This document shows positions 1-64,000 of a stretch of DNA of 64,000 nucleotides, in pieces. The stretch is from the IMG/VR virus record IMGVR_UViG_3300042890_004094. The stretch is one strand, 5' to 3'. The position numbers were made by a program, and so were the translations under genes. This DNA comes from a virus (Duplodnaviria > Heunggongvirae > Uroviricota > Caudoviricetes). The notes below the pieces were generated by a model. That model made no database searches, was not told where the DNA came from, and was given only the letters and a program-made list of their open reading frames with translations. Each line of letters starts with the position of its first letter. Positions within the stretch are counted from its first letter, which is position 1.

Positions 1-1
1 C

Positions 2-112
2 CCTGATCAAGTCAATAAAAGTACAGATGGAATGCTCACAGTAAATTACATTGAAGTTCTAGTTGCAAAGATACAGGAACTGGAGAATAGAATAAAACAA
101 TTGGAGAAATAA
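2..112 (+). CDS. C-terminal 36 codons of a gene that starts left of the window (partial)
   Basis: Open frame from position 2 translating ...IQELENRIKQLEK, ending TAA at 110-112 that overlaps the next ATG (TAATG). Confidence 0.4.
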   Translation, partial: PDQVNKSTDGMLTVNYIEVLVAKIQELENRIKQLEK

Positions 113-2028
113 TGGCTTGGATAGATCTTGCAGATAATCAAATGGTAAGCTTTACAGATGCACAAGGTGGTGGTTTTACACTACTTTCAGGTCAAAGTTC
201 GCTGAACTCAAACCAGTGTATGACTAAGGCTGATGCTTTAGGAAAGTATGACTTAGTTACTGCTAGTATGAGTGCATATCAGGACAATCAATTAGTTCCT
301 AAAATTACATGGGTTGCAAATTTGACAAACGGTTTTTGGGAATTAATAATTGATGTCACTAATCCCGGACAAAAATTTGGATTTAACATACCAACTGGTG
401 GATCACCTAGTATTAATATTGATTGGGGAGATACTAATACGTCAAATGTTACAAGTATAGGATTTGTAGAAAATACTTATGCTACACCGGGTACTTATTC
501 AGTAAAAACTTCCGGAAGTGCGTCTAGTATTAGTATTGCTTTAGTAACCGGTAATTGTGGACCATTGGTATTAAGTACATCTAAAATATCTGGAATAAGT
601 GGTTTGGGATCACTGCCAGAGTTATTCAAAGGATGTACTAATTTAACAAGTATTCCTTCAGATTTATTTAGTGATCTTACTGCGGTTCAAAATTTTTATG
701 GAACGTTTGTGGGTTGTACATCTTTAACTAGCATTCCTGGAAACCTATTTACTAACAATGTAAATGCTCTCCTTTTTAATTATACATTCTGGAATTGTAC
801 AGGTTTAACTGGTAGTATACCTGCAGGTTTATTTGATAATTGTCCGTCAGTAAATTCGTTCCAAGCCACATTCTATAATTGTACAGGTTTAACTGGTAGT
901 ATACCTGCAGGTTTATTTGATAATTGTCCGCTTGTTACAAGATTTGATCAAACATTCTCTAATTGTTCAGATTTAACTGGTATACCTACTGGTTTATTTG
1001 ATAATAATGTACTTGTGGAACTTTTTGTTTTGACATTTGCTTATTGTACATCTTTAACTAGTATACCTTCAGGTTTATTTGATAATTGCCCGGCTGTTAC
1101 AATGTTTTCACAAACATTCGCTGGTACAGGTTTAACTGGTAGTATACCTGTCGATTTATTTGATAATAATGTAAACGTTTACACTTTTTCTGGTGCATTC
1201 GCGCAGTGTGTATCTTTAACTAGCATACCTTCAGGTTTATTTGATACTAATTCAAATGTACTCGATTTTAGTTTTTTATTCAATGGTTGTTTCTCATTAG
1301 ATAGCATACCTGGGGGTTTATTTGATAATAATGAACTTGTTACAAATTTTTCTGGTGTATTTCAAAATTGTACATCTTTAACTAGCATCCCTGTGGGCTT
1401 ATTTGATAATAATGTACTTGTGGACAATTTTCAACAAGCATTCTATACTTGTTCAGATTTAACTGGAAGTATACCAACAGGTTTATTTGATAATAATGAA
1501 CTTGTTACAAATTTTTCTGCGACATTCAGGGATTGTACATCTTTAACTAGTATACCTACAGGTTTATTTGATAATAATGAACTTGTTATAAATTTTAGTT
1601 ATACATTTAATAACTGTGCTTCTTTAACTAGTATACCTGCGGGATTATTTGATAATAATGTAAATGTTACAACATTCCTAGCGATATTCTCAAGTTGTGT
1701 AAATTTGACTACAGTTCCTAGTAATTTATTTGTACCACTTTCTTCTTCTTCCATTAATTTTAATAGTGTATTTAGAGATTGCCGTAGCTTGGTACAGACT
1801 CCTGATATATTTGGTACTTCATATTCTACAACGTTCTTAAATAAAAATGTAAACTTCGGATCGGCATTTGAATTAGATAACTCTTACTTGGGTGCTACTA
1901 TTGGAGTAGCACCCGAATTATGGTCATTTGATTATGGTACCGGTTCTGCTACTAAAACTGATTGTTGGCAAGGTCATAGTACATCTTCCGTATCTAATTA
2001 TGCGTCAATACCAGGAGTATGGACATAG
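112..2028 (+). CDS. BspA-type leucine-rich-repeat protein
   Basis: 638-aa ORF with about 16 tandem ~23-aa units of the form C-T-S-L-T-S-I-P-x-G-L-F-D-N-N; near-identical 69-nt DNA repeats, e.g. 799-849 vs 868-918. Confidence 0.8.
   Translation: MAWIDLADNQMVSFTDAQGGGFTLLSGQSSLNSNQCMTKADALGKYDLVTASMSAYQDNQLVPKITWVANLTNGFWELIIDVTNPGQKFGFNIPTGGSPSINIDWGDTNTSNVTSIGFVENTYATPGTYSVKTSGSASSISIALVTGNCGPLVLSTSKISGISGLGSLPELFKGCTNLTSIPSDLFSDLTAVQNFYGTFVGCTSLTSIPGNLFTNNVNALLFNYTFWNCTGLTGSIPAGLFDNCPSVNSFQATFYNCTGLTGSIPAGLFDNCPLVTRFDQTFSNCSDLTGIPTGLFDNNVLVELFVLTFAYCTSLTSIPSGLFDNCPAVTMFSQTFAGTGLTGSIPVDLFDNNVNVYTFSGAFAQCVSLTSIPSGLFDTNSNVLDFSFLFNGCFSLDSIPGGLFDNNELVTNFSGVFQNCTSLTSIPVGLFDNNVLVDNFQQAFYTCSDLTGSIPTGLFDNNELVTNFSATFRDCTSLTSIPTGLFDNNELVINFSYTFNNCASLTSIPAGLFDNNVNVTTFLAIFSSCVNLTTVPSNLFVPLSSSSINFNSVFRDCRSLVQTPDIFGTSYSTTFLNKNVNFGSAFELDNSYLGATIGVAPELWSFDYGTGSATKTDCWQGHSTSSVSNYASIPGVWT
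649..1750 (+). repeat. Tandem ~69-bp coding repeats (LRR units) inside the 112..2028 gene
   Basis: Repeated tgtac/agatttaactggtagtatacctgcaggtttatttgataat... units visible by eye. Confidence 0.7.
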
Positions 2029-2037
2029 AAATTGTTG

Positions 2038-2122
2038 AAGAGAGTAAGGGAATCGAACCCTACCCAGTTTCCCGGGCGTCTCGCTTAGCAGGCGGACCCT
2101 ATCACCATCAAGGTTTACTCTC
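2038..2122 (-). tRNA. tRNA-Ser(GCT), type II (long variable arm)
   Basis: Reverse complement GGAGAGT...GGGTTCGATTCCC...ACTCTCT; anticodon loop CTGCTAA; variable-arm hairpin CCCGG-GAAA-CTGGG. Confidence 0.7.
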
Positions 2123-2133
2123 CATATTTTGTA

Positions 2134-2216
2134 GTGAGCAAGGGAATCGAACCCTATACATCTAAACGTACGCACTGCTTTCCAGGCAGACCCTATCACC
2201 ATCAAGGATTACTCAC
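2134..2216 (-). tRNA. tRNA-Ser(GGA), type II
   Basis: D-arm identical to previous tRNA; anticodon loop CTGGAAA; T-arm GGGTTCGATTCCC. Confidence 0.6.
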
Positions 2217-2226
2217 TATGTTGTTG

Positions 2227-2313
2227 CGGAGAAAACAGGGCTCGAACCTGCACACCAGTTTCCCGATACCGGTTTTCAAGACCGGGGCGATACCAATTAC
2301 GCTTTACTTCTCC
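2227..2313 (-). tRNA. tRNA-Ser(TGA), type II
   Basis: Reverse complement GGAGAAG...CCGGT-CTTGAAA-ACCGG...GGTTCGAGCCC...TTTCTCC. Confidence 0.7.
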
Positions 2314-2324
2314 AAGTAATTTAG

Positions 2325-2408
2325 AAGAGAGTGTGGGACTCGAACCCACAAAGGTATTACCCTTTACTAGTTTTCAAAACTAGGCCTTCATCCAGCCAGT
2401 TACTCTCC
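2325..2408 (-). tRNA. tRNA-Ser(TGA) second copy, type II
   Basis: Reverse complement GGAGAGT...CTAGT-TTTGAAA-ACTAG...GGGTTCGAGTCCCAC...ACTCTCT. Confidence 0.6.
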
Positions 2409-2417
2409 ATATATTTG

Positions 2418-2489
2418 TGATTCCAGAGGGAATCGAACCCCCACCTGATCGTTCGTAGCGACCTATCCTATCCGTTAAACGATGGAACC
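2418..2489 (-). tRNA. tRNA-Arg(ACG)
   Basis: Reverse complement GGTTCCA...GGTCG-CTACGAA-CGATC...GGGGGTTCGATTCCC...TGGAATC. Confidence 0.7.
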
Positions 2490-2496
2490 AATTAAA

Positions 2497-2536
2497 AACA
2501 AAAAACCCACAAACTTTGAAGTCTGTGGGTTTCATA
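2497..2536. terminator. Hairpin with flanking T/A runs (factor-independent terminator candidate; minus-strand reading gives stem then TTTTTTGTTTTT)
   Basis: aacccacaaac-tttgaa-gtctgtgggtt preceded on the plus strand by aaaaacaaaaaa. Confidence 0.5.
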
Positions 2537-2553
2537 CTAATTTTTTATATCAA

Positions 2554-2631
2554 TTATGAACACAACAGAACCTCCCTCAAATTACTTGAGCGACTAGACG
2601 AACTTGACGATGTTGTGATAATTGTTTTCAT
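2554..2631 (-). CDS. Micro-ORF (25 aa, MKTIITTSSSSSSRSSNLREVLLCS) directly fused to the conserved promoter-like motif; may instead be a small RNA
   Basis: ATG immediately follows TTTTAATATATAAATAAT on the minus strand; terminated by the hairpin at 2497-2536; a related copy lies at 3695-3805. Confidence 0.25.
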   Translation of the reverse strand: MKTIITTSSSSSSRSSNLREVLLCS

Positions 2632-2636
2632 ATTAT

Positions 2637-2653
2637 TTATATATTAAAATTTT
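2637..2653 (-). promoter_or_regulatory. Conserved AT-rich promoter-like motif (minus-strand reading AAAATTTTAATATATAA)
   Basis: Member of a TTTTAATATATA family that recurs upstream of at least 10 genes in this window. Confidence 0.45.
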
Positions 2654-2675
2654 ATTCTTTGTTTTTATTTATTTG

Positions 2676-2809
2676 ATAGAAAGGTGGGACTCGAACCCAC
2701 AACCACGGCTTTAACAGAGCGAAGTAACTTATTTCATTGCTACTAAGAGTTTCTTAGAGAAAGACTGACTAAGTATGATTACGTGCTCTACCAATTGAGC
2801 TACTTTCTA
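2676..2809 (-). tRNA. tRNA-like gene interrupted by a ~58-nt insertion (possible intron); anticodon region reads TCATAC (possibly CAT)
   Basis: Canonical 5' half TAGAAAG-TA-GCTC-AATTGGTA-GAGC and canonical 3' half GTGGG-TTCGAGT-CCCAC-CTTTCTA form a perfect 7-bp acceptor, but are separated by about 58 extra nt; no 3' anticodon-stem partner found at the canonical place. Confidence 0.5.
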
Positions 2810-2813
2810 TTTG

Positions 2814-2884
2814 CACGTCGACTAGGGCTCGAACCTAGAACATTGGTTTTGGAGACCAAGATGATACCATTTCACTATCGACGT
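2814..2884 (-). tRNA. tRNA-Trp(CCA)
   Basis: Reverse complement ACGTCGA...TTGGT-CTCCAAA-ACCAA...CTAGGTTCGAGCCCTAG-TCGACGT. Confidence 0.7.
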
Positions 2885-2891
2885 GTTTTGG

Positions 2892-2965
2892 GTTGACAGA
2901 CGGGACTTGAACCCGCAATCCCTTGGTTCACAACCAAGTGCTTTAACCAATTAAGCTACCATCAA
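2892..2965 (-). tRNA. tRNA-His(GTG)
   Basis: Reverse complement TTGATGG...CTTGG-TTGTGAA-CCAAG...GCGGGTTCAAGTCCCGT-CTGTCAA, discriminator C. Confidence 0.65.
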
Positions 2966-2967
2966 AG

Positions 2968-3042
2968 TGACCCCGGTGAGACTCGAACTCACAACCCCCG
3001 CATTAAAAGTGCGGTGCTCTAAACCAATTGAGCTACGAAGTC
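2968..3042 (-). tRNA. tRNA-Lys(TTT)
   Basis: Reverse complement GACTTCG-TAGCTCAATTGG...CCGCA-CTTTTAA-TGCGG...GTGAGTTCGAGTCTCAC-CGGGGTC. Confidence 0.7.
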
Positions 3043-3052
3043 ATTATTATTG

Positions 3053-3124
3053 TGCGGACTGACGGAATCGAACCGACCTCTTAGGGACTTCACTCCTACG
3101 CTAAACCGTCTCAGCTAAATCCGC
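3053..3124 (-). tRNA. tRNA, anticodon uncertain (loop GTGAAGT, possibly GAA/Phe-like; imperfect stems)
   Basis: Reverse complement GCGGATT...GGTTCGATTCC...AGTCCGC has a perfect acceptor and T-loop; the anticodon stem has a mismatch. Confidence 0.5.
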
Positions 3125-3130
3125 AATTTT

Positions 3131-3205
3131 GGGTGAAAGACGGGGATCGAACCCGCGACAACTTGAACCACAATCAAGCACTCTACCACTGAGCTACAAT
3201 CACCA
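3131..3205 (-). tRNA. tRNA-His(GTG)-like second copy (G-1 and C73 present, two T-T mismatches in acceptor stem; possibly degenerate)
   Basis: Reverse complement G-GTGATTG-TAGCTCAGTGGTAGAG...CTTGA-TTGTGGT-TCAAG...GCGGGTTCGATCCCCGT-CTTTCAC-C. Confidence 0.5.
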
Positions 3206-3211
3206 TGTTTG

Positions 3212-3284
3212 TGGACCCTCAGGGAATCGAGCCCTGTCCTTTGGATTTTCAGTCCAACGTACGCACCAGCTATACGAAAGGTCC
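3212..3284 (-). tRNA. tRNA-Phe(GAA)
   Basis: Reverse complement GGACCTT...TTGGA-CTGAAAA-TCCAA...CAGGGCTCGATTCCCTG-AGGGTCC. Confidence 0.65.
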
Positions 3285-3294
3285 ATTATATTTG

Positions 3295-3367
3295 CACAAG
3301 CCAAGGGAGTCGAACCCTTTCCATCCGAGGTTTTGGAGACCTGGTGCATACCATTATGCTGACCTGT
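3295..3367 (-). tRNA. tRNA-Trp(CCA)-like second copy (one mismatched pair in anticodon stem)
   Basis: Reverse complement ACAGGTC...CAGGT-CTCCAAA-ACCTC...AAGGGTTCGACTCCCTT-GGCTTGT; D-loop AATGGTAT shared with the other Trp gene. Confidence 0.5.
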
Positions 3368-3376
3368 ATATATTTG

Positions 3377-3469
3377 AAGAAAGAAGAGTATCGAAACTCT
3401 TAGGGGATATCTCCACGACTAGCCTACCTCTCGGATTCGAACCGAGACCTCTTCAACCTGACTTTCTTT
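3377..3469 (-). tRNA. Aberrant 93-nt tRNA-like element (candidate Ser-CGA type II tRNA with unusually long variable region, or a tRNA remnant)
   Basis: Perfect 7-bp acceptor AAGAAAG/CTTTCTT; internal CTCGG-TTCGAAT-CCGAG stem-loop and a second T-arm-like AAGAG-TTTCGATA-CTCTT; does not fold canonically. Confidence 0.35.
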
Positions 3470-3471
3470 TG

Positions 3472-3544
3472 TGATCCCGGTGGGGCTCGAACCCACAACC
3501 TTCTGATTAAAAGTCAGAAGCTCCACCAATTGAGCTACGAAATC
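3472..3544 (-). tRNA. tRNA-Lys(TTT) second copy
   Basis: Reverse complement GATTTCG-TAGCTCAATTGGTGGAGC...TCTGA-CTTTTAA-TCAGA...GTGGGTTCGAGCCCCAC-CGGGATC. Confidence 0.65.
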
Positions 3545-3549
3545 ATTAG

Positions 3550-3622
3550 TTCCCCCGCCGGGAGTCGAACCCGGCCCCATAGGTTAAAAGCCTATTGCCT
3601 ACTACCAGTTTGCTACGAGGGA
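3550..3622 (-). tRNA. tRNA-Lys(TTT) third copy
   Basis: Reverse complement TCCCTCG...ATAGG-CTTTTAA-CCTAT...GGCCGGGTTCGACTCCCGGC-GGGGGA. Confidence 0.6.
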
Positions 3623-3631
3623 TTATAAAAT

Positions 3632-3670
3632 AAAAAAACCCGAACTTTTTTATAAGTTCGGGTTTACGTT
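3632..3670. terminator. Strong hairpin with flanking A/T runs (bidirectional factor-independent terminator candidate upstream of the tRNA array)
   Basis: aaaaaaacccgaacttttttataagttcgggtttacgttt. Confidence 0.6.
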
Positions 3671-3694
3671 TATGCTTTATTCTCTTTTATGACA

Positions 3695-3805
3695 TTATCC
3701 TATAATAACATCTTCTTTTGAGAACGACATACTCATACATCCGAACTTGTGGCTAAACCACTTGAACGACTTACTAAAGCTTGTATGTTTGAAATTTGTT
3801 CTCAT
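3695..3805 (-). CDS. Micro-ORF (36 aa, MRTNFKHTSFSKSFKWFSHKFGCMSMSFSKEDVIIG), a related copy of 2554..2631; may be a small RNA
   Basis: ATG fused to TTTTAATATATATAACA on the minus strand, followed by the 3632-3670 terminator. Confidence 0.25.
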   Translation of the reverse strand: MRTNFKHTSFSKSFKWFSHKFGCMSMSFSKEDVIIG

Positions 3806-3807
3806 TG

Positions 3808-3826
3808 TTATATATATTAAAAGTTT
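3808..3826 (-). promoter_or_regulatory. Conserved promoter-like motif (minus-strand AAACTTTTAATATATATAA)
   Basis: Same motif family as 2637-2653. Confidence 0.45.
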
Positions 3827-3895
3827 ATTCTCTCTTTTTGTTTTTTTGTTATTTTTATAGTACAAAAGTAATAAAAGTTTACTTATCTACCTAAT

Positions 3896-4090
3896 TTATT
3901 TTAATTTATTTTTAATTTTCTCTGCAATCTTCTCTAAACTTGATTTAGAAGTCTCTTTCTGTTTTGGAAATCTACCATGATTTCCCATACTATCATAGTC
4001 AGTACATTCATACGCACTAGGTGACGGTAGTCCACTATAGTGACAGAATTCTTCTTCACTAAGTATTTCTTTTTTATCTTCTTTTTTCAT
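3896..4090 (-). CDS. Hypothetical small protein (64 aa)
   Basis: ORF only; no recognisable motif. Confidence 0.35.
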   Translation of the reverse strand: MKKEDKKEILSEEEFCHYSGLPSPSAYECTDYDSMGNHGRFPKQKETSKSSLEKIAEKIKNKLK

Positions 4091-4140
4091 ACTATAAATA
4101 TACTACTTTATTTTATTCTACCAAACTTTAATACAAAAAA

Positions 4141-7100
4141 TTATCGTTTTAGTGTAAAATGTCCTTTATGTATTCTACCATCATTTCTGTAAGCAACGAA
4201 CCAGTAATCATTAGAAAATATCTGATTTCCATTGTAGGTTCCATCCCATCCTTGGCTAGTTGAATTAAATGATGTAATTATTTTACCATAACGATCATAA
4301 ATAATAACTTTAAAATCAGGTTCATTTTCAGAATCTTTAATTCTCCAATAATCATTATATCCATCATTATTGGGAGTAAAGAATTTGTCATAGTAAAGCA
4401 GCCAAATAACTTGACTAGTGATCCCACAATTAGCTTTATCTCTTACATAAACAGTGTATAATCCGGTAGTTAAATTATCAAAGTAGTTTTCATTTTGGTA
4501 TGTAACATTATCTAGAGAATATTCAAAGGTTCCATTACCAGATGTAATTACTGTAATAGTGTTTTCTCTAGCGGTCCAATCTGATATTTCAATACTTTCA
4601 ATAACTGGTGGTCCAGAAATGATTACATTAATACTCTGACTATTACTACAAGCCAATCCATTATAAGTATTTGTGGCGGTAACTGTTAGATTTGTTATAC
4701 CAATATCAGTAATACTAATAGATGGAGTTGTTTCACCATTAGACCAAATATAGGTAGTTGAAGACAAATTATTAGATGTAGCATCAATAATAGTAGGATT
4801 GGTTGTGCAATTCAAATAGTTTTGACTTAGATTCAAATTTGGTATTTTTCCCACAATTAAATTAAATGTTCTTAATTCATAGCAATTAGGTAAAGAGTTA
4901 AGTATAATTTTAGCATAAATAAGTTGTGGATTTATAGAAGGATTAAAACTTACTAAGTTTGTAATTTGATTAGTACCACTTTGTGCATCACTTAACGTAG
5001 TATAATAGGTTATAGTATAATTACTTACTATTTGTGTTCCTAGAATTACAGAATTCTGTTGTGATAAATTAAAAGTTTCATTATTAGTAATAATAGTTTT
5101 ACATTGAAGTAAATCACTAGGATTATTTATCAAAATAAAAGACTCAAGTATACTTACATCAAAAAATCGGTTAACTATATTACCACAATTATCTTCTATT
5201 TGAAAAAGGTAAATTGCTGGATCTAAATTAGAAAAAGTATTTGAAGTACCATTATCAAAAAAGAAAGGTAAACCATTTTTTTGTATAAGAGTATATGTCA
5301 ATGGTGCAGTTCCACTTGCCTCAACAAAAACATCTAAAGCACCGTTTGTAGAGCAAGGTAATCGATAAACATCAATAAATTCTAAAGATTCATTATAACT
5401 TAATGGTTCTAATATTTCAATACAATTTTTATCGGCATTATTTACGTCTGTAGAATTCCAGTCACTTCCATTTTGGAATGATAAAAAAGAACGAACAATT
5501 CGAAAATCGCCATTAGAACTAAAATTAAAATTGGTAGTATTGTTTATTAGGACAATTGAGTTATTTGTATTTGGAATAGTACCATCAGTATAAACTAGAT
5601 TTGTACTAGGATTTCCCCAAGTATTAGTAACCGGATCAATCAATTTTTGTAACCAAAAAGTTTCATTTGATGTTCCATTACTCACAAAGTCTAGTGCAAT
5701 ATCAAAAGAACCACAGTTAGGAACCAATGAAAAATTGGAAGAAGTGATTGTATAACCTTGTAAAATTATGTTAGTAGTATTAGTTAAGTTACATTCATCA
5801 GTTCCAATAAAAGTATAATTTCCTGCAGGAAGATTATTCATATAAAAAATACCATCAGGTGCAATGTTATAAGACACATTTAATGGAAGATTAAAATTAA
5901 ACGTACTAGGAGCTGCTGTAATAATAATAGATGTCAATTTTGAATTCAAACTTTCAATTTTAACTGCACTAGTATTCAAGTCACAACCATTTCTTATAGA
6001 ATTAGATAAACCTTTATCTACATAGGCAGGAACAACAACTGTAATAGGTGTTAAAATATCATTACAAGTATTTGTTAATTCAATTATATAATTTCCTAAC
6101 GGAACTGGATTTAATATAATTGTACCATTATTAATTAAAGAGGTTATATTATGTGGTAAAGTGAAAGGATAATCAGATGGTGCAGAGGTTACTAATCCAG
6201 TTGTGATAATATATCCGGGTATGCTTATATTTATCTTTCCTGTTGTAGTCAGACATCCATTGTGTGATCCTGTTACACTTGGAATAGGTGGTCGATTTAT
6301 TATCGTAAAAGAAATATTTTTAGTATTACCACAAGAATCTGTAATAGTAGCATCATAAGTTCCTATGGGTGTAGGTAATGTTGTATTTCCAAAAGACACA
6401 CTGTTTTGATTATAGGGACCTGGATAGGAGTCATTAAAAACTAGAGGATTAAAACCAGTTGGAAAAGAATTAAAGTTTATAGTATAAGGAGGATAAAAAT
6501 TTGAAAGATTAAATGTAAAAAAGTTTTTGTTACAATCTAAACGGGTTGTAGTGTTGGTTAGGTTTATTCCATTGTTTACAACAAAATTTGTTGAAGAATA
6601 GGTTGAATTACATGCATCAGTAATAGATATTGAGTAACTAAAAGTTTGATTAATGTAATTTGTCATGTTTTGTACCAAATTTTGTTGTGTTAAACCTCCA
6701 GAATTTAAAGTACTATTCAATATAATTGGTACACCTCCAGGTGGTAAAATAGTGTAAGTAATGTTTAACGGATAACCAATAACAGTTCCAGTTGCAGCAG
6801 TTAAGGTATTAGTAACTGAAACTAAGTTACAATTAGATAATTGAGTAATTTGAGGTTGTCCAATTGTAATACCAGTTGTGTTTTGAACGGTTGTAAAAGT
6901 TGTTACAACTCCAATTCCACAATTATCAAAAACTCTAATCTTATAAACACCGATAGGTAAATTAGAAAAAGTATTGGAACTCTGTGATGGAAACAATAAA
7001 GGTCCATTAAATATTTCATAAGAAGCAGGTGTTCCGGTCAGTGTATTTACAGTAATTGTACTTGTGTTAGAACATGCTTGATTTAAAGTTTGAATGTTAT

Positions 7101-7422
7101 AAGTTAAGGAAACAACTGAGTTTACTATTGTTACATCTTGTTGTTGCTCTGTAGTGGTTGTTCCGAAAGTTTCTCTTGCAATAACACGGTAGTCTCCTGC
7201 AACTAATCCATTGATAGTTGTAGAATTTGTTGTTGCAAATGGTGTATCTGTATTGGGTAATTTATAGATGATGTACTGAATACTTCCACCAACAATAGTA
7301 TTGGTTGTATTAAATGTTAAACTACCATTACCTGAACAAGTTTCATTGGTAGTTGCTACTGAAAGGTTGAACCCAAAACAAAATTGGGTCATAAAAAAGA
7401 TAAGATAAATTAGGCTTTTCAT
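4141..7422 (-). CDS. Large secreted Asn/Thr-rich repeat protein with N-terminal signal peptide and C-terminal type-B T9SS sorting domain (gliding-motility-associated C-terminal domain)
   Basis: N-terminus MKSLIYLIFFMTQFCFGF; C-terminus ...FFTPNNDGYNDYWRIKD...YDRYGKII...GWDGTYNG...YWFVA...; many C-x-N Ig-like repeats. Confidence 0.8.
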   Translation of the reverse strand: MKSLIYLIFFMTQFCFGFNLSVATTNETCSGNGSLTFNTTNTIVGGSIQYIIYKLPNTDTPFATTNSTTINGLVAGDYRVIARETFGTTTTEQQQDVTIVNSVVSLTYNIQTLNQACSNTSTITVNTLTGTPASYEIFNGPLLFPSQSSNTFSNLPIGVYKIRVFDNCGIGVVTTFTTVQNTTGITIGQPQITQLSNCNLVSVTNTLTAATGTVIGYPLNITYTILPPGGVPIILNSTLNSGGLTQQNLVQNMTNYINQTFSYSISITDACNSTYSSTNFVVNNGINLTNTTTRLDCNKNFFTFNLSNFYPPYTINFNSFPTGFNPLVFNDSYPGPYNQNSVSFGNTTLPTPIGTYDATITDSCGNTKNISFTIINRPPIPSVTGSHNGCLTTTGKINISIPGYIITTGLVTSAPSDYPFTLPHNITSLINNGTIILNPVPLGNYIIELTNTCNDILTPITVVVPAYVDKGLSNSIRNGCDLNTSAVKIESLNSKLTSIIITAAPSTFNFNLPLNVSYNIAPDGIFYMNNLPAGNYTFIGTDECNLTNTTNIILQGYTITSSNFSLVPNCGSFDIALDFVSNGTSNETFWLQKLIDPVTNTWGNPSTNLVYTDGTIPNTNNSIVLINNTTNFNFSSNGDFRIVRSFLSFQNGSDWNSTDVNNADKNCIEILEPLSYNESLEFIDVYRLPCSTNGALDVFVEASGTAPLTYTLIQKNGLPFFFDNGTSNTFSNLDPAIYLFQIEDNCGNIVNRFFDVSILESFILINNPSDLLQCKTIITNNETFNLSQQNSVILGTQIVSNYTITYYTTLSDAQSGTNQITNLVSFNPSINPQLIYAKIILNSLPNCYELRTFNLIVGKIPNLNLSQNYLNCTTNPTIIDATSNNLSSTTYIWSNGETTPSISITDIGITNLTVTATNTYNGLACSNSQSINVIISGPPVIESIEISDWTARENTITVITSGNGTFEYSLDNVTYQNENYFDNLTTGLYTVYVRDKANCGITSQVIWLLYYDKFFTPNNDGYNDYWRIKDSENEPDFKVIIYDRYGKIITSFNSTSQGWDGTYNGNQIFSNDYWFVAYRNDGRIHKGHFTLKR

Positions 7423-7485
7423 ATTATAAACTATTAATTACAAATATACAAATATATTTTAAAATACAATAATTTATAAACATAT

Positions 7486-7752
7486 TTAAAGTCTTTTAAT
7501 ATCTGGTAATGTTTTACTTGAGTTAAGCATATTACGAATTGCTGCTTTCTTTAAGTCAGTCAATTTTTTACCTTTTAGAGATTCTTCTACAATCATATGG
7601 TATGTCAACATTGATATACTATAACTATTGAAGTTTGTTTCTTCATTTTTAATGAGTTCATCATAATTCGCAATAGGCATTGTTTCTTTGAACAATTGTC
7701 TGTGAATATCACGTATTATTTTTTCCTCTTTACTAATTTTGGTCATTTCCAT
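7486..7752 (-). CDS. Hypothetical protein (88 aa)
   Basis: ORF, AT-rich codon usage consistent with neighbours. Confidence 0.5.
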   Translation of the reverse strand: MEMTKISKEEKIIRDIHRQLFKETMPIANYDELIKNEETNFNSYSISMLTYHMIVEESLKGKKLTDLKKAAIRNMLNSSKTLPDIKRL

Positions 7753-7798
7753 AATTGTATTTTGTGTTTTTTATATATAAAATAAAAAATCTTTAAAA

Positions 7799-8002
7799 AT
7801 GCCGGCTCAATCGAAACAGCAACTAAAGTATATTTATGCAATGCGTAATAAATATAAAAACAAGAAAAGTGCTCCTAAACATATGAAGTGGGTATTTAAC
7901 AAAGATTGGACCCAAGACGTTAAAGCCAGTGGGTTACCAACCAAAGTTAAAAGTTTTCAAACTTATGTAAGTGAAAACTATGATGCTTCGACTAAGAAGT
8001 AA
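7799..8002 (+). CDS. Hypothetical small basic protein (67 aa)
   Basis: Lys-rich ORF; 3' end overlaps the convergent tyrS by 25 nt. Confidence 0.4.
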   Translation: MPAQSKQQLKYIYAMRNKYKNKKSAPKHMKWVFNKDWTQDVKASGLPTKVKSFQTYVSENYDASTKK

Positions 8003-9234
8003 CTTTTCTTACCTCTTTGTAGTATGATAAACTTATCATTTATCAAATCAACATCTGTTACGATGTAATCCTCTTCTCTTTTTATTTTATTTATTGCAAC
8101 TGAATTTTCTTTTAAAGCTCTTCTAGCTTCATTATTTGATTTTAAGAAACCTGTTTTAAATAGAATGTCTGTCATTGTAATGCCTACAAGAATTTCTTCC
8201 ATAGGAACTTTCGCTTGTGGTATTCCATTAAATACATCTAAGAATAATTCTTCATCAAGTAAGTTTAAATCTCCACCATTAAATAAAATGTTAGAAGCTT
8301 CTAGTGCTTTTTCAAACTCTTGCTGACCGTGAACCATAATAGTTATTTCTCTTGCTAATTTTTTTTGTAACAAAAATAAGTTCTTTGCTTTATTATGTTC
8401 TTCTATTAAATTATCAATAGTTTCTTTATCTAAAAATGTAAAGATTTTAATGTATTTCTCTGCATCATTATCATCGGTATTTATCCAAAATTGGTAAAAC
8501 TTGTACACAGAGGTCTTATCTTTATCTAACCATATATTTGTACCTCCTTCAGATTTTCCGAACTTAGAACCATCCGATTTAGTTAGTAAAGGACATGTCA
8601 TAGCAAATGCTTCCCTACCAGGATTCATTTTGTGAATTAGTTCAGTTCCTGTTGTAATGTTACCCCATTGATCTGAACCACCCATTTGTAATAAGCAGTT
8701 ATGTTCTTTATTTAGATGGTAGAAATCGTATCCTTGAATCAACTGGTACGTAAATTCTGTGAAAGACATTCCTTCACCTTCAATACGATTTTTCACAGAT
8801 TGTTTAGATAACATGTAATTTACAGTAATTCTTTTACCAATGTCTCTTACAAAGTCTATGAAACTAAATTTTGACATCCAATCGTAGTTATTTACTACAG
8901 GAGTATCACCTAAAAATCTTGTTAGTGTATTTCTAATACCTTCGACATTTTTATTAAGTGTTTCTTCGTCTAATAGATTTCTTTCATTTGACTTACCAGA
9001 GGGGTCACCGATCATACCAGTGGCACCTCCAACAAGTGCGATAGGATTGTGTCCAAAATTCTTCATATGTTTTAAAAGAATGATTGGAACTAAACTACCG
9101 ATATGTAGAGAATCTGACGTTGGATCAAAACCGATATAAGAGGTGGTGGCTTCTTTTAAAAGTTGAGCCTCCGTTCCTGGTATTATATCGTGTACCAACC
9201 CACGCCATTTTAATTCTTCTACTATATTTTTCAT
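7978..9234 (-). CDS. tyrS: Tyrosyl-tRNA synthetase, bacterial type
   Basis: GFDPTSDSLHIGSLVP (HIGH-region), GGATGMIGDP, GGSDQWGNIT and KFGKSEGG (KMSKS-like) motifs; C-terminal S4-like region. Confidence 0.9.
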   Translation of the reverse strand: MKNIVEELKWRGLVHDIIPGTEAQLLKEATTSYIGFDPTSDSLHIGSLVPIILLKHMKNFGHNPIALVGGATGMIGDPSGKSNERNLLDEETLNKNVEGIRNTLTRFLGDTPVVNNYDWMSKFSFIDFVRDIGKRITVNYMLSKQSVKNRIEGEGMSFTEFTYQLIQGYDFYHLNKEHNCLLQMGGSDQWGNITTGTELIHKMNPGREAFAMTCPLLTKSDGSKFGKSEGGTNIWLDKDKTSVYKFYQFWINTDDNDAEKYIKIFTFLDKETIDNLIEEHNKAKNLFLLQKKLAREITIMVHGQQEFEKALEASNILFNGGDLNLLDEELFLDVFNGIPQAKVPMEEILVGITMTDILFKTGFLKSNNEARRALKENSVAINKIKREEDYIVTDVDLINDKFIILQRGKKSYFLVEAS

Positions 9235-9638
9235 TATGCCAATACTTCTTTAATAACTTCTGATACAACTTTTCTGTCTACTTGTAAAGTAGCAAACTCT
9301 TTCATAATTCCACCAACATTGGTAATCCCTGATGCAACAAGTGCACTAACTTTTACAACAACATCTTCTCTTGTCATAGCAGCTGGAAGTAAAGCTTCAA
9401 CCATTTCTAATTGAGTTTTAGATTCTTCGTCACCAGAAGTTGCGATAACTTCTTTAAGAGATTTTGCAGTTTTATTAAGAATTTTAATTACCTCTGCATC
9501 AGAAAGACAATCTACTCCTGTATTTTTTTCAATAGTTTGGATCTCTCCTTTCACTACAGAAAGTAAGTTCTTTGCTACGACATTTCTTTCTTTGAAAGCA
9601 GTCATGTAGTCTTTGCTAATTTGTTCTTTTAAATTCAT
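9234..9638 (-). CDS. YqeY/GatB-domain protein
   Basis: 134 aa, MNLKEQISKDYMTAFKERN... resembles the YqeY family; stop overlaps the tyrS start as TAATG. Confidence 0.65.
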   Translation of the reverse strand: MNLKEQISKDYMTAFKERNVVAKNLLSVVKGEIQTIEKNTGVDCLSDAEVIKILNKTAKSLKEVIATSGDEESKTQLEMVEALLPAAMTREDVVVKVSALVASGITNVGGIMKEFATLQVDRKVVSEVIKEVLA

Positions 9639-9875
9639 AATATTTATTTTTAATAATTTCTAAAAAAAATACCTTTTTCATCTATTTTCTATATTTAATA
9701 TCAAGGTAGTTCACTGTTTTTCATAAAAGGTATTAGAAAATTCATTTACCAGCTACTTACTACCATAAACACTAACTATAACTATGTGACCAAAACTTAT
9801 TCTATAACAGGTCAGTTGTAGTAGCTCATTATTTATTGTGCAAATATACAATAAAGTTTCAATTTAAAAAATATA

Positions 9876-9894
9876 TTTTAATATATAGTTTATG
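9876..9894 (+). promoter_or_regulatory. Conserved promoter-like motif TTTTAATATATAGTTTATG fused to the start codon
   Basis: The 13-mer TATATAGTTTATG, including the ATG, is identical at 9882-9894, 28096-28108, 46307-46319 and, on the minus strand, at 11908-11920. Confidence 0.5.
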
Positions 9895-11565
9895 AAATAC
9901 TTAAAATTATACGAAGGTTTTGAATCTGATAGGATTAGTGCAATACTTTCATTTCTAAATAAAAAGATAAAGAGTGATTATCCAGCAAGAGAGTTTTTAA
10001 AAGTATTAAAAATACTTGCTGATAAATTTGATTTCCCACTAAGTACATTGAGTGATAAAGAAATACAATACCTATCAGTAAATAAAGCTTTAGCTGTTGG
10101 TAAAGGTGAAGAAGCAATGAACCCATCTGGTATTTATTGTATTAAGTATTGGTTTTCATTAGAAAAAGGTTATTTATGTAGTACTGGAACTGGAAATAAA
10201 ACTATGGACTATAATAAGTATAATTCTTATAGTGGTGTTATGATGAGTAATGGTGAAGGTTTAGATCAATCTCATTTAGCTTACTTGACTAGAGAATATA
10301 ATATAAGTGGTGTTATTACTCCGACTAGATTAGGAGATTTAAGAACTGGTGATAAAGTAGTAATGGTTTGTGGTGATGATTTCAATGGAGATCCTGCTTA
10401 TTTAACTTTTGGTGAAATATATGCCGATAATAGAAGAAATGATGATGAAATTCAATATTATTTTTATCAAAATGATCATGAAGGTTCAGATCCTGGTTCA
10501 ACTAGAAATAATATTACATTACCAGATAGATATAATCTTTATGCGGGTAATGCAGCATATCAATATGCTTGGTCATTGGGAAGTTCAGACGATCCATCAG
10601 ATGATCATTGTATGATACATAAAGTAATAATTGATGAAAACCCATTAAGATTTAAAGATGAAGATTTAGATAAAATAAATAAAACAGAAGAATCTGTTTG
10701 GGATTTCAATTTACCATTAGATGGAACTACTTTGGAAGAATGGAATAACAGAAAAACAGGAACTTTTAATAAAGTAAATAAAGAAGCAAACTTTGCAATC
10801 GTTCTTTTTCTCGATGATATAATAATTAAAAATGTTGATGATACTACATCTGATATTATAAAAAGAAGAAAATCTGGTAGAAAAGACGCATTAGCTTTAA
10901 AGAAACCAGAGGATATTAGAAAAGAAAATGTTGAAAGGTATTTAACTACTTTATTTAAAAAATTAGGAATTGAACAAGATAAACAAGAATTTAAAAATCT
11001 TAACTCAGTTGTTTTATCATCAATTATAGGAGATTATTTTATCATTGCACTTTATAATAGTAGTGCTTATATAGATAGATTATCAGACTTTATTACTTAT
11101 TTGTATAGACTTATGTCAGATAGTGAAGATTCATATAATTTTGAAAAAACATATGAATTGTTTAAGACTATTAAGAAAAGACGTTTAAAACAAACTACTG
11201 CTTACTCTAATGGTATTAAAGTTATTAAAGATAGTGATAATCAAAATACAGAAAGAATGTCTAATGTAATTGACAGAATAACTAATATAGGTCAAATTTT
11301 ATCAAATTCAATTAAAAATAGAAATATAGAAACTATTGAAGATCTTAAATCAATACAAGTTAGATTAGCATCATTATATGAATTAGTACAAGATGATATT
11401 TTTATACTTTCTAGAAATACTAAAAATGTTCTTATAAACTTAGATGGTGATACTTCTACATTAAAAGTAATTATGAGTAGATTCAGATATAGTGAAGAAG
11501 AGTATAATAGTGATATTAAAAGATTAGATAAACTTGAAAAGGTATTTAAAGATCTTTTAAGATAA
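9892..11565 (+). CDS. Hypothetical protein (557 aa), N-terminus MKYLKLYEGF
   Basis: Long ORF; shares the MKYLK-x-YE-x-F N-terminal motif with several other ORFs. Confidence 0.6.
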   Translation: MKYLKLYEGFESDRISAILSFLNKKIKSDYPAREFLKVLKILADKFDFPLSTLSDKEIQYLSVNKALAVGKGEEAMNPSGIYCIKYWFSLEKGYLCSTGTGNKTMDYNKYNSYSGVMMSNGEGLDQSHLAYLTREYNISGVITPTRLGDLRTGDKVVMVCGDDFNGDPAYLTFGEIYADNRRNDDEIQYYFYQNDHEGSDPGSTRNNITLPDRYNLYAGNAAYQYAWSLGSSDDPSDDHCMIHKVIIDENPLRFKDEDLDKINKTEESVWDFNLPLDGTTLEEWNNRKTGTFNKVNKEANFAIVLFLDDIIIKNVDDTTSDIIKRRKSGRKDALALKKPEDIRKENVERYLTTLFKKLGIEQDKQEFKNLNSVVLSSIIGDYFIIALYNSSAYIDRLSDFITYLYRLMSDSEDSYNFEKTYELFKTIKKRRLKQTTAYSNGIKVIKDSDNQNTERMSNVIDRITNIGQILSNSIKNRNIETIEDLKSIQVRLASLYELVQDDIFILSRNTKNVLINLDGDTSTLKVIMSRFRYSEEEYNSDIKRLDKLEKVFKDLLR

Positions 11566-11910
11566 TAGATATAAATCATGTTGTCTCGCTTCTAACTCTG
11601 TTAAAAGATGAACACACTCTCTTCTTAGATCCTTTAACTTTAAAAAGTCTTCCGTATTATTAGTTTTATTTAATCGTGAATTAAGATTATCAATTTCAAC
11701 CGTTATTAAATCTTTCATTAAACTCATTTCCTTACTAACCTCTTCTTTTAAATCAAGTGCTAATGATTTAAAATACGGATTCGCCATGATAACACTTTTA
11801 TAATTATTAGAACTAAAGTTCTTCATAAGTCTTTTGAGTGTATCAATAGCTTGTTCCTCAGTAGTTGATAGATGTAGCTTATCGAGATATTCTAACAAGG
11901 TCAATTTCAT
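11557..11910 (-). CDS. Hypothetical protein (117 aa)
   Basis: ORF preceded by the conserved motif. Confidence 0.5.
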   Translation of the reverse strand: MKLTLLEYLDKLHLSTTEEQAIDTLKRLMKNFSSNNYKSVIMANPYFKSLALDLKEEVSKEMSLMKDLITVEIDNLNSRLNKTNNTEDFLKLKDLRRECVHLLTELEARQHDLYLLS

Positions 11911-11921
11911 AAACTATATAT
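11908..11921 (-). promoter_or_regulatory. Conserved motif (minus-strand ATATATAGTTTATG) fused to the start codon; contains the TAG stop of smpB
   Basis: Reverse complement of cataaactatatat. Confidence 0.45.
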
Positions 11922-12345
11922 TTCGTTGCATCTCTCTAGTAAGGTCTCTTTCTTTGATAGTTTCACGTTTATCCCAAGTTTTCTTACCTTTGGCAACAGC
12001 TATTTTAATTTTAATTCTATTATTCTTAATAAACATACCAAGTGGAATTGCAGTTATGCCTTTATCTTCCAGTTTTCTTTTGATACGAGTGATTTCTTTT
12101 TTATTTAAAAGAAGTTTCTTATCACGATTTTCTTCGTGTTTATCTAAAGTATGTGCTGATTTATAAGCTGCAACTTTTAGATTTTTAATCCACACTTCAT
12201 TATCTTTTATGTAAATGAACGCATCAACCATGGTAACATTTCCCATTCTAACGGACTTTACTTCACTACCAACCAATATTATTCCGCAGTCAAATTCCTC
12301 TATAAAAGTATATTCGTAACGGGCTCTTCTATTTAATGCTATCAT
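11914..12345 (-). CDS. smpB: SsrA-binding protein SmpB
   Basis: 143 aa; ALNRRARYEY...GSEVKS...IAVAKGKK..DKR..IKERD pattern aligns with bacterial SmpB. Confidence 0.85.
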   Translation of the reverse strand: MIALNRRARYEYTFIEEFDCGIILVGSEVKSVRMGNVTMVDAFIYIKDNEVWIKNLKVAAYKSAHTLDKHEENRDKKLLLNKKEITRIKRKLEDKGITAIPLGMFIKNNRIKIKIAVAKGKKTWDKRETIKERDLTREMQRNI

Positions 12346-12895
12346 ATTTTATAATTTTATCGGAATCTCCTTTCCTGTTCTTAATGACTTGTATTACTTT
12401 ATCATTACTTTGTTGAGTTATAATCATTGCTAAATCTGCATAATATAAAGGTGTTGAACCACCCATAAAAGAATCATTATCTTTATTTAAACCATTGGTG
12501 TTTAATGGACAGGTAAGTATCAACTTAATGTCACATATATCTTTCCCATTTCTACTATCTCTTAGACAAGATCTTACATCATAGATAACATTTTTTATTA
12601 CACTTGCTCTACTTAAATCCTCGTTAGTAAAATTTCTTTGTTCAATATAAGTATTTCTTATATCATTTATATCTAATAGTAAGTATTCAAACTCTTCTTT
12701 CTCATTTAGAACTTGGTCAATTTTCATATCTCTGATAATTGACTTCATAGAAAAAGATGAACTTAAATCTATTGTCTTGGTTCTCCCAAGATTAGAAATA
12801 ATTTCATCTTTAATTCTTTCATCTGAAAATCGATAACCAATTAAGGTTGTCTCATTTTTACTAATTAGATTATATAAATAATCTATATTTTCCAT
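12329..12895 (-). CDS. Hypothetical protein (188 aa)
   Basis: ORF; overlaps smpB start by 17 nt. Confidence 0.5.
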   Translation of the reverse strand: MENIDYLYNLISKNETTLIGYRFSDERIKDEIISNLGRTKTIDLSSSFSMKSIIRDMKIDQVLNEKEEFEYLLLDINDIRNTYIEQRNFTNEDLSRASVIKNVIYDVRSCLRDSRNGKDICDIKLILTCPLNTNGLNKDNDSFMGGSTPLYYADLAMIITQQSNDKVIQVIKNRKGDSDKIIKYDSIK

Positions 12896-13215
12896 TAGTT
12901 TAAGTATTGCCCAACAAGTTCAGACAATTTTTCTTTAGTTGTCATACCAACACTTCTATCTACAATTTCTCCGTCTTTATAAACCAAGATTGTAGGAATG
13001 TTTCTGATTCCCAACTCTACAACCTTATCTCCATTCGGAGTTGCGTCTAATTTACCAACTGCTACTCTTCCTTGAAAATCAATTGAAAATTCATCTAAAA
13101 TAGGAGCAATTTGTTTGCAGGGGCCGCACCAATTTGCCCAAATGTCAACTAAAACAACTCCAGTTTGTGTAAATTCAGTATAATTAGTTTCTGATAATTC
13201 TGTTATAAATCCCAT
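12895..13215 (-). CDS. trxA: Thioredoxin
   Basis: 106 aa with WCGPCK active site. Confidence 0.85.
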   Translation of the reverse strand: MGFITELSETNYTEFTQTGVVLVDIWANWCGPCKQIAPILDEFSIDFQGRVAVGKLDATPNGDKVVELGIRNIPTILVYKDGEIVDRSVGMTTKEKLSELVGQYLN

Positions 13216-13260
13216 AATTTTATATTTAGTTTTTATTTATATTATATTTTATTGAAAAGT

Positions 13261-14520
13261 TTAATCCGTACAATCTACATAACATGCATCACTATCATCA
13301 TATTCTACCTTAGATAGTATACTTTCGACCATAGAATTATGTCTTTCATCAACTATTTCTTTTCTTACAGAAAGTTCATAAAGAAGTGCAGTTGAATCAT
13401 CAATCTCTTGATTTGGTTCAATCGTATGTTTTTCCAATACTGAAAAAGCAATTGTAGGATCTTCCTTATATCTTTCTAATAGTGATTTAACTATTGAAAC
13501 TTGTTCAGTTAGTTTATAACCTCTTAGATTAAGAATTGTCCTTGGTAAAAACTTTATAGTATTTGATAATAATTTCATATCTTCTACATCAACTCCACCA
13601 TCAACATAATCTTCATTTATGAATAATGGTCTCAGTTGATTCCATATGTTCACTAATTCTGGCTTAGTATAGATATTTCTTACATAAAATAGAAAATCTT
13701 CACCTTTGTGAATACTTAATAAATTATTATCATATGTACCTGACCAAGTTTTCTCACTTTTTGTTTTTAAAGTCCATAGATTTACGTCTTTGTCATATGT
13801 TGTTTTGACGTGTGTCATACAGTCAGTATCTTGTTCTATTGTAAAATAGTCGCTAAGTAATTTATAATTATTGAATAAATTAAAATATCTATCTTGAAAT
13901 CTAACTTTGTAAACATCCTGAAGCTGACGTACTAAAACTCCTTGAATAATCTCTAATTCAAATAAATCCAACTTAACATCTAGTTCTTCAGCTTTCTTTA
14001 CAATTCTAATTGCTGTATGACAAGGTGTTTTCAAATTACTTATTTTTAAGTCTCCAGTTTTTAAGAACTTCTCAAACTCCGGTGTCCAATAAAATTTATC
14101 TTCTTCAATTGAATAACCAACCGCAGTACAGTTTATATCAAATGATTTTATGATAATCTCTGGATTGTGAGTGTTTGACTTGTAACTAACGTAGTTGAAT
14201 ATACCTTCGGTAGTAGATTCACTAATGGAATAATAGTTTTTTGCTCTATCAATAAATCTTAAACCAGAGTAATCATCATACCAAACATTTTCTTCATCTT
14301 CTTTAAATGAAAAAAAGTATTCCTTTTTATCTTCGTTATAACTATCTAGTAGACCATCAAATAAAAAAACATCAATATCATTTATGATTGCTTTTGTACC
14401 TGAAACTTCTTCCCAAATAAGGTTTGAAATAGAACCACCCGCGATAAACCCTTTTTTAGGTAAACCCCAATTTGATTTTATTTTCTCAATCGCATTCTTT
14501 GCCAACTGTTCTACGTTCAT
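13261..14520 (-). CDS. Protein with polymerase-beta-superfamily nucleotidyltransferase motif (function unknown)
   Basis: 419 aa; GFIAGGSISNLIWEEVSGTKAIINDIDVFLF matches the GS-x(n)-DxD nucleotidyltransferase signature. Confidence 0.5.
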   Translation of the reverse strand: MNVEQLAKNAIEKIKSNWGLPKKGFIAGGSISNLIWEEVSGTKAIINDIDVFLFDGLLDSYNEDKKEYFFSFKEDEENVWYDDYSGLRFIDRAKNYYSISESTTEGIFNYVSYKSNTHNPEIIIKSFDINCTAVGYSIEEDKFYWTPEFEKFLKTGDLKISNLKTPCHTAIRIVKKAEELDVKLDLFELEIIQGVLVRQLQDVYKVRFQDRYFNLFNNYKLLSDYFTIEQDTDCMTHVKTTYDKDVNLWTLKTKSEKTWSGTYDNNLLSIHKGEDFLFYVRNIYTKPELVNIWNQLRPLFINEDYVDGGVDVEDMKLLSNTIKFLPRTILNLRGYKLTEQVSIVKSLLERYKEDPTIAFSVLEKHTIEPNQEIDDSTALLYELSVRKEIVDERHNSMVESILSKVEYDDSDACYVDCTD

Positions 14521-14678
14521 TACTTTTCTTTTTTAGTGTTTAAATTTAAAACTTCTGATATGTGATCATTTAATGATCTTCTAACAGAAGAATCAGAAGA
14601 AGTCTGACTTTCATCTTTAACTTCTTCTGATTCTTCTGTTGTTTTTATTTCTTTGTCTTTCATTTCTTTGTATTTCAT
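14520..14678 (-). CDS. Small acidic Ser-rich protein (52 aa) translationally coupled between the sigma factor and the nucleotidyltransferase-like gene; not in the ORF track (below size cutoff)
   Basis: MKYKEMKDKEIKTTEESEEVKDESQTSSDSSVRRSLNDHISEVLNLNTKKEK; TAATG overlaps at both ends. Confidence 0.4.
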   Translation of the reverse strand: MKYKEMKDKEIKTTEESEEVKDESQTSSDSSVRRSLNDHISEVLNLNTKKEK

Positions 14679-15280
14679 TAGTCTAAAAACATTTCATCTA
14701 TCTGTTCAAACTCTTTTTTGGATTGATCCATAAGTATTTGACGTCCATTCCTTATTTGACTTTTAATTGTACTCAAGTTTTTTCCTAATTTATCTGCGAT
14801 GTCTTTGTATTGCATTCTTTCTATCTCTCTCATTATAATAACTGTTTTATACGGCTCTTTTAACTCGTCGATATGTTTCTTCATTACATCAGCTTTCTGT
14901 GTAAAAACATCATAAATGGCCTCATTACTTTCAGTTTCTTGTAAGAAATCTTTTAAGGTAGTACCTTCATCATCAAACTCAATGTCTAACGATATGTTTC
15001 TGTTTTCAAGTTTCTTGTCTTGAAGTGATAAATTTTTTGCAATTGTGAATAACCACGTTGAGAATTGTGATTTTTCTTTTTGATACATTTCTATTTTTTC
15101 CAGAGCTATCATAAATGAGTCTGTCGAAATGTCTTCTGCTTTTTGTACATCATTACAAATTCTTGATGTAAAGTAGATTAGTTTTGGATAATACTTTTGA
15201 TAAAGTGTTGCGAAGTCTTTACCTGTTCTTTCTTTAAAGATTTTCTCTTGTTCAGAGAAGGGAGCTGTGCTTAATTCCAT
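14678..15280 (-). CDS. Sigma-70 family RNA polymerase sigma factor (regions 2 and 4 only, ECF-like size)
   Basis: 200 aa; region 2 ...FSTWLFTIAKNL..., region 4 HTH ...YKDIADKLGKNLSTIKSQIRNGRQIL. Confidence 0.8.
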   Translation of the reverse strand: MELSTAPFSEQEKIFKERTGKDFATLYQKYYPKLIYFTSRICNDVQKAEDISTDSFMIALEKIEMYQKEKSQFSTWLFTIAKNLSLQDKKLENRNISLDIEFDDEGTTLKDFLQETESNEAIYDVFTQKADVMKKHIDELKEPYKTVIIMREIERMQYKDIADKLGKNLSTIKSQIRNGRQILMDQSKKEFEQIDEMFLD

Positions 15281-15324
15281 AGATTGCTTTTGATTTTTCT
15301 TTTTGACATGCCGTCAATTGCTTT

Positions 15325-15350
15325 TGATTGATTGATTTTGATTGATTTTG
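15325..15350. repeat. Short direct repeats TTGATTGATTGATTTTGATTGATTTTG in the sigma-factor upstream region
   Basis: Visible tandem TTGATT(T) units; possible operator. Confidence 0.4.
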
Positions 15351-15388
15351 TTCTTAATTTATTCTAATTGCCGTAATAATATTATATG

Positions 15389-15406
15389 ATATATATATTA
15401 AAAGTT
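15389..15406 (-). promoter_or_regulatory. Conserved promoter-like motif (minus-strand AACTTTTAATATATATAT) about 110 nt upstream of the sigma-factor start
   Basis: Same motif family. Confidence 0.4.
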
Positions 15407-15517
15407 GTCGGGTTCCTTTAAAATTTCTTTTATTTTTATATCTCTAATATACGATTTACTTTCAAATAATTCTTCAATAAGTTCATTCAATTCATTAGAA
15501 TCCCTAACCAAATCATA

Positions 15518-16111
15518 TTATTTTGTTTTACGTTTTTTTCTTAATTGTAACTTTGCCAACTTAAAAGCTTCTTTTAATTCATCACTAGCTTGATTAGTTA
15601 CATACTTTCTTTGAGTGTAATCGTAGTATCTATGAGAACTACAATCTCTAAAATTGTGAATAGTTAAAATTGCTTTCATCCACTCTAAATCAGTAGATAG
15701 ATTTAAAAAGTAAGCTTTATAATCAATAATATATTTTTTGAAATTATCAATCTCAAATTTTACATTGTTTAATCCACGTAAAGTATTTACTCTTTTTCTA
15801 TCATCTTTCTCTAATGTAGGATACATATTGATAATTGTCAATATTGCATTATCCATTGGGTCTAGCTGATCCAGTAAAGACTTTAGTTGAAGATCTCTTT
15901 CATTACTAACTTTAGTTTGATCTACTCTTGCTTTATAATCAACAAGTGTGCCAGACTCACTAACTTCAAAAATTTGATAAGTCATTCTTGCAGCATAACT
16001 GTTTTCAAAATCTTGTCTTGAAATTATTCTTTTTATGTTATTCAAAAAGGTTTTTTCTGATCTATAAACAGAATCACCTAATACGAATATTTTATTTCTC
16101 TTCTTTGCCAT
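15518..16111 (-). CDS. Hypothetical protein (197 aa)
   Basis: ORF; start overlaps the ligA stop region. Confidence 0.55.
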   Translation of the reverse strand: MAKKRNKIFVLGDSVYRSEKTFLNNIKRIISRQDFENSYAARMTYQIFEVSESGTLVDYKARVDQTKVSNERDLQLKSLLDQLDPMDNAILTIINMYPTLEKDDRKRVNTLRGLNNVKFEIDNFKKYIIDYKAYFLNLSTDLEWMKAILTIHNFRDCSSHRYYDYTQRKYVTNQASDELKEAFKLAKLQLRKKRKTK

Positions 16112-17958
16112 TATTTTAATAAGTTTTCTAATTCTTCTACTGTTAAGATTACTACTCCAAGTGAAACTGCTTTTGTTTCTTTACTTGAACCTGAACCTTT
16201 AGCTTTCATTACCAAGTATGTTGTCGTTTTAGATACAGAACCTGCAACTTTACCACCACGTGATTCAATTACTTCTTCTAAATCTTTTCTACGAACTCCT
16301 GTGAATACAAATGATTTACCATCTAAATCTGTACCAACTTTTACTGACTCTACTTTTTTAGCAATCGTTATAGGAAGATTTCCTACAAAGGTAAAGAAAT
16401 TATCGTAATTATCCACAAAAACTTTTGCAGAAATTTCAGCAAAACCTTCAATCTCCATAACTTGGTCAACTGTAGGTTTAGTTATAAAGTGTTCTAATAA
16501 AGCTAACTTCTTACTACCTAGACCTCTAAACAAACCTGTAGCGTGTTGAAGTTTAGATAATTGAACATCTGTAACAGATTTTTGAATTGAGCTATAAACA
16601 ATCTGAGCTTTTCTTTTACCAAATCTGTCAATACTCTCTAATTGAGTAGTAGTAACATTTAAAATATCTTCGATAGTTTTATAACCAGCATCCCATAATT
16701 GAGTGATAATACCTTCTGACACATTGTCTGCTTCTAAGATTTCAAAGAAAGCAACATTTTGTTTCAACTTTTGGTCGTCAGTTTCAGTTAAAGTAACTAA
16801 CTCAATACCATTTTCATTCCATGTATAGTCAATTTCGCCATTTGAATCTGTAAGATATGGATATTGAAATTCAACAGTTTCTAATACTTCAACAATCAAT
16901 GGAATAACCATACCACTTCTTTTAACTACAACTTTCGCACCAATTCCTAAACCCATATCTTTTACGAATTTAGCATTATTACCAGTTACGTTAGAAACAG
17001 TAACACCGTCTAATTTAATTGGAGTAATATGTAAAACAGGTTTTAAGAGTCCATGTTTAGAGATATTCCAAGAAATACCTAATACTGTCGCTTCTGCTTT
17101 TTGTTCAAAACTATCGTGCTTAAATGCTCTTGCGTAACAAGGATTGTTAGAAGATGTTTCTCTTCCTAAACTTTCTTGTAGATTAAGATCATTTACTTCA
17201 AGAATTATACCATCGATTTCATAGTCGGTAGACCATCTTTTAAATAATTCTACTAAAAGGTCTTCGGTAATATCTTTTGCAATGAATAAATGATAGTTTA
17301 CTTTAACTTCCTGACCAGAGTTTAACATATCTAATATGTCTGACTTGGTTTTAAAGTTAAATCCTTCATTTGGTATTGCACCATATTTAATAAATTGTAA
17401 GTCTTTTAGTGGATCTGTTACTTCTTTTGAGTTAAGTAAACCAGCAACTAAGTTTCTTGGATTTGCAAACTCTGTTGAGTATTTATCTAAGAAAACTTGT
17501 TTAGGCATTATAACCTCACCATAAGTATATGTGAATACATCACTTTTTAAAGATAAGTGATTTTGTATTAGTTTGTAGTGTTCGTCTGACTTCTGGCCAA
17601 ATTCACCATCACCTCTAGTCCAGGTGTTTGTATTGATTTCGTCATGACATAAAGAAAGTCCGTCATATTTTGGAGTACATACGATTTCAGTATTTGGATT
17701 GATACCTTTTAATCTTAACCATGTGCGTATGTCTTCAATGGTTTTAATTTTATTCATAGAAGCCATATCAATAGGTAGTTTTGATTTTCTTGTTTCGTCA
17801 AGAACTTCAATACCTACTTTAGAAAATATTTCATTTTCTGGGTCATATGAATATAACAATTCAAGTAATGAATCATACTCTTTATCAGACATAATTTCAT
17901 TACCAGTTCTATAAGCAACATTTGCTTCTTCTAATTTTGCTACTATTTTATCTATCAT
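16111..17958 (-). CDS. ligA: NAD-dependent DNA ligase (no Cys4 zinc finger evident)
   Basis: 615 aa; KYDG adenylation motif, ANPRNLVAG, EIDGIILEVN, C-terminal BRCT (KSFVFTGVRRKDLEEVIESRGGKVAGSVSKTT). Confidence 0.9.
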   Translation of the reverse strand: MIDKIVAKLEEANVAYRTGNEIMSDKEYDSLLELLYSYDPENEIFSKVGIEVLDETRKSKLPIDMASMNKIKTIEDIRTWLRLKGINPNTEIVCTPKYDGLSLCHDEINTNTWTRGDGEFGQKSDEHYKLIQNHLSLKSDVFTYTYGEVIMPKQVFLDKYSTEFANPRNLVAGLLNSKEVTDPLKDLQFIKYGAIPNEGFNFKTKSDILDMLNSGQEVKVNYHLFIAKDITEDLLVELFKRWSTDYEIDGIILEVNDLNLQESLGRETSSNNPCYARAFKHDSFEQKAEATVLGISWNISKHGLLKPVLHITPIKLDGVTVSNVTGNNAKFVKDMGLGIGAKVVVKRSGMVIPLIVEVLETVEFQYPYLTDSNGEIDYTWNENGIELVTLTETDDQKLKQNVAFFEILEADNVSEGIITQLWDAGYKTIEDILNVTTTQLESIDRFGKRKAQIVYSSIQKSVTDVQLSKLQHATGLFRGLGSKKLALLEHFITKPTVDQVMEIEGFAEISAKVFVDNYDNFFTFVGNLPITIAKKVESVKVGTDLDGKSFVFTGVRRKDLEEVIESRGGKVAGSVSKTTTYLVMKAKGSGSSKETKAVSLGVVILTVEELENLLK

Positions 17959-17987
17959 AATTATTATATTTCTACAAATATACGAAG

Positions 17988-18224
17988 TTATATTAGTTTT
18001 TCCAAATTTTTATCTCTGTTATATGATTTTTCATCATAAACTTCGATAACATATCCTTCTATTTTGAATTCGGTTACCCATTTGTCATAACCTGTTTTAT
18101 ATCTTGGATGATTATCCAAAACTTTTTCAATTGCTTCTTCTTTGTTTTCTGCTACTATCTGAAAACTTGGTAGTGGACCACTGTGCCAACCGCCATCATT
18201 AAATGTTACATCATATATTTTCAT
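17988..18224 (-). CDS. Hypothetical protein (78 aa)
   Basis: ORF. Confidence 0.5.
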   Translation of the reverse strand: MKIYDVTFNDGGWHSGPLPSFQIVAENKEEAIEKVLDNHPRYKTGYDKWVTEFKIEGYVIEVYDEKSYNRDKNLEKLI

Positions 18225-18260
18225 TTAACAAATATACAAAATAAAACCTAAAGAATAAAC

Positions 18261-18280
18261 AAAATTTAATATATACTAAA
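18261..18280 (+). promoter_or_regulatory. Conserved promoter-like motif AAAATTTAATATATACTAAA, about 18 nt upstream of the ATG
   Basis: Same motif family. Confidence 0.4.
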
Positions 18281-18297
18281 AAATCAAAAATCATAAA

Positions 18298-21200
18298 ATG
18301 GTTCAAAGTTCATTTCCAAAAGTAGCGGATCAAATAATAACGTATAATAAAAATATTGTTGAGATTTTATCTAAAATCAACTCTCTAACAACAACAACAG
18401 ATTCTTCTGTTACTCTTCAAGTGTATGATGAGAATGGTATATTAAGAAATTTTACATTACCTTCTTTTACATCATTGAAAGCAGATATTGATAGATTAAA
18501 TAATAATATCAATTCACTTTATAGTATTGATGCAGCAGGTGCTCTAATTCAAACCTCAACACAAAATAAATACAAAAAGATTATTACAGTTGATTTGAAT
18601 AGAGATCCTACTCCAATTGGAAGCTTAGGTGCTTTGAGTACTTTTAGATCTTCACCTAATTGGTTTTTTGATTCACTTATGGATCCTATGGTCTCAGTAG
18701 AACTTGATTTATCAGGTAAAATTGAGGATAATGTTAGAAAATGTTTGATAAGAAGATATATTGTTGAATTTGCAAAAAATGCAGATGGTTCTTTTACTAC
18801 ACTAGGTCAATCAGCGTTAAATAGTTATAATCAATTATTTAGAGGTAATCCTAATATTATTATATCAGAATTTGAAAACTGGTATACTACAACTACAGGA
18901 CTATTAAATCCAACTAATCCTAAGTATGATGAACAAATGTTTGATTTGGAGCCTAATAATCTATTATATGATGGTCAATTTAGTGTTTTAAGAATACAAG
19001 AAGATAGATTAAATAGAAAACTTTGGTATGTTTTAGATACATTAGATTACTTAGTAGTTGATGCAAACTCAACTAGAAGATTATCTATTGGAGATGAAGT
19101 TATTATAAATTCAGAAAAAACATCAACAAGATATAAAATATTAGAGGTTTCTACTGCAGAATCTAATCCAAGAATTAGAGTAGAAAGACTTGAAGGTATT
19201 GAACCAATTCCAGTTGGAATTGGAACTTTAAAAGTTTATTCATCTGTTATTTATACTAAGAGGGTTAGAGTAAGTGTTGGTTATAATGAAAGAAATGTTC
19301 TTTTTGTTAAACCAGTAAATGCTGATAATAACTTAGTTGCAAAAAAATGGAGTTTAGGTACGGGTTATTATACAAATGACTTGAGACTTACTTCTGACTC
19401 TAGTGCAAATGGATTATCAATGGAACAATTCTATATTGATTATGTTTATGATTATGGTGTTGTTTTACAAGATTTAGTTGCCAAGAAAACACCAAACTCT
19501 TTGGCAGGTACACCTGGTTCCCCAACATTGGCATTAGATAACTTTAAGGTAGTTCAAATAAATAAACATCTTACTGATACTCCTGATTCTAACTTGGTTA
19601 AACAAAAACATAATTATCAGTTATCTTTAAAATCAGAGATACAACAATTACAAGAAGCTATTATATCAAGAAATAAGGCATCAAAATTTACTAAGTTTAA
19701 ATCAGATTCTGCAAAAAAACAGGCAGACTTAGAAGTTGGAGAACTAACAAATAAGAAAGATAGTAAAAGTAAATTACTTGCATCTGTTACTCAAGAAGTT
19801 ATTGACTTATCTAAAGATCCAAAAAATAAAGTTACTCCTAAATTTAGTGTAAGAGGTTTCTGGCCAATTCCAAGTGCTGTAGTTACTACTGGTACTAAAC
19901 CACAAGAGATTGTACAATTTAGAGTTCAATATAGATATACTAGTAAAGATGGTAGAGAAGCACCGGTAGATACTTTTACAATTACAGATTCTCAAAGTAA
20001 AGCTTCTTTTTCTAACTGGACAGAATTTAAAACTGATGCAAGAAAAAGAGAGTATAATACATCAACTGGTGAATATACTTGGGCAATTGAAGATGTTACT
20101 AATGCAGATACACCAAATATTAATCAAATAGATATTCCAATTCAATCTAATGAAAGAGTTGATATTAGAATAAAATCTATCTCAGAAGTTGGTTGGCCAG
20201 AATCTGCAGTTGAATCTGATTGGTCTGAAATTATTACAATTGATTTCCCGGATGATTTAAACACAATTGCTAATGAAAATGATTTTATTTTAACTGCTGC
20301 AACTAAGGAAGACTTAAAAATAAGTATGAATTCAGAACTATCTGCAAAAGGATTAGATAATCACTTAGCAGACACAGTGACAGTAAATAACGTTACATTC
20401 CATCACGATGCAAAGAAGATTTTATCTGGTTTCCAGGATGAGAATGGAGTTTCATTAGACTTATATACTTATATACAAAATTTGGTAGATAGAATTTCAT
20501 CATTAGAAGAGAAAATTACAAGAGCTAAAGGTGAACTTCAGATTATCATTCTTAGAAATAATCAAGAGTACATAGTAAATAATGGTTCTGAAACAACATT
20601 TAATGTTGAGTGTGAAGATTATTTAACTTTATTCAATGGACAAGGTGCACCAACTGGTAGAGTTTATGAAAACAATATTTATGTTATTAAAGATTTTGTT
20701 ATGAAGATTAAAAATAATGCAAAAGAATCATTATTAGGGTTACTATCTAATAGAACATATTTACAAAGTACTGCAGTATATAATACACAAGCACCTCAAA
20801 GTTTTTGGGTAAATAGTCAAGATGAGCTATTGACAAATGATGTTATTGAAACAGGTCAAACAAGAACTCACTTAGATAACCAATTTATTTGGCAAATGAA
20901 CTATGATTCTATTACACAAAATACTGTGGCAAAATTATCTGAAAATATAGGTAATACATTTGATAATGCTACTGTAAATTCAAACTCTATAACAAATGTA
21001 CTTTCAACCAGTGATTATAATGTTGGTTATAATGAGCCAGCTATATTAAAATTTATTGGTAATAATAAATCTTTATTAGATCCATCAAAATGGAATGATG
21101 TGACTGTTTCAATTGCATCAACAACTAAGTTCTTAACGACTATACATCCAGTAGTTAAAAGTTTAGAAAACATACAAGAAAACAATAGTGATAAGGTTAA

Positions 21201-21504
21201 GACTATAAATGTTGGTGATAAAAGTTCTATTATAGTTCCACTAAATATTTATTTCAAACTTAATTCATTAGATAATAGTCAAACAGGATTAAATTATCAA
21301 TATATTGATCTTAATAATTCAACAAGAACTGTAAAACATGTTAAGAAAATTAAATTTTTCCTAGAAAATGAGTCAGAGAATAGACCATTTATATTTACAT
21401 TAAAATTTAACTTAAATAGAAATAAAGTTATTGTAAGAAAGTTCAACTCAACCGGTGGTAGTCCAGCATATATAGATGATTGGTCAACATCAAGTAAAAA
21501 ATAA
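18298..21504 (+). CDS. Large hypothetical protein (1068 aa), probably structural
   Basis: Long ORF with Asn/Ser/Thr-rich composition; first gene of a plus-strand block of large proteins. Confidence 0.7.
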   Translation: MVQSSFPKVADQIITYNKNIVEILSKINSLTTTTDSSVTLQVYDENGILRNFTLPSFTSLKADIDRLNNNINSLYSIDAAGALIQTSTQNKYKKIITVDLNRDPTPIGSLGALSTFRSSPNWFFDSLMDPMVSVELDLSGKIEDNVRKCLIRRYIVEFAKNADGSFTTLGQSALNSYNQLFRGNPNIIISEFENWYTTTTGLLNPTNPKYDEQMFDLEPNNLLYDGQFSVLRIQEDRLNRKLWYVLDTLDYLVVDANSTRRLSIGDEVIINSEKTSTRYKILEVSTAESNPRIRVERLEGIEPIPVGIGTLKVYSSVIYTKRVRVSVGYNERNVLFVKPVNADNNLVAKKWSLGTGYYTNDLRLTSDSSANGLSMEQFYIDYVYDYGVVLQDLVAKKTPNSLAGTPGSPTLALDNFKVVQINKHLTDTPDSNLVKQKHNYQLSLKSEIQQLQEAIISRNKASKFTKFKSDSAKKQADLEVGELTNKKDSKSKLLASVTQEVIDLSKDPKNKVTPKFSVRGFWPIPSAVVTTGTKPQEIVQFRVQYRYTSKDGREAPVDTFTITDSQSKASFSNWTEFKTDARKREYNTSTGEYTWAIEDVTNADTPNINQIDIPIQSNERVDIRIKSISEVGWPESAVESDWSEIITIDFPDDLNTIANENDFILTAATKEDLKISMNSELSAKGLDNHLADTVTVNNVTFHHDAKKILSGFQDENGVSLDLYTYIQNLVDRISSLEEKITRAKGELQIIILRNNQEYIVNNGSETTFNVECEDYLTLFNGQGAPTGRVYENNIYVIKDFVMKIKNNAKESLLGLLSNRTYLQSTAVYNTQAPQSFWVNSQDELLTNDVIETGQTRTHLDNQFIWQMNYDSITQNTVAKLSENIGNTFDNATVNSNSITNVLSTSDYNVGYNEPAILKFIGNNKSLLDPSKWNDVTVSIASTTKFLTTIHPVVKSLENIQENNSDKVKTINVGDKSSIIVPLNIYFKLNSLDNSQTGLNYQYIDLNNSTRTVKHVKKIKFFLENESENRPFIFTLKFNLNRNKVIVRKFNSTGGSPAYIDDWSTSSKK

Positions 21505-21513
21505 TAGTTTAAA

Positions 21514-24500
21514 TTGAAAAGTTTTGGTTTATTAAGAACAAATGTTGGATTGACAACAAATATTAAGGTTACGATTGATACTAACTATAAATTTAGTTTA
21601 GATAGTATTGAATCTGATCCTAACTTATCTTTTGACAAATTTAAAAAAGTTAGTTTCACTAAAGATAATTACTATGATGAGTTGATTCCATACTTTTACA
21701 AAGATTTACCTGCAGATACCGCATTCTCAATTAAATATGACAATGATGTTGATACAATGTCAAATGATTTCAGAAATCAATATGATGAATTATATAGTTA
21801 CGGTGCACGTAATATAGTTAATAATAAAAACTATAGTGAAGAGTATGAGTATTTTGCACCTTTATACATCACTAAAAATCATTTACCTAAAAAATTTATT
21901 ATTTTTAGAGTTGATGGTTCTGGTATTGGAACAACAGATAGAAGTAATTTTAATGCAGAAATAATTAAGAAACTAAAGACAGTTAAACTATTTGATTTAA
22001 GTAAACAAAGTGTATTAGGTGATTGGTTAGGAAAGAATTTTACAGATAATAAATACTTCCCAGATTCTCCATTGGATATAGATTTTAGAAATTTAGAATT
22101 TTGTAGATGGAATGGTATAGATTATCAGAATGGTGGATATACATATAAATCTTTATTTATTGATGATATATTAGATGAGGAAAAAGAAATATTTGAACTT
22201 GAAAAGTTTATATTTGACTCTTATAAAAATAATAAAGTTGTTTTTCCAAATATAATAAACTTCTCATTTTTATTTGATGATACTCCATCTACTCCAGAAA
22301 TTAAAAAAAAGTGGTCTATAAATAGATATTATGGATTTTATTTAAACGATTTAGAATTGGTTAAAACTGTTTCACCATATTTATCAATACCTTTAAGAAG
22401 TGATATTATTATTCAGAATAATGCTGTAATTGGTGGTGATACAAATTCGGTATCAAATATAATTTACTCACCAAGTAATGAAAATCCATTTCTTCAAGAG
22501 TGGTCAAACAAAAGACCATTTTATGTAGAGTATGATGGAAACTACTATAAAGTAGAAAAATTTACTGAGACTGTTTCAAATCAATTGGTTAAAATTCCTA
22601 ATACATTTACTACTATGGAAAGTAGAATGTCTAAAGACTTAGGATTTAGTTCATCAAAATTTAATAAAAATGCAAGTGTTATTAAAAAATCAGTTACTAC
22701 AAATACTAAATCAGCAGTAGAGGATTTTGGTGATGTTATTGTTACTAAATATAAAATAATAACTAACCTAAATTTGACCGGTTTAACTGCGTCAAGTTTT
22801 AATCAGAACTATGCAGAAATAGATCCTACTAATAAACTAATTACTAGGGATGGTAGTACAATAAAAGATTTTCAGATAGCAGGATTTGACAGTGCAGATG
22901 TTTGGATAATTGAAATTGATGGTATATATCACAATTTAGTTAATATAGATAATTATATAATGCTTAGCACAGACTACTCTTTTATTTTTAACCAAAATGA
23001 TTTCATATATAAAGTTCGTGGAGAATCAAAAAAAGTTAGTACAGTAGTTGATTTTAATAATGCACCTAAAAAGTTTTCAATTTATAAACTTAATTTTTGT
23101 GATATAAAAGATTTTGATACAAGAATTGTTGATACTGATTATTCTAAATATGAATATGAAGAGTCTACAAATATTACTACTACAGATGAGACAAAAATGT
23201 ATTTAGAAGATATAAGAAGTTTAACAGATCCTATAAATTTAGATGATTTTAGCTATCAAAATAGAATAGTTAATATACCAACCTCTTCTGAATATACTGC
23301 TAACTATGAAACATTCAAAATAGATGGTAATGATCTATCTGAGATATGGAGAAAAAATCCTGTTTATTGTAAATGGGGATTTCATAAATCACTTTCAGCA
23401 AATGATTTACCATACACTTTAAATAACTCTTTAATCTTTGAGGATTTTAATAGAACTACTAATGTTTATGAACCGTATCCTAAAAGATCTGAAAGAAATT
23501 TAGATTATTTCTATACAATAAACTCTGCATCGTCATCATATGTTTATCATAGTTTACATATAGAAAATTTAGATAATAATAACAATATAGATACTGAATT
23601 TAAGTTTGAGTTAAATAAGTATTTAAACTTTACCTATTCATATTTTGATAGTATAACATCAACAACACAATCAACATCACCATATCCATATGATTATTTC
23701 ACATATTTATTTGGTAAGTCCAATACTTTCTTTAATGGTAAGATTAAAGAAAACTCTAATAAGTATTCTTATTTTAATGTTGGTGATGAGTCTGTACCAA
23801 ATCATACTTTATTTAGAGGTATAAAATTTGATATTTATGAGGTTAGTAGTATTACAATAAATACAAATAATCAAATTGATAAAATCAATATAAAGTCATC
23901 TAACACATTTGATGATTATAAGTTTTCAGTTTTATTATCAGAAAACAATACTTCACCAATATTTGATACTTTAGATAGTAGTAAAATAACAGGACTTGTA
24001 TATTCACCTAATACTCTTATGTGGTCTGTTATAGATGAGTGGAAAATGAATAAAAGATATGTCGGTGGTACAAGTTGGGCAGGTGCATCAAAAGTTTTAC
24101 ATGATGATATTTTATATGGCAAGTATGGTAATTCAAGTACTACTAATAATCCAATATTTGCAACATATGGTGTTACAATACCTTCTGCACCATATACACA
24201 GGGTTGGACTTTTTTTGTTAGTAATAATGATTCAGTTTTTTGGTCACCTAACTATAATGGTTATACATCATTAGTGGGACCAACTGCAGCAGCCACTGGT
24301 GAGGTTTTACCATTTGGTTATAAATTACAAGAGCCTAATAAACCATCAATTGTATATAATTCTGGTGAATATTACTTTTGTTCATCACAATCTAATGCTA
24401 TTGACTTTTGGAATCCACTAAAATCTATTTCAACTGGTTATATGTCACAGGATACCGTTATTTATAAGAATAATTACTATACATCACTAAAGGATAATAA

Positions 24501-25788
24501 TTACTTTAAACCAACAATGAATACTTGGACTGCATCCACTGGAGTTACATCAGCAAAATGGAAAATAATAGAATCCTGGAATGCAACAAAACAATATTAT
24601 TGGAATGATAATGTTGTTTATAATGAAAGTGTATATAAACTTTATACATCCAATTCAGATAATATTTCTTTATCTGATGGTATTCCTCCAGTTGGTACTG
24701 AACCAGTTAAGTCAAAAGGTTTCTGGTTTAGAAATAATGGAAAGTCATTTAATTCAATAAGTGTAACAAGTTCAATAGTAAAATTTAATAATAAATATAA
24801 TATCTTAGTAGGTGGTGGAAAAACAACAACTAGTAGTCTTAATAATGGCATTATTATTTATATAAATAAAAAGTGGAAAAATATACTAGTAAATATAAAT
24901 ATAAGTGATGGTACAACACCAGATATATCTAACTCAAATAGAGATAGTTTATATAATGATATAAATCAAAAACTAACCGCTGCTAATTTTATAAATGCGA
25001 TCAATGATATTAGTAATAAATATGGTTTTAGTAACTATCTATCATATGTTGTTGTTGATGAAAATAATAATATAAAAAAATATAGTTATTCAGATGTTGA
25101 TGGTGGTAATATTAAAGATCTACCATATTTATTAAGATGTGAAGAACCTGATAAATTAGATATTAAAGTAAATTCATTATTTAAAAGAGCAGTCGAACTT
25201 CCAAATACACTAAATCCAATTAGAAAGTTGGACTCTGGAAGAATAGTAGATATAACTCAACTAAACTACTTCAATAATATTCCAGTTGCTGCGAACATTA
25301 TCGAAAATCAATTTCCACCTAAAGTATTTGAGAATTATCACGGTAATACTAATATTATAAAAAATGAAATTTATAGATATAGTGGATATTATAGTCCGGT
25401 ATTCTATGATGTACAACTATTTGAAAGAGATTCTAATGGAATACCTTCAGGTGGTAATTATAAATTTGATACTTTATTAAATGATTTTGGTATAATGAAA
25501 GAAAGAAAAATTAGAAAAGTAAATAGAAAAGGAAACATACTAAGATTAGGTAATGTAAATGATGAAAAATCAATATATCCTATGTTAGATGAATTTGGAT
25601 ATTCTATCTATGACTTTTTTATATTCTCATCAACCTGGGATTTAAAGTATTATTTAGAAACAGTTTCTGTTAGTAAAAATAAAGATTATTTACAAAGATA
25701 TACTATTGATGAAAATGTAATAAATGCAGTTGATATAGTAACCCCAATTGTAATACCATCTAATATAGGAAAAACACAGGATAATTAA
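21514..25788 (+). CDS. Large hypothetical protein (1424 aa); start codon uncertain (track start is TTG; first ATG is 81 codons in)
   Basis: Very long ORF beginning 10 nt after the TAA-TAG double stop of the upstream gene. Confidence 0.65.
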   Translation: MKSFGLLRTNVGLTTNIKVTIDTNYKFSLDSIESDPNLSFDKFKKVSFTKDNYYDELIPYFYKDLPADTAFSIKYDNDVDTMSNDFRNQYDELYSYGARNIVNNKNYSEEYEYFAPLYITKNHLPKKFIIFRVDGSGIGTTDRSNFNAEIIKKLKTVKLFDLSKQSVLGDWLGKNFTDNKYFPDSPLDIDFRNLEFCRWNGIDYQNGGYTYKSLFIDDILDEEKEIFELEKFIFDSYKNNKVVFPNIINFSFLFDDTPSTPEIKKKWSINRYYGFYLNDLELVKTVSPYLSIPLRSDIIIQNNAVIGGDTNSVSNIIYSPSNENPFLQEWSNKRPFYVEYDGNYYKVEKFTETVSNQLVKIPNTFTTMESRMSKDLGFSSSKFNKNASVIKKSVTTNTKSAVEDFGDVIVTKYKIITNLNLTGLTASSFNQNYAEIDPTNKLITRDGSTIKDFQIAGFDSADVWIIEIDGIYHNLVNIDNYIMLSTDYSFIFNQNDFIYKVRGESKKVSTVVDFNNAPKKFSIYKLNFCDIKDFDTRIVDTDYSKYEYEESTNITTTDETKMYLEDIRSLTDPINLDDFSYQNRIVNIPTSSEYTANYETFKIDGNDLSEIWRKNPVYCKWGFHKSLSANDLPYTLNNSLIFEDFNRTTNVYEPYPKRSERNLDYFYTINSASSSYVYHSLHIENLDNNNNIDTEFKFELNKYLNFTYSYFDSITSTTQSTSPYPYDYFTYLFGKSNTFFNGKIKENSNKYSYFNVGDESVPNHTLFRGIKFDIYEVSSITINTNNQIDKINIKSSNTFDDYKFSVLLSENNTSPIFDTLDSSKITGLVYSPNTLMWSVIDEWKMNKRYVGGTSWAGASKVLHDDILYGKYGNSSTTNNPIFATYGVTIPSAPYTQGWTFFVSNNDSVFWSPNYNGYTSLVGPTAAATGEVLPFGYKLQEPNKPSIVYNSGEYYFCSSQSNAIDFWNPLKSISTGYMSQDTVIYKNNYYTSLKDNNYFKPTMNTWTASTGVTSAKWKIIESWNATKQYYWNDNVVYNESVYKLYTSNSDNISLSDGIPPVGTEPVKSKGFWFRNNGKSFNSISVTSSIVKFNNKYNILVGGGKTTTSSLNNGIIIYINKKWKNILVNINISDGTTPDISNSNRDSLYNDINQKLTAANFINAINDISNKYGFSNYLSYVVVDENNNIKKYSYSDVDGGNIKDLPYLLRCEEPDKLDIKVNSLFKRAVELPNTLNPIRKLDSGRIVDITQLNYFNNIPVAANIIENQFPPKVFENYHGNTNIIKNEIYRYSGYYSPVFYDVQLFERDSNGIPSGGNYKFDTLLNDFGIMKERKIRKVNRKGNILRLGNVNDEKSIYPMLDEFGYSIYDFFIFSSTWDLKYYLETVSVSKNKDYLQRYTIDENVINAVDIVTPIVIPSNIGKTQDN

Positions 25789-25789
25789 A

Positions 25790-26488
25790 ATGAGAAGAAG
25801 CTATATATCACCAGAATATCAAAATAGAGCTGTTTATGGAACATTAAACATGGTTGAAGAAAGTACCTTCTTTGGTGCTAAAATGCTTGAGGTAGAAGAT
25901 ACTATAAGTATAGATAATCAAGATATTATTTACTATCAAAGAACAAGTGGAGAACAATTAGATGTTTCAACTGAAACATCATTAGATTCATATATTTATT
26001 CACCTGGTAGTAATACTGGTGATAAATTTAAAAATCATACTTTGATTATTGATGCGACTCAACCAAATTTTCAATTAGATAACAATACTAAATGGATATT
26101 GACTATTGATCTAAAAACAATACTTACTAATTACTTATTTGCAACACTTAAAAAATATAGAACTTTTGAAGGTGTTAGAAATGATATGACAATGTTTAAT
26201 GATGTAAATGTTGCAGTAACTAGTTATATACGTTCAAATGTTTTAGATAGATATAAGTATAAAGGTGTGGAACTTTATGTAAGATACCAAGATCTAAGAA
26301 ATCAAAATTTACTTAGGTATAATAATACTTGGTCAACTAACATAATAGATCCTACTTATAAAGTAACTAAGATTCAAAGTGAGACAGAGTTTGACCAATC
26401 TTCAATTAAAATAATGTTTAATCAAGAAAAACCAAGTTCTTCTTATAAATTTGAGTATTACTTCAATATTTTATTTGAGAAAATATAA
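25790..26488 (+). CDS. Hypothetical protein (232 aa)
   Basis: ORF starting 2 nt after the previous stop. Confidence 0.6.
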   Translation: MRRSYISPEYQNRAVYGTLNMVEESTFFGAKMLEVEDTISIDNQDIIYYQRTSGEQLDVSTETSLDSYIYSPGSNTGDKFKNHTLIIDATQPNFQLDNNTKWILTIDLKTILTNYLFATLKKYRTFEGVRNDMTMFNDVNVAVTSYIRSNVLDRYKYKGVELYVRYQDLRNQNLLRYNNTWSTNIIDPTYKVTKIQSETEFDQSSIKIMFNQEKPSSSYKFEYYFNILFEKI

Positions 26489-26520
26489 ACCTTATCATTT
26501 AATTACTTATAATATGTAGT

Positions 26521-26886
26521 ATGAATAACGAGGAATTAAATGAAATTTTAGCAAACTTTTTAAAGATGTTTAAGAATAGACCTTATCATCTAGCAAAATA
26601 CCTTATTGAAAACTCTGCTCTAAATAAACCATTCTTAAATAAAATAGCAAAAAGTGCTAAATTAAATAATCCTAAAAATCAGGATGTTTATCTAACTAGT
26701 ATTTCTGAAATGGATGATTTTTACAATTCTATTTTAGATCCGGTAAAAATAGGTAATAAAACTTTAGAAGAAGTTACTAAAGAAGTAAATGATAAAATGG
26801 ATGAGCTTATTAAAAATGAAAAGTTTGAAGAAGCTGCAAAACTTAGAGACTATATGTTAAAAAAATCTATAAAAAGAATTAAATAA
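26521..26886 (+). CDS. Small protein with UVR-like motif (121 aa)
   Basis: ...NEKFEEAAKLRDYM... resembles the UvrB/UvrC UVR domain. Confidence 0.5.
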   Translation: MNNEELNEILANFLKMFKNRPYHLAKYLIENSALNKPFLNKIAKSAKLNNPKNQDVYLTSISEMDDFYNSILDPVKIGNKTLEEVTKEVNDKMDELIKNEKFEEAAKLRDYMLKKSIKRIK

Positions 26887-26937
26887 TTTAAAACTTTTTA
26901 ATAATTCACACTAAAACTTAAACACTAAAAAAAAATT

Positions 26938-28026
26938 ATGACAAACGAAATTTTAAACCCAGAAGTAGGAAACCCAGATTTTGAACTTTTATTTGAAGAA
27001 AAAAGTTACAGAAAGGGTAAGAATATGAGTGATAAAGACTTAGATGCTCTTTATAACTCTATTAAATTAGAAATACCACAAGTAGGTAATGTGGTTAGAT
27101 CTAGTTACCGAGGTATTATGGCTAATCAGTTTGTATTCAGTGTTGACGGATTCAAAGATGATGTCAGAGTTGAAGACAAACCAAATGAGGCCAAGTACCT
27201 TAAAAATTGCAACACTGGAGATGAGGTTGATGTTTTAATTACCGAGATAAATCAAGGTCAATATTTCATCAAAGGAAGCATTGCTTCACTATATGAGTCA
27301 AGAGCTCACGAAAACCTTAAATCTTTAGAGGAAGGAGAATCAGTAACTGCTTATGTAAGATCACTTAACCCAGCAGGTTACGATGTTGAAATCACAAATG
27401 GAGGAGTAACTCTTCCTGGATTTATGCCAAATACCTTAGCAGGTATCAACAAACTTTACGACCCAACTTCAATCGTTGGTGATACATTCCAAGTAATGAT
27501 CGAGTCTTTCTCAGAACATGAAGGAACTTATATCGTAAGTCGTAGAAAGTATCTACAAACATTGATTCCACAAGAAATTGGTAATCTTGAGTTTAACACC
27601 TTATATGGTGGTAGAGTAACTGGAACAACACCATTCGGTATCTTTGTTGAGTTCAACGAGTGCTTAACTGGTATGATTCACAAAGCTAATGTTACAGAAG
27701 AATGGCAAAACAGAATCTCCGAAATTAAACCAGGACAAGAGATTGAGTTCTATATTAAAGAAATCATTAAAGAGAAGATAATTCTTACTCAAGTCTTGAG
27801 AGAAACACTTTGGGATAACATCAAAAACGGTCAAGTTATTGATGGTCGAGTGAAAGATGTAAAACAATTTGGAACTTTAGTAATCTTAGATGATGAAACA
27901 GTTGGACTAATACACACTTCAGAAATGGAGAAATTAGGCAAAAAGTTTGTATCTGGGCAAGACATCAAAGTAAAAGTTCTTTCTGTAGATCGTCAAAGTC
28001 GCAAGATTTTCTTAACGATTGGATAA
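26938..28026 (+). CDS. Multi-S1-domain RNA-binding protein (ribosomal protein S1-like)
   Basis: 362 aa with several S1-like units, e.g. GRVTGTTPFGIFVEFNECLTGMIHKANV and DGRVKDVKQFGTLVILDDETVGLIHTSEM...GQDIKVKVLSVDRQSRKIFLT. Confidence 0.65.
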   Translation: MTNEILNPEVGNPDFELLFEEKSYRKGKNMSDKDLDALYNSIKLEIPQVGNVVRSSYRGIMANQFVFSVDGFKDDVRVEDKPNEAKYLKNCNTGDEVDVLITEINQGQYFIKGSIASLYESRAHENLKSLEEGESVTAYVRSLNPAGYDVEITNGGVTLPGFMPNTLAGINKLYDPTSIVGDTFQVMIESFSEHEGTYIVSRRKYLQTLIPQEIGNLEFNTLYGGRVTGTTPFGIFVEFNECLTGMIHKANVTEEWQNRISEIKPGQEIEFYIKEIIKEKIILTQVLRETLWDNIKNGQVIDGRVKDVKQFGTLVILDDETVGLIHTSEMEKLGKKFVSGQDIKVKVLSVDRQSRKIFLTIG

Positions 28027-28063
28027 TTAAAAACGACCCATTTTTAAATGAAAGAGCAAAAAG

Positions 28064-28090
28064 AACCCTGGAGAAATCTGGGGTTTTTTT
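28064..28090 (+). terminator. Weak hairpin followed by a T7 run
   Basis: aaccc-tggagaaatctg-gggtt-ttttt. Confidence 0.4.
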
Positions 28091-28108
28091 ATTTATATAT
28101 AGTTTATG
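28091..28108 (+). promoter_or_regulatory. Conserved motif ATTTATATATAGTTTATG fused to the start codon
   Basis: Identical 13-mer TATATAGTTTATG. Confidence 0.5.
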
Positions 28109-28567
28109 ATTAAAAATTGGGAAACTTTCTTAGAAGCGAGATTAAGAGATTTGGCAAACTTAAAAGGATTTGACTCAGAAACCAAATCAAGATGGGGTTT
28201 TGATAAAGAGTTTAATCTAGAAGGTAAATTAGTTAAAATTATTACTACTAATAAAAGAATTAGTGGTAAAAAACTTCAATTCAGAGTAACTTACTACAAT
28301 GATACTCATCATAGTATAGTAGATAGAATTCAGAAAAGGACTAATCTAAATGATGTAGAAGAATTTAACTCTATATTAAAAGATACTTTAAATAAATTAG
28401 TTGAAGAAAAAGAAAACTTTATATTTGATCGTAAGTATGCTGTTTATTTAAAAGAGTATAACTTTGCTATTATCTTCACACTAGACTATGAATTAAAGGA
28501 ATTAAATGTTTATACAATTTTACCAGGATCTGGTGTAAATAATGTTAGAAAAGTTTTTGTTTATTAG
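28106..28567 (+). CDS. Hypothetical protein (153 aa)
   Basis: ORF directly behind motif. Confidence 0.55.
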   Translation: MIKNWETFLEARLRDLANLKGFDSETKSRWGFDKEFNLEGKLVKIITTNKRISGKKLQFRVTYYNDTHHSIVDRIQKRTNLNDVEEFNSILKDTLNKLVEEKENFIFDRKYAVYLKEYNFAIIFTLDYELKELNVYTILPGSGVNNVRKVFVY

Positions 28568-28589
28568 AAAAAAGTTGTATCTTTGAAGT

Positions 28590-28814
28590 ATGAAAAATAT
28601 GATAGACAAGTTTGTAGATATGTGTGACTTAATAAGTGTTGACTCGAAAGGTCAATTCTTTTTTGACTCTGTTGATGTAGAATTTACTGAAGTTTATACT
28701 GACGTAGATTATCCTGTACTAGTAGAAAAAATGACTAAACTTATCACTCTTATCAACGAAGATAATTCTTTGATTGAAAAAGATGTTCAAGACGAACTTT
28801 GGTTTATGTTATAA
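28590..28814 (+). CDS. Hypothetical protein (74 aa)
   Basis: ORF. Confidence 0.45.
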   Translation: MKNMIDKFVDMCDLISVDSKGQFFFDSVDVEFTEVYTDVDYPVLVEKMTKLITLINEDNSLIEKDVQDELWFML

Positions 28815-28819
28815 TATAA

Positions 28820-28846
28820 AAAGCTATCAAATGATAGCTTTTTTAT
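28820..28846 (+). terminator. Hairpin plus T run
   Basis: aagctatcaaatgatagcttttttat. Confidence 0.55.
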
Positions 28847-29039
28847 TTAGTATATATTCCAATTTTTAATATGTATAACCCCATTTGAATCTATTGTAGA
28901 ACCTTTATCCTCAATCTCTTCTTCAAAGAAATCAGTATTAAGAACATCATCAATTGTTTTATCAGATAATTCTACTTGTGGTATATCTACTACAAATGCT
29001 TCAAAAAGTTTTAAGTATTTCACTTTTTATATATTATTT

Positions 29040-30224
29040 TTAATCCCAATCATCATCTTGCCACTCTTCATCATCATCATTTTCACTCCATATTATACCT
29101 CTTGATCCAGGAAAACTTCTATTACTAATTTTACCAGTTGTTGGATCCCAATTATTCATATTATCAACTGATGGATATTGATCAAATGTTCCAGGATTTA
29201 TATGTGCCACAAATGTATCTGTATAATTCATTTGTAAGTATCCTTTTGCATTCCCATACTCAATAAACACATTTCTATCAGAATCTTTACTAGTGTAAAT
29301 AGTATCCATTACTTGTCTACCATCATCTAATGTCCAAAGAAGTGCTCTACCAATAATTTTATCATCATGATTTTCTGACTTTAACATAAGTAGTTTAACT
29401 GTTTGTGGATTTTTAATATAAATTTCTAACCAATTAAGATTTCCAACTGCTTGACAAGAACCGCCTAATGTACCTTGATGTGGAAATTCATAGTTTCTTC
29501 TGTTATACCAGAATCCTAAGTCGTCTCCTTCAACGATCTCAAATCGAGAGAATACATCATTCATAATTGATAAGACTGCTCTAAACTCATTTACAAATGT
29601 TTCTATCGCTGCATCGTTTGTATTGAAGTTGTAAGCAGTCAATAGAAGTCTAACTGCTCTACCAATTCTTATTTCCTGTCTACTTTTAGTAAATACTATC
29701 TTTTGTTTATCATCAACAATAGTTCTTAGTTTTTCTCTATTGTAAACACCTTCTCCAGTTGGGAACTTAACATAACACCAAGTTTTACCAGTTTTTTCAG
29801 AAGTTACCTCACTAATTACTTCACCAATGGCATTATTATTTGGATGAAATACTTCTTCTGTTGTAGGAGTAAATCCAAGTCTTGCAAAGATAGCACCATT
29901 AGTTCTAACATTATTAGTCAACCAACCACCTCTACGGCCTATGTAATTTACATATTCTCTAGTATCCCCAAGTATTTGTTGAGCAACTCTGTCAGGAGTA
30001 AACGTCAATATATTATCATTGTCGATTTTTATATCAAAAAAGTTAGAAACTACGTCTAAATCTTGATTTTCTATTTCTAATAACTTTTGTGCTATTTCAT
30101 TATCAGGTAATTTTGTAAGTGCTTTTTTAAACTTACTAGAATAAATTACATTAGACTCTAATAAGAGTTGTTCTAATATAAGTTTCTCTACAATAAACTC
30201 TCCATACTTTGTTAGACTTCTCAT
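29040..30224 (-). CDS. Hypothetical protein (394 aa) with highly acidic C-terminal tail
   Basis: ORF ending ...ENDDDEEWQDDDWD; N-terminus MRSLTKYGEF resembles the MKYLK-x-YE-x-F family. Confidence 0.6.
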   Translation of the reverse strand: MRSLTKYGEFIVEKLILEQLLLESNVIYSSKFKKALTKLPDNEIAQKLLEIENQDLDVVSNFFDIKIDNDNILTFTPDRVAQQILGDTREYVNYIGRRGGWLTNNVRTNGAIFARLGFTPTTEEVFHPNNNAIGEVISEVTSEKTGKTWCYVKFPTGEGVYNREKLRTIVDDKQKIVFTKSRQEIRIGRAVRLLLTAYNFNTNDAAIETFVNEFRAVLSIMNDVFSRFEIVEGDDLGFWYNRRNYEFPHQGTLGGSCQAVGNLNWLEIYIKNPQTVKLLMLKSENHDDKIIGRALLWTLDDGRQVMDTIYTSKDSDRNVFIEYGNAKGYLQMNYTDTFVAHINPGTFDQYPSVDNMNNWDPTTGKISNRSFPGSRGIIWSENDDDEEWQDDDWD

Positions 30225-30971
30225 TTAATATGTTAATATTTTTAAAACAACATCTTCAACAAACTCTTTCATATCTGTTGGGTCAATTGTTGCAATCGTG
30301 TCTTTTGATGAATGACAATTAAATAACATTGAGTAATCTAAATATGTATTTTCATCCCATTTGACATTTGTTTTACCCTCTAAAACAGGAGGTAAAGGAT
30401 TTATAACTACTGAGTCAATTCCATTTCTTCTAAATGTAACCGAATCATTGAAAGGTGTTCTAACTATTGGACAATCAAAAAGAGTTTTAATATGATCTGT
30501 TAAAGGTCCTGGATAATCTCCAATAAAAAAGTGTTTACCACCTTTACCACTTAACTCTAAATTAAGTACCCACTCTATATCACCAAACTTACCATTATTG
30601 ATTAGTTCTGATGCTCTATTAGAGCCTACACCACCAACTTCTTCACCATCTAATAGAATTACATTCATTGTTGGTAAAAGCTTCTTAATCATCATCGCAT
30701 TGATTACTGATGCACTATTATCATTCGCATTATCTATATTAGGATTACTTACATCATGATGTGCAACAACCATTCTGTTTGATGATCCTTGTAGAATAAG
30801 ATTATACCCTGTTACCTCAGCAGTATAGAATTTATCTAATTCATATTTAATACCTTCTGATTCTAAAAGTTCCATTAGAAATTGAACTCTTGGAGGTGGC
30901 GTTTGTGAATTATTATCATAGATAGTTCCTTCATTTCTTACTTTACAGAAGTCGTATATTTTATTGTACAT
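30225..30971 (-). CDS. M28/M42-like metallopeptidase-fold protein (putative)
   Basis: VAHHDVSNP...NANDNSASV...LLDGEEVGG resemble the His/Asp, Asp and Glu-Glu metal ligands of M28/M42 peptidases. Confidence 0.5.
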   Translation of the reverse strand: MYNKIYDFCKVRNEGTIYDNNSQTPPPRVQFLMELLESEGIKYELDKFYTAEVTGYNLILQGSSNRMVVAHHDVSNPNIDNANDNSASVINAMMIKKLLPTMNVILLDGEEVGGVGSNRASELINNGKFGDIEWVLNLELSGKGGKHFFIGDYPGPLTDHIKTLFDCPIVRTPFNDSVTFRRNGIDSVVINPLPPVLEGKTNVKWDENTYLDYSMLFNCHSSKDTIATIDPTDMKEFVEDVVLKILTY

Positions 30972-31002
30972 AATTGTATATATTAAAAAATTATAAATAA
31001 AA

Positions 31003-31037
31003 ACACCCCTATTAGAAAATAGGGGTGTGATTTTTTA
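31003..31037. terminator. Strong bidirectional hairpin terminator candidate
   Basis: acacccctatt-agaaa-ataggggtgt followed by gatttttt and preceded by an A-rich run. Confidence 0.6.
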
Positions 31038-31049
31038 AAAAAGGTTTTA

Positions 31050-32945
31050 TTATTTTTTTCCTTTTTTATCTTCTACTACAACTTCAGCAGGAACTTCGAT
31101 AGTTTCATTTTCAATATTTTTGAAACCTTTACCCATCATATTCATGATTTGAACTCCAAGTAATCCATCTAACGAACCATTTCCGCCTTGACCACTACCG
31201 TTGATAAGTAAGTCTGGCATAATTTTCACATTACCTTTACCGATTTCTTCTGTTACTTTATAAGTCGTGAAGTTATCTTGACCCATTGCATCAACAGCCA
31301 ATCTATAAGATTCTGCGGTTGATTTACCCACTGCTAAGATAGCATTTGCTTCAGCGTCTCCAATAAGAGTTTTTCTTGTAGCTTCTGCTTTAGCATTCAA
31401 TGTTGTGGCTTCTGCGTTTGCTTCTGCTTCAATTTTCACTGAACGAGCTTTACCGGTTGCATCTTTAACTGCAGAGTCTGCAAGTCTTTCAGAGATCTGA
31501 ACACCTTGGTCTGCTTTTACAACTTCACCTTGCATATCAGCAATTGCGGTTTCTTTTTCCAAAGTTTGTCTTTGAATTTGAGCCATTTTTTGTGTCTCGT
31601 AAGTTACCTTTTGTTCTTCTGCAATTTTACGATCAGTCAATGTTTTCATTAATGATTCTGGTGGAGTAATATCTCCAATTAGAGTATCTACAGCGTGTAC
31701 GTTATACTCTTCAAGTACTGATGAAATAGCTTCTTTAGCAGCATCTTGTCTTGATTGACGAGTAGATAAGAAAGCAATAACGTCTGAATTTTGTGCAGAG
31801 TTACGGAAGTAGTTACCAATTGTTGGCTCTAATACTTGTGATACAAGTGCTTGTGTAGAACCGAAACGAGCGATTACTTTTGGAGCTTCTGCCATTGGAA
31901 TGTGAATGATTTGAGAAACGTCTAAGTTAAATGGGAAACCATCTTTAGAACGTACTGTAATCGTACTCAATCCTTTATCTAAGTTGTGAGACTCTGTTCT
32001 AGCATTTGCCCAGTTAAGTACAAGGTTAGTTGTTGGAACAATCTCAATTGTATTAGTATATTTATTAATCGCATACTTACCTGGTCCTAGTGGCTCAGCC
32101 CAAACACCTTTTTGTCCTTTAGATACTAAGTTACCATGCTTAAATCCAGCACCAGTTACATCAACACCATCAGCACCAACATAAGAAATAACAACACCAC
32201 AGTGACCAATAGGAATTTCTGTCATTTGTACTTCCTCAACTTGAACCGCCCATGGGTTTAGGTTATAAGATCCTGCTTGAATAACTTGTGTTTGTAAACC
32301 TCTATTTCCACCATTTGATAAAAATGCATCAAAATCTTGGAAGTTATTGTGACCTTCAATTTTCTCACCAGCAATTTGATCTTTGCTAAGTGGTTCACCA
32401 TCTAATGTAGTAACAATACCCACCATATTTTCTTGTACACTTACTTGTTTAACAGCAGATACTTCAAATAAGAATGTATTGATTTTATAACTACCGTTTG
32501 TAATATAAGCAGACTGACGTCCTTTTTGACCTCCATTATTAAGGAAACCTACCGCATCTTGGAAGTTATCACACTCAACTCTACGTCCTAAGATACGTCC
32601 TGTTTGTGGAACTTTACCATCTTTAGATGAAACTAATCCAATATGTCCCTCTGGAATAACTATAAATCCTTGCATATCAACAGAGTATTGCCAAGGCCAC
32701 ATCCACCAGTGTAAACCAGTTTCTAACATTTTTGCTTGTAAGCCTGCTTCTCCGTTTACTGCGATGATTCTATCACCACTAAGTTCTTTATTTTCTCCAA
32801 AAAGAACGAATTTTTTCGTTACTAAACCAATTTTGTTCTCAGGAACAATAACTAGTCCAAAAAATACACGAAAAATGAATTTGTACATAAGTACGGCTAC
32901 TACTAAGAGCATCCAAGGCCAATTGGCCAAAATCTGTGTTACCAT
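31050..32945 (-). CDS. SPFH/band-7 (flotillin-like) membrane protein
   Basis: 631 aa; N-terminal hydrophobic segment, SPFH-like core, C-terminal Ala/Glu-rich coiled coil (AEANAEATTLNAKAEATRKTLIGDAEANAILAVGKSTAESYRLAVDAMG) typical of bacterial flotillins. Confidence 0.75.
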   Translation of the reverse strand: MVTQILANWPWMLLVVAVLMYKFIFRVFFGLVIVPENKIGLVTKKFVLFGENKELSGDRIIAVNGEAGLQAKMLETGLHWWMWPWQYSVDMQGFIVIPEGHIGLVSSKDGKVPQTGRILGRRVECDNFQDAVGFLNNGGQKGRQSAYITNGSYKINTFLFEVSAVKQVSVQENMVGIVTTLDGEPLSKDQIAGEKIEGHNNFQDFDAFLSNGGNRGLQTQVIQAGSYNLNPWAVQVEEVQMTEIPIGHCGVVISYVGADGVDVTGAGFKHGNLVSKGQKGVWAEPLGPGKYAINKYTNTIEIVPTTNLVLNWANARTESHNLDKGLSTITVRSKDGFPFNLDVSQIIHIPMAEAPKVIARFGSTQALVSQVLEPTIGNYFRNSAQNSDVIAFLSTRQSRQDAAKEAISSVLEEYNVHAVDTLIGDITPPESLMKTLTDRKIAEEQKVTYETQKMAQIQRQTLEKETAIADMQGEVVKADQGVQISERLADSAVKDATGKARSVKIEAEANAEATTLNAKAEATRKTLIGDAEANAILAVGKSTAESYRLAVDAMGQDNFTTYKVTEEIGKGNVKIMPDLLINGSGQGGNGSLDGLLGVQIMNMMGKGFKNIENETIEVPAEVVVEDKKGKK

Positions 32946-32991
32946 AATTTAATTGTTTTTAATTGTTTGTTTTTAATTCTATTACTAATTT

Positions 32992-33720
32992 CTAATTTGT
33001 TTCGATTAAATCTAATATATCTTTTAAAGACATATTTAAAAGTGCTTCATAATCATCTACACTTACTTCTGTTTTCTTCGATACTTGTTGAATACCCCAA
33101 TCAAGTATTTTTAAACCGTGTCTGTTTGGATCTAAAATGGATTTTGATACAATCTTCACTAACTCCAAGTTTTTATCTTTAACTAAATCAATCTTTCTCG
33201 TATCATTAGTTGTGATTAGACCTGTTTCTTCATCAAATAGTAATTGGTTTAAAGCTAATTCTCTCGCTTCAGCAGTTGTCAGTTTTCTAAAACACCAACC
33301 ATTGAGTTTTAGCTTTCTTTTAACTCCTTGAAACTTAATAAAGTATTCTATAGATGGTTGTAATACAGTACCACTATAAGAAGTTCTTGGTGTTACTTTA
33401 CGAGTAATTTCTTCAACACGATACATACCATCTTTTACTAAAGACTTATAGTTATCTTGTTTACAAACGATTATATCACCTTTGGTAACATCTTCACCTT
33501 TTAATAATTCATATCTATTATAGAAGTTTGTTGGTAATGGAATGTCAATCTCTGGAAGAGGTTTGCCATCCATTGTAGTGAAGTTTTTTACAGAGTATGT
33601 ACCAAAATCTTTTAAGCGAACACTTTTGTATACACTTGATGAACTATTATTCATAGAAACTACTTCATAGGAATGTCCTTTTACTAATTTTGTACTACCT
33701 TTTTTACAAATTACATTCAT
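32992..33720 (-). CDS. Hypothetical protein (242 aa)
   Basis: ORF. Confidence 0.55.
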   Translation of the reverse strand: MNVICKKGSTKLVKGHSYEVVSMNNSSSSVYKSVRLKDFGTYSVKNFTTMDGKPLPEIDIPLPTNFYNRYELLKGEDVTKGDIIVCKQDNYKSLVKDGMYRVEEITRKVTPRTSYSGTVLQPSIEYFIKFQGVKRKLKLNGWCFRKLTTAEARELALNQLLFDEETGLITTNDTRKIDLVKDKNLELVKIVSKSILDPNRHGLKILDWGIQQVSKKTEVSVDDYEALLNMSLKDILDLIETN

Positions 33721-33721
33721 A

Positions 33722-34138
33722 TTAATCTAAAATTGTGTTACTTGGACTTGGTATTTGTCCTGATTTATTTTTTTGTGTAATTTTTATTGCAGAAGATGGA
33801 TTATCTTTTAATCCATTTTGCATCCATTCTTTGAATTCTAAATTCTCAAGGTAATCTTGTGCAGTTGGAATGAATCTCATTCCAAAGTCTTCTAGTATAT
33901 GTTGTTCACATATATCTTTTACAGATACAGTTTTATCATCTGAGTTTGTGATTGTGTATCCGAATATAGGTATCATCACCTCGTGTATCCAAAAACCGTG
34001 GTGAGTTAATGCTCTATGTCTATTATCTGATAGATAAGCCTTAGAGCAATCCATTTTTATATGTATTGTTAAGTAATCTTCTGGTTGTCCACCAAATCTA
34101 CGAGCGGAAGATACTGAATGTATATGTGCGTTTGCCAT
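33722..34138 (-). CDS. Hypothetical protein (138 aa)
   Basis: ORF, 1-nt spacing to neighbour. Confidence 0.55.
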   Translation of the reverse strand: MANAHIHSVSSARRFGGQPEDYLTIHIKMDCSKAYLSDNRHRALTHHGFWIHEVMIPIFGYTITNSDDKTVSVKDICEQHILEDFGMRFIPTAQDYLENLEFKEWMQNGLKDNPSSAIKITQKNKSGQIPSPSNTILD

Positions 34139-34591
34139 TTAATATTCTATTTTTTCTAATGTTTCTTTTAATTGTTCGTCTGATAGTTTATTGAGTACAA
34201 ATGTAATCAATTGTTCTGAGTTACCAAAATTTGTTTGAATAGATTGTTTAATAAAGTCTAAATAATCTTGTCTTGTACCTATTCCTAATTTTAACATATT
34301 CGCTTCTCTCTGCCATTGTACACCACCATTGATTTCATAGTTATAAAATGACATTTCATCCTCACCAGATATGTTAGTCCAAGATAAATCATCTAAAAGT
34401 TTTTTTACATCAGAGATACTCTTATTCATTGGAATTTCAAACTCAACATACTTAAATGGTTGATTACATATATTATCAACAATATCTTTAGAACTTCTTA
34501 AATCTAAATCTAGAAGTTCTTTTACACTTTTGACAAATTGTAATTTACCCGCACATTGGTTGATAAGTTTTATTTTTACTGTATTTTTCAT
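34139..34591 (-). CDS. Hypothetical protein (150 aa)
   Basis: ORF contiguous with neighbours. Confidence 0.55.
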   Translation of the reverse strand: MKNTVKIKLINQCAGKLQFVKSVKELLDLDLRSSKDIVDNICNQPFKYVEFEIPMNKSISDVKKLLDDLSWTNISGEDEMSFYNYEINGGVQWQREANMLKLGIGTRQDYLDFIKQSIQTNFGNSEQLITFVLNKLSDEQLKETLEKIEY

Positions 34592-35239
34592 TTATACACA
34601 AAGTATTAGGCTTTCTTTATATAAGTATTCGTCAATAACTTTTTGATCAATTTGATTTACTTGTTTTACTAAGTTTGGTAACTTTGTAGGTTGTAAACCA
34701 ATGTGTCCTACGACTTCACCATTATTATAATTGTTTATAATATAGTCTGCCATTTGATTTTTTTGTAGTGGATCCATTTCTGTTTTCATTCTATCTCTAA
34801 TGTTTAGTAAACCTTCATTAGTTTGATAACGAGCTCTTTTTAATCTATCTCCCTCTGGTGAGAATACAGTGATACTTAAATCAACTTTCTTATCCCACTC
34901 TCTTTCAAATAAAAGTGATGAATGAAAGATTGTATAGATAGCACCTTTTCGCTCATATCTATCACAGAACTTATTAAAAGCATTGAAAAGATCATCTTCA
35001 ACAACATCAAGAACTTTATCAAAGGTAGATTTCTTTAGTCTACGAAAATCTAATTGATGATTTAAAAATAAGTCAGAACCAATTTCTCTTCTTACATCAC
35101 TTAATAACTCATGATTATGATTTAAGATAAACTTTAAAATAAGGTCTGCATCAAAAACAGGTATACCTATTCTCTTGAATACCTCAACAGTTGTTTTTTT
35201 TCCTGAGTATCTACTACCTGATAATCCTAATGTAATCAT
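34592..35239 (-). CDS. coaE: Dephospho-CoA kinase-like P-loop kinase
   Basis: GLSGSRYSGKKTTVEVFKRIGIPVFDADLI aligns with the CoaE N-terminal P-loop region (GLTGGIGSGKST...VIDADII). Confidence 0.7.
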   Translation of the reverse strand: MITLGLSGSRYSGKKTTVEVFKRIGIPVFDADLILKFILNHNHELLSDVRREIGSDLFLNHQLDFRRLKKSTFDKVLDVVEDDLFNAFNKFCDRYERKGAIYTIFHSSLLFEREWDKKVDLSITVFSPEGDRLKRARYQTNEGLLNIRDRMKTEMDPLQKNQMADYIINNYNNGEVVGHIGLQPTKLPNLVKQVNQIDQKVIDEYLYKESLILCV

Positions 35240-35343
35240 ATTTCGTCTTTATATTTTGAAATACAAATATACAACTATTTTTTAGTAAAACAAAACTAAA
35301 CTAATAAAAATTTAGTGATATAAATAAATAAAACAATTAAAAT

Positions 35344-36453
35344 ATGATAATAAATTTAAAAAGTCAAACAGATCTTTCAGGGTTTTATGTAGTTTATGAG
35401 GGTTCAACAAACTTAGAAAAACCAGGATGGTATGGAATTACACACCTAATGGAACACTTAGTTTGTAAATCATTTGACCACTTACAAGAAGACTTTGATA
35501 GAGACGGTATTGATTGGAATGCTTATACTTCATCAAATGAGATAGTATTCTATTTAACAGGACTAGATGAAAAAGTAAATAAATATAAAAATCAATTTGT
35601 TGATTTACTAACTTCTTTTAAAGTTACTAAAGAAGAATTTGAAAACGAAAGAAAAATAGTTCTTGAAGAGTATATGGATTGTTTCAATGATCAATCACAA
35701 TCACATATGTTAAATCTTTCTAGAAAATTATTTAATGATTATGATCCAATTGGATTGAAGAAGGATTTAGAGAATCTAAAATTTATGGATTGTCTTAACT
35801 TCTTTGAGTTACAATATGCAAAACCAACTAAAATTATCAATGTATCTAAAAACAAAGATTATAAAAATAAAGCGGTTGAATTTCAAGAAAGAAAAATCGT
35901 AACTAATTTAAGTTTTGGTAATCACGATACCGATTTAGAATTAAATAATGATTTTAAAGATAAAACGTCTGTTGTAATTCTTTCACCAGTAATCGAAGAA
36001 GATTTTGCTTATGTTCATTTTATCAATGCAATGTTATCTTTAGGATTAAAATCTCCATTATATCAAGAAATTAGAGAGAAAAAAGGATTAGTTTATTTTA
36101 TTCACTGTTATCAGTCAAGAGTAAATGATAAAGGTTTAAACTCTATATCAACTTTGACTTCAAATAAGAATTTTAATGAAGTTGTAGAAGCAGTTAAGAA
36201 AGTAATTACAAATCCTGATAAATTTTTAACTAAAGAAAGATTTAATCTTGTTAAAGAATACTATGGTGTTAGAAAACAAAAAGATGAAATCAATAGATAT
36301 GCATCAGTAAATCAATGGATAAACCCTAATGGTTGGTCAGTGTATGATATATTAGAGGATGTTACTTTGAAAAAGATTAAAGAAGTTTATGCTAAGTATT
36401 ATGACTTTGATAAGTTTTACATTTCTTCTGATAAAAAAGAATTTAAAAAGTAA
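35344..36453 (+). CDS. M16-family (insulinase-like) zinc peptidase homologue
   Basis: 369 aa with inverted zinc motif HLMEHL near the N-terminus. Confidence 0.55.
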   Translation: MIINLKSQTDLSGFYVVYEGSTNLEKPGWYGITHLMEHLVCKSFDHLQEDFDRDGIDWNAYTSSNEIVFYLTGLDEKVNKYKNQFVDLLTSFKVTKEEFENERKIVLEEYMDCFNDQSQSHMLNLSRKLFNDYDPIGLKKDLENLKFMDCLNFFELQYAKPTKIINVSKNKDYKNKAVEFQERKIVTNLSFGNHDTDLELNNDFKDKTSVVILSPVIEEDFAYVHFINAMLSLGLKSPLYQEIREKKGLVYFIHCYQSRVNDKGLNSISTLTSNKNFNEVVEAVKKVITNPDKFLTKERFNLVKEYYGVRKQKDEINRYASVNQWINPNGWSVYDILEDVTLKKIKEVYAKYYDFDKFYISSDKKEFKK

Positions 36454-36457
36454 ATAA

Positions 36458-36488
36458 AAAAAACCACTCAAATGAGTGGTTTTTTTAT
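36458..36488. terminator. Bidirectional hairpin terminator candidate
   Basis: aaaaaaaccactcaaatgagtggttttttttatttt. Confidence 0.6.
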
Positions 36489-36489
36489 T

Positions 36490-37047
36490 TTAGTAGTTTT
36501 CTTTTACCCAGTCAACTAATTTTAATAAGTTTTCTGTATTGTTTGGATATCTATCTAACATAGATTCTAAGAATTTTAATCTTCCATCTTTGTATAAGTC
36601 ACCATATGCTTTATACTCATTAAAAATTCCATTCTCCCATTCTAATAATTGTTCGAAATCTCTTTCAACAATATTCATATCATAGTAGTTAAATGATTCA
36701 GATAAGTTTGTAGTAGCTTCATGTGTTTTAGTATCTAAAATCATTTGTCTAATATCTTTATTATCTTTACTATCTTTATCTTGACAACATTCCGTAAAGA
36801 AGTCTGCGGATTTTTCTTCGTTATCAGTTTTCATTGGATCATAAACACAATCATGAAAAAGTGCAGTAATTAGTAATTTCTCATATTCTTTTTGAGAGTA
36901 TTTAGATTTTCCCTCATTTATTTGTTCAATTAAATCGTTTAAGTGATTTAAAGTGTGATAAGATCTGTGTGATTCATTCCACATAGCAAGTAATGTAGTA
37001 ACGTCACATTTAATATTCCATTCGTTTAATAGTTCTTGTAAATCCAT
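36490..37047 (-). CDS. HD-domain phosphohydrolase-like protein (putative)
   Basis: 185 aa with H...HD...D pattern (SYHTLNHLNDL...ALFHDCVYDP). Confidence 0.5.
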   Translation of the reverse strand: MDLQELLNEWNIKCDVTTLLAMWNESHRSYHTLNHLNDLIEQINEGKSKYSQKEYEKLLITALFHDCVYDPMKTDNEEKSADFFTECCQDKDSKDNKDIRQMILDTKTHEATTNLSESFNYYDMNIVERDFEQLLEWENGIFNEYKAYGDLYKDGRLKFLESMLDRYPNNTENLLKLVDWVKENY

Positions 37048-37065
37048 TTATTTAATTATTTTTGA

Positions 37066-37083
37066 TAAACTATATATTAAATA
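37066..37083 (-). promoter_or_regulatory. Conserved motif (minus-strand ATTTAATATATAGTTTAT) 18 nt upstream of the start of 36490..37047
   Basis: Same motif family; shows the motif is not always fused to the ATG. Confidence 0.45.
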
Positions 37084-37296
37084 TTTTTTTTATACTTTCT
37101 TTACGAGAATATCTCTTATATGACTTATATGAATCTATTATCTTTTTTATGTTCATATAAGTACTACCTGTTCTCCTTTGCTTTAATAAGTACATTCTGT
37201 ATTATCTTTTTCCTTTTAATGGGTCTCATTAAAACATTTATTGTTGAATAATAATTTCTTATAACATCATTGTAAGTAGTTGCTCCACTATCCATA

Positions 37297-37551
37297 CTAT
37301 TTTTTAAGTATTTGATCAATTTTAGCTTCTCTAGCTTCTGCTTTTTCTCTTAATAAACGAGATTCTCTTTCTTGTGGAGTTTCTTCTCGCTTTTCTGACT
37401 TATCTGCTTTATATCTCAAAAGATCGTCAAAGATTCCATAATAGTCAGTGTTACCATATTTATCTACTTTCATATAACTACCTAAATCGTAGTATTTATC
37501 ATGAGTACTTTTATAAGATTTAAAGTCGTCGAAAATGTATTTCTCTTTCAT
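37297..37551 (-). CDS. Hypothetical protein (84 aa), charged C-terminal helix
   Basis: ORF ending 1 nt before the next start. Confidence 0.45.
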   Translation of the reverse strand: MKEKYIFDDFKSYKSTHDKYYDLGSYMKVDKYGNTDYYGIFDDLLRYKADKSEKREETPQERESRLLREKAEAREAKIDQILKK

Positions 37552-37552
37552 A

Positions 37553-38272
37553 TTATTTGTTTAATTGGTTAAAAATATATTGCATTCCTTTTGTGGCTAC
37601 CTTTTTCACGTGGTGAAAATAAGGTAATTTATAATCTGGTATATCATACATAACCATATCTATATTAGATGGTTCAATGTAATATACCGGCACTTTTTCG
37701 TCTACTAAAAATGGAATTTCATTTGCAGGAGAAACTTGTAAAGAAGTTCCAACTATTATACAATAGTCACATTGTTCTGCTGCTTTTACTGCTTTATTTA
37801 TATAATCTTGATTTAACATTTCTCCAAACCAAACAATGTGGGGTCTTAGTTGAGATCCCTTATCACATTTATCTCCTATATTTACGTCTTCTGTCCAATC
37901 ATAGATTAGTCTTGGATCTAATGTTGAACGTACTTTGGTTAGTTCACCGTGTAAGTGTATTATATTAGTAGAGCCTGATCTTTCGTGTAAGTCGTCAACA
38001 TTTTGTGTAACTACGGTTACATCAAATTCATTTTCTAATTCTGCTATAAGTCTATGTGCTAGGTTTGGTTGTACTTCTTTTAATTGAGCTCTACGTTCAT
38101 TGTAGAATTTTAGTACTAATTCTTTATCTTTTCTCCATGCATCGATAGTGGCAACATCTTCAATCTTGAAATTGTTCCATAAACTTTCTTTAGAGTCTCT
38201 AAAGGTTTCTATTCCACTTTCCTTGGAAACACCTGCTCCAGAGAATACTAATATTTTTTTTCGGTTATTCAT
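37553..38272 (-). CDS. Sir2-family NAD-dependent protein deacylase/ADP-ribosyltransferase lacking the usual Cys4 zinc ribbon
   Basis: GAGVSKESGIETFR, QNVDDLHERSGS, HLHG catalytic His present; only one Cys where the two CxxC pairs normally lie. Confidence 0.75.
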   Translation of the reverse strand: MNNRKKILVFSGAGVSKESGIETFRDSKESLWNNFKIEDVATIDAWRKDKELVLKFYNERRAQLKEVQPNLAHRLIAELENEFDVTVVTQNVDDLHERSGSTNIIHLHGELTKVRSTLDPRLIYDWTEDVNIGDKCDKGSQLRPHIVWFGEMLNQDYINKAVKAAEQCDYCIIVGTSLQVSPANEIPFLVDEKVPVYYIEPSNIDMVMYDIPDYKLPYFHHVKKVATKGMQYIFNQLNK

Positions 38273-38316
38273 ATTTAATTATAGTTAAAAGGGTAAAATT
38301 AGTTTAGATACTATTA

Positions 38317-38340
38317 ATAAATTTATATATAGATAAAAAC
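38317..38340 (+). promoter_or_regulatory. Conserved motif AATAAATTTATATATAGATAAAAAC upstream of the 1911-aa gene
   Basis: Same motif family. Confidence 0.4.
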
Positions 38341-38352
38341 TAAACCGTTTTA

Positions 38353-41300
38353 ATGAGTTCAACAAATTTAGTGAAAAAGAATTTATTCACCAAACCTTAT
38401 TTAATAACCTTAGATGAATTAAATCAAATTGGCCAAGATATTAATTTAGTAGGATATGATCCCCAATTAAATCTAACAAGTGATGATACAAATGTCGTTT
38501 TAAAATATGGTATACCTTGTAGTCCTAAACTTTTAAATTGGGTTGAACCTTATAAAGTTGCAGGTATTGATTATACATTATTCTATACAGAAGTTAACTC
38601 TGGATTTAGTATAGGAGATAGAGTATTTATAATTAATGGTACTTATGATAGTAATTTACTAATAACAAGTGATAAGTATAAAAAGGGTCATGATGGTTAT
38701 AAAGTTCTGTTTGTAGATAAATGTCAAGTTGTATTAGATATAGAATTTAATGGTAGTTTACCAAGTAACGAAGGAACAGAACCAAGTGATGACTTAGATA
38801 ATCTAATTAAAGTTTATTATATTAAAGATCAGAATGATTTTATTCATGTAAATAGACAAATTACAACTCGTGGTGGTGATTTTGATTATAGATTTAATAA
38901 GAATCAAAATAATATAATATTTGCACCAGCACAGAGTTATAATGTAACTGGTGCTTGGGGTGAATCATTAGGTTTAACTGGTGGTCCTGGATTTTTTATT
39001 AAAAATGGAACTTCGAGTTGGATAAATATAAGTAATGGCTTTATAATTGGTTCCTATTCTATTGCGGCTACTGCAAGTGCCAACAAAATACTGATATTAA
39101 ATAATAGTTTTGATTATTCAGGTGTAAGTTTTCTAGAAAATTTAGTTTATAGTTACGAAACAACAGGTACTTTTTCTGGTTGGCAAGTAAATGTAAAACA
39201 TGAAAATAAAAATGTTCCTTTAATATCTAAATCTAATTTTAGAAATGGTACATTTAATGGAAATTGGAATGGTGGTATTTATGGTAGTAATGATAAAAGA
39301 ATTACTTGGGGTTCTACCTCATCTATTTGGAACTCAGGTACTTTATTAAATACTATTTGGGAAAATGGTATAATGGAATCTAAACAAAGTCAACCACAAA
39401 GTTTTGTTGCAGAATTTGATAATATTGTGGGTACTTTTGGTGCACCATACCAAAAATCAACTAATCCAGATAATGACGGATATGGTTATAACTTTGTTAT
39501 AAACTCAGAAATAAGAAATGCAATTATCAATAATGCAAATGTTAGTAATTCAATACTAGGTACATCATCTACCTCAATTTCAATTGTAGAGAAACATTTG
39601 GAAGGAACATTGACACCGCAGTTTATTCAAACTTACTTTAACGATACTCTTATAAATAAGGCTTATTTTGAAAGTTGTGGTATTCAAAATGCAAATATAC
39701 AAAACTCTGTTGTAAAAAATTCAAGAGTAGAAAATAGTAGATTTTATAATGTTAAGTCAATAAATACACAATATAAAAAATCTTTATTTAAAAACTCTAA
39801 TTATATTAGTGATAATTCAATAAGAATATTACACTTTGAGGAAACAGATTTTGCAGAAGGTAATTTACCAACTAGTCCTAGAACCCATAAAATTTATAAA
39901 TTTTATATAAATAAAAGAAGTTATGAGAAGTTTAAATTTAAGGACTCTTTTTATATAAAGGGATTAAAAATAAATAGTAATACTACTTCATTACTTAACT
40001 TCTTTGATAAGAAGTTTAAAATGGGTCCATATATTGATTATATTGATCAATTTGATAGTTTTTCTAAAAAATGGTATAAAAGAGGATTTGAGTATAACTG
40101 TATGATTTCAACTCCCAAAGATAATGATTATTTATCAGATGTTAATACAACTAGTCCTTTAAATTCAAATATTGTGACCATTAAAGATAATTTTGGTTAT
40201 TCTATTGATATTTTTGTTAAGATTGCAGATATTAAAAATTTTAATATTACATTACCTAGTTATACAACCCCAGATGTTATTATTGATTATTCAGATGCTT
40301 ATATTTTAAACTCTGATTTTGAAAGTGGTATCTTTGAAAATTCTAATTGGAATAGTGGAAATCATTTTAATTTTAGTAATGATGTGAATATAAAAATTGG
40401 TGATAATTATGTTGAACCGATTTGGAATTTGGATAATAAGTTTGGAAATCTTTCAGATAGTGGTGGATATTATAATATGTCATTAGTTGACGGAACATCA
40501 TCTATAAATGTTAAAACTCTTTATTCAGTTAATGATAGTCAGAGCAATGACTTGTATATAAATGGTAGATATCCTGAATTGGAAGAAGATTACTTGGCGT
40601 TAAACGAAATAGTATTTTTAAATGCAGTCGATTATGATACTAGAGGAAAAGTAACTGGTATTTCTTTCTCTGGCACTGGATCAAATTATACAGTTGCTAC
40701 TGAACTAGCAACTGCATATACTGGAGAAGGAACAGGACTAACTGTTGATATTACTGCAAGTACTATTGGTCAGGTAACAGGTTTCGGCATACTATCTGAA
40801 GGTTCTGGACACCCAAATGATAATACCTACGATTATGAAACCTATAATGCAACCTCTCCAGGATTTGGATTACAATTTAGTATGTATGCGGGAAATACTT
40901 CTTCTATAACGATTGTAAATGGTGGTCAAAATTATACGGTAGGTGCTACAGTATCTATGTTAAGAGATGAATTGACCCCTACCGCAACTAATGATATTCT
41001 TCTTATTACTTCAGTAAATAATGGTGCTGTTTTATCGGTGAATATTAATTATCCTGGCTTGGGTTATTCAAATGGTGATATACTAACGATTATTCAACCC
41101 CCATTAGGAGGTAATGCAACATTTTCAGTAACTGGTATAACAGGATCTTTAACTAGATTACCGGATCAATATAAAATAGTAGAAGAACAATCAAGAGGTA
41201 GTTATAAATTACAAGAAATTATTGCAACTGGCTCAACTAGTATTTTACCTGGATTAACTGCAGGTGGTAAATTTAGTTCTTATGATGCAAATAATAGATA

Positions 41301-44088
41301 TGGTTATTTACATAAAACTAAATTTTATAGATCAAAAATATTATCTGGTATATTTAAAAAAGCATATTTTAATACATCTTTAATAAAAAATGAGTTATAT
41401 GATGTTAGTGATAGAGATTTTAATAATGTTGAAAAAATAAAAATCTTACTAATAGTAGATTCAATATTTTCTAAAAATTCAAATATTCTATCTAAGGCAA
41501 CTTATATGAATTCATTTTTTGTGGGTGGTAGTGATATATGGGAAAATGGTATTTTATATGATTCTATTTGGAATGGTATGACATTTAATGATGGTTTGGT
41601 TAAATCTTCAACTTGGTTAGATGGTATATTTAATAATGGATTATTCTATAGTTCAAATTCTTTTGATGGTAATATTGATAATTTCTCATATAATGAAAAT
41701 AATATAAATTCTTTTTATAGAAGTGGTTTAACTTTTGTAATTATAGAAGACAATTCATCTTCACAGGCTAGAGCAGCACTCAAATTAGTATATAATAATA
41801 GACACTCTTGGCAAAAAGGTACATTTATAAATGGTGAATTTTATAAAAGTGATTGGGAAGGTGGAAATTTCAATGGTGGTAAATTCTACTATTCAAAATT
41901 CTATGATGGTATAATAAATGGTGGTATAATAGGAGATTTATCAACATCTACTGGATATACTAAAATTTATAATGGTGTTATAAATTATACAACTGTTGAA
42001 AATGCAGAACTTATTGCACAGACTAATCTAAAATTATTACCTCCGGACTTTTTAAATAGTAATGGTAATATAAGATGGTTAAATGGTATATTCAACGGTG
42101 GTGTTTTTAGTACATATAACAATCTTAATTTTGCCACTTGGAGTAATGGTATATTCAACGGTGGTGATTTTACAGGAACTGCTAAATGGTTAAATGGTGT
42201 ATTTAATGGTGGTAAATTTACATCATATTATAATTCGTCACAGCTTATATTATATTCACCATCAGATATTAGACAAAACTATTCTTGGGAATATGGCGTA
42301 TTTAATGGTGGTGAGTTCGGAACTGGTGATTTAATAAATAATTCTGGACAAAGAACTTCTTCTGTTGTAAATAATTCAAGTTGGTTTGATGGTGAGTTTA
42401 ATGGAGGTTATTTTAGTGGTAAAGTTTGGAATAATGGTGTATTTACAGCTGGAGAGTTTAACGGATCAGGTAAAACACAATCTGATTATTTTGCAATAGG
42501 CGGTACTGAATCAAATAATGCAAAAATATTTGTATTATCTTTTGGAATAAATATAAATAGTTATGGTATTTGGAAAAGTGGATTTGTAACGGATACTAAA
42601 GATAGATACATTACTAGAGGGGTATACATTGATTCAAAAAGAGTAAGTGATACAAATAGAAATTTAAAAACTGTTGTACTAAGAGATATGCTTTGGATGA
42701 GTGGAACATTTAGTCATCCAAGTGGAACTATACAAAATTCTGTTTGGATAGATGGAACATTTGAAAATGGTACATTTAAGTCAAGTTCATTTAATCCATA
42801 TGTAAATAGAAATGTATTTCTATCATCTGGTTCAAGACTTTTGCCACCATCTTTTAGTATTAGTGATACCTGTATTTGGAAAAATGGTACACTTATAGAT
42901 AGTGATTTTTATATATCAAAATGGGAAAATGGTAACTTTATATCTGGTAATGGATATGGTATGATTTGGAAAAATGGTATTGTAAGTTATATGAATGCTT
43001 ATAATATTTTTTGGGAAAATGGTCTTTGGAGAAATGGTAACTGGTATGGTTCTAGTTTTAATCTAAATAATGATGGTTCCTTAACTAATGATTTTGAAAG
43101 ACAGATTTTATTCAGAGGTATGAATTGGGGAGGTACATCATCATCTCATGTTTGGAATGTTTTTAATAGAGAGTCACTATCTGATGTTAATAATTCTATA
43201 TCTGCATCTGCATCAGTAATAACATATGATCCTAATAGTACTATTGATGAAACCACAATCAATTTACCACCATTTTGGTCATCGAACTCTTCATTTGGTG
43301 TGAATACACCAGTTGTACCACCGCCACCTGTTTTTACTATTACTATAGTTTGGACTTCTACAAATAATGATGATGATATAGCAGTTTCGGGAGATATAAA
43401 TGAAACAATTACTATAACAAGTGACTTACAAATTCTTGTTACTAATGCTGCAGAATTACAAAGTTCTAGTGATGGTACAAATTGGCTTTTTACAAATATA
43501 ACTATTCAAAATTCACCATTCTCACCAAGCTTTATAATTTATGAAAGTTTACCTGATAATTATTTTAGAATATTTGATCCTGTAAGAAATATCTATTCAA
43601 ATGTTCTAAAAATCACAAAATTATTTCCAGAAGAAGAAGATATTGCACCAGGTAAAGCTTTAATTTCACAGATCACATTTGGTCCTTATACTGGTGTAAA
43701 TTATATAATAAGTCGTACAAGAAGTGGAACGATATCAAATTTAGGAGGTAGACAATTTGATGGTACGAGTCCATATATTGCTGTCGGAATTCCTAACAAC
43801 GCGGATGATGGTTATGATTCATTCGGGATCGGAAATGATCTGAATCAATTAGTAAATGGTGATCAAATTTCTATAGGATGTTATGCTGAAGATCAGGTTC
43901 CATTAGCTACAGTTAATGTTACTGTAGAATTGATTTTAGAAAGATCTTTAAGAACTTTAGAAAGCTATGTTGAGATAGATTCTGATTCTGAAACTGGTCA
44001 AACTGTTTCAACAAATATTCCTCTTTACACTATTACTGATTTAGAAACATATGTATATAGGGTAAGAGTTAGTGTTGTTTTAGTTTAA
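38353..44088 (+). CDS. Giant repeat protein (1911 aa), fibre/adhesin-like
   Basis: Dozens of W-x-N-G-x-F-N-G-G-x-F repeats (e.g. WLNGIFNGGVFS, WSNGIFNGGDFT, WLNGVFNGGKFT), Asn/Ser-rich. Confidence 0.75.
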   Translation: MSSTNLVKKNLFTKPYLITLDELNQIGQDINLVGYDPQLNLTSDDTNVVLKYGIPCSPKLLNWVEPYKVAGIDYTLFYTEVNSGFSIGDRVFIINGTYDSNLLITSDKYKKGHDGYKVLFVDKCQVVLDIEFNGSLPSNEGTEPSDDLDNLIKVYYIKDQNDFIHVNRQITTRGGDFDYRFNKNQNNIIFAPAQSYNVTGAWGESLGLTGGPGFFIKNGTSSWINISNGFIIGSYSIAATASANKILILNNSFDYSGVSFLENLVYSYETTGTFSGWQVNVKHENKNVPLISKSNFRNGTFNGNWNGGIYGSNDKRITWGSTSSIWNSGTLLNTIWENGIMESKQSQPQSFVAEFDNIVGTFGAPYQKSTNPDNDGYGYNFVINSEIRNAIINNANVSNSILGTSSTSISIVEKHLEGTLTPQFIQTYFNDTLINKAYFESCGIQNANIQNSVVKNSRVENSRFYNVKSINTQYKKSLFKNSNYISDNSIRILHFEETDFAEGNLPTSPRTHKIYKFYINKRSYEKFKFKDSFYIKGLKINSNTTSLLNFFDKKFKMGPYIDYIDQFDSFSKKWYKRGFEYNCMISTPKDNDYLSDVNTTSPLNSNIVTIKDNFGYSIDIFVKIADIKNFNITLPSYTTPDVIIDYSDAYILNSDFESGIFENSNWNSGNHFNFSNDVNIKIGDNYVEPIWNLDNKFGNLSDSGGYYNMSLVDGTSSINVKTLYSVNDSQSNDLYINGRYPELEEDYLALNEIVFLNAVDYDTRGKVTGISFSGTGSNYTVATELATAYTGEGTGLTVDITASTIGQVTGFGILSEGSGHPNDNTYDYETYNATSPGFGLQFSMYAGNTSSITIVNGGQNYTVGATVSMLRDELTPTATNDILLITSVNNGAVLSVNINYPGLGYSNGDILTIIQPPLGGNATFSVTGITGSLTRLPDQYKIVEEQSRGSYKLQEIIATGSTSILPGLTAGGKFSSYDANNRYGYLHKTKFYRSKILSGIFKKAYFNTSLIKNELYDVSDRDFNNVEKIKILLIVDSIFSKNSNILSKATYMNSFFVGGSDIWENGILYDSIWNGMTFNDGLVKSSTWLDGIFNNGLFYSSNSFDGNIDNFSYNENNINSFYRSGLTFVIIEDNSSSQARAALKLVYNNRHSWQKGTFINGEFYKSDWEGGNFNGGKFYYSKFYDGIINGGIIGDLSTSTGYTKIYNGVINYTTVENAELIAQTNLKLLPPDFLNSNGNIRWLNGIFNGGVFSTYNNLNFATWSNGIFNGGDFTGTAKWLNGVFNGGKFTSYYNSSQLILYSPSDIRQNYSWEYGVFNGGEFGTGDLINNSGQRTSSVVNNSSWFDGEFNGGYFSGKVWNNGVFTAGEFNGSGKTQSDYFAIGGTESNNAKIFVLSFGININSYGIWKSGFVTDTKDRYITRGVYIDSKRVSDTNRNLKTVVLRDMLWMSGTFSHPSGTIQNSVWIDGTFENGTFKSSSFNPYVNRNVFLSSGSRLLPPSFSISDTCIWKNGTLIDSDFYISKWENGNFISGNGYGMIWKNGIVSYMNAYNIFWENGLWRNGNWYGSSFNLNNDGSLTNDFERQILFRGMNWGGTSSSHVWNVFNRESLSDVNNSISASASVITYDPNSTIDETTINLPPFWSSNSSFGVNTPVVPPPPVFTITIVWTSTNNDDDIAVSGDINETITITSDLQILVTNAAELQSSSDGTNWLFTNITIQNSPFSPSFIIYESLPDNYFRIFDPVRNIYSNVLKITKLFPEEEDIAPGKALISQITFGPYTGVNYIISRTRSGTISNLGGRQFDGTSPYIAVGIPNNADDGYDSFGIGNDLNQLVNGDQISIGCYAEDQVPLATVNVTVELILERSLRTLESYVEIDSDSETGQTVSTNIPLYTITDLETYVYRVRVSVVLV

Positions 44089-44147
44089 TAGCCACATATG
44101 AATAAAATTAATTTAAAGTAAAGAATAATAAAAATATAAAATAAAAT

Positions 44148-46289
44148 ATGACACCAATAACAATTTTAAGTAGAACTGTAGTAACGGATTCAGGTTTAGG
44201 TTTAACTAGGTGGAGATTCTACATATCTCAAACAGCGTATGAAGCAATAAATGAAGATCATTTTTCATTGACTTTAACACTTCTTTTATTTGACGATCAA
44301 GTTCGGCCATCATTGCCATCAGCACCATGGAGTGAAATATATGGCGATTCAGAGAATCCGATTACTTTTGATCCTTATGGTGTGGCTTGGTTTGTAGAGG
44401 AGGATACTGATACTGTTGCTGGTGGTTGGTATATAAGATTTAATGTGCCAGATGGTAATTCAAAGTTTACAGATATTGATCAATGGGATTTCTTTGAATT
44501 AAATGCAACAAGTGGATCATCTGGGACTAGTGGATCTTCGGGAACTAGTGGATCTTCGGGAACTAGTGGATCAGGAACTAGTGGAACAAGTGGATCAGGA
44601 ACTAGTGGAACAAGTGGATCAGGAACTAGTGGATCTTCGGGAACTAGTGGAACAAGTGGATCAGGAACAAGTGGATCATCAGGAACTAGTGGATCATCAG
44701 GAACTACAACTCCAACAAATTCATTAATACTATTAGAATGGAGTGGTGCATCTGATTTAGATGGTACTGTAGTGGGATATCAACTATCATATAAAACAAC
44801 AGGACCTTCTTTTATAAATATAGCTACTGTACCAGCCAATCTTAATGACCCATCTCATGGTAGTTATAGTTATACTCCAATACAACAAATTGCACATACA
44901 TTTAGAATAATAGCAGTTGATAATCTCGGAGCAGTTAGTGTACCCAAATATTATCAGCATCAGATTGTTGCAAACTATCAAATATCGAATTTATTTGACA
45001 CACAAACTACTACTAGTGCTTGTCAAATTACACAAGAAGGTGGTGCATATAGTTCTATTTTTCTTAGTGCAACTCCGATTGCAGTAGGTGTTATTGTTTT
45101 TACAAATGCGGAAAAGACAATTAGATATGCAGGAGGTAATAATTGTTGGATAATTAAAACTCCTGGAGGATTAGAATATTCTTGTAGAATAAATGGGTCT
45201 GGGGGCTCAACAGGTGGTGAAATAATCGAATTATACTTATGTAGTGGTGGTGGTGGTGTTGGTGATAATAGTGGTCTTATAACATTAGGCAGATCAAGTA
45301 TTCAAGGTGGTAATGGAGTTTGTTCATTGGGTTGGGATGTTCCTAAATACTGGCAAGATACATTAGCAATAGATACAATAATATATAATGATCCTGCATA
45401 TACTTCATTTTTTATTGGAAATTTAAAATATTACATTATCCAATATTTCAATGAGTTTGATTTGACAGTTGAGAATGTTGTACAAATAAATAATTTAGGT
45501 AAAATAACTTATATAAATAATAGAATTAATGCGTGTTCGTCTATTAAAACTGCACGAAGATCATTTGCATCCGGCATCTTCCCGGGAAATGACTCATGTA
45601 CTCTATCTACAGTTGGATGTTATATAAGAACAGTTGATGCTTATATTATTAATAATGGAGATATAGTATATAATGATATTCTTGGTGCAAGTGCATTTAA
45701 TGGAGGTGATCAATACTATAGATTATATCTAAACTCAAATTTGGGTGCTACTAGTGTAGCAGATTTAACTAATGCAATTGCAAAAGTTGGTATAAATGGA
45801 TTAGTAACAATATCTGGATATTGTGGTCTTTCTACTGAAGGTGGTTGCCCAGTACCAGAAACATTAATATTGCTAGCAAATGGTAAACAGATACCGGCAG
45901 GTGATGTAATGGTTGGTGATAAGGTATTTACATTACATGAGATTACATTTGAATTAGGTGAGTATGAGGTAAAAGAAAAAGAAATACTATATCAAGATAG
46001 ACTTCAGATAACATTTGAAGATGAGTCTATAATTAAAGTATCAGATACACATAAATTTTTAATGATTGATAAATCTTGGAAGAGTTCATATAAATTGGAG
46101 AACGGTGACATTATTAAAGGATTAGATATTGATAAAAAGATTATATCAATTGAGAAAATAGGTATTGGTGAAGTAGTTAGATTTAATATAATTGATGCAC
46201 ACACATATATTTCGGAAGGACTAATATCACATAACAAAGGTATAGATGATTATAATACTTATACACCTAATTTTACTAATAATCCATAA
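44148..46289 (+). CDS. Structural-like protein with Ser/Gly/Thr linker and C-terminal Hint (intein-like) domain
   Basis: 713 aa; (SGT)n low-complexity block; C-terminal C-PVPETLILLANGKQIPAGDVMVGDKVF...IIDAHTYISEGLISHN with only 17 aa after HN. Confidence 0.75.
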   Translation: MTPITILSRTVVTDSGLGLTRWRFYISQTAYEAINEDHFSLTLTLLLFDDQVRPSLPSAPWSEIYGDSENPITFDPYGVAWFVEEDTDTVAGGWYIRFNVPDGNSKFTDIDQWDFFELNATSGSSGTSGSSGTSGSSGTSGSGTSGTSGSGTSGTSGSGTSGSSGTSGTSGSGTSGSSGTSGSSGTTTPTNSLILLEWSGASDLDGTVVGYQLSYKTTGPSFINIATVPANLNDPSHGSYSYTPIQQIAHTFRIIAVDNLGAVSVPKYYQHQIVANYQISNLFDTQTTTSACQITQEGGAYSSIFLSATPIAVGVIVFTNAEKTIRYAGGNNCWIIKTPGGLEYSCRINGSGGSTGGEIIELYLCSGGGGVGDNSGLITLGRSSIQGGNGVCSLGWDVPKYWQDTLAIDTIIYNDPAYTSFFIGNLKYYIIQYFNEFDLTVENVVQINNLGKITYINNRINACSSIKTARRSFASGIFPGNDSCTLSTVGCYIRTVDAYIINNGDIVYNDILGASAFNGGDQYYRLYLNSNLGATSVADLTNAIAKVGINGLVTISGYCGLSTEGGCPVPETLILLANGKQIPAGDVMVGDKVFTLHEITFELGEYEVKEKEILYQDRLQITFEDESIIKVSDTHKFLMIDKSWKSSYKLENGDIIKGLDIDKKIISIEKIGIGEVVRFNIIDAHTYISEGLISHNKGIDDYNTYTPNFTNNP
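44508..44705 (+). repeat. Tandem 9/18-nt repeats encoding (S-G-T/S)n linker
   Basis: Repeated ggaactagtggatc(t/a)tc(g/a) units. Confidence 0.8.
45846..46235 (+). other. Hint/intein-like domain coding region within 44148..46289
   Basis: Starts at Cys of GGCPVPETLIL, ends at His-Asn of ISHN. Confidence 0.55.
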
Positions 46290-46298
46290 GTAGTATAA

Positions 46299-46319
46299 AA
46301 ATTTAATATATAGTTTATG
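46299..46319 (+). promoter_or_regulatory. Conserved motif AAATTTAATATATAGTTTATG fused to the start codon
   Basis: Identical 13-mer TATATAGTTTATG. Confidence 0.5.
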
Positions 46320-49300
46320 CCATTTATAGATACAAACTTAATACAGTCTTGGACTACATCAAATATACAATCACAGGTTGGTATTAACAGAAATGATTAC
46401 CAGGGTTTGTTCTATATTGATAATAGAACAAACGATAGTTTTCCTTATCCAACTGGATATACTTACACACAAGGTAAAAATTATCAAATAGTTACAACTG
46501 TGTTAAGTTCAAATTCAACAATTGGTGCGGAATTGTCTATTAAATTTGCCGCACCTTTTAAGAGTACAGTCGCTGCAACTACACCAGATGTGAATACTAC
46601 ATCATCTGGTGTAGAATTTTATACTTATGCAACACCTTTATCTACATTAAAATCAAAATCAATAGTCAGATATGGTGCTACCGAAGCTTTTACACAGTCA
46701 ATAATTACAAAATCTGTATTAAATGAAATTGACTTTTTAATAAATGGATTTAGAGAATATAGTGATTTATCAATGGCAATAGATGATATTTCACAACCAA
46801 ATGGTTGGTATTTTAACGAAATTAGTGGCTCATATAGGTACCATTGGCTTAATAATGGAGGTAGTTCTGCACCAGCATATTCAACATTTGGATCCGGATT
46901 AGATACTATAGTTAATCAAAATTTTATAGCAAAACCAATTGAATATGATGTTTTTGGGTTAGAGTTAAATTATAATTTTATAAACCGTACAGATCCAAGT
47001 GATGGTATGAATATTTATATAGTAAGAAGTGATTTATTAAAAGACCCAACAAGTTGGGGTCCTTCTATAGCAAATCTAACCGCAGCAAATACAGTATTTG
47101 CAACTAACAGTTTGCCAGGAATAAGTTCAAATGGTTCTAGAAACTATTTAGTTATTTCTGCATTAAGTGTTGGAACCTATTCTGCTTATTTAGATAATAT
47201 TTATATCTACGGTGCTTATCATAAAGATAACAATAGATTACAATTACCAACTGATAGTATATCATATTCAAATCCAACTTTATTGAATATTTCTATGATT
47301 TCTGCTACTTATTCACATGTACTACTACAAAATGGAACTCCTTATACACTAACATCTAGAATTGGTAATGGTTTATTTAGGTCAGGTATTTGGGAGAATG
47401 GTGTTTGGAATAGTGGTTGGAGGGATGATGAAGAAGCAAGAGACTTTGATGATGTTGCATTTTCAGTTTTAACTGAGTCTGATATTTCATGGAAAATTGA
47501 AATTAGGGGATCTACATACTCAATTGCAAATTTTGCAACTGGATCTGCAGTATCTATTGGTAATATTGTTGCAATAGATATAAATGATAATAGAAAACTT
47601 CTGGGAGACTATTATAAAATTGAAGACTTGGGTATTGGTTATAACTATTCACCAAGTGGTTCAACACAATCCACATATGGTTGGATTAGAGTAAATTTGA
47701 ATACTACTTTCCCTTATAGAAGAATTGAGAAGGATTCACAAAATCATAAGATAAAAGTAACTAAGAATATTTGGTTATCTGGTGGCTTCTTTAATGGTTA
47801 TTTCTCTGGTGTTTGGAACAATGGATTATTCAAAGGATATCCACTTATAACAGAGATGTTTAATACACACTGGATTGATGGATTCTTTAATGGAGGTCAT
47901 TTCAATTCTATCTATTCAGAGACTTATGAATTCACTAATTTGAATCCTCGTGAGGCGTGTACAAACGGTTATATAAATCTTACATTTGAGACACAACATA
48001 CATCATTTTTACCTGGAGATTATATCATGATTACCTTTGGAAGTGCAGTTCTTAATAGTGCTGGATATGGAGGAGTTGCACAAATTATCGCAATTGAACA
48101 TGTGGTTGATTCATCCGGTTCATTTAGAGATATTATTACAATTGATAAAATATTTACTGGTGATAGTATTATTACCGCAGCCGGTACTAATCTAGGTGTA
48201 ACTGTATTGGGATCGGTAGTAAGATATACTGGAACAGGTTTAATACAGAATTTTAAATTTTATGATAATAATAGATCTAAAATAAAATCTATTGATAATA
48301 TATTATCTACTGCAGTATTTAGTTTTAATTCCTGGATTGATGTAAATTACGATGAAACTAGAGCAGTAACTTTAGGTAGAGATTTTAGAATGTATGAACC
48401 ACTTACTAAAAAATCTATAAATAGAAATAATTTATATGGTTATCCAACATATGATGTTCTATCATCTTTATCACGTTTTAGAGATAGTAATACATTAGAT
48501 TATAAATTATATAAATTAGGTACTAAATATAAATTATTTACTGATTTTATTGGAAGTGCATCAGGTTTTAATGAGCCATTTAATGAGTTAGATTTTAGTA
48601 GCTTTACAAATGCAGGTTGGACTTCATCATATAATAATATAAATAACTTTTCTTTAAAAAGAACAGAAAATATAATATCATTAAACAATCAACTATCTAC
48701 TGATTTTTTAAATTCCGGTGTAACTGGTGATGAGTTACATGTATTGGCAAGTAATACTGGATTTATATTAAATAATAATAATATAAATATTTCAAAATCT
48801 AGGTATTCAGTTGTAGAGTTTGATGTAATAACACATAGTAGTGTAACTACTTTTAATTATAAAAATCCAGATATTTACATAATTAAAAGTATCAATAGTA
48901 TTGGTCTGACATTTAGCGAAACAATATTTGCAGGTGATGGTTCTACATCAAATAATAGTATAACAAGTGTTTATAATATAACTGGTCCAGTCACTATAAA
49001 TACCAATGATAGACCAATTGATGATATTTTGGTTATGGTTGATATTTATGGAGATGTTTCTGCAACAACAATTAATTTAGTTGCACCTAATGGTAAAATA
49101 ATAAATATTAAAAGAAATGGAAGTGGTTTAGGTACAAGATTATCAAATACTAAGTTTAGTTTAAGAGACGTATATACTAAATTTTCATCAATTACAACAC
49201 CATATAGTTTAAATAATACAACTACTTCTTATGCTGATACATATTTAATGGATAAAGAACTTGGACAAGGTGATGTGAATTCAACTCCCTCTCCACAATT

Positions 49301-50960
49301 TTTATCAGATAGTAATAAATTATCTGACCTTATTACTTTACCATACGGTGATTGGATCTTATACATTAAGTATAATCCAAATTCTGTAATTCCGTTTGAT
49401 TTAGTAAATTGGTCAATAGAAATTCAATATAGAGAGACTGTTAGTGTAGATACTGAACCAATTTCAACATTGCCGGTATTAAATTTATCTAACCTTAACT
49501 ATGATATTACTACACAATTATCAGGTTATGATAATGTACAGATTTATAAACAAATGAATTATCTACCAATACGACAAAATGTCAATCATTTAAAAGTGAG
49601 TAATACATTTAGATTAGACTCAATTGAGGACTCTAGACCTAGTAGATGGGGTGGTTTTGGGAAAAATCAACCAACTAAAAAGTATGAATATTTCTATAAT
49701 AAAACTGATATGATGTTAAATATCAATGGTAATGGTGTAACTGGAGCAAGTACATCAATGTTAGTATTGGATAATCTTAATATGTATGAAGTAGATATGA
49801 TTCCATTCTTTAAATACTTTGATGAGGTGAATATTTACAAAGGAATACAAATTCCTTATATCGGTGAAGCACCTAATATTGATTATTTAAACTCAGATTT
49901 TGTATTTGTTGATAATATTACAGTTGGTGTTGATGCAATTGATGCAAATGGTAATAATACTTTTTCTACAAATTGTGACCCTGTTATTGTAGTTGCTGCA
50001 ACACCGGTAGCTAGTACAACACCAATATTTAGAGTATATACAAATCCTGGTCAACCAACAAATCAAAATCCTTTTAATATAACACAAAATAATACTAATG
50101 CGATTCAACTATCTGCATATATATATGCAAATGGTATAAGTGATATTCCTTCATCAATTAGTTGGGCGATAATAACTGGCCCGGGTGCTAGTTTGAATAC
50201 TAGTTCTTCTCTAACGCCTATTATATCAGGATTAGTATCTGGTACTTATGTATTACGTGTTAGAGCAGTATCTGCTACTTATAGTAATGTGAATGGAGTA
50301 ATTGACTCTATATCCTGGGAAGCATTTATTAATATTGGTATTAGTGTACCTGTTGTACCAGGACCTGTTATAAATACCGGTAATCAAAATAAATTTAAAG
50401 GTATTACTTATAGTGTGGATGATATTAATTTACAAGCCTTTGCAAAAAGTTTTACATCTCCTGAGATAATAGGTGCATATAGTACTAGTGTGCCAGGTGG
50501 TGCAAGTACTATAAAAATTCTATCATTGCCATCAGTTGGAAAATTAGTTTTTGCTGGTGCCTCAGAATATGATAATTTATCAGTAAATAGTGTTGTTTTT
50601 GTATCTGATATAACTGATACTAGAATGGCTTATTCGGCGTGGGGTAATCCTCCAACTAATGATGGTATATCATTGGCATCAACTACACCAGAAGGTCAGT
50701 TCTATAGTACATCGTTTAAATATGTGATTATTGATACTGCAGGTAATCAATCTCTAGATATTACTATGACACTAACATGTACTAAAGGTGTTGTTTCTGT
50801 AACAACAATTGGTGGAAATACTGGGACAGGACCTTCACCAGGACAAGGACAAGAACAAGAAACTCCAGATCCTGAGCAGCCTGATCAACAATATGAACCA
50901 GGTGAAGAACAAGGATCACAAGAAGGGCAAGAAGGACCAGAGAATGATGGTTGGTGTTAA
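46317..50960 (+). CDS. Giant repeat protein (1547 aa), fibre/adhesin-like, acidic Gln/Glu/Pro-rich C-terminal tail
   Basis: W-x-N-G-x-W/F repeats (IWENGVWNSGW, WLSGGFFNGYFSGVWNNGLFKGY, HWIDGFFNGGHFNS); a short region (about 49000-49260) loosely resembles a proprotein-convertase P-domain; tail GPSPGQGQEQETPDPEQPDQQYEPGEEQGSQEGQEGPENDGWC. Confidence 0.75.
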   Translation: MPFIDTNLIQSWTTSNIQSQVGINRNDYQGLFYIDNRTNDSFPYPTGYTYTQGKNYQIVTTVLSSNSTIGAELSIKFAAPFKSTVAATTPDVNTTSSGVEFYTYATPLSTLKSKSIVRYGATEAFTQSIITKSVLNEIDFLINGFREYSDLSMAIDDISQPNGWYFNEISGSYRYHWLNNGGSSAPAYSTFGSGLDTIVNQNFIAKPIEYDVFGLELNYNFINRTDPSDGMNIYIVRSDLLKDPTSWGPSIANLTAANTVFATNSLPGISSNGSRNYLVISALSVGTYSAYLDNIYIYGAYHKDNNRLQLPTDSISYSNPTLLNISMISATYSHVLLQNGTPYTLTSRIGNGLFRSGIWENGVWNSGWRDDEEARDFDDVAFSVLTESDISWKIEIRGSTYSIANFATGSAVSIGNIVAIDINDNRKLLGDYYKIEDLGIGYNYSPSGSTQSTYGWIRVNLNTTFPYRRIEKDSQNHKIKVTKNIWLSGGFFNGYFSGVWNNGLFKGYPLITEMFNTHWIDGFFNGGHFNSIYSETYEFTNLNPREACTNGYINLTFETQHTSFLPGDYIMITFGSAVLNSAGYGGVAQIIAIEHVVDSSGSFRDIITIDKIFTGDSIITAAGTNLGVTVLGSVVRYTGTGLIQNFKFYDNNRSKIKSIDNILSTAVFSFNSWIDVNYDETRAVTLGRDFRMYEPLTKKSINRNNLYGYPTYDVLSSLSRFRDSNTLDYKLYKLGTKYKLFTDFIGSASGFNEPFNELDFSSFTNAGWTSSYNNINNFSLKRTENIISLNNQLSTDFLNSGVTGDELHVLASNTGFILNNNNINISKSRYSVVEFDVITHSSVTTFNYKNPDIYIIKSINSIGLTFSETIFAGDGSTSNNSITSVYNITGPVTINTNDRPIDDILVMVDIYGDVSATTINLVAPNGKIINIKRNGSGLGTRLSNTKFSLRDVYTKFSSITTPYSLNNTTTSYADTYLMDKELGQGDVNSTPSPQFLSDSNKLSDLITLPYGDWILYIKYNPNSVIPFDLVNWSIEIQYRETVSVDTEPISTLPVLNLSNLNYDITTQLSGYDNVQIYKQMNYLPIRQNVNHLKVSNTFRLDSIEDSRPSRWGGFGKNQPTKKYEYFYNKTDMMLNINGNGVTGASTSMLVLDNLNMYEVDMIPFFKYFDEVNIYKGIQIPYIGEAPNIDYLNSDFVFVDNITVGVDAIDANGNNTFSTNCDPVIVVAATPVASTTPIFRVYTNPGQPTNQNPFNITQNNTNAIQLSAYIYANGISDIPSSISWAIITGPGASLNTSSSLTPIISGLVSGTYVLRVRAVSATYSNVNGVIDSISWEAFINIGISVPVVPGPVINTGNQNKFKGITYSVDDINLQAFAKSFTSPEIIGAYSTSVPGGASTIKILSLPSVGKLVFAGASEYDNLSVNSVVFVSDITDTRMAYSAWGNPPTNDGISLASTTPEGQFYSTSFKYVIIDTAGNQSLDITMTLTCTKGVVSVTTIGGNTGTGPSPGQGQEQETPDPEQPDQQYEPGEEQGSQEGQEGPENDGWC

Positions 50961-50973
50961 AATAAAATATATT

Positions 50974-51504
50974 ATGAATATAAAATATGGTAAAATAGAA
51001 ATAGATATAGATATAGAGGATTGGAATGTTCCGGATGTAGTATCATTTTTTAGTTGGAGAGATGACTTCTTTAAAATACCTAATTCTGAAAAGTTTGATG
51101 TTTATTTACTTGGTAGTTTTTTACATAAATTACTTGATAATGTTGGTACTCCTAATGATATTGATATTATTTTGACGGGAAATCATAATATAGAGGATAT
51201 TGAAAATGTAATTTACCAAGGTATAAAAATAGGTATAGAGAAGTATGGTATATTCTTTGATATTCATTGGAATGAGGAAATACGTTATAATCCATATACT
51301 GCTGAAGAAACTAAATATTATGAATTCTATTCACATGGTAATAAGTTTATGAAAGATGGTAAAATTATAACAAGTTATAAATCTACAGTAAAGGTATCTG
51401 ATAGTTTATATAAAATTACTATAGATGGAAAAGTAGGTAAAAAACACACGGCTAGAATGAAAAGTGGTTATATTTATAAAGAACCACTTTTAATTAACTA
51501 CTAA
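50974..51504 (+). CDS. Small nucleotidyltransferase-motif protein, paralogue 1 (start set at first ATG after upstream stop; track ORF 50809 is a TTG-extended version)
   Basis: MNIKYGKIEIDID...LGSFLHKLLDNVGTPNDIDIILTGNHNIEDIENVIYQGIKIGIEKYGI...SGYIYKEPLLINY. Confidence 0.6.
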   Translation: MNIKYGKIEIDIDIEDWNVPDVVSFFSWRDDFFKIPNSEKFDVYLLGSFLHKLLDNVGTPNDIDIILTGNHNIEDIENVIYQGIKIGIEKYGIFFDIHWNEEIRYNPYTAEETKYYEFYSHGNKFMKDGKIITSYKSTVKVSDSLYKITIDGKVGKKHTARMKSGYIYKEPLLINY

Positions 51505-51521
51505 AAAATATATACTATTAT

Positions 51522-52094
51522 ATGAATATAAAATATGGTAAAATAGATATAGATATAGATAATTTGTGTGCACCAGATGTAGTATCATTTTTTAGTTGGA
51601 GAGATGACTTCTTTAAAATACCTAATTCTGAAAAGTTTGATGTTTATCTACATGGTAGCTTTTTACATAAATTACTTGATAATGTTGGTAATCCTAATGA
51701 TATTGATATTATTTTGACGGGAAATCATAATATAGAGGACATTGAAAATGTAATTTACCAAGGTATAAAAATAGGTATAGAGAAGTATGGTATCTTAATT
51801 GATATTCGTTGGGATGATAAGATAAACTATCTTTCTCCCGGATTAGCAAGTATTTGCGGATTTGATACATCTAAATCACTTGAAAATTCCTCTAATTCTG
51901 TAAACAATTATGAATTTTATGTACATGGTGATAAGTTGATAATTGATGGTAAAAACTGGAGGGGATATAAATCTACAATAAAGTTAGCAGATAGTTTATA
52001 CAAAGTTACCTACCTTGGAGAAGTAAGTGAAAAACACACAGCTAAAGCGAAAAGTGGTTATATTTACAAAGAACCACTTTTAATTAACTATTAA
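51522..52094 (+). CDS. Small nucleotidyltransferase-motif protein, paralogue 2 (tandem duplicate)
   Basis: Near-identical N-terminal 110 aa and C-terminal SGYIYKEPLLINY to paralogue 1; upstream DNA also duplicated. Confidence 0.65.
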   Translation: MNIKYGKIDIDIDNLCAPDVVSFFSWRDDFFKIPNSEKFDVYLHGSFLHKLLDNVGNPNDIDIILTGNHNIEDIENVIYQGIKIGIEKYGILIDIRWDDKINYLSPGLASICGFDTSKSLENSSNSVNNYEFYVHGDKLIIDGKNWRGYKSTIKLADSLYKVTYLGEVSEKHTAKAKSGYIYKEPLLINY

Positions 52095-52791
52095 TAATTA
52101 GTAAATATCCTACTTTACCAGGTTCATTTTTAGAACAATGACCCATTGCATCAATCTTAGTTTCATCACCAGTTAGTTTTATCTTAGTAAGTTTTTGTTT
52201 TCCTAAAATACGTTTTTCTCCTTTACAAGTTGTACAAGGATTTAAACCTACTTTACCTTTACCAAAACAAAATGGACAATCTTGATCTCTATATTTTCCA
52301 GTTCCTTCACATAAATCACATCCATCCTCAGAATCAAATATCTTTAGAATATTACCATCATTATCTTTGATAACAATTTTAGAAGAAAGATCTTTACCAG
52401 TACCATCACAAGGTTTACAACGAACCCATCTTTCATATTCTAATGTACCATCAAAAGTATCATCAACTTTAATATAAATATTATAGACTTCATTCTTTTT
52501 AAACTTTTCATATTTATCTTTAGTATCATCATATGAGTAGTCAAAGTTTGTTTCAAAAAGTTCAAAGTATTCGTTATAACAATTACCAAACTTACTTTTC
52601 TTGTCGTAGTCTTCTCTTTCTTCACCACAAAGGATATCATATGCTTCAGTTATTTCACCGAAGATAATTGGATCACCACCTTTGTCTGGGTGGTTAGTAA
52701 AAGAAAGTTTATAGTAAGCTTTCTTAATTTCTTTTTCAGTTGATGTATTTAAAACTCCAAGTAGTGCATAATAATTTTTATTTAGATTCAT
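52084..52791 (-). CDS. DnaJ-like protein (J domain plus CxxCxGxG zinc-finger repeats)
   Basis: YYALLGV...KAYYKLSFTNHPDKGGD (HPD motif); CKPCDGTGK, CDLCEGTGK, CPFCFGKGK, CTTCKGEKR. Confidence 0.8.
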   Translation of the reverse strand: MNLNKNYYALLGVLNTSTEKEIKKAYYKLSFTNHPDKGGDPIIFGEITEAYDILCGEEREDYDKKSKFGNCYNEYFELFETNFDYSYDDTKDKYEKFKKNEVYNIYIKVDDTFDGTLEYERWVRCKPCDGTGKDLSSKIVIKDNDGNILKIFDSEDGCDLCEGTGKYRDQDCPFCFGKGKVGLNPCTTCKGEKRILGKQKLTKIKLTGDETKIDAMGHCSKNEPGKVGYLLIINS

Positions 52792-52984
52792 CTAGTAATT
52801 CATTTATTTTTTCTTGTAGAATTGGGAAATCATAATTTAGAACTATATCTGACATTTCTTCTGAAAATTCATCTTCAAATATTAAACAATCACTATTCTC
52901 AATAAATTGAACTAAACTTGTTAATCCACTACTGTAAACATTTAAAATTTTTTCCTTACTTAAATAACGCTTATTAAATCCCAT
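52778..52984 (-). CDS. Hypothetical protein (68 aa)
   Basis: ORF overlapping the DnaJ start by 14 nt. Confidence 0.4.
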   Translation of the reverse strand: MGFNKRYLSKEKILNVYSSGLTSLVQFIENSDCLIFEDEFSEEMSDIVLNYDFPILQEKINELLDESK

Positions 52985-53111
52985 ATTTTTCTTAATTTAT
53001 TTATTTTTATTACTCTATTCCAAATTCTGTTTTGTATTCCGTTTACTCCAATTGTTCCGGACATTCCAGTAGGTCCAAATGTTATACTATTATTCATATT
53101 TTCTAAAAAGT

Positions 53112-54809
53112 TTAGTTATCATATTCTACTTCTTCAATAGAAGAAAAAACTTCCTTATTTATCTTAATTATTCTATCAAACATTTCTTGATTCAAAATTG
53201 CATGATGAACAACAAATATATTGATGTTATAATCATTTGCGAACGATTTAAGAAGTAATAGTATAGAATCGATACCTTCGATGTCAATTGATGAAAACAC
53301 CTCATCCAAGAACAGAATATTGATATGTTTCTTAGTTCTGATTAGTTTTAAATAAGCAATTAAGATGGCTATATTTACTTTTTTAGATTCACCAGTAGAT
53401 AATGAATCATGTTCAACAACAGAGCCTAATGTTTTAATTTCTGAACTAAATGTCTCATCTAATTTTACATCAAATGGTAGACCCATTTTCTTAATATTTT
53501 CTGCAATAAAATGATTTATTGGTTTAATAATACCTGCAATGATTGATTTCTTAGCACCATCTTCACTGAATACTCTTGTAAGTTCTTTATAGAATAATTC
53601 TTTCTCTTTACATATAGTTATATGATCTTGACTAACAGTTTTTTTAGAATCTAATTCACCAATAGTATTTTGAAATTCTTGTACATTTACTGACTCACCA
53701 GTTTCTTTTGATTTCTTTGTATTAAGAGCATCAATTTGAGACTTATAATTTCTAAGAAGATAGTTTAGATCATTAAATGAAGTTGTTGTACTATCTGCAA
53801 TAGTTTTTAACTTTGTTTGTTTTAATTTAATTGAAGTAATATTATCATTTATTTCTGACAATACTGACTCAAAACTTTCCTTCTTTTCAACTAAAGTAGC
53901 TCTTAATGAAATAAAGTGGTCTGAATTAAAATCGGTACTACATGTAGGACATTTACCAGAATCATAAAGACTTATTTCTCGTTGAACATTTCTTACTTCA
54001 TTCTGAGTATTACTTAATTGTCTTTTCTCAACATCTAACTCATCAGTAAGTATTTTATCTTTTTCTTTAATCTTATCTACTTTTTCTTTAAGAAGTTTAT
54101 AGTCTTCTTTTTTAGAATTCATTTCTTCAGTAAGAGTTTCAATTTCCTGTTGTATATTCTCTTTTGCTTTTTCAATTGCTTTCTCAATAGATTTCTTTAT
54201 TGAACCAATAGAATCTTCTAATGTTCTAATCTCAGAATCTAACGAAGCCATTCTAAGTTTGTTATTCTTATTTATATCTTTAAGAATACCATTTAGAATA
54301 TTGATAACTTCTAAATTAAATAATTTATCTAATAGTAATTGTTTCTCTTCATTTGTTAAAGAGATAAAGTTTTTAAAGTCATTGATAGACATTGAGATAA
54401 ATGATTTGAATGTTTCTATATCTAAACCGATATACTTTTCAATTTTATCATCTATGTTTGCTTTACCAGCTCTTTCATTTGGAATACCGTTTTCAATCAA
54501 TTCTAATACACCAGGAGAAATACCTCTTTTGATTTCTACATCTGTTCCATTTGAAATAAATTTTATACGATTTAATAGTTCACCGTTTATACGGTTTGGC
54601 AACGAAGAAAGTTTGTGCCATTTTTTTGCTTTACCAGATTTTACTTTTCCGTAAATAGCATATTCAAAAGATTCAAGTAATGAAGATTTACCATTACCAT
54701 TGTTTCCTACAAGAAGAACCAATTCTCCTTTTTCTGTGTTTAATTTTAATACTTGTTCATTATTTCCAAAGGATTTATATCCTCTGATTCCTATCTCACT
54801 AATTAGCAT
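53112..54809 (-). CDS. Rad50/SbcC-like SMC-family ATPase with CxxC zinc hook
   Basis: Walker A LLVGNNGNGKSSLLESF, long coiled coil with central DSGKCPTCSTDF hook, C-terminal LFLDEVFSSID Walker B/D-loop. Confidence 0.8.
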   Translation of the reverse strand: MLISEIGIRGYKSFGNNEQVLKLNTEKGELVLLVGNNGNGKSSLLESFEYAIYGKVKSGKAKKWHKLSSLPNRINGELLNRIKFISNGTDVEIKRGISPGVLELIENGIPNERAGKANIDDKIEKYIGLDIETFKSFISMSINDFKNFISLTNEEKQLLLDKLFNLEVINILNGILKDINKNNKLRMASLDSEIRTLEDSIGSIKKSIEKAIEKAKENIQQEIETLTEEMNSKKEDYKLLKEKVDKIKEKDKILTDELDVEKRQLSNTQNEVRNVQREISLYDSGKCPTCSTDFNSDHFISLRATLVEKKESFESVLSEINDNITSIKLKQTKLKTIADSTTTSFNDLNYLLRNYKSQIDALNTKKSKETGESVNVQEFQNTIGELDSKKTVSQDHITICKEKELFYKELTRVFSEDGAKKSIIAGIIKPINHFIAENIKKMGLPFDVKLDETFSSEIKTLGSVVEHDSLSTGESKKVNIAILIAYLKLIRTKKHINILFLDEVFSSIDIEGIDSILLLLKSFANDYNINIFVVHHAILNQEMFDRIIKINKEVFSSIEEVEYDN

Positions 54810-54857
54810 TTAATATAATAATTTCTTATTTATATAGTAAATACTTATATAAGTTGA

Positions 54858-55142
54858 TTATTCTTCATCAAAGAAACCTGAGAAATCAAGTTCGTCTAAT
54901 CTTCCTAAAATTTCATCCCCGGGAATAACTTTTTTCATTATATCTAAGACTAAATTATTATAACCTGACCATAGTTCTACCTGACCTATAATTTGTTCTA
55001 AATCATCATCTATTGTTAGTGTTACAAAATTATCTTTATAATAAAAAGTGGTGTCATAGTAGTTATCTTCATAATTTAATGAAATAAGTACTAAAACACC
55101 ATCTTCAAATTTTCCTAAATATTCAATTATATCAAAGGTCAT
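54858..55142 (-). CDS. Hypothetical acidic protein (94 aa)
   Basis: ORF. Confidence 0.45.
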   Translation of the reverse strand: MTFDIIEYLGKFEDGVLVLISLNYEDNYYDTTFYYKDNFVTLTIDDDLEQIIGQVELWSGYNNLVLDIMKKVIPGDEILGRLDELDFSGFFDEE

Positions 55143-55366
55143 TATCCTAATATAGTTTCAATTTTTTCCTCTCTTTCTTCTTGGGTTACATTTTTCAAAA
55201 ATCCACCTCTTACTAATGTATTCATAATACTTTGAGCTTGATCATATCTTTTCTCAGCAACTGCATACATCATATCTCTATAATAATTATGTATATACTG
55301 TCTTTCGTCTTCTGTGTTTAGAGTTGATACTTTATCAAGATCTAAATAGTAATCTTCTATGTTCAT
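55142..55366 (-). CDS. Hypothetical protein (74 aa)
   Basis: ORF, 1-nt overlap with neighbour. Confidence 0.45.
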   Translation of the reverse strand: MNIEDYYLDLDKVSTLNTEDERQYIHNYYRDMMYAVAEKRYDQAQSIMNTLVRGGFLKNVTQEEREEKIETILG

Positions 55367-55373
55367 GCTTCAA

Positions 55374-55646
55374 TTATATTTTTTGTCCAACAACAAATTC
55401 AATTTTTTTGAATTTATCATCAGTATCGGTAAAAACGATTTGTATCTTATCCACATCAACAAATTCTTTTGCTTCTCCAGAAAATTCGTTTACCATTACG
55501 TCTTTTTTATAGATTACATCAATTCCAGGCTCTTCTCCTAAAAATCTACGCATATCTTCTTTAATTTGTGAGATTTTCCAATCATCATTTATAAAGTCAA
55601 TTTTTGAAATATATTCTCTAATTGAAAATTCTTTAAGTGAACTCAT
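55374..55646 (-). CDS. Hypothetical protein (90 aa)
   Basis: ORF. Confidence 0.45.
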   Translation of the reverse strand: MSSLKEFSIREYISKIDFINDDWKISQIKEDMRRFLGEEPGIDVIYKKDVMVNEFSGEAKEFVDVDKIQIVFTDTDDKFKKIEFVVGQKI

Positions 55647-55679
55647 ACTTATATTTTATTTTTTATATCTTATTTATTA

Positions 55680-56012
55680 CTAAAAGTTGGGTTTATCTAA
55701 GTAGTATGTATTGTGTTCAGTAATAAATTCAAAGTTATCGTGTAATGTTTGACAATATCCATTAAATGAGTGAACATCTTCTTGTGTTAGATTAAACCAT
55801 TCACCTCTAACTCTTTTACTTCTAAATATTCTGTGAAGACTTGATTCTATTTTAGTTCCCCATTTTGATGTAAATGAGTCAACTAAATAAAGATCTGCTG
55901 CATTTCCAGTCTTAAACTCTTTAAGACGTTTTTCAATCTTTCTTTTAGTGAAACCTATTTTATGTAATTTTTCACCTTCTATATCCGCACAAATTAAATA
56001 TATGTTTGTCAT
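55680..56012 (-). CDS. T5orf172/GIY-YIG-like domain protein
   Basis: 110 aa; NIYLICADIEGEKLHKIGFTKRKIEKRLKEFKTGN...GEWFNL resembles the T5orf172 (MUG113) domain. Confidence 0.55.
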   Translation of the reverse strand: MTNIYLICADIEGEKLHKIGFTKRKIEKRLKEFKTGNAADLYLVDSFTSKWGTKIESSLHRIFRSKRVRGEWFNLTQEDVHSFNGYCQTLHDNFEFITEHNTYYLDKPNF

Positions 56013-56055
56013 AGAAGTATATATTACTTCTTCTAAACCCTCTTTTTTAATTTTT

Positions 56056-56427
56056 TTAAGATTTAACTACTGGTTTTTTATAGATTTCAATTAAAGTATC
56101 ACCATATTTTATCTTTTCATAGTAGTATTTAATAGATACTAAATTATGTTTTCTATCTATTCTTAGTCTACCAAAGACTTTAGCACTTTTAATATTTACT
56201 ATATAAGGTCCATTTTTAAGTTTTTTATAGTTTTTTAGAATAGTATCACAAACCTCTCTTCTTATAAGAGGTCTTGATCTATAATTAGAATAAACAACCA
56301 TTGAATCAGAACCTCTAACCATACTTATACTTTCCATTCCATCATAACCATAGTTATAGTAAACAGTCTTTTGTTGTGAATAAACAAAAGTAGCTAGAAA
56401 TAGAAGTAAGATTTTTATTATTTTCAT
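56056..56427 (-). CDS. Small secreted protein (123 aa, signal peptide)
   Basis: MKIIKILLLFLATFVYSQQ hydrophobic N-terminus. Confidence 0.5.
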   Translation of the reverse strand: MKIIKILLLFLATFVYSQQKTVYYNYGYDGMESISMVRGSDSMVVYSNYRSRPLIRREVCDTILKNYKKLKNGPYIVNIKSAKVFGRLRIDRKHNLVSIKYYYEKIKYGDTLIEIYKKPVVKS

Positions 56428-56451
56428 TTAGAAGATTTTAATAGTGTAAAG

Positions 56452-56613
56452 TCAGTCATGCTCTTGAACATAAACTCCAGGGCTAATATACATATTCTTT
56501 TCCGGTAGACCTAATAATCTTCTTAATTTTTTTAAACGATTGTATTTTCTAAGTCTTTTATCCATTATATCTTTTTCATAAAGATTGACTCCAGGTGGTA
56601 CATATCTACTCAT
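56452..56613 (-). CDS. Possible small ORF (53 aa) in the 56428-56605 gap, not in the track
   Basis: MSRYVPPGVNLYEKDIMDKRLRKYNRLKKLRRLLGLPEKNMYISPGVYVQEHD. Confidence 0.25.
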   Translation of the reverse strand: MSRYVPPGVNLYEKDIMDKRLRKYNRLKKLRRLLGLPEKNMYISPGVYVQEHD

Positions 56614-56929
56614 TGACTTTAAATATATTATTGATTTTTCTTTTTCTTATTGTATGTTTTGTATTACCATATTGATAATCTGCATAAAATAATTGACCAC
56701 TAGGAGCAGGTAATGGTTTAACGGATACTAGATCTAATCCTACAGTTTGTGCAGCCACTTTCATAGCGATTGGAAACATACTAGGAAAATTTGATTGTGT
56801 TATTGATTGTGATTGTAAACCAGCATACTGAGACATCCAGGTGGCTTTAGATCCAGTTAGACCCATATTTCCAATAAGATTATCCCATTTATTTTGAGTA
56901 TCTTTTCTGGTATTTTTTAAATTTTTCAT
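56606..56929 (-). CDS. Hypothetical protein (107 aa)
   Basis: ORF. Confidence 0.45.
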   Translation of the reverse strand: MKNLKNTRKDTQNKWDNLIGNMGLTGSKATWMSQYAGLQSQSITQSNFPSMFPIAMKVAAQTVGLDLVSVKPLPAPSGQLFYADYQYGNTKHTIRKRKINNIFKVNE

Positions 56930-56964
56930 AATAAAAATTTGTTTATTATAGAAAAATTATCATG

Positions 56965-57252
56965 TTAGTTTAGAGTTTTGTATTCTTGTTTAAGAGCATT
57001 TTCTAGTTGAGTTTCTTGTTGTTCGTCTAATTGTTTATTAAACTCTTTTTTATACCAAGAAATTAGTTGATGTATAATGATTTCTTCTGCTTCACCATTA
57101 CTGACTGCATTATAATCACCTTCTTCAACCCATTCTTTTACTTCATCAGCAAGCATTTCAGAAACAGTTTCTTCTGTGAACTGTTCTTTAATCTTTACAA
57201 TCGCATGATGTTTATCAAAAGTATTCTCGTTATATTTTTTTAAATATCTCAT
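56965..57252 (-). CDS. Hypothetical protein (95 aa), N-terminus MRYLKKYNEN
   Basis: ORF. Confidence 0.45.
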   Translation of the reverse strand: MRYLKKYNENTFDKHHAIVKIKEQFTEETVSEMLADEVKEWVEEGDYNAVSNGEAEEIIIHQLISWYKKEFNKQLDEQQETQLENALKQEYKTLN

Positions 57253-57677
57253 ATCTCATTATTATATTTTACATAAATGCTTATTCCTGAAATCTCTTCT
57301 ATAGTATGTGATTTTAATTCCTCTATTGTAAATGGAGTACTTTCATAATTAAGATCCCATACTAATATAATTTGTTCATCATCCAATCTATCGTCTAGAT
57401 TATAAGGTCCAAAAGCAGGAACTAATTTATACTTTTTATTTAAAATCTCTATAAATGGAATTAAATGATCTTTAACATCAATCCATTTAATATTTTGATG
57501 ATTATCTGTATGAACCTCTATTGCTACACAACTATCTTCATAAGTATATACAGAAACTTTAATATTATCATCATCTAATAAGTAAGCCAGATACATCTCA
57601 CTAACTTCCTTTAGTTCATTTATAAAGTCTTCAATATAAAAATTTTCAAATAATTTATAAAACTTCAAATATTTCAT
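57249..57677 (-). CDS. Hypothetical protein (142 aa), N-terminus MKYLKFYKLFENF
   Basis: ORF, 4-nt overlap with downstream gene. Confidence 0.5.
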   Translation of the reverse strand: MKYLKFYKLFENFYIEDFINELKEVSEMYLAYLLDDDNIKVSVYTYEDSCVAIEVHTDNHQNIKWIDVKDHLIPFIEILNKKYKLVPAFGPYNLDDRLDDEQIILVWDLNYESTPFTIEELKSHTIEEISGISIYVKYNNEI

Positions 57678-58630
57678 TACTTTAATTTAATATGTACATA
57701 TAACCAAAATGAGTGTGGTTTAACACTAATCAGAACTTTTTGACCCCATTTTTTAGTCATAACCCAAGTAGTGAAATTGTTTTTAATATTCAATAATTCA
57801 CCTTCATCTAATTTACCATTATCCCATTTACCAATACCATAGTATCCAAATGAAATTACTTTATCAGAAATTGTTGGTTTTGATTCTTTCTCAAAATATC
57901 CAGGTTTAAAATCTTTCATATCGGTTTTAATCTTACCAAGAAGTAACATATCAGTATTTGATATATTTACTATTTCCTTTTTCAAAGAAGCTGCAGATTT
58001 AGATTCAATAGTTACTAACCATCTTACAACTGAAGGAGTTAGTTTGAATTGTCCAATTGGATTTAATTTATCATAAGTAACACCATATTCAAATGTACCA
58101 TCACATTTAATACCAAAGTAAAGACCACATTCATTTTTACCATAATCAATCATATCTAAATATCTTGTCAATGATTTGAATCTACTAAATACCGATTTAA
58201 CATCTTCTGATGATAGGTCTGGATAATAATAAAATAATAAGAAATGAGAAGGACATTTTTCAACATTTGAACCTTTCTCTTTTTGACCTAGTGCGGTCAA
58301 TGATTTTAAAAATGAATTAAAGATTGATTTACCAGCAATTGTAATTTCTGCAGACTCATTGATTTCAGTTGAAACTAAAATCTCTGGTTCTTTTTCTTCA
58401 ATACCATTTTGAAGATAAGTATCAATTTGTAATTTAATGTCATCTTGTTCAGATTGCTCTAATGTATTTATGGCATTAGACAATCTTATATTAGAAGTGA
58501 TATCCCCTAAAAATCGATTTACTATGTTTTTAACATATTCATCATCATACAAAGACTCAACCCACTCTCCAAGTGAGTTGAAGTCTTGTAATTCAGATTC
58601 TTTAATAAACTCTAAATACTTTTTTATCAT
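57677..58630 (-). CDS. Hypothetical protein (317 aa), N-terminus MIKKYLEFIKE
   Basis: ORF, 1-nt overlap. Confidence 0.55.
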   Translation of the reverse strand: MIKKYLEFIKESELQDFNSLGEWVESLYDDEYVKNIVNRFLGDITSNIRLSNAINTLEQSEQDDIKLQIDTYLQNGIEEKEPEILVSTEINESAEITIAGKSIFNSFLKSLTALGQKEKGSNVEKCPSHFLLFYYYPDLSSEDVKSVFSRFKSLTRYLDMIDYGKNECGLYFGIKCDGTFEYGVTYDKLNPIGQFKLTPSVVRWLVTIESKSAASLKKEIVNISNTDMLLLGKIKTDMKDFKPGYFEKESKPTISDKVISFGYYGIGKWDNGKLDEGELLNIKNNFTTWVMTKKWGQKVLISVKPHSFWLYVHIKLK

Positions 58631-58658
58631 AGAGTATATATTAAAAATATATTTTACT

Positions 58659-61600
58659 TTATTTAATTTTTCTATTTACTAATATACCCAATCCGTAAGA
58701 TTCTTTGTAGTTATAAAACTCTAAATCATAATTATATGATAATTCATGACAAGCTCTCTTTACCTCAGCATAAGACTCTGTATCATGAAAAACAGTAACT
58801 CTACTATGTTGTACTGCCCACTCACCACACTCATAGGTATGTTTAAAATCATGAACTATATCAATATGTGTTAGACCGTATATATCACTATTTTCTTTAA
58901 TAAAGTCTTTATAATCAGATTTTAGTAAAGTTATATTTTTATAAGGTTCTAAATAACTTTTAGTTTGTTCTAAATGATCATCTTTTAATCCACTGTGTAT
59001 ATCACCAGTAAAAATGTCTACTCCTAAAACATTACTAAAATAGTTTGATAGAGCTGACGTTGAATAGCCATATTCTACACCAAATTCTAATGCGTTAGTT
59101 GTATCGACATCAAATCTTTCAATAATATCCTTTAAAATTGTTGGTATATTACCCCATGCAGAAGGATGAGGTTGTTCAGCCAATATTGGAAAGTCTCTAT
59201 TTTTCGGAATAAATTCTATTTCACTGTTATTTCTATACTGTAGAGTTTTATCAGATTCTATTATAGAGATTACTTGTTTAGATGTAATTGATTTACTACA
59301 TTCAAATTGTTTATCAGTTCCTTTATTAACAGGACACCAGTTCCAATCACCAGCATCTAATCTATGAGTATTGAAACATCCATTACAAACAGATTCATTA
59401 ATTATTCTAATAATATTATCATCTAATGGTTCCGTAATAGGTTTACTAAATCCAGATATAATTACTGTTGGTTTACTTAAAGCCCAAGATAACCAACTGA
59501 TACCTGAACTTATACCAATAAACATATCACAATTATATAAATATGTAATTAAGCTATCCATAGAACTATCTTTCATATAAATAACACCTTCTGGATTTTT
59601 ATTACCCATATATCCATCTGATTCTGAACTTACAATAACTACATCATAACCATTTAATTTATAATGATCTACAATATCTTGCCAACCGGTTGGGTTATTC
59701 CAATACTTTGCTTGTGCAGTTGAGTGTATTGCAATACAGATATATTTATTATCTAAAGGTCTACTTATATCATTTATCTTAATAAGTGGTTTTAAACAAC
59801 TCTGGTAAAGTCCTAGAATGTCTGTTGTGACTGCTTGTAATGGAATATTTTTAAAATCTCTTGGATTTTTAAATTTATTAAAAACATTATTATCATAGAA
59901 CCAACCAATATTATATGTTGTGTAAGTATTAAAATCTTGACCAGGATTTACAAATGTTAATCTTGGATATTTTTCGAGATCAAATAGAAAGTTTTTAAAG
60001 GTACTTAATATTACACTACAGTTATTTTTCTCAGCGAACTCGTTAACATGAGGTACCCATGCTAAAGTATCACCTAAAGATGATGACTCTAATTTTACTC
60101 GGACAATTTTATTATCAAGATTAAAGTTATCAATTACTAACTCATTTGTAGTTAAGTTATAAATTTCTATTCTCCACTTAATATAATAAGTAATTGAGCA
60201 TTTAGTCCAACAGTTTTTACCTATTGTAGTTTCATATAATATTTCATTAGTGTCATTATTTATAAACTTCACATTATATTTAAAATCTTCACCACCAATA
60301 ATTTCAACAAATGGACCATCATTATAATCTATGTTATATGTTTCCTTTTCTATTTCAACTTTATTGTCATTAATATCTCTTAATATATTTCTATTTTTAA
60401 CTTTAAAACTAGCGATTGAATTATCAATATTAAATTTATCGATAAATGTTTTTTCTTTATCGTATATTTCTATACCGTTTATTAGATCATTATAATCAAT
60501 TTTTACTAACTTATATCCTAAAGTAGAACTAATTATGTATTCATTATCTTTTGTTTTAATAAATAAATCATTTTTATTATTAAAGAATACATAATAGTCA
60601 CTATTAAACTTTCCTGATATACAACCAGAGTTACTTAACCATCTGTTATTTATTTCAAATTTATTAATGATATTATTATCATTTTTAATATCATTAATAT
60701 TAAAAATTTTATAATTTATATTATTTTGTATAATTGATGTACCTATAACATCTTCTAAAATAACCTTATTATTATATTTAAAATAGTTTTTCTTTGAATT
60801 TAACTCTTTAATAACACTACCAAATTTACAATTTGTAGAAAAGAATCCAGTATTAACTGATAAGTCTTTGTTATAACTATCCCAATTATATCCAATTAAA
60901 TCATAACTTTCTAATAGATTGGAATTATTATTTAATGTATCATAATCTATGATATAATCATAATTTATAAAGTGTATTTTTTCAAAACCATTATATTCCG
61001 CGATTGCAAAGCCATTCCTTATTAATTTAAGTGCGGCATAACTATGATTGAATCTAAAAGGCAAATTAATATCACAATAATTATAATTCCAAAAAGTGAA
61101 TAGTGAATGACTTGTATAAACTTTACTTTCTTTATATGAAATTATTGGATTATCCTTATCAATTATAACATAATCACATAATTCTGTTATGTTTTTTGGA
61201 ACTTCAATATGTGATGTTAAAATTACACTAAATCCATTATCTATTGAGTTAACTACATTTTTTCTCAGGATATCTAATTTTTCATCATTGTCACAGTGTG
61301 ACATTATTACAACAACCTCTTTCTTATTTAAAGATCTTTTTAATTCTTTAAATCCATCTTGGCCTATCTTCTCCCAATTAAACTTTTCTTTAATTATTTT
61401 AGCATCTTTTAAGGCAACTTCTTTCTTTTGTTGATAGTTATCATAACAATCAATTAAAACTCGTTGTAAGTCGTTATAATCAGGTTCTGCATATAGTCCA
61501 GGTGTATCACTGGCAAATCCTAGATCTTTACCTATATTAGCGGGTAGTTCAGTTCTTATAGCTACTGGATTTCCTAATCCTTTTGCAAATTCTAATTGAG

Positions 61601-62474
61601 CTCCCCAATTTGAGTATGTTGTAGGTGTTCCTGCTGCCATAGCTTCAATTAAAGGAATATTCCATCCTTCACTACGAGCACAAGTAATTAAGACATTACC
61701 AGTTTTAATATAATTTACATACTCTTCGTATTTAGGAAAATGAAGAACCTTTATTCGATCATCATTAAAGTTATAATGTTTTAATCTTTCCTCAGTTGAA
61801 TTGAATCCATCTACTGAATAAGGATTGTCTGCACTTAATATAAGTTCGACATTATCATTATTAGTAAATGATTTCAAGAAAGTATCAATTATTTCAGGAA
61901 CTGCTTTTCTATAGTCCCATCTACCAAAGAACATAAACTTGAACTTGTCATTATTACTTTCGACATGATCAAAAAAGATAGAGTTAACACCTTCATTTAC
62001 AATAGCTACTCTATCTTCTGGATAGCCTTGTTTAATAATCATATCTTTGTGCCATTGTGTAACAACCCAAAGATAATCAAACTTTAGAAGTTGATTAAAA
62101 AATCCTTCTTCTAGTTCGGTACTTTCCCAAACAGTATAAGCTATTTTAATAGGTGCTGTATATTCTTGGTAAAAATAATTGTGACGCATATCCATAAGTA
62201 CAATATCAACATCTTGTTTAAAATCTTCTTTATGCTTCCAAGGTAAATTTGGAAATGAGTGTGATATAGGATAATCGGAATATTTATTATCTGAATTACT
62301 TAATGTAATTTTATCTAAAATTGAATAATCAATTTCATCTAACTGTGGATTAGGATCCCAGGTATAGTTTCTAACTCTTAAATCAACGTGTTTTGATAAT
62401 TCTCTAAAAAAATTTCTTGCATGTGCTGCAAAACCAGTATGACCTAAGTAACAGGTGTGTGCTCTAACTTTCAT
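58659..62474 (-). CDS. Multidomain glycosyltransferase (GT4-like E-x7-E domain plus further GT-like region) with C-terminal class-I SAM methyltransferase-like domain
   Basis: 1271 aa; ...CARSEGWNIPLIEAMAAGTP... (GT4 signature); C-terminal ...LEFGVEYGYSTSALSNYF... Rossmann-like motif. Confidence 0.65.
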   Translation of the reverse strand: MKVRAHTCYLGHTGFAAHARNFFRELSKHVDLRVRNYTWDPNPQLDEIDYSILDKITLSNSDNKYSDYPISHSFPNLPWKHKEDFKQDVDIVLMDMRHNYFYQEYTAPIKIAYTVWESTELEEGFFNQLLKFDYLWVVTQWHKDMIIKQGYPEDRVAIVNEGVNSIFFDHVESNNDKFKFMFFGRWDYRKAVPEIIDTFLKSFTNNDNVELILSADNPYSVDGFNSTEERLKHYNFNDDRIKVLHFPKYEEYVNYIKTGNVLITCARSEGWNIPLIEAMAAGTPTTYSNWGAQLEFAKGLGNPVAIRTELPANIGKDLGFASDTPGLYAEPDYNDLQRVLIDCYDNYQQKKEVALKDAKIIKEKFNWEKIGQDGFKELKRSLNKKEVVVIMSHCDNDEKLDILRKNVVNSIDNGFSVILTSHIEVPKNITELCDYVIIDKDNPIISYKESKVYTSHSLFTFWNYNYCDINLPFRFNHSYAALKLIRNGFAIAEYNGFEKIHFINYDYIIDYDTLNNNSNLLESYDLIGYNWDSYNKDLSVNTGFFSTNCKFGSVIKELNSKKNYFKYNNKVILEDVIGTSIIQNNINYKIFNINDIKNDNNIINKFEINNRWLSNSGCISGKFNSDYYVFFNNKNDLFIKTKDNEYIISSTLGYKLVKIDYNDLINGIEIYDKEKTFIDKFNIDNSIASFKVKNRNILRDINDNKVEIEKETYNIDYNDGPFVEIIGGEDFKYNVKFINNDTNEILYETTIGKNCWTKCSITYYIKWRIEIYNLTTNELVIDNFNLDNKIVRVKLESSSLGDTLAWVPHVNEFAEKNNCSVILSTFKNFLFDLEKYPRLTFVNPGQDFNTYTTYNIGWFYDNNVFNKFKNPRDFKNIPLQAVTTDILGLYQSCLKPLIKINDISRPLDNKYICIAIHSTAQAKYWNNPTGWQDIVDHYKLNGYDVVIVSSESDGYMGNKNPEGVIYMKDSSMDSLITYLYNCDMFIGISSGISWLSWALSKPTVIISGFSKPITEPLDDNIIRIINESVCNGCFNTHRLDAGDWNWCPVNKGTDKQFECSKSITSKQVISIIESDKTLQYRNNSEIEFIPKNRDFPILAEQPHPSAWGNIPTILKDIIERFDVDTTNALEFGVEYGYSTSALSNYFSNVLGVDIFTGDIHSGLKDDHLEQTKSYLEPYKNITLLKSDYKDFIKENSDIYGLTHIDIVHDFKHTYECGEWAVQHSRVTVFHDTESYAEVKRACHELSYNYDLEFYNYKESYGLGILVNRKIK

Positions 62475-62516
62475 CTAATTTATAGAGAAATCTTTGTAAA
62501 GAGTTTATTTTTGTAA

Positions 62517-62765
62517 TTAGTTTATTTCCCAACCTAAAACTACCATTTCTTCCTCAGATTTAAGTTGTAGTATTTCTGAGTCTTCTAACAAGTATTCATA
62601 ATCTTCTGGAATAATCAATGCACCTATTGTAACATCAGTTGGATGATTTAATATACCAAAAAATTGATACGTTTCATCATTAGGATTTAACCCACAACCC
62701 ATTGATATAGCAATTTCAGTTGTAATCTTTTTACAGATAATTAAATTTTCTATTAAGTATTTCAT
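62517..62765 (-). CDS. Hypothetical protein (82 aa)
   Basis: ORF; TAATG overlap with upstream gene. Confidence 0.45.
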   Translation of the reverse strand: MKYLIENLIICKKITTEIAISMGCGLNPNDETYQFFGILNHPTDVTIGALIIPEDYEYLLEDSEILQLKSEEEMVVLGWEIN

Positions 62766-64000
62766 TATAATTTATAATATTGCATTATATTATTTTCCAT
62801 TGCTGCTCTATACATTTGACAATCCTCTGGAATAATTATTACTTCTGATATAGTCCTATCCCAAGCACTTACTGCGTTTGGAGTAATAGCTCCTATACAT
62901 CCTTGAACACTATTAGTATTAGATGTTCTAGTACCTGTCGATTGTCCATTAATACCTAATAATCTTTGGATACTATTTTCTCTATGGTCAACAAAATTAT
63001 TCCTATAATCTAAATAAACACTATATAAAAAGTTTCCAGCTCTAAGAGGTCTAGAAACTGCTGACGTAAATGATTGACCATCTATTCTGGTATAGTCAAT
63101 CAATACATTATTAGTGGTTACTTGGTTGCTTATTCTAAACCTAGGATTAGTAGATGTTGAAGAAGGAATATTTATTACACCTCTTTGATTATAATAACTA
63201 GTACTCGATTGATTAACCACCGCAAAGCAAGTAACACCTTCAACATTTCTAAGTAAATCAGTTGGTGAAAATAATAAACTTCTAGAAACATTAGAGGTAA
63301 TAGTATTACTAGTTGGAAAACCACCTAGTAGCTCTAGTAAACCACCCCACATAATTCTTGGTTGATTTATTAAAGTTGGTTGCGTTGCATGTCTATCATT
63401 AAATTGGTCATACAATGTTGTAATATACCCACTTCCTGTCATATCTATTGTGGTTGAAGTATATGATTTTGAAATATGGTCACGGTAAACTTGAACACCA
63501 TATAAATAAAAAGAAGAACCATTACCCACATAGCTTAAATAATTAGTAGCGGTAGTTGATGTATAAAAATTTAAAAGCAGACCAGTATCAAGTCTACCTC
63601 CAATTATAGGTGAAAAATTCTCTTCAATTAAAAACCACCCATCTGGTAATGTGGTTACAGTTATCACTGAGTTTGAACCCCAGTTAGTGTTAACTTGTGT
63701 AACAACTCCTGTGGTAAAATTTAAAGATCTATAACAAAATTGTCCACTTGGACTAAAAAATAATCTATATGTCATAAAACTAGACACATTTGCTTTTACA
63801 TAAAATTTTAATGTACTTTTACCAAAATTTAGTGGTATGGTTCCACTGTAAAATATTAAAGAATTTGCTGATATGTTATGATTAGTTGTTCCCGTAACAT
63901 CAGTAAGTAAAGATGCTGTTATGGCACCATTAATTGGGTTAGCGATAACATTATCAGTTACGGTAATATTAGTTTTTGTCCAATTAGTATTATTATAAGC
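62765..64000 (-). CDS. Hypothetical Asn/Ser/Thr-rich protein, 5'-partial (reading frame stays open to the window edge; the track start at 63787 is an internal GTG)
   Basis: Translating the minus strand from 64000 in the same frame gives 71 stop-free codons (AYNNTNWTKTNITVTDNVIANPING...) before the annotated start. Confidence 0.6.
   Translation of the reverse strand, partial: AYNNTNWTKTNITVTDNVIANPINGAITASLLTDVTGTTNHNISANSLIFYSGTIPLNFGKSTLKFYVKANVSSFMTYRLFFSPSGQFCYRSLNFTTGVVTQVNTNWGSNSVITVTTLPDGWFLIEENFSPIIGGRLDTGLLLNFYTSTTATNYLSYVGNGSSFYLYGVQVYRDHISKSYTSTTIDMTGSGYITTLYDQFNDRHATQPTLINQPRIMWGGLLELLGGFPTSNTITSNVSRSLLFSPTDLLRNVEGVTCFAVVNQSSTSYYNQRGVINIPSSTSTNPRFRISNQVTTNNVLIDYTRIDGQSFTSAVSRPLRAGNFLYSVYLDYRNNFVDHRENSIQRLLGINGQSTGTRTSNTNSVQGCIGAITPNAVSAWDRTISEVIIIPEDCQMYRAAMENNIMQYYKL

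What the first reader, a model, noticed from the sequence alone, without database searches (positions are those of the whole stretch)
2038..3622. Compact 16-member tRNA array with a complete serine decoding set and multiple Lys/His/Trp copies
Sixteen tRNA or tRNA-like genes sit head-to-tail on the minus strand in 1.6 kb. By hand-folding they include Ser GCT, GGA, TGA (twice) and a CGA-like element, so every Ser codon box is covered. There appear to be three Lys-TTT, two His-GTG, two Trp-CCA, Phe-GAA and Arg-ACG. Most lack an encoded CCA. The giant proteins in this window are Ser/Asn/Lys-rich, so the set looks tuned to the element's own codon demand. This is typical of jumbo phages and giant viruses.
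Basis: partly seen in the sequence, partly recalled or inferred. Interest (0 to 1): 0.5.

Follow-up and report, generated by a model that had tools for sequence, protein, structure and literature searches.

The report
Phage tRNA operons gated by leader peptides
The tRNA gene cluster is real, and each of its two blocks sits behind a tiny gene and a transcription stop signal, with the tiny gene written mostly in the codons that the downstream tRNAs read, so this huge phage probably makes extra tRNAs only when ribosomes stall for lack of them.

Summary
The minus-strand tRNA array at 2038-3622 is real. Fourteen tRNA genes are supported by ARAGORN and/or Rfam. Two further tRNA-like elements are not scored by either tool.

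Each of the two tRNA blocks follows a short ORF plus a strong intrinsic terminator that ends 12-13 nt before the first tRNA.
- **Leader 1** (3805-3695, MRTNFKHTSFSKSFKWFSHKF...) precedes Lys, Trp, Phe and His tRNAs.
- **Leader 2** (2631-2554, MKTIITTSSSSSSRSS...) precedes Arg-ACG and four Ser tRNAs.

In each leader, a segment just after the cognate-codon run is complementary to the 5' arm of the terminator. That is the anatomy of a classical ribosome-mediated (trp/his-type) attenuator.

A scan of viral contigs with only the shared 5' motif recovered seven new leader variants (roughly three new composition types). Their composition again mirrors the downstream tRNAs, for example QDP leader with Gln/Asp/Pro tRNAs, and NLMTVIR leader with Asn/Leu/Met/Thr/Val/Ile/Arg tRNAs. 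The true leader-to-tRNA pairing beats all 3.6 million permutations.

The nearest relatives are 635-735 kb megaphage assemblies; published work on these genomes predicts Bacteroidetes hosts for huge phages over 634 kb.

Seven full-text literature searches and a term search of the huge-phage paper found no description of leader-peptide attenuation of tRNA genes. There is no experimental evidence. The "tuned to codon demand" reading is only partly supported.

The parts
3863..3870 (-). Promoter-like box TACTTTTG (Bacteroidota -7 type TAnnTTTG), 65 nt upstream of the leader-1 ATG
   Evidence: A TAnnTTTG box lies 48-94 nt upstream of the leader ATG in 20 of 30 related units. Its role as a promoter is inferred; the consensus is from memory.
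3811..3821 (-). Shared 5' motif TTTAATATATA, 5 nt before the leader-1 ATG. The same motif lies before the leader-2 ATG at about 2638-2648.
   Evidence: Seen. The same motif precedes long ORFs at 9892, 46317, 58630 and 30971, so the leaders carry the start context of real genes.
3695..3805 (-). Leader ORF 1, MRTNFKHTSFSKSFKWFSHKFGCMSMSFSKEDVIIG*. The regulatory run is codons 5-21 (3793-3743).
   Evidence: 16 of 17 codons in the run are read by tRNAs of this array (P=7e-10). It is conserved in L012, L049 and L122, with variants in L001, L002, L009, L023, L050 and L128.
3733..3749 (-). Antiterminator 5' strand of attenuator 1 (CAAGUUCGGAUGUAUGA, codons 19-25). It is complementary to the terminator 5' arm and the bases just before it.
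   Evidence: RNAduplex -13.2 kcal/mol, z=-2.8, p=0.01. It forms in the nascent-RNA fold when a ribosome is placed at codons 6-15.
3626..3665 (-). Intrinsic terminator 1: AAACCCGAACUU / AAGUUCGGGUUU, 12 bp, followed by a U tract. It ends 13 nt before the first tRNA.
3549..3622 (-). tRNA-Lys(TTT)
   Evidence: ARAGORN; Rfam 48.4 bits.
3471..3544 (-). tRNA-Lys(TTT)
   Evidence: Rfam 69.0 bits.
3376..3468 (-). Unscored tRNA-like element: outer helix AAGAAAG/CTTTCTT, hairpin CUCGG-UUCGAAU-CCGAG, hairpin AAGAG-UUUCGAUA-CUCUU. Probably a degenerate remnant.
   Evidence: Read from the sequence. The fold is no better than shuffles. No Rfam or ARAGORN hit. No homologue in related loci. It does not align with Ser tRNAs.
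3294..3367 (-). tRNA-Trp(CCA), non-canonical
   Evidence: ARAGORN only. Rfam gives only 20.7 bits to the Sec model.
3211..3284 (-). tRNA-Phe(GAA)
   Evidence: Rfam 57.1 bits.
3131..3203 (-). tRNA-His(GTG)
   Evidence: Rfam 57.4 bits.
3052..3124 (-). tRNA-Phe(GAA) with an unusual anticodon loop GUGAAGU and an A31.C39 mismatch
   Evidence: Rfam 47.0 bits. L001 carries the same GUGAAGU loop in its copy (read); its D-arm sequence, used as the search pattern, recurs in 14 viral contigs.
2967..3042 (-). tRNA-Lys(TTT)
   Evidence: Rfam 69.4 bits.
2889..2965 (-). tRNA-His(GTG), the only gene with an encoded CCA
2813..2884 (-). tRNA-Trp(CCA)
   Evidence: Rfam 60.7 bits.
2676..2809 (-). tRNA-Asn(GTT)-like gene with a structured insertion of about 60 nt between the D arm and the anticodon arm
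   Evidence: Not called by ARAGORN, even in intron mode. Homologues are in L004, L006 and L009. The RNAalifold consensus has 9 pairs with compensatory changes in the acceptor, insert arm, anticodon stem and T arm.
2554..2631 (-). Leader ORF 2, MKTIITTSSSSSSRSSNLREVLLCS*. The regulatory run is codons 8-16 (2610-2584): TCG TCA AGT TCG TCT AGT CGC TCA AGT.
   Evidence: 9 of 9 codons are read by the five downstream tRNAs (P=3.5e-10). The Arg codon is CGC, the rarest Arg codon but one (0.2 per 1000), and it is read by the downstream Arg-ACG.
2554..2573 (-). Antiterminator 5' strand of attenuator 2 (codons 20-26 including the stop codon). It pairs with UAUGAAACCCACAGA at about 2538-2520.
   Evidence: The terminator 5' arm is 71 % paired with a ribosome at codons 8-15, and 0 % with a ribosome on the stop codon. 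L001 shows compensatory change: GAUUCGA/UCGAAUC instead of UCUGU/ACAGA.
2494..2533 (-). Intrinsic terminator 2: GAAACCCACAGACU / AGUUUGUGGGUUUU, 14 bp, followed by a U tract. It ends 12 nt before tRNA-Arg.
2417..2489 (-). tRNA-Arg(ACG)
   Evidence: Rfam 49.1 bits.
2324..2409 (-). tRNA-Ser(TGA)
   Evidence: Rfam tRNA 30.3 bits; Sec model 36.9 bits.
2226..2313 (-). tRNA-Ser(TGA)
   Evidence: Rfam 37.9 bits.
2131..2217 (-). tRNA-Ser(GGA)
   Evidence: ARAGORN. Rfam gives only 36.7 bits to the Sec model, below its threshold.
2039..2122 (-). tRNA-Ser(GCT)
   Evidence: Rfam 35.2 bits. Anticodon loop CUGCUAA in the alignment. Missed by ARAGORN.

Best explanation
The locus is a tRNA transcription unit of a huge phage, probably with a Bacteroidota host. 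It is split into two blocks, and each block is gated by a ribosome-mediated transcription attenuator.

**Proposed order on the minus strand:** promoter-like box, leader ORF 1, terminator 1, Lys Lys (remnant) Trp Phe His Phe Lys His Trp (Asn-like), leader ORF 2, terminator 2, Arg-ACG Ser Ser Ser Ser.

**Proposed mechanism:**
1. A ribosome translates the leader while RNA polymerase moves ahead.
2. If charged tRNAs for the leader's codon run are plentiful (Phe/Lys/His/Trp/Ser in leader 1; Ser/Arg-CGY in leader 2), the ribosome runs on over the segment that could pair with the terminator's 5' arm. In leader 2 that segment contains the stop codon. The terminator hairpin then forms and the tRNAs are not made.
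3. If those tRNAs are scarce, the ribosome stalls in the run. The downstream segment stays free, pairs with the terminator's 5' arm as an antiterminator, and polymerase reads into the tRNA genes.

The products are the very tRNAs whose shortage is sensed, so this is a negative-feedback, on-demand tRNA supply.

**Shown here:** the tRNAs, the ORFs, the terminators, the complementarity, and the co-variation with tRNA identity across phages.

**Inferred:** translation of the leaders, coupling of translation to transcription, the direction of the response, and the promoter.
For: 1. **Anatomy.** Strong terminators at 3665-3636 and 2533-2502 end 13 and 12 nt before the first tRNA of each block. That leaves no room for a promoter, so the tRNAs must be reached by read-through. 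Across relatives the gap is 5-25 nt in 24 of 27 units.

2. **Codon match in the window.** Leader 1 codons 5-21 are 16/17 F/K/H/W/S (P=7e-10). Leader 2 codons 8-16 are 9/9 Ser or Arg-CGC (P=3.5e-10).

3. **Rare-codon bias.** The runs prefer the phage's minor codons (TTC, AAG, CAC, TCG, AGC, CGC): 13 of 24 against 3.4 expected (P about 2.5e-6). From memory, the leu leader's use of rare CUA is a parallel.

4. **Co-variation across phages.**
   - A K+F-only leader precedes K and F tRNAs only (L010/L011).
   - A Lys mini-leader MKTKLKYKR precedes 3-4 Lys tRNAs (L001, L002, L009).
   - A blind scan with only the shared 5' motif found QDP, NLMTVIR and NVITC (with a Leu/Arg-rich variant) leaders in front of matching tRNA sets.
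   - The true pairing of 10 leader classes with 10 tRNA sets is the best of all 3,628,800 permutations.

5. **Codon-level match.** The in-run Arg is CGC/CGT where Arg-ACG follows, and AGA where Arg-TCT follows.

6. **Antiterminator.**
   - In 20 of 27 units a leader segment just 3' of the run pairs with the terminator's 5' arm better than 95 % of shuffles (median z=-2.9).
   - Terminator sequences differ between classes and the leader segment changes with them. Own-pair energies sum to -149 against -92 kcal/mol expected, and 0 of 200,000 random re-pairings do as well.

7. **Folding with a masked ribosome footprint** gives the expected switch for both window attenuators.

8. **Start context.** The leaders share the 5' context of bona fide long ORFs.

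9. **Rfam.** The best non-tRNA hits here are His_leader and Thr_leader, below threshold.
Against: - There is no expression, ribosome-profiling or termination data of any kind.
- For the window's leader 2 taken alone, the antiterminator complementarity is not significant against shuffles (p=0.17). It rests on interrupted helices and on the compensatory change in L001.
- In leader 1 the ORF runs 12 codons past the antiterminator strand. In the simple masked model, a ribosome parked on the stop codon does not prevent the antiterminator. Termination under plenty therefore needs a kinetic argument: the ribosome is over or just past that strand while the terminator is being made.
- In the nascent-RNA folds the antiterminator also forms with no ribosome at all. 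The untranslated state therefore does not default to termination as it does in trp.
- Two units (L014, L018) match their tRNAs only weakly.
- The leader classes used in the permutation tests are related to one another, so the P values overstate independence.
- ARAGORN misses some tRNAs in these arrays, which blurs the block definitions.
Confidence: 0.8

Rival explanations
1. An ordinary, constitutively expressed phage tRNA array. On this reading the short ORFs are chance ORFs in AT-rich spacers and the hairpins merely end upstream transcripts.
For: tRNA arrays are common in large phages. Hundreds of phage records share individual tRNAs with this region. AT-rich DNA throws up many short ORFs.
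Against: The ORFs are conserved in frame across divergent contigs. Their composition follows the downstream tRNAs. They pair specifically with their own terminators. The terminators abut the tRNAs with no room for a promoter.
Confidence: 0.04
2. The leaders act as RNA, not through translation. On this reading it is a T-box-like or other riboswitch in which the codon run binds tRNA anticodons directly and sets the terminator/antiterminator choice.
For: The regulated output (translation capacity) and the terminator/antiterminator logic are the same as for T-boxes.
Against: No T-box or other riboswitch hit appears even at E<=10. The cognate triplets are all in one frame, defined by a conserved ATG with the start context of real genes. 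A stop codon sits at a fixed 19-38 nt before the terminator arm. Changes within the Ser run switch between TCN and AGY codons and so preserve the amino acid rather than the RNA sequence.
Confidence: 0.06
3. The attenuators are real but mainly serve a timing or counter-defence purpose rather than steady feedback. They would fire when the host shuts down or cleaves specific tRNAs (anticodon nucleases acting on Lys, and in other systems Arg, His, Ser and others), releasing phage replacement tRNAs only then.
For: The mechanism is the same as in the best explanation, and the sensed set includes tRNA-Lys. From memory, tRNA-Lys is a classic anticodon-nuclease target, and phage tRNAs are reported to rescue phages from such defences. 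The conserved Phe tRNA has an unusual anticodon loop. The phage invests in its own aminoacylation enzyme: a TyrRS gene at 7978-9234.
Against: Nothing in the sequence distinguishes this trigger from simple supply-and-demand feedback. Leaders exist for nearly every amino acid class in relatives, which fits general homeostasis better than defence against a particular nuclease.
Confidence: 0.25

Closest known systems
Classical leader-peptide transcription attenuators of amino-acid operons (trpL, hisL, pheL, leuL, thrL, ilvL) and of the pheST synthetase operon (pheM) in Proteobacteria
   Same: A short translated leader enriched in the codons of the sensed amino acids, followed by an intrinsic terminator. 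A mutually exclusive antiterminator is formed by a leader segment and the terminator's 5' arm. Multi-amino-acid sensing occurs as in thrL and ilvL. Minor codons are used in the run. Attenuator 2 has the stop codon inside the antiterminator strand, as in trp.
   Different: The genes under control are tRNA genes, so the product is the sensed molecule itself. The setting is a huge phage, probably of Bacteroidota, not a cellular operon. One leader senses up to five or seven amino acids. Two attenuators are arranged in series within one array. There is no clear 1:2 'anti-antiterminator' in the nascent folds. There is no sequence-family membership: Rfam His_leader scores 32.5 bits against a 49-bit threshold, and Thr_leader 23.8 against 55.
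T-box riboswitches
   Same: They couple tRNA status to a terminator/antiterminator decision upstream of translation-supply genes.
   Different: T-boxes bind uncharged tRNA directly, have no ORF, have conserved Stem I and T-box motifs, and from memory are largely confined to Firmicutes. No such motif is found here.
tRNA gene clusters of large phages (T4, T5, KVP40, jumbo and huge phages)
   Same: A dense head-to-tail array with short spacers, no encoded CCA in most genes, and homing-endonuclease ORFs interspersed in relatives.
   Different: No leader-peptide attenuator is reported for those arrays as far as I could find. The huge-phage paper does not contain the word starts 'attenuat' or 'leader'.

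Membership tests
tRNA (Rfam RF00005 / ARAGORN) | Cloverleaf scoring above the curated threshold, with an assignable anticodon | tested here: met
   12 pass the Rfam gathering score and 13 are called by ARAGORN; the union is 14. Two further elements (3468-3376 and 2809-2676) fail both tools.
Ribosome-mediated (leader-peptide) transcription attenuator | A short ORF with start and stop codons directly upstream of the regulated genes | tested here: met
   ORFs at 3805-3695 and 2631-2554. They are conserved in frame in relatives.
Ribosome-mediated (leader-peptide) transcription attenuator | A run of codons specific for the regulated pathway | tested here: met
   16/17 and 9/9 cognate codons. The best of 3,628,800 pairings across phages. 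A codon-level Arg match.
Ribosome-mediated (leader-peptide) transcription attenuator | An intrinsic terminator between the leader and the regulated genes | tested here: met
   12- and 14-bp GC-containing stems plus U tracts, ending 12-13 nt before the first tRNA.
Ribosome-mediated (leader-peptide) transcription attenuator | An antiterminator pairing that excludes the terminator and co-varies with it | tested here: met
   across 14-27 units. Within the window, leader 1 has p=0.01; leader 2 has p=0.17 alone but is supported by the compensatory change in L001.
Ribosome-mediated (leader-peptide) transcription attenuator | The ribosome's position selects the fold: a stall in the run frees the antiterminator strand, and a ribosome at the end of the ORF masks it | tested here: inconclusive
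   Met for attenuator 2. For attenuator 1 the stall half is met, but the stop codon lies 12 codons beyond the strand, so masking needs a kinetic argument.
Ribosome-mediated (leader-peptide) transcription attenuator | Read-through that responds to the supply of charged tRNA in vivo or in vitro | not testable with these tools
   No expression data are available.
Rfam His_leader (RF00514) / Thr_leader (RF00506) | A score at or above the family's gathering threshold | tested here: not met
   32.5 bits against 49; 23.8 and 17.6 bits against 55. This is the same kind of device but not the same sequence family.
T-box riboswitch | Stem I specifier loop and conserved T-box sequence | tested here: not met
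   No hit at E<=10 in 1900-3800 or at the gathering score in the whole window.
Huge phage of the Mahaphage type with a Bacteroidota host | Relatedness to the 635-735 kb assemblies, plus host markers | tested here: inconclusive
   Only the tRNA region and one short stretch match, at 73-80 % identity. Supporting hints are the CHU_C domain, the TAnnTTTG boxes and phage-type TyrRS, ligase and SbcC genes. No marker-gene phylogeny was done.

The most novel reading that the evidence does not exclude
Huge phages of this clade run a general, modular 'tRNA on demand' system. Every tRNA block has its own leader peptide spelled in the codons that block decodes, so the phage measures decoding capacity codon class by codon class and tops up exactly the limiting tRNAs. 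This would be the first case of leader-peptide attenuation controlling tRNA genes, and the first direct feedback loop between codon decoding and tRNA transcription. It may double as a sensor that answers host tRNA depletion or cleavage.
Probability: 0.65. Interest if true: 0.85.

Novelty: new variant of a known kind. Interest (0 to 1): 0.8.

Why it matters
How phages regulate the many tRNAs they carry, and why they carry those particular ones, are open questions. Here the sequence itself suggests an answer that can be tested directly. The tRNA genes sit behind sensors that read out, through ribosome speed, the supply of exactly the tRNAs they encode.

- **Scope of attenuation.** It would extend the fifty-year-old attenuation paradigm from amino-acid biosynthesis and synthetase genes to tRNA genes, to phages, and to Bacteroidota-type systems.
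- **Annotation.** It would give a sequence rule for grouping tRNA genes into regulated blocks: the leader composition predicts the downstream tRNA set. The same rule could help spot divergent tRNAs that standard tools miss.
- **Engineering.** It would supply compact natural parts that report the decoding capacity of chosen codons.
- **Phage biology.** The leaders' preference for minor codons, and the inclusion of Lys, bear on the debate over whether phage tRNAs serve codon-usage matching or escape from host tRNA-targeting defences.

Tried and rejected
- **ARAGORN intron mode** did not recover either unscored element.
- **Element 3468-3376.** I tried reading it as a class-II tRNA-Ser(CGA) and as a permuted tRNA. 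It has no homologue in relatives, does not align with Ser tRNAs and folds no better than shuffles. I leave it as a probable remnant.
- **Element 2809-2676.**
  - I tried a canonical anticodon-loop intron (position 37/38) and a CAU anticodon; neither gives a paired anticodon stem.
  - The consensus fold instead places the insertion between the D and anticodon arms, with a CUGUUAA loop.
  - That fold rests on only two independent lineages.
- **Group I intron, ribozyme, tmRNA or other RNA family** for the spacers: no hits.
- **Sigma-70 promoter scan:** no better than chance, 5 found against 4.9 expected.
- **TAnnTTTG in the window as a whole:** only mildly enriched, 127 against 105±10. The promoter call rests on its conserved position before leaders.
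- **Long-range megablast of 20 kb of the window against phage records:** only a 138-nt match, so there is no close sequenced relative.
- **Region upstream of the TyrRS operon:** no Rfam hit and no stable fold.
- **Literature:** seven full-text searches and one paper look-up found no prior description. The library lacks most subscription journals, so absence is not proof.
- **Not run:** formal count of structure pairs on the Ser/Arg leader alignment. The close variants are nearly identical and only L001 is informative.

Full report
**1. The observation**

ARAGORN tRNA genes in the 64 kb window. All lie on the minus strand between 2131 and 3622. Rfam's tRNA model passes its curated threshold for 12, including 2039-2122, which ARAGORN misses. 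The alignment shows that gene's anticodon loop as CUGCUAA, so it is Ser-GCT.

The secure inventory is 14 genes: Lys-TTT x3, Trp-CCA x2, His-GTG x2, Phe-GAA x2, Arg-ACG, Ser-TGA x2, Ser-GGA and Ser-GCT. Eleven are found by both tools. Trp 3294-3367 and Ser-GGA 2131-2217 rest on ARAGORN alone.

Three of the four Ser genes score higher with the tRNA-Sec model than with the general model, though below its threshold. Their D arms are irregular.

Only His 2889-2965 encodes CCA. Most of the others are followed by CAA(A).

The one correction is that there are two Phe genes, not one.

**2. What organises the array**

On the minus strand, the two long "spacers" are not empty. Upstream of the first tRNA there is, in order:
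- a promoter-like box TACTTTTG (3870-3863);
- a 36-codon ORF (3805-3695), MRTNFKHTSFSKSFKWFSHKFGCMSMSFSKEDVIIG;
- a 12-bp terminator with a U tract (3665-3626), which ends 13 nt before tRNA-Lys.

Between the Asn-like element and tRNA-Arg there is:
- a 25-codon ORF (2631-2554), MKTIITTSSSSSSRSSNLREVLLCS;
- a 14-bp terminator (2533-2494), which ends 12 nt before tRNA-Arg.

The first leader's run (codons 5-21, FKHTSFSKSFKWFSHKF) is followed by Lys, Trp, Phe and His tRNAs. The second leader's run (codons 8-16, SSSSSSRSS) is followed by Arg-ACG and four Ser tRNAs.

Statistics against the amino-acid usage of 32 window ORFs:
- Leader 1 run: 16 of 17 codons cognate, P=7e-10.
- Leader 2 run: 9 of 9 codons cognate, P=3.5e-10.
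- Minor codons: the runs favour TTC, AAG, CAC, TCG, AGC and CGC, with 13 of 24 against 3.4 expected (P about 2.5e-6). The single Arg codon is CGC (0.2 per 1000 in the ORFs), which is read by the inosine-type Arg-ACG tRNA that follows.

**3. Related sequences**

The only similar public phage records are unannotated 635-735 kb "uncultured phage" assemblies.

LR745206.1 (L001) has a syntenic array with three such units:
- MTTNSTHKNFSKSHKWFSNQSFG... before His Phe His Phe Trp;
- MKTKLKYKR before four Lys tRNAs;
- MKTINNTSKSSSRSSS... before Arg-ACG and Ser tRNAs.

Anchoring on two conserved tRNAs brought 18 IMG/VR loci. Among them, L010 and L011 have the leader MRTVSKNIKGFKKFFKKNF, with no His or Trp, in front of Lys and Phe tRNAs only.

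I then ran a predictive test. I scanned IMG/VR with only the motif shared by both window leaders (TTTAATATATA, 4-8 nt, ATGANAAC). I kept short ORFs followed within 250 nt by a tRNA. New leader types appeared, and each one mirrors its tRNAs:

| Locus | Leader run | Downstream tRNAs |
|---|---|---|
| L085 | ...AQVQPQDQDP... | Gln Asp Pro |
| L084, L042 | ...NPQP...DLDPD... | Asp Pro |
| L031 | MKTMNLNMNMNTLTVVNNTLCIR... | Ile Asn Arg-TCT Leu Val Thr Met |
| L064, L117 | ...TVNINVITITNCVNNTT... | Asn Val Cys Thr Ile |
| L079 | ...NLNINLTLNVLCLRQR... | Arg-TCT and five Leu |

With ten classes, the true leader-to-tRNA pairing gives the highest match of all 3,628,800 permutations.

The match also holds at codon level. 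The in-run Arg is CGC/CGT where Arg-ACG follows and AGA where Arg-TCT follows.

The classes are evolutionarily related, so these P values overstate independence. The direction of the result is nonetheless clear.

**4. The switch**

In 20 of 27 units, a leader segment lying just 3' of the codon run is complementary to the 5' arm of the unit's own terminator, better than 95 % of shuffles (median z=-2.9).

The terminator sequences differ widely between classes (CCCGAAC, CCCUCAGA, CCCAGUUAGUC, CCCUAAUAGA, CCUCGAAUC, CCCGAUG and others), and the leader segment changes with them. In a cross-pairing control, own-unit duplex energies sum to -149 kcal/mol against -92 expected. None of 200,000 random re-pairings does as well.

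In the window:
- **Attenuator 1.** CAAGUUCGGA (codons 19-22) pairs with CCCGAACUU.
- **Attenuator 2.** Codons 20-26, including the stop codon, pair with UAUGAAACCCACAGA. L001 shows the compensatory version GAUUCGA/UCGAAUC.

I folded the nascent RNA up to the terminator loop with a 30-nt ribosome footprint masked. Results:
- **Attenuator 1.** The terminator 5' arm is 75 % paired in the antiterminator with the A site at codons 6-15, and 0 % at codons 19-21.
- **Attenuator 2.** The arm is 71 % paired at codons 8-15, and 0 % with the ribosome on the stop codon.

Attenuator 2 is therefore a textbook trp-type design.

Attenuator 1 needs a kinetic step. Its ORF runs 12 codons beyond the antiterminator strand, through a stable hairpin that may act as a pause or scaffold. 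That role is inference.

**5. Mechanism proposed**

A stall on the cognate run leads to the antiterminator and then to read-through into the tRNA genes. Smooth translation leads to the terminator.

Because the output is the sensed tRNAs, the loop is self-limiting. Leader 2 has no TAnnTTTG box of its own. It may therefore be an internal gate reached by read-through from block 1, which could explain the seven Ser codons in leader 1.

The shared TTTAATATATA motif also precedes long ORFs. It might itself be a phage promoter, so the independence of block 2 is unresolved.

**6. Rival explanations**

- **Chance ORFs in a constitutive array.** Excluded for practical purposes.
- **A translation-independent, T-box-like RNA sensor.**
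  - There is no such motif.
  - The cognate triplets lie in one frame set by a conserved ATG, and a stop codon sits at a fixed distance from the terminator.
  - Ser-run changes switch between the TCN and AGY boxes, which preserves the amino acid rather than the RNA sequence.
- **Counter-defence trigger (host tRNA cleavage).** This is compatible with the same device and cannot be separated from plain feedback by sequence alone.

**7. The two unscored elements**

*Element 2809-2676.* It has a 7-bp acceptor stem, a normal D arm and a normal T arm. It also has an anticodon-type hairpin with loop CUGUUAA (Asn-GTT), and a hairpin of about 60 nt inserted between the D and anticodon arms. Homologues in L004, L006 and L009 keep the architecture. 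They show nine pairs with compensatory changes, including in the insert arm and the anticodon stem. Whether it is spliced, works as a five-armed tRNA, or is inactive is unknown. L014 and L081 carry other tRNA-like genes with long internal insertions.

*Element 3468-3376.* It has an acceptor-like outer helix and two T-arm-like hairpins. It has no homologue elsewhere and no supported fold. I regard it as a remnant.

**8.

Neighbouring genes include:
- a phage-type tyrosyl-tRNA synthetase (7978-9234);
- an ORF with a CHU_C type IX secretion domain (4141-7422);
- an NAD-dependent DNA ligase;
- an SbcC-like protein.

G+C is about 28 % outside the array.

It also agrees with Al-Shayeb et al. 2020, who predict Bacteroidetes hosts for their five genomes over 634 kb (PMC7162821).

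The codon-demand idea is only partly supported. Ser, Lys and Phe are common. But Trp, His and CGN-Arg are the rarest targets, and the commonest residues (Asn, Ile, Leu, Thr) have no intact tRNA here. Relatives keep those in other arrays with their own leaders.

**9. Novelty**

The device is the classical leader-peptide attenuator. Its target (tRNA genes), its setting (huge phages) and its modular multi-amino-acid use are, as far as I could find, undescribed. Seven full-text searches and a check of the huge-phage paper found nothing. The library lacks most subscription journals.

I class it as a new variant of a known kind. I put confidence in the attenuator reading at about 0.8 and interest at 0.8. 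Everything about function remains computational.

Noticed in passing
window 2676-2809 (minus); L009 12977-13119; L004 1409-1544; L006 626-756: A tRNA-Asn(GTT)-like gene with a structured hairpin of about 60 nt inserted between the D arm and the anticodon arm. Nine pairs show compensatory changes between the window group and L009. It could be an unusual intron or an extra arm.
   Followed up: partly
L014 1870-2003; L081 3652-3786: Other tRNA-like genes with long internal insertions. The L014 gene parses by eye as Tyr-GTA, with about 48 nt inserted after position 37 and a long variable region. Interrupted tRNA genes therefore seem to recur in this phage group.
   Followed up: no
window 3376-3468 (minus): A tRNA-like remnant: an acceptor-like helix AAGAAAG/CTTTCTT around two T-arm-like hairpins. 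It is unique to this window and is not scored by any tool.
   Followed up: yes
window 9812-9829 (minus), after TATATTTG at 9841-9848: A tiny ORF, MSYYN*, with two minor Tyr codons (TAC TAC). It sits at the head of the transcript that carries a YqeY-like ORF and the tyrosyl-tRNA synthetase gene (7978-9234). It may be a Tyr leader analogous to pheM. No Rfam hit or stable fold was found in the 200 nt that follow.
   Followed up: partly
L001 3868-3940; L002 3754-3824; L009 12437-12506: A nine-codon leader, MKTK(L/R)KYKR, with four AAA codons precedes 3-4 Lys tRNAs. It is followed by a 9-10 bp hairpin that starts right after the stop codon and has no U tract. This is a different read-out from the window's attenuators.
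   Followed up: no
L001 4025-4290; L002 3825-4094; L009 12587-12853; L004 80-168; L019 (reverse strand) 263-349 and 439-527: ARAGORN-89 nt tRNAs with Lys, His or Trp anticodons. The L001 Lys-CTT gene (4204-4290), read by eye, has a class-II-like variable-arm hairpin. That is unusual for these amino acids.
   Followed up: no
window 2039-2409 (minus): Three of the four Ser tRNAs score higher with Rfam's tRNA-Sec model (36.7-40.4 bits, below its 47-bit threshold) than with the general tRNA model. Their D arms are irregular.
   Followed up: partly
window 3052-3124 (minus); also L001 3527-3599 (same anticodon loop): A conserved tRNA-Phe with anticodon loop GUGAAGU (G32, U38) and a distinctive D loop. 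The altered loop might matter for evading host nucleases; this is speculation.
   Followed up: no
window, upstream of ORF starts at 9892(+), 46317(+), 58630(-), 30971(-), and of both leaders: The motif TTTAATATATA lies 4-8 nt before the ATG of several long ORFs as well as both leaders. It may be a phage promoter giving very short 5' UTRs, or a translation-start context.
   Followed up: partly
L007 965-1405; L008 3119-3670; L009 11890-12432; L015 (reverse strand) 6327-6830; L018 (reverse strand) 4009-4326; upstream of the L013/L017 arrays: ORFs of 105-183 aa carrying HNH-type Cys/His motifs (e.g. CANCHREIH, CSNCHRIEH; read by eye, no domain search run) sit between or beside the tRNA genes in related arrays, as in the T4 and T5 tRNA regions (the latter from memory). 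None lies inside the window's array.
   Followed up: no
window 4141-7422 (minus) and 112-2028 (plus): The ORFs flanking the array carry a CHU_C type IX secretion sorting domain and DUF285 repeats respectively. These are Bacteroidota-style surface-protein features in a phage genome.
   Followed up: no
window 2039-3622 (minus), 3' flanks of the tRNAs: Eleven of the 14 tRNAs are followed by C-A-A(-A) after the discriminator base instead of CCA. This is a regular spacer signature that may guide 3' processing.
   Followed up: partly

What the first reader, a model, noticed from the sequence alone, without database searches (positions are those of the whole stretch)
2497..2660. Promoter-motif, micro-ORF and terminator module present in two diverged copies around the tRNA array
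At 2497-2660 and 3632-3830 (minus orientation) the same architecture recurs. A TTTTAATATATA motif is fused to an ATG, followed by a short Ser-rich micro-ORF (25 and 36 aa, both starting M-K/R-T). About 100-200 nt of partly similar sequence follows, and then a strong hairpin with a U-run. These could be two small RNA genes or micro-protein genes duplicated with the tRNA blocks. The first copy sits between tRNA groups, so a terminator lies inside the array.
Basis: seen in the sequence. Interest (0 to 1): 0.55.

Follow-up and report, generated by a model that had tools for sequence, protein, structure and literature searches.

The report
Leader-peptide attenuators controlling phage tRNA genes
The two small modules look like ribosome-read switches: each has a tiny reading frame made of the codons served by the tRNA genes just downstream, then a transcription terminator, so this huge phage probably makes those tRNAs only when they run short.

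Summary
On the minus strand there are two modules, each with a TTTTAATATATA motif, a micro-ORF (2631-2554, 25 aa; 3805-3695, 36 aa) and a strong intrinsic terminator (2533-2502; 3665-3636).

They are probably not sRNA or micro-protein genes. Each micro-ORF is built from the codons read by the tRNA genes behind its terminator:
- MKTIITT-SSSSSSRSS- precedes tRNA-Arg(ACG) and four tRNA-Ser.
- MRTN-FKHTSFSKSFKWFSHKF- precedes Lys, Trp, Phe and His tRNAs.

The same design recurs in related huge uncultured phages (LR745206.1, LR756502.1, IMG/VR and metagenome contigs). Other leader classes there are Y/E, I/G/A, N/L/T/M/V/I/R, Q/H/L/P/R and K. The true leader-to-block pairing is the best of 5040 permutations.

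In both families a segment inside the ORF can pair with the 5' arm of the terminator, forming an antiterminator, and this pairing shows compensatory changes. The regulatory codon run ends exactly where a stalled ribosome would begin to mask that segment.

Best explanation: trp/his/pheST-type ribosome-mediated attenuation, applied to tRNA genes as a supply feedback. I found no prior description. No experiment supports it yet, and the kinetics of the second module are inferred.

The parts
2638..2649 (-). TTTTAATATATA gene-start motif of element B, 6 nt upstream of the ATG. It is a candidate phage promoter or initiation signal.
   Evidence: 9 matches against 2.8 expected; the same motif lies 4-6 nt upstream of long ORFs.
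2554..2631 (-). Leader ORF B: MKTIITTSSSSSSRSSNLREVLLCS* (25 codons plus stop).
   Evidence: 28 distinct homologues keep the frame, the Ser run and a CGC/CGT Arg codon.
2584..2610 (-). Regulatory codon run of B (codons 8-16): TCG TCA AGT TCG TCT AGT CGC TCA AGT. It samples Ser(UGA), Ser(GGA), Ser(GCU) and Arg(ACG->ICG) decoding.
   Evidence: Sequence. 11 of 24 residues are S or R against a background of 0.115, P = 2.8e-5. With the ribosome A-site on codons 2-16 the antiterminator is allowed (P about 0.8); from codon 17 it drops.
2581..2597 (-). Small hairpin P1 of B (GCTCAA...TTGAGG), overlapping the last regulatory codons. It is a candidate RNA polymerase pause or synchronisation hairpin.
   Evidence: 94.7% of cells paired across 22 sequences, UA<->AU and GU/AU/GC exchanges, 0 of 500 shuffles.
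2554..2573 (-). Antiterminator 5' strand of B (AGGTTCTGTTGTGTTCATAA): the last 6 codons plus the stop codon.
   Evidence: duplex with 2536-2520, -10.2 kcal/mol. Family-wide two-helix design with compensatory variants.
2520..2536 (-). Shared strand of B (TATGAAACCCACAGACT): the 5' arm of the terminator plus 3 nt upstream. It pairs either with 2573-2554 or with the 3' arm.
2492..2533 (-). Intrinsic terminator of B: 14-bp stem GAAACCCACAGACT/AGTTTGTGGGTTTT, loop TCAA, then a T-rich tail.
   Evidence: -19.1 kcal/mol.
2038..2489 (-). tRNA block controlled by B: Arg(ACG) 2489-2417, Ser(UGA) 2406-2324, Ser(UGA) 2313-2226, Ser(GGA) 2217-2131, and probable Ser(GCU) 2124-2038.
   Evidence: ARAGORN and Rfam. 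Anticodon loops read by eye. The last gene is a type-II tRNA with loop CUGCUAA, missed by ARAGORN; ARAGORN calls a Ser(gct) at the end of the Arg/Ser block in relative L015.
3863..3870 (-). TACTTTTG, a Bacteroidota-type -7 promoter element (TAnnTTTG) upstream of element A.
   Evidence: Sequence. Relatives have TTTG-N20-TAnnTTTG at the same place. The consensus comes from established knowledge of Bacteroidetes sigma-A promoters and was not tested here.
3811..3822 (-). TTTTAATATATA gene-start motif of element A, 5 nt upstream of the ATG.
3695..3805 (-). Leader ORF A: MRTNFKHTSFSKSFKWFSHKFGCMSMSFSKEDVIIG* (36 codons plus stop).
   Evidence: 13 or more distinct homologues share the conserved core (T)HKHFSKSxKWFS.
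3755..3793 (-). Regulatory codon run of A (codons 5-17): TTC AAA CAT ACA AGC TTT AGT AAG TCG TTC AAG TGG TTT.
   Evidence: 11 of 19 residues in codons 2-20 are F, K, H or W against a background of 0.142, P = 1.2e-5. The antiterminator is allowed with the A-site on codons 2-16 and blocked on codons 17-22 and 25-27.
3741..3748 (-). Antiterminator 5' strand of A (AAGTTCGG, codons 20-22). It extends weakly into GATGTATGA.
   Evidence: -13.2 kcal/mol; the 6-bp core is 100% paired in 13 sequences and 4 of its pairs show compensatory changes.
3626..3665 (-). Intrinsic terminator of A: AAACCCGAACTT/AAGTTCGGGTTT, loop ATAAAA, then a T-run. Its 5' arm (3661-3654, CCGAACTT) is the shared strand.
   Evidence: 98.7% paired, 8 covarying pairs.
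2680..3622 (-). tRNA block controlled by A: Lys(UUU) x3, Trp(CCA) x2, Phe(GAA) x2 and His(GUG) x2. It also holds an unexplained tRNA-like piece (3470-3370) and an interrupted tRNA with anticodon GUU (2812-2680).

Best explanation
Each module is a ribosome-mediated transcription attenuator placed in front of a block of phage tRNA genes. The proposed sequence of events is as follows.

1. Transcription starts upstream, from a Bacteroidota-type promoter and/or the TTTTAATATATA signal.
2. A ribosome translates the leader ORF. Its central run consists of the codons decoded by the tRNAs encoded just behind the terminator:
   - B: TCR, TCT and AGT Ser codons plus CGC Arg.
   - A: Phe, Lys, His and Trp codons.
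3. If the charged cognate tRNAs are scarce, the ribosome stalls in that run. The next ORF segment stays naked and pairs with the 5' arm of the terminator as soon as that arm is made (the antiterminator). RNA polymerase then reads through into the tRNA genes.
4. If those tRNAs are plentiful, the ribosome runs onto that segment. In B it ends at the stop codon, which lies inside the segment. The terminator hairpin forms and the tRNA block is not transcribed.

The outcome is negative feedback that keeps the supply of exactly those tRNAs matched to demand during infection.

Shown here: the anatomy, the codon-to-tRNA match, conservation, the terminators, and antiterminator complementarity with covariation.

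Inferred: translation of the ORFs, transcription-translation coupling, the direction of the response, and the role of hairpin P1 as a pause site.
For: 1. Codon/tRNA match in the window.
- B: 11 of 24 residues are S or R (P = 2.8e-5).
- A: 14 of 35 residues are F, H, K or W (P = 1.6e-4).
- For codons 2-20 alone: 10/19 and 11/19, both P about 1e-5.
- Every tRNA of block B has a cognate codon in the run.

2. Generality. An objective scan (terminator within 200 nt upstream of a tRNA, longest ORF ending within 60 nt of it) found a micro-ORF at nearly every such terminator; the one exception I noted was a false hit inside a tRNA gene. Other leader classes match their own blocks:
- SYESYYEE -> Glu/Tyr.
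- ISIAVIGNGAGAI -> Ile(UAU)/Gly.
- MTTMNLNMTMNLTLNVVNIT -> Asn/Leu/Thr/Met/Val/Ile/Arg.
- IEAIGYAYEAG -> Tyr/Glu/Ile/Gly/Ala.
- TQHLPQR -> Pro/Gln/His/Leu/Arg.
- MKTKLKYKR -> 4 Lys.
The identity pairing is the best of 120 permutations within LR745206.1 and the best of 5040 over 7 classes.

3. Selection on decoding rather than on nucleotides. In 28 distinct B leaders, found with a pattern that did not specify the Ser/Arg run, homologous positions switch between TCN and AGY Ser codons. The Arg codon of the run (including second copies in a few leaders) is CGC 27 times and CGT 4 times, both read by the downstream tRNA-Arg(ACG). Pattern hits not followed by tRNAs have no such peptide.

4. Terminators.

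5. Antiterminator.
- A family: 6-bp core 100% paired, 4 pairs with double compensatory changes, 0 of 500 shuffles.
- B family: two-helix duplex, mean -10.4 kcal/mol. Variants GATTCGA:TCGAATC, GGTTCGA:TCGAAC, ATCCGA:TCGGAT, GCTCGA:TCGAGT and TCTGT:ACAGA all keep complementarity.

6. Geometry.
- Predicted sequestration of the terminator 5' arm before the 3' arm exists is 0.70 with the ribosome stalled at the Arg codon and 0.23 with it at the stop. All 28 sequences go the same way. Window: 0.81 against 0.13.
- Codon-by-codon scans show that the regulatory run ends at the last codon from which a stalled ribosome still permits the antiterminator, in both families.

7. The micro-ORFs carry the same start context as long phage genes.
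Against: - There is no transcript, ribosome-profiling or reporter data.
- For the window's own B copy, the antiterminator duplex is not stronger than shuffled controls (z = -1.0, p = 0.15). The case rests on the family.
- In the window clade of A, the ORF runs 15 codons past the antiterminator strand. A ribosome at the stop codon is not predicted to mask it. Termination in the unstalled state therefore needs a kinetic or steric assumption: a ribosome on codons 17-27, or lying between the two strands, at the moment of decision.
- There is no anti-antiterminator (1:2) as in trp. Untranslated RNA is predicted to read through.
- Leader A is also rich in Ser (8 of 35), yet block A has no tRNA-Ser.
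- Some B members have weak duplexes (L026, L074, L027).
- Rfam leader models hit only below threshold, driven by the terminator.
- Transcription-translation coupling in the presumed Bacteroidota host was not examined.
Confidence: 0.78

Rival explanations
1. Same parts, opposite logic (pyrBI-like). A ribosome following RNA polymerase closely to the stop codon physically hinders the terminator hairpin. Efficient translation would then give read-through and stalling would give termination, which is positive feedback.
For: The stop-to-terminator spacers are short: 16-26 nt in B and 19-35 nt in A. In E. coli, terminators closer than about 17-30 nt to a stop codon are partly repressed by the terminating ribosome (PMC4824070).
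Against: This logic needs no antiterminator, yet a covarying one exists. With a 12-13-nt downstream footprint, a ribosome at the stop does not reach the 5' arm (20 and 29 nt away in the window). It would also switch tRNA genes off exactly when their tRNAs are lacking.
Confidence: 0.1
2. One reading: two independent small genes, either sRNAs of about 110-220 nt or Ser-rich micro-proteins with a function of their own. They would have been duplicated together with the tRNA blocks, and their terminators would merely end those transcripts.
For: Each has a promoter-like motif, an ORF and a terminator. The attenuated transcript would exist as a short RNA in any case. Attenuator RNAs and leader peptides with trans functions are known (rnTrpL and peTrpL in Sinorhizobium; PMC7298713, as listed).
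Against: The peptide tails, lengths and stop positions are not conserved. What is conserved is the codon run matching the downstream tRNAs, across unrelated leader sequences, together with the pairing to the terminator arm. No protein-like features are apparent.
Confidence: 0.06
3. The hairpins are only insulators or processing signals between tRNA transcription units, and the micro-ORFs are chance frames in AT-rich spacers.
For: AT-rich DNA yields many short ORFs. Rfam recognises no family here.
Against: The frame, the start context and the codon run are conserved in 28 (B) and more than 13 (A) diverged sequences, with synonymous switching. The match to the tRNA blocks is the best of 5040 permutations.
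Confidence: 0.03

Closest known systems
E. coli pheST attenuator (pheM leader) and the his/trp/leu/thr/ilv amino-acid operon attenuators
   Same: A short leader ORF enriched in regulatory codons, an intrinsic terminator before the regulated genes, and an alternative antiterminator whose formation depends on where the ribosome sits. The signal sensed is the availability of charged tRNA. Multivalent leaders carrying several amino acids exist, as in ilvGMEDA and thr. pheST shows that translation-apparatus genes can be controlled in this way.
   Different: Here the regulated genes are tRNA genes themselves, in a phage genome. Each leader is a 'bar-code' of up to seven amino acids that mirrors the composition of its tRNA block. 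There is no 1:2 anti-antiterminator, so untranslated RNA should read through. There is no Shine-Dalgarno sequence. There is no sequence homology: Rfam His_leader scores 32.5 bits against a gathering score of 49, and Thr_leader 23.8 against 55.
T-box riboswitches
   Same: They also adjust translation-apparatus genes to the charging state of a specific tRNA through a terminator/antiterminator choice.
   Different: A T-box binds uncharged tRNA directly through a specifier codon and the T-box sequence, without a ribosome or an ORF. No T-box match was found by Rfam in 1900-4200 at E <= 1. Here an ORF and a ribosome are the sensor.
pyrBI / pyrE attenuators
   Same: A leader ORF ends close to an intrinsic terminator, and the outcome is set by the distance between ribosome and polymerase.
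   Different: Those systems sense polymerase pausing (UTP) and have no regulatory codon run and no antiterminator. The logic of ribosome arrival is opposite.
Phage tRNA arrays as described for T4, T5, mycobacteriophages and huge phages
   Same: Clusters of tRNA genes carried by large phages, thought to compensate for codon usage or to replace host tRNAs destroyed during infection.
   Different: As far as my literature searches reach, no leader-peptide control of such arrays has been described.

Membership tests
Ribosome-mediated (leader-peptide) transcription attenuator | A short ORF with a credible start lies upstream of, and on the same strand as, the regulated genes. | tested here: met
   ORFs 2631-2554 and 3805-3695. 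Their start context TTTTAATATATA-N5-6-ATG is shared with long genes. The frame is conserved in relatives.
Ribosome-mediated (leader-peptide) transcription attenuator | The leader is enriched in codons whose decoding reports on the product of the regulated genes. | tested here: met
   P = 2.8e-5 and 1.6e-4 in the window. The true pairing is the best of 5040 permutations over 7 classes. Codon-level match to the anticodons.
Ribosome-mediated (leader-peptide) transcription attenuator | An intrinsic terminator lies between the leader ORF and the regulated genes. | tested here: met
   (14-bp and 12-bp stems plus T-runs). Covariation.
Ribosome-mediated (leader-peptide) transcription attenuator | An alternative antiterminator shares a strand with the terminator and is masked by a ribosome that has passed the regulatory codons. 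| tested here: met
   A family: (100% paired, 4 compensatory pairs). B family. Ribosome-position scans. Caveats: the window B duplex alone is not significant, and in the window clade of A a ribosome at the stop codon does not mask the strand.
Ribosome-mediated (leader-peptide) transcription attenuator | An anti-antiterminator / pause hairpin (1:2 of trp) that gives termination without translation. | tested here: not met
   No upstream segment competes for the antiterminator strand. Naked RNA is predicted to form the antiterminator (P 0.74-0.80). A small conserved hairpin P1 exists but does not overlap the antiterminator. This feature is not universal among attenuators.
Ribosome-mediated (leader-peptide) transcription attenuator | Read-through rises when the cognate charged tRNA is limiting. 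| not testable with these tools
   This needs reporter, term-seq or in-vitro coupled assays.
Rfam His_leader (RF00514) / Thr_leader (RF00506) | A score at or above the family gathering threshold. | tested here: not met
   32.5 against 49 bits and 23.8 against 55 bits. The alignment is carried by the terminator. Copy 2 has no leader hit better than 18 bits.
T-box riboswitch | Stem I with a specifier loop, and the conserved T-box sequence in the antiterminator bulge. | tested here: not met
   No T-box family match in 1900-4200 at E <= 1.
Independent sRNA or micro-protein gene | Conservation of the RNA or peptide as a whole, independent of neighbouring genes. | tested here: not met
   The tails and stop positions vary. 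The element was found next to its cognate tRNA block wherever the locus extended far enough to check.

The most novel reading that the evidence does not exclude
Huge Bacteroidota phages carry a modular network of codon-resolved 'tRNA demand sensors'. Every tRNA block has its own leader whose codon bar-code interrogates, isoacceptor by isoacceptor, the pool of charged tRNAs. The phage copies are induced only when the host's tRNAs are depleted, for example by anticodon-nuclease defence systems (Lys, His, Arg, Tyr and Ser tRNAs are typical targets) or by host shut-off. This would be an inducible counter-defence and the first case of tRNA genes under leader-peptide attenuation.
Probability: 0.3. 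Interest if true: 0.95.

Novelty: new variant of a known kind. Interest (0 to 1): 0.86.

Why it matters
Leader-peptide attenuation is a textbook mechanism, but it is known for amino-acid biosynthesis and a few aminoacyl-tRNA synthetase operons, not for tRNA genes and not in phages.

If correct, this shows that large phages do more than carry tRNAs. They meter each tRNA group by a direct read-out of decoding speed. This would change how phage tRNA arrays are interpreted, whether as codon-usage compensation or as replacement of tRNAs destroyed by host defence.

It also gives a simple sequence rule for annotating and predicting regulons: the leader composition equals the content of the tRNA block. 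It further offers compact, programmable, codon-specific sensors for synthetic biology.

The idea is directly testable with reporter fusions and tRNA depletion.

Tried and rejected
- Rfam on the array and on each module. Only tRNAs and sub-threshold, terminator-driven hits (His_leader, Thr_leader, BTnc005, others). No family was assigned.
- Treating the two copies as sequence duplicates. The similarity is confined to the start module and the terminator, and the ORF bodies are not alike. A 12/13 match AGTCG(Y)TCAAGT lies in different frames and is probably coincidental.
- A sigma-70 promoter scan gave no more hits than shuffles, so it is uninformative for this AT-rich, presumably Bacteroidota-type system.
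- Looking for a trp-like 1:2 anti-antiterminator. None is conserved in either family.
- Column-wise covariation of the B antiterminator on MAFFT alignments A1 and A3. This was abandoned because clades differ by 1-nt register shifts in the terminator arm. Per-sequence duplexes were used instead.
- Mononucleotide-shuffle test of the window's own B antiterminator: not significant.
- Folding of the two odd tRNA-like stretches: no significant structure, left unexplained.
- Six literature searches for prior descriptions found none. The library lacks most subscription-journal papers, so this is not proof of absence.

Full report
**1. What is there**

The array lies on the minus strand. Reading 5'->3' on that strand:

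Element A and its block:
- A Bacteroidota-type -7 promoter element, TACTTTTG (3870-3863).
- The motif TTTTAATATATA (3822-3811).
- Micro-ORF A (3805-3695): MRTNFKHTSFSKSFKWFSHKFGCMSMSFSKEDVIIG*.
- A 29-nt spacer.
- A 12-bp terminator hairpin plus T-run (3665-3626).
- tRNAs in order: Lys(UUU), Lys(UUU), an unexplained 100-nt piece, Trp, Phe, His, Phe, Lys, His, Trp, and an interrupted tRNA (2812-2680).

Element B and its block:
- A second TTTTAATATATA (2649-2638).
- Micro-ORF B (2631-2554): MKTIITTSSSSSSRSSNLREVLLCS*.
- A 20-nt spacer.
- A 14-bp terminator hairpin plus T-rich tail (2533-2492).
- tRNA-Arg(ACG), Ser(UGA), Ser(UGA), Ser(GGA) and a probable Ser(GCU) (2489-2038).

The motif is over-represented in the window: 9 matches against 2.8 expected. 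It sits 4-6 nt upstream of the ATG of long genes of 557, 1547, 317, 248 and 110 aa. It is therefore a general gene-start signal of this genome. In relatives it can lie about 20 nt from the ATG, and on either side of a TAnnTTTG element. That pattern fits a phage-specific promoter better than a ribosome-binding site, but I could not decide between the two.

The two copies resemble each other only in this 5' module and in the terminator design. The global alignment has z = 7.9, while the ORF bodies alone give z = 1.2.

**2. The key observation**

The composition of each micro-ORF equals the identity of the tRNA genes behind its terminator.

- B has nine consecutive codons: TCG TCA AGT TCG TCT AGT CGC TCA AGT. 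Together these sample every tRNA of the block: UGA reads TCR, GGA reads TCT, GCU reads AGT, and ACG (as ICG) reads CGC.
- A has Phe x6, Lys x5, His x2 and Trp x1, in front of Lys x3, Phe x2, His x2 and Trp x2.

Against the amino-acid composition of the window's long ORFs:
- B: 11/24, P = 2.8e-5.
- A: 14/35, P = 1.6e-4.
- Codons 2-20 alone: about 1e-5 for each.

**3. Relatives**

The nearest DNA matches are huge uncultured phages, LR745206.1 (635 kb) and LR756502.1 (642 kb). Pattern scans found both elements in IMG/VR contigs of up to 596 kb and in many metagenome contigs.

- Element A always precedes Phe/His/Trp/Lys tRNAs.
- Element B always precedes tRNA-Arg(ACG) plus Ser tRNAs.

The scan used for, 48 fixed only the ORF end and the terminator. 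Even so, every hit followed by tRNA-Arg carries the ...TS(S/K)SSSRSS... run. Hits without tRNAs encode unrelated peptides.

Among 28 distinct B leaders:
- Homologous Ser positions switch between the TCN and AGY boxes.
- The Arg codon is CGC (27) or CGT (4), both decoded by the downstream tRNA.

This is selection on decoding, not on RNA sequence.

An objective scan was run over all loci held. It looked for a terminator within 200 nt upstream of a tRNA and took the longest ATG-ORF ending within 60 nt of it. It recovered further leader classes, each matching its own block:

| Leader | tRNAs downstream |
|---|---|
| MNTITNIASYESYYEEG... | Glu x4, Tyr x2 |
| MKNLNNISIAVIGNGAGAI... | Ile(UAU), Gly, Met/Ile(CAU), Gly |
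| MTTMNLNMTMNLTLNVVNITLCNIR... | Asn, Arg, Leu, Val, Ile, Thr, Met |
| MRTIINIEAIGYAYEAG... | Tyr, Glu, Ile, Gly, Ala |
| MKTKLKYKR* | four tRNA-Lys |
| ...T-Q-H-L-P-Q-R... (different contig) | Pro, Gln, His, Leu, Arg |

Z-scores of every leader against every block were summed over pairings. The true pairing is the best of 120 permutations within LR745206.1. It is also the best of 5040 over seven classes.

**4. RNA switch, A family**

The core AAGTTCGG (codons 20-22; 3748-3741) is complementary to the loop-proximal part of the terminator 5' arm (3661-3654).
- On alignment A2 the 6-bp core is paired in 100% of 13 sequences.
- Four of its pairs show double compensatory changes. For example, L011 has AACTTGG / CCAAGTT, and L002 has ATTCGA / TCGAAT.
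- 0 of 500 shuffles reach the observed covariation, and the signal collapses when the partner is slid by one column.
- The terminator itself is 98.7% paired, with 8 covarying pairs.

The three strands (ORF segment, 5' arm, 3' arm) co-vary together, as expected for a terminator/antiterminator pair.

**5. RNA switch, B family**

The last six or seven codons plus the stop codon form two helices with the terminator 5' arm and the 3-5 nt before it. In the window these are AGGTTCTGTTGTGTTCATAA (2573-2554) and TATGAAACCCACAGACT (2536-2520).
- The mean duplex energy is -10.4 kcal/mol.
- Complementarity is kept through several variants: GATTCGA:TCGAATC, GGTTCGA:TCGAAC, ATCCGA:TCGGAT, GCTCGA:TCGAGT and TCTGT:ACAGA.

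Constrained partition-function folding was run on the transcript up to the terminator loop, that is, before the 3' arm exists. The 5' arm is predicted to be sequestered with:
- mean probability 0.70 when a ribosome footprint is placed at the Arg codon;
- mean probability 0.23 when it is placed at the stop codon.

All 28 sequences go in the same direction. The window gives 0.81 against 0.13.

**6. Ribosome-position scans**

Scanning the ribosome codon by codon shows that the antiterminator is permitted for A-site positions 2-16 and falls from codon 17 onward, in both window elements. The regulatory run therefore ends exactly at the boundary. The same sharp drop after the conserved K-W-F occurs in all 13 A leaders.

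A small hairpin overlaps the last regulatory codons in both families. In B it is 94.7% paired over 22 sequences with compensatory exchanges. It may act as a polymerase pause site that synchronises transcription and translation. This is inference only.

**7. Mechanism proposed**

- Scarce charged cognate tRNA leads to a stall in the run, then the antiterminator, then read-through into the tRNA genes.
- An ample supply lets the ribosome invade the antiterminator strand. In B it parks on the stop codon inside that strand. The terminator forms and no tRNA is made.

This is negative feedback on tRNA supply. Because there is no 1:2 hairpin, untranslated RNA should read through.

The least secure step concerns element A in the window clade. 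The ORF continues 15 codons beyond the antiterminator strand, and a ribosome at the stop is not predicted to mask it. In several relatives it is. Termination then depends on the ribosome being on codons 17-27, or lying between the two strands, while the polymerase makes the terminator. This is a kinetic assumption that I cannot test.

**8. Rivals**

- pyrBI-like logic (a ribosome at the stop blocks the terminator). It is suggested by the short spacers and by E. coli data on terminator repression within about 17-30 nt of a stop codon (PMC4824070). It does not explain the covarying antiterminator, and it would switch tRNA genes off when they are needed.
- Independent sRNA or micro-protein genes, or chance ORFs. 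Neither explains the codon/tRNA match or the pattern of conservation.

**9. Context**

Flanking genes include:
- a DUF285-repeat protein (112-2028);
- a 1093-aa protein with a CHU_C type-IX-secretion domain (4141-7422), a Bacteroidota hallmark;
- a class-I Tyr/Trp-type aminoacyl-tRNA synthetase (7978-9234).

Together with the TAnnTTTG promoter elements, this points to a huge phage of a Bacteroidota host.

**10. Known or new**

Rfam does not recognise the elements. Six full-text searches found no description of leader-peptide control of tRNA genes or of phage tRNA arrays.

The mechanism class is classical. The closest known cases are pheST, his, and multivalent ilv/thr attenuation. What appears new is the target (tRNA genes), the setting (phage) and the block-specific multi-amino-acid bar-code. 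I therefore rate it a new variant of a known kind, with high interest.

Noticed in passing
window 2680-2812 (-); also L009 4385-4515, L011 rc ~7790-7885, L019 rc ~830-980 and ~1020-1170, L022 19029-19110, L055, L083, L090: tRNA genes interrupted by an insertion of about 58-62 nt. The acceptor and D-arm are normal. After ...GAGCACG comes the insert, which ends in a conserved (A)GTAGTGA...AAGAGTTACTT(C). Then follows the rest of the anticodon stem-loop (window: GCT-CTGTTAA-AGCCG, anticodon GUU), the T-arm and the acceptor. Joining ...CG to GCT... would restore a perfect 5-bp anticodon stem, so this looks like an intron within the 5' strand of the anticodon stem. It is far too short for a group I intron. 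ARAGORN and Rfam miss these genes. Copies of the conserved 3' motif also occur outside tRNAs (L001 4690-4760).
   Followed up: partly
window 3370-3470 (-): An unexplained 100-nt stretch inside tRNA block A. It has a T-arm-like CTCGGTTCGAATCCGAG near its 5' end and is closed by GAAGAG/CTCTTC plus AAAGAAAG/CTTTCTT complementarity. It is not called as a tRNA, and its fold is no better than shuffles. It may be a permuted or degenerate tRNA-like element. Relatives have other odd tRNA-like pieces with an ATTCCAACC loop (L001 4608-4680, L011 rc 7165-7252).
   Followed up: partly
window 9879, 18267, 46304 (+); 58643, 56026, 37079, 30985 (-): (A)AACTTTT-TAATATATA recurs immediately upstream (mostly 4-6 nt) of long protein-coding ORFs. 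In some relatives it lies about 20 nt from the ATG and on either side of a host-type TAnnTTTG element. It is a candidate phage-specific promoter, possibly giving leaderless or very short-leader mRNAs.
   Followed up: partly
window 2038-3622 (-): Heavy redundancy of identical anticodons within one array: Lys(UUU) x3, Phe(GAA) x2, His(GUG) x2, Trp(CCA) x2, Ser(UGA) x2. The sequences are clearly different from one another, and some anticodon stems are unusual (for example an A31-C39 mismatch in Phe 3124-3052). This is suggestive of variants that escape tRNA-targeting nucleases.
   Followed up: no
L001 4869-4895 and L002 4755-4781: A third, minimal leader class in relatives: MKTKLKYKR* or MKTKRKYKR*, followed by a hairpin with a poor U-run, directly upstream of three or four tRNA-Lys genes. 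It is absent from the window, where the Lys tRNAs follow element A directly.
   Followed up: partly
window 7978-9234 (-); L002 5434-6140: Phage-encoded class-I Tyr/Trp-type aminoacyl-tRNA synthetase genes lie next to, or in L002 inside, the tRNA arrays (Pfam tRNA-synt_1b 1.4e-78). I did not check whether these genes have leaders of their own.
   Followed up: no
window 112-2028 (+) and 4141-7422 (-): Large repeat proteins flank the array. One is a DUF285/leucine-rich-repeat-like protein with about 20 tandem CTSLTSIP..GLFDNN units. The other is a 1093-aa protein ending in a CHU_C type-IX-secretion sorting domain, which is unusual cargo for a phage and points to a Bacteroidota host.
   Followed up: partly
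L009 10440-10580: After the Y/E leader terminator in this relative there is a second host-type promoter (TTTG-N19-TATCTTTG) and another hairpin plus T-run before the tRNA-Glu. Some blocks may therefore have tandem control elements.
   Followed up: no

Follow-up and report, generated by a model that had tools for sequence, protein, structure and literature searches.

The tRNA genes of phages are generally taken to be simple and free of interruptions. One tRNA gene on the minus strand of the 64,000-nucleotide stretch of viral DNA analysed here (the whole of which we call the window) is split by sequence unrelated to tRNA, and the question is what tRNA it encodes, what the intervening sequence is, and whether a working tRNA could be obtained from it. 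A sequence-only reading of the window had located this gene and its insert at positions 2676-2809, and these coordinates are right. We find that 2809..2676 (-) is a genuine tRNA-Asn(GUU) gene carrying a 61-nt insert between nucleotides 28 and 29, within the anticodon stem.

The window carries a tRNA-Asn(GUU) gene interrupted in its anticodon stem

In a search of a 401-nt segment, the Rfam tRNA model RF00005 aligned end to end with 2809..2676 (-) (model positions 1-71; 44.6 bits, the gathering score being 29; E = 2e-8), and an insertion state of 74 nt took the place of the central anticodon arm. The parts of the gene are the following.

2676..2809 (-): whole interrupted tRNA-Asn(GUU) gene, 134 nt, recovered by the RF00005 match and by a structural scan
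2782..2809 (-): 5' part, tRNA nucleotides 1-28, from the acceptor 5' strand to C27 G28
2809..2803 (-): acceptor 5' strand, followed by U8 A9
2800..2785 (-): D arm, followed by A26 and by C27 G28, the first two anticodon-stem bases
2721..2781 (-): 61-nt intervening sequence UAAUCAUACUUAGUCAGUCUUUCUCUAAGAAACUCUUAGUAGCAAUGAAAUAAGUUACUUC, between nucleotides 28 and 29
2743..2757 (-): hairpin CUAAGA-AAC-UCUUAG within the insert, ending 1 nt before the motif
2736..2742 (-): UAGCAAU, the window version of the family motif ACNGCAA(U) described below
2676..2720 (-): 3' part, tRNA nucleotides 29-73, beginning G29 C30 U31
2717..2711 (-): anticodon loop CUGUUAA, with the anticodon GUU at 2715..2713
2700..2684 (-): T arm, preceded by AGCCG and the variable loop UGGUU
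2683..2677 (-): acceptor 3' strand, with U73 at 2676
Junction after in-silico removal of the insert: ...GAGCACG/GCUCUGUUAA (here and below, a slash after GAGCACG marks the insertion site)

Read 5' to 3', the RNA runs from ...GAGC through A, C27 and G28 into the insert (UAAUCAUAC...GUUACUUC), and then through G29 C30 U31, CUGUUAA, AGCCG and UGGUU to the T arm; the 5' strand of the anticodon stem is split, with C27 G28 before the insert and G29 C30 U31 after it. Outside the anticodon arm, the description given by the sequence-only reading stands: the acceptor stem UAGAAAG/CUUUCUA pairs perfectly at 7/7 positions, the T arm GUGGG-UUCGAGU-CCCAC is canonical, and so is the D arm, GCUC-AAUUGGUA-GAGC. 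Within that arm it has to be revised. The reading took TCATAC as the start of the anticodon arm, with the anticodon CAU inside it, put the insert at about 58 nt, and saw no 3' partner for the anticodon stem. The loop CUGUUAA and the strand AGCCG instead lie downstream of the insert, which measures 61 nt (2781..2721). With the insert at 28/29, AGCCG becomes the missing partner, and the anticodon reads GUU.

The anticodon stem and its 7-nt loop are not contiguous in the gene and become so only once 2781..2721 is removed. This excision joins CG to GCU and yields the 5-bp stem CGGCU/AGCCG with a 7-nt loop, U33 and A37; no other excision gives 5/5 stem pairs together with a 7-nt loop, and the junction cannot slide. 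From the insert-free sequence ARAGORN calls a canonical tRNA-Asn(GUU), in which all four stems are perfect and the conserved tRNA positions are intact. A tRNA-Met(CAU) with an intron after position 37, as reproduced by ARAGORN -i, forms only 2/5 stem pairs. The gene does not encode CCA, and its discriminator base is U73. In default mode ARAGORN does not call the interrupted gene, and Rfam searches of 2.3 kb or 64 kb do not return it, because speed filters drop the gene on longer input.

The interrupted gene is the last of a sub-cluster in a minus-strand tRNA array, for which ARAGORN predicts 13 genes (2131-3622) and Rfam adds one (2039-2122). There is no second tRNA-Asn in this array of 13-14 normal tRNA genes, and a structural scan of both strands of the window found no other tRNA-like gene of 95-199 nt. 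Asparagine is the commonest amino acid encoded by the window ORFs (8.9% of codons, with AAT the top codon), and the G+C content is ~28%. Products recognised in a Pfam scan include TyrRS, YqeY, SmpB, a nucleotidyltransferase, a sigma-70 factor and an NAD-dependent DNA ligase, along with an S1-domain protein, SIR2, DnaJ and a large protein with a type IX secretion sorting domain. From this gene content the window looks like a huge phage of Bacteroidota; the sigma-70 factor, SmpB, the NAD-dependent DNA ligase and the type IX sorting domain point in that direction, and away from the large eukaryotic viruses that the sequence-only reading had brought in for comparison. A megablast search matched the tRNA array to no cultured phage, and the window has no close relative among them.

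Known intron classes and tRNA-like RNAs do not explain the insert

That the insert interrupts a tRNA gene in its anticodon arm is the sole point in favour of a classical intron, whether of the self-splicing group I type or of the archaeal/eukaryal bulge-helix-bulge type that a splicing endonuclease cuts. Group I introns are about 200 nt or more in length, so that 61 nt is far too short, and the insertion lies in the stem at 28/29, not in the anticodon loop. The search of the 401-nt segment returned no group I intron (no RF00028 core) or other ribozyme from Rfam at E ≤ 10. A group I intron, one of the checks proposed in the sequence-only reading, is therefore excluded by the length of the insert and the lack of any Rfam intron or ribozyme match. 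The other proposed check, for a bulge-helix-bulge, also came out negative: in the window the central helix pairs at 3/4 positions and the flanking helices at 2/3 each, and the full motif can be drawn in 0/24 related genes (described below). No tRNA-splicing endonuclease was annotated by Pfam among the window ORFs of at least ~130 aa across the 64 kb. We regard a classical intron as extremely unlikely.

Bacterial group I introns (in Leu-UAA, fMet, Ile and Arg genes, and in Asn/Asp genes of Patescibacteria, PMC13011429) also interrupt the anticodon region of tRNA genes, and such genes are likewise missed by annotation tools. These introns differ in being catalytic, a few hundred nucleotides long, sited in the anticodon loop and recognised by RF00028; the window insert has none of these properties. 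Archaeal non-canonical bulge-helix-bulge introns can likewise lie outside 37/38, stems included, but they need a bulge-helix-bulge and EndA, and the motif is absent from both the window gene and the family.

Several other structured RNAs were considered and rejected. A clean type-II tRNA fold, which the sequence-only reading had named as the competing possibility, is absent: there is no extra arm at 44-48, the variable region (UGGUU) has an ordinary 5 nt, and the insert is on the 5' side of the anticodon loop. The presence of an SmpB gene at 11914-12345 and of GCA AUG AAA UAA inside the insert prompted the idea of a tmRNA. The gene has the pair G3:C70, not G3:U70, and a canonical D arm; ARAGORN reports no tmRNA, the Rfam tmRNA model matches the T arm only (13 bits), and a mini-tmRNA tag frame read from GCA meets no stop in the relatives L010 or L025. 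Y RNA topology does not fit either, since the gene ends in an acceptor stem, not a Ro-binding stem, and has no Ro60-like gene within the 64 kb. Hammerhead, twister, pistol, hatchet and HDV-like cores were rejected by eye and by the lack of an Rfam match at E ≤ 10.

Inserts with a hairpin and an ACNGCAA motif recur in phage tRNA genes

In public viral and genome contigs, scans uncovered hundreds of phage tRNA genes with inserts of this kind. A first scan of viral contigs, in which the D arm and T arm were fixed and 50-80 extra bases allowed between them, recovered the same design in unrelated contigs: ...GAGCACG/UA(U/A)..., a hairpin, ACAGCAAU and a U/A-rich tail, followed by the three bases that complete the anticodon stem. 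The inserts share a layout composed of a short A/U-rich lead starting with UA, a hairpin, the motif ACNGCAA and an A/U-rich tail. In all 24 distinct genes of the 28/29 class, excision restores 5/5 stem pairs and ARAGORN then calls a tRNA, with Lys, Asn, Thr, Pro, Arg, Gly and Leu among the isotypes; two genes with 8-nt loops were not assigned an isotype.

A scan combining the motif with a T arm identified more than 120 viral loci among the matches listed, with 137 distinct genes, and several loci carry 2-4 interrupted tRNA genes. The element also occurs within the anticodon loop (Gly-like genes) and beside the D arm (Cys-like genes), always 5' of the anticodon. Genome assemblies of gut Clostridia also contain family members, as does one isolate, Oscillospiraceae bacterium 50-58, which carries the L010/L064 operon. 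A match in Yersinia phage fHe-Yen9-04 (L091) has weak acceptor pairing and is unannotated. Rfam holds no family for the insert, and locus L010 yields tRNA matches only.

The hairpin is a consistent part of the element. A stem of at least 7 bp ending no more than 4 nt from the motif is present in 57% of 112 genes compared to 6% of shuffles, a count free of selection bias. When 43 diverse hairpins, from genes selected because they have one, were aligned, all 7 pairs covaried, with a score of 0.92 vs. 0.25 for shuffles and at most 0.20 for slid registers. Pairing of ACAGCAAU with the D-loop or the exons, and a pseudoknot between hairpin loop and tail, could be drawn only for single sequences (L003, L025, L005), with no conservation. 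Family-wide conservation is limited to the hairpin and a 7-8-nt single-stranded motif, which is the pattern of a protein-binding site. The family is common in phages and apparently unnamed, and may represent an undescribed kind of tRNA interruption.

Interrupted tRNA genes usually lie beside a gene for a Ro60-like protein

Clustering of ORFs around the interrupted genes revealed a protein of ~500 aa with a DUF2828 domain in 63 of 97 loci, always encoded on the same strand and at a median distance of 249 nt, the interrupted tRNA genes usually lying just upstream. The protein combines Pfam DUF2828 with DUF7788 (vWA) and corresponds to PHROG 850, "RNA-binding protein". The association also holds when approached from the protein side: of 76 viral loci, 69 carry long tRNA-like genes in the 2.5 kb upstream. 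Long tRNA genes upstream of DUF2828 number 185, against 63 of normal length, and ACNGCAA is found in 157 of the 185. In 8 loci there is a gene for a PNK-like kinase joined to an HD domain.

Searching PDB sequences with a DUF2828 profile gave no Ro60 match. When an AlphaFold model of the protein (pLDDT 74) was compared with PDB structures, the top seven matches were all Ro60/TROVE proteins, aligned over the full length with E-values from 4e-8 to 1e-4, including those of Thermus phage phiLo, D. radiodurans Rsr, Xenopus Ro60 and human Ro60. The predicted structure therefore shows a Ro60 fold (TROVE plus vWA). This kinship is visible by fold search only, not by sequence.

DUF2828 is present in 706 cultured phage records, and in mycobacteriophages it is annotated as "Ro-like RNA binding protein". 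One mycobacteriophage has a YrlA-like match directly downstream of its DUF2828 gene, a layout that fits Chen et al. 2014 (PMC4201824), and Ro60-like genes with adjacent tRNA-like Y RNAs are already known in phages (PMC4201824, PMC12135203, PMC7824862). By analogy, an interrupted tRNA array beside DUF2828 can be viewed as the same layout as a Y RNA gene beside Ro60. The resemblance to the Ro60/YrlA system (RF02553; PMC4201824; phiLo, PMC12135203) extends to the RNA, in which a putative protein-binding module is combined with tRNA-like D and T arms and an acceptor stem, and to the neighbouring TROVE plus vWA gene on the same strand, for which DUF2828 would be the Ro-like partner in phages. YrlA differs in being circularly permuted, in ending in a Ro-binding stem, and in having no anticodon arm and the motif GNCGAAN0-1G, whereas the family RNAs are complete tRNAs with real anticodon loops and the ACNGCAA module. 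The window copy is further removed from YrlA: it has no Ro-like gene nearby, and the YrlA model (RF02553) reaches only 17.9 bits against a gathering score of 69, over nothing but the tRNA arms of two neighbouring genes.

The window insert as a probable divergent copy of the family

Whether the window insert belongs to this family has to be judged from its position, motif and hairpin, and from these we think it fairly probable that it is a divergent orphan copy. The insertion site at 28/29 and the junction GAGCACG/UA are identical to those of 23 of the 24 class members. The motif region of the window copy, GUAGCAAU, includes GUAGCAA, which agrees with ACNGCAA at 5/7 positions; the well-conserved AC is replaced by GU, and other members are also found without the leading AC (GCAGCAA, UCAGCAA, AGAGCAA). 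The window hairpin has 6 bp and stops 1 nt short of the motif. In a search blind to the motif, five Asn tRNAs were recovered with a 28/29 insert starting UAAU: all five have a family-type motif, in three distinct sequences (ACAGCAAC, ACAACAAC and ACUGCAAG), and all five have a DUF2828 gene.

The insert could instead be specific to its lineage, an independent intervening sequence unrelated to the DUF2828-linked family, in which AGCAAU and the hairpin are coincidental. The family covariance model fails on the window copy: R1, which describes the hairpin and motif and was built without the window lineage, did not report the insert in a filter-free search of the window at E ≤ 10, and in a local search it aligned AGCAAU alone (5.4 bits, E = 0.15). 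The motif deviates at two conserved positions, and at 61 nt the insert is longer than the 42-55 nt of most family members. The Asn members of the family that were examined have G73, as opposed to U73 in the window copy. No DUF2828, TROVE, RtcB or RNA-ligase gene was found in the 64-kb window or in the flanks of its relatives (up to 12.6 kb of each contig, out of 105-132 kb). Such coincidence would nevertheless have to produce a site and 5' junction identical to those of the family, an AGCAAU whose chance of occurring in 61 AT-rich nt is ~0.02, and a motif-adjacent hairpin conserved through four indel variants, and all five Asn examples from the motif-blind search at 28/29 are family members. 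We consider a lineage-specific origin quite unlikely.

The four hairpin variants come from close relatives of the window gene. Near-identical copies exist in environmental contigs (L036 = L218, L043 = L208, L207, L214), and L216 is a more divergent copy; contigs of this phage lineage include Ga0209084_1000032, Ga0209191_1000038 and ERZ795062 NODE-3656. What differs among these genes is the loop of the hairpin that precedes UAGCAAU, altered by indels or substitutions; the stem CUAA/UUAG is kept in the window, L036, L043 and L216, with loops AAC, AACUC, GAAA and CAACU. L216 also has one substitution in the 5' lead of the insert, upstream of the hairpin, and its pair -1:73 is changed from A:U to G:C, with every stem kept. 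In L036 and L043 the flanking spacer is as conserved as the gene, and because near-identity extends over the whole region, spacer included, these copies say little about selection. Exact junction searches of viral contigs and JGI metagenome contigs yielded no insert-free or spliced allele, and among the collected loci the search for insert-free versions returned ordinary homologous tRNAs only, with 88-90% identity.

These relatives also bear on whether the insertion has inactivated the gene, leaving a dead tRNA gene in which decay is yet to come. Its U73 is unusual for tRNA-Asn (E. coli tRNA-Asn has G73), the motif is degenerate, the gene for a partner protein is not nearby, and the relatives are too similar to reveal selection, all of which is compatible with a dead gene. 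Against this, the four stems are perfect and the conserved tRNA positions intact, L216 swaps the pair -1:73 without losing a stem, and indels in the insert preserve the hairpin. A dead gene seems to us very unlikely.

Possible fate of the insert

The reading that we favour, to which we give about an even chance, is that of a real tRNA-Asn(GUU) with an orphan family insert that is Y-RNA-like, recognised by a protein and destined to be cut out. The insert is too small for a group I or group II intron and matches no small ribozyme, and protein-dependent removal is therefore favoured. We infer that a Ro60-like protein binds the insert and that the insert is removed. The precursor would fold as a cloverleaf from whose anticodon stem the insert loops out, and the hairpin and motif would form, not a ribozyme, but a protein-recognition module akin to the Ro-binding part of a Y RNA, which the Ro60-like protein would recognise. 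Proteins would then remove the insert by endonucleolytic cuts in its single-stranded A/U-rich flanks, followed by trimming. The resulting nick at 28/29 may be sealed or tolerated, with the anticodon stem holding both parts in register, and the product would be a decoding tRNA-Asn for a genome in which asparagine is the commonest amino acid.

A partial precedent is offered by the intervening sequences of bacterial rRNA, which are excised by RNase III without re-ligation. They too are extra elements that loop out from a helix in a stable RNA, and after excision of this type base pairing could keep a nicked molecule together and functional. They differ in having long double-stranded RNase III stems, as opposed to the single-stranded A/U-rich flanks and short hairpin of the window insert.

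A broader proposal, which we hold to be doubtful, is that hairpin-ACNGCAA inserts as a whole constitute a new tRNA intron class whose removal is organised by a DUF2828 RNP, the partner gene of the window copy being located elsewhere. If true, bacteria and phages would gain their first example of a tRNA splicing system that is not self-splicing, and thousands of gut and environmental phages would license or protect their own tRNAs in this way.

The main rival to removal is that the RNA works unspliced and does not decode, as a Y-RNA-like RNP scaffold or tRNA mimic, a role that we judge unlikely. The tRNA body might then attract tRNA-binding enzymes, for instance host anticodon nucleases or modification enzymes, with the insert binding the Ro60-like protein. 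We know of no protein-dependent tRNA splicing, or machinery for it, in bacteria or phages, and some family members would have odd anticodon loops if excised, of 8 or 9 nt (L010, L042, L033, L058, L066) or, in part of the loop-inserted class, without U33. The family layout also mirrors that of Ro60 and its Y RNAs, which are stable RNAs that undergo no splicing (PMC4201824, PMC12135203). In most members the loop is nonetheless canonical, with 7 nt, U33 and a purine at position 37, and their anticodons are typical of phage tRNA sets. The near-identical genes of L032 and L037 switch the anticodon only (UCU vs. GUU), and in L010 five of the six tRNAs of the array upstream of the DUF2828 gene are interrupted, so that they look like the working set of the phage. 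The window copy itself is the only tRNA-Asn in an Asn-rich genome and has no Ro60-like gene near it, which argues further for a decoding tRNA over an unspliced scaffold.

Novelty and significance

Inserts in phage tRNA genes are not without precedent. The "enigmatic" tRNA introns of Lak megaphages (Devoto et al. 2019, PMC6784885) also lie in tRNA genes of huge Bacteroidota phages, lack an Rfam class and a known mechanism, and show high conservation among relatives. They are located in the anticodon loop at ~37/38, measure ~75-114 nt, start with UACA or UAACA and a hairpin, and contain a T-arm-like mini-tRNA (PMC6784885, Supplementary Table 6), whereas the window insert lies in the stem at 28/29, has 61 nt, and carries a hairpin and AGCAAU with no T-arm-like element. 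Lak-type inserts and phage Ro60/Y RNA systems are thus already known, and position, size and content set the Lak inserts apart. We found no description of complete tRNA genes with the hairpin-ACNGCAA module or the DUF2828 link in Rfam 15 and the full-text literature, which mostly leaves out subscription journals, so that an earlier description is possible. Inserts in the stem of phage tRNA genes were likewise not described in the full-text literature, whose coverage of subscription journals is thin.

For phage genomics, ARAGORN and Rfam with default filters miss or misread interrupted genes, the only tRNA-Asn of the window being an example, and phage tRNA repertoires are therefore under-counted. 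If the insert is excised, these genes would reveal a tRNA processing pathway not known in bacteria, and would give the Ro60-like (DUF2828) proteins, very abundant in phages and encoded in more than 700 cultured phage genomes, a concrete substrate. If it is not excised, they would represent Y RNAs of a new kind, with complete tRNAs as their framework, and would bear on how phages counter tRNA-targeting defences.

Operon context of the interrupted tRNA genes

Across loci L005-L300, the other contigs and genomes compared with the window, two to six interrupted tRNA genes form operons directly upstream of a gene for the Ro60-like protein DUF2828. These operons are very common among gut and environmental viral contigs. 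One example is:

L010:6054-8848, operon of interrupted tRNA genes and DUF2828

The protein itself has at least 8000 database relatives, and 706 records of cultured phages contain it. Felix-O1-like phages have their tRNA array directly downstream of the DUF2828 gene, as in Escherichia phage GEP101 (Felixounavirus; L301, 2959-5964). Rfam detected at least two tRNAs there that are absent from the GEP101 annotation (4956-5029 and 5814-5887), and no interrupted tRNA was seen across 2959-5964.

Detection of interrupted tRNA genes

The interrupted tRNA-Asn gene of the window (2676-2809) was reported neither by Rfam in gathering mode on the 64 kb nor in E-value mode on 2.3 kb, and was recovered only by a 401-nt search. 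Its score (44.6 bits) nevertheless lies above the threshold of 29. Default filters thus systematically lose interrupted tRNA genes.

A putative attenuator and other features of the window

Analysis of the gap that separates the interrupted tRNA-Asn from the tRNA genes following it revealed a 25-codon ORF, MKTIITTSSSSSSRSSNLREVLLCS, which includes a run of eight Ser codons and one Arg codon, followed by an intrinsic terminator.

2631..2497, minus strand, putative leader/attenuator region (ORF, terminator and folding)
2533..2504, minus strand, 14-bp intrinsic terminator, 3' of the ORF

The region has a folding z of -3.98 and shows sub-threshold Rfam matches to His and Thr leaders. The same arrangement is kept in the near-identical relatives L036 and L043. 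Because the Ser/Arg codon run corresponds to the genes immediately downstream on the minus strand (tRNA-Arg-ACG, then three or four tRNA-Ser), the region looks like a leader-peptide attenuator controlling these tRNA genes.

In the tRNA-Asn gene itself, A-1 (2810) pairs with discriminator U73 (2676), and both positions are changed jointly in the more divergent relative L216, yielding G-1:C73, an arrangement typical of tRNA-His. Neither U73 nor C73 is the typical discriminator of tRNA-Asn.

In the window tRNA array, the His, Phe, Trp and Lys genes are duplicated, and a tRNA-like gene that adjoins three tRNA-Ser genes received no ARAGORN call. Despite a phage-encoded SmpB, located near TyrRS and YqeY genes, no tmRNA gene was detected across the whole 64 kb.

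2039-2122, minus strand, 84-nt tRNA-like gene (Rfam scores: tRNA, 35 bits; tRNA-Sec, 40 bits)
11914-12345, minus strand, SmpB

Anticodon loops and anticodon switching

In silico insert removal left some family members (L010:6754-6871, L042, L033, L058 and L066) with odd anticodon loops, either of 8 nt (CUUUUUAA, CUGGUUAA, AUUUCGGA) or, in one case, of 9 nt (AUUGUAGGA). In a loop-inserted, Gly-like class, AA instead of YU precedes the anticodon. Either junctions are placed differently in these odd-loop and AA members, or their RNAs are non-ordinary decoders. Elsewhere in the family, exons and insert are identical between L032/L047, with loop CUUCUAA (Arg-UCU), and L037/L045/L046/L053, with loop CUGUUAA (Asn-GUU). 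These genes differ in the anticodon alone, which points to recent switches of anticodon among family members.
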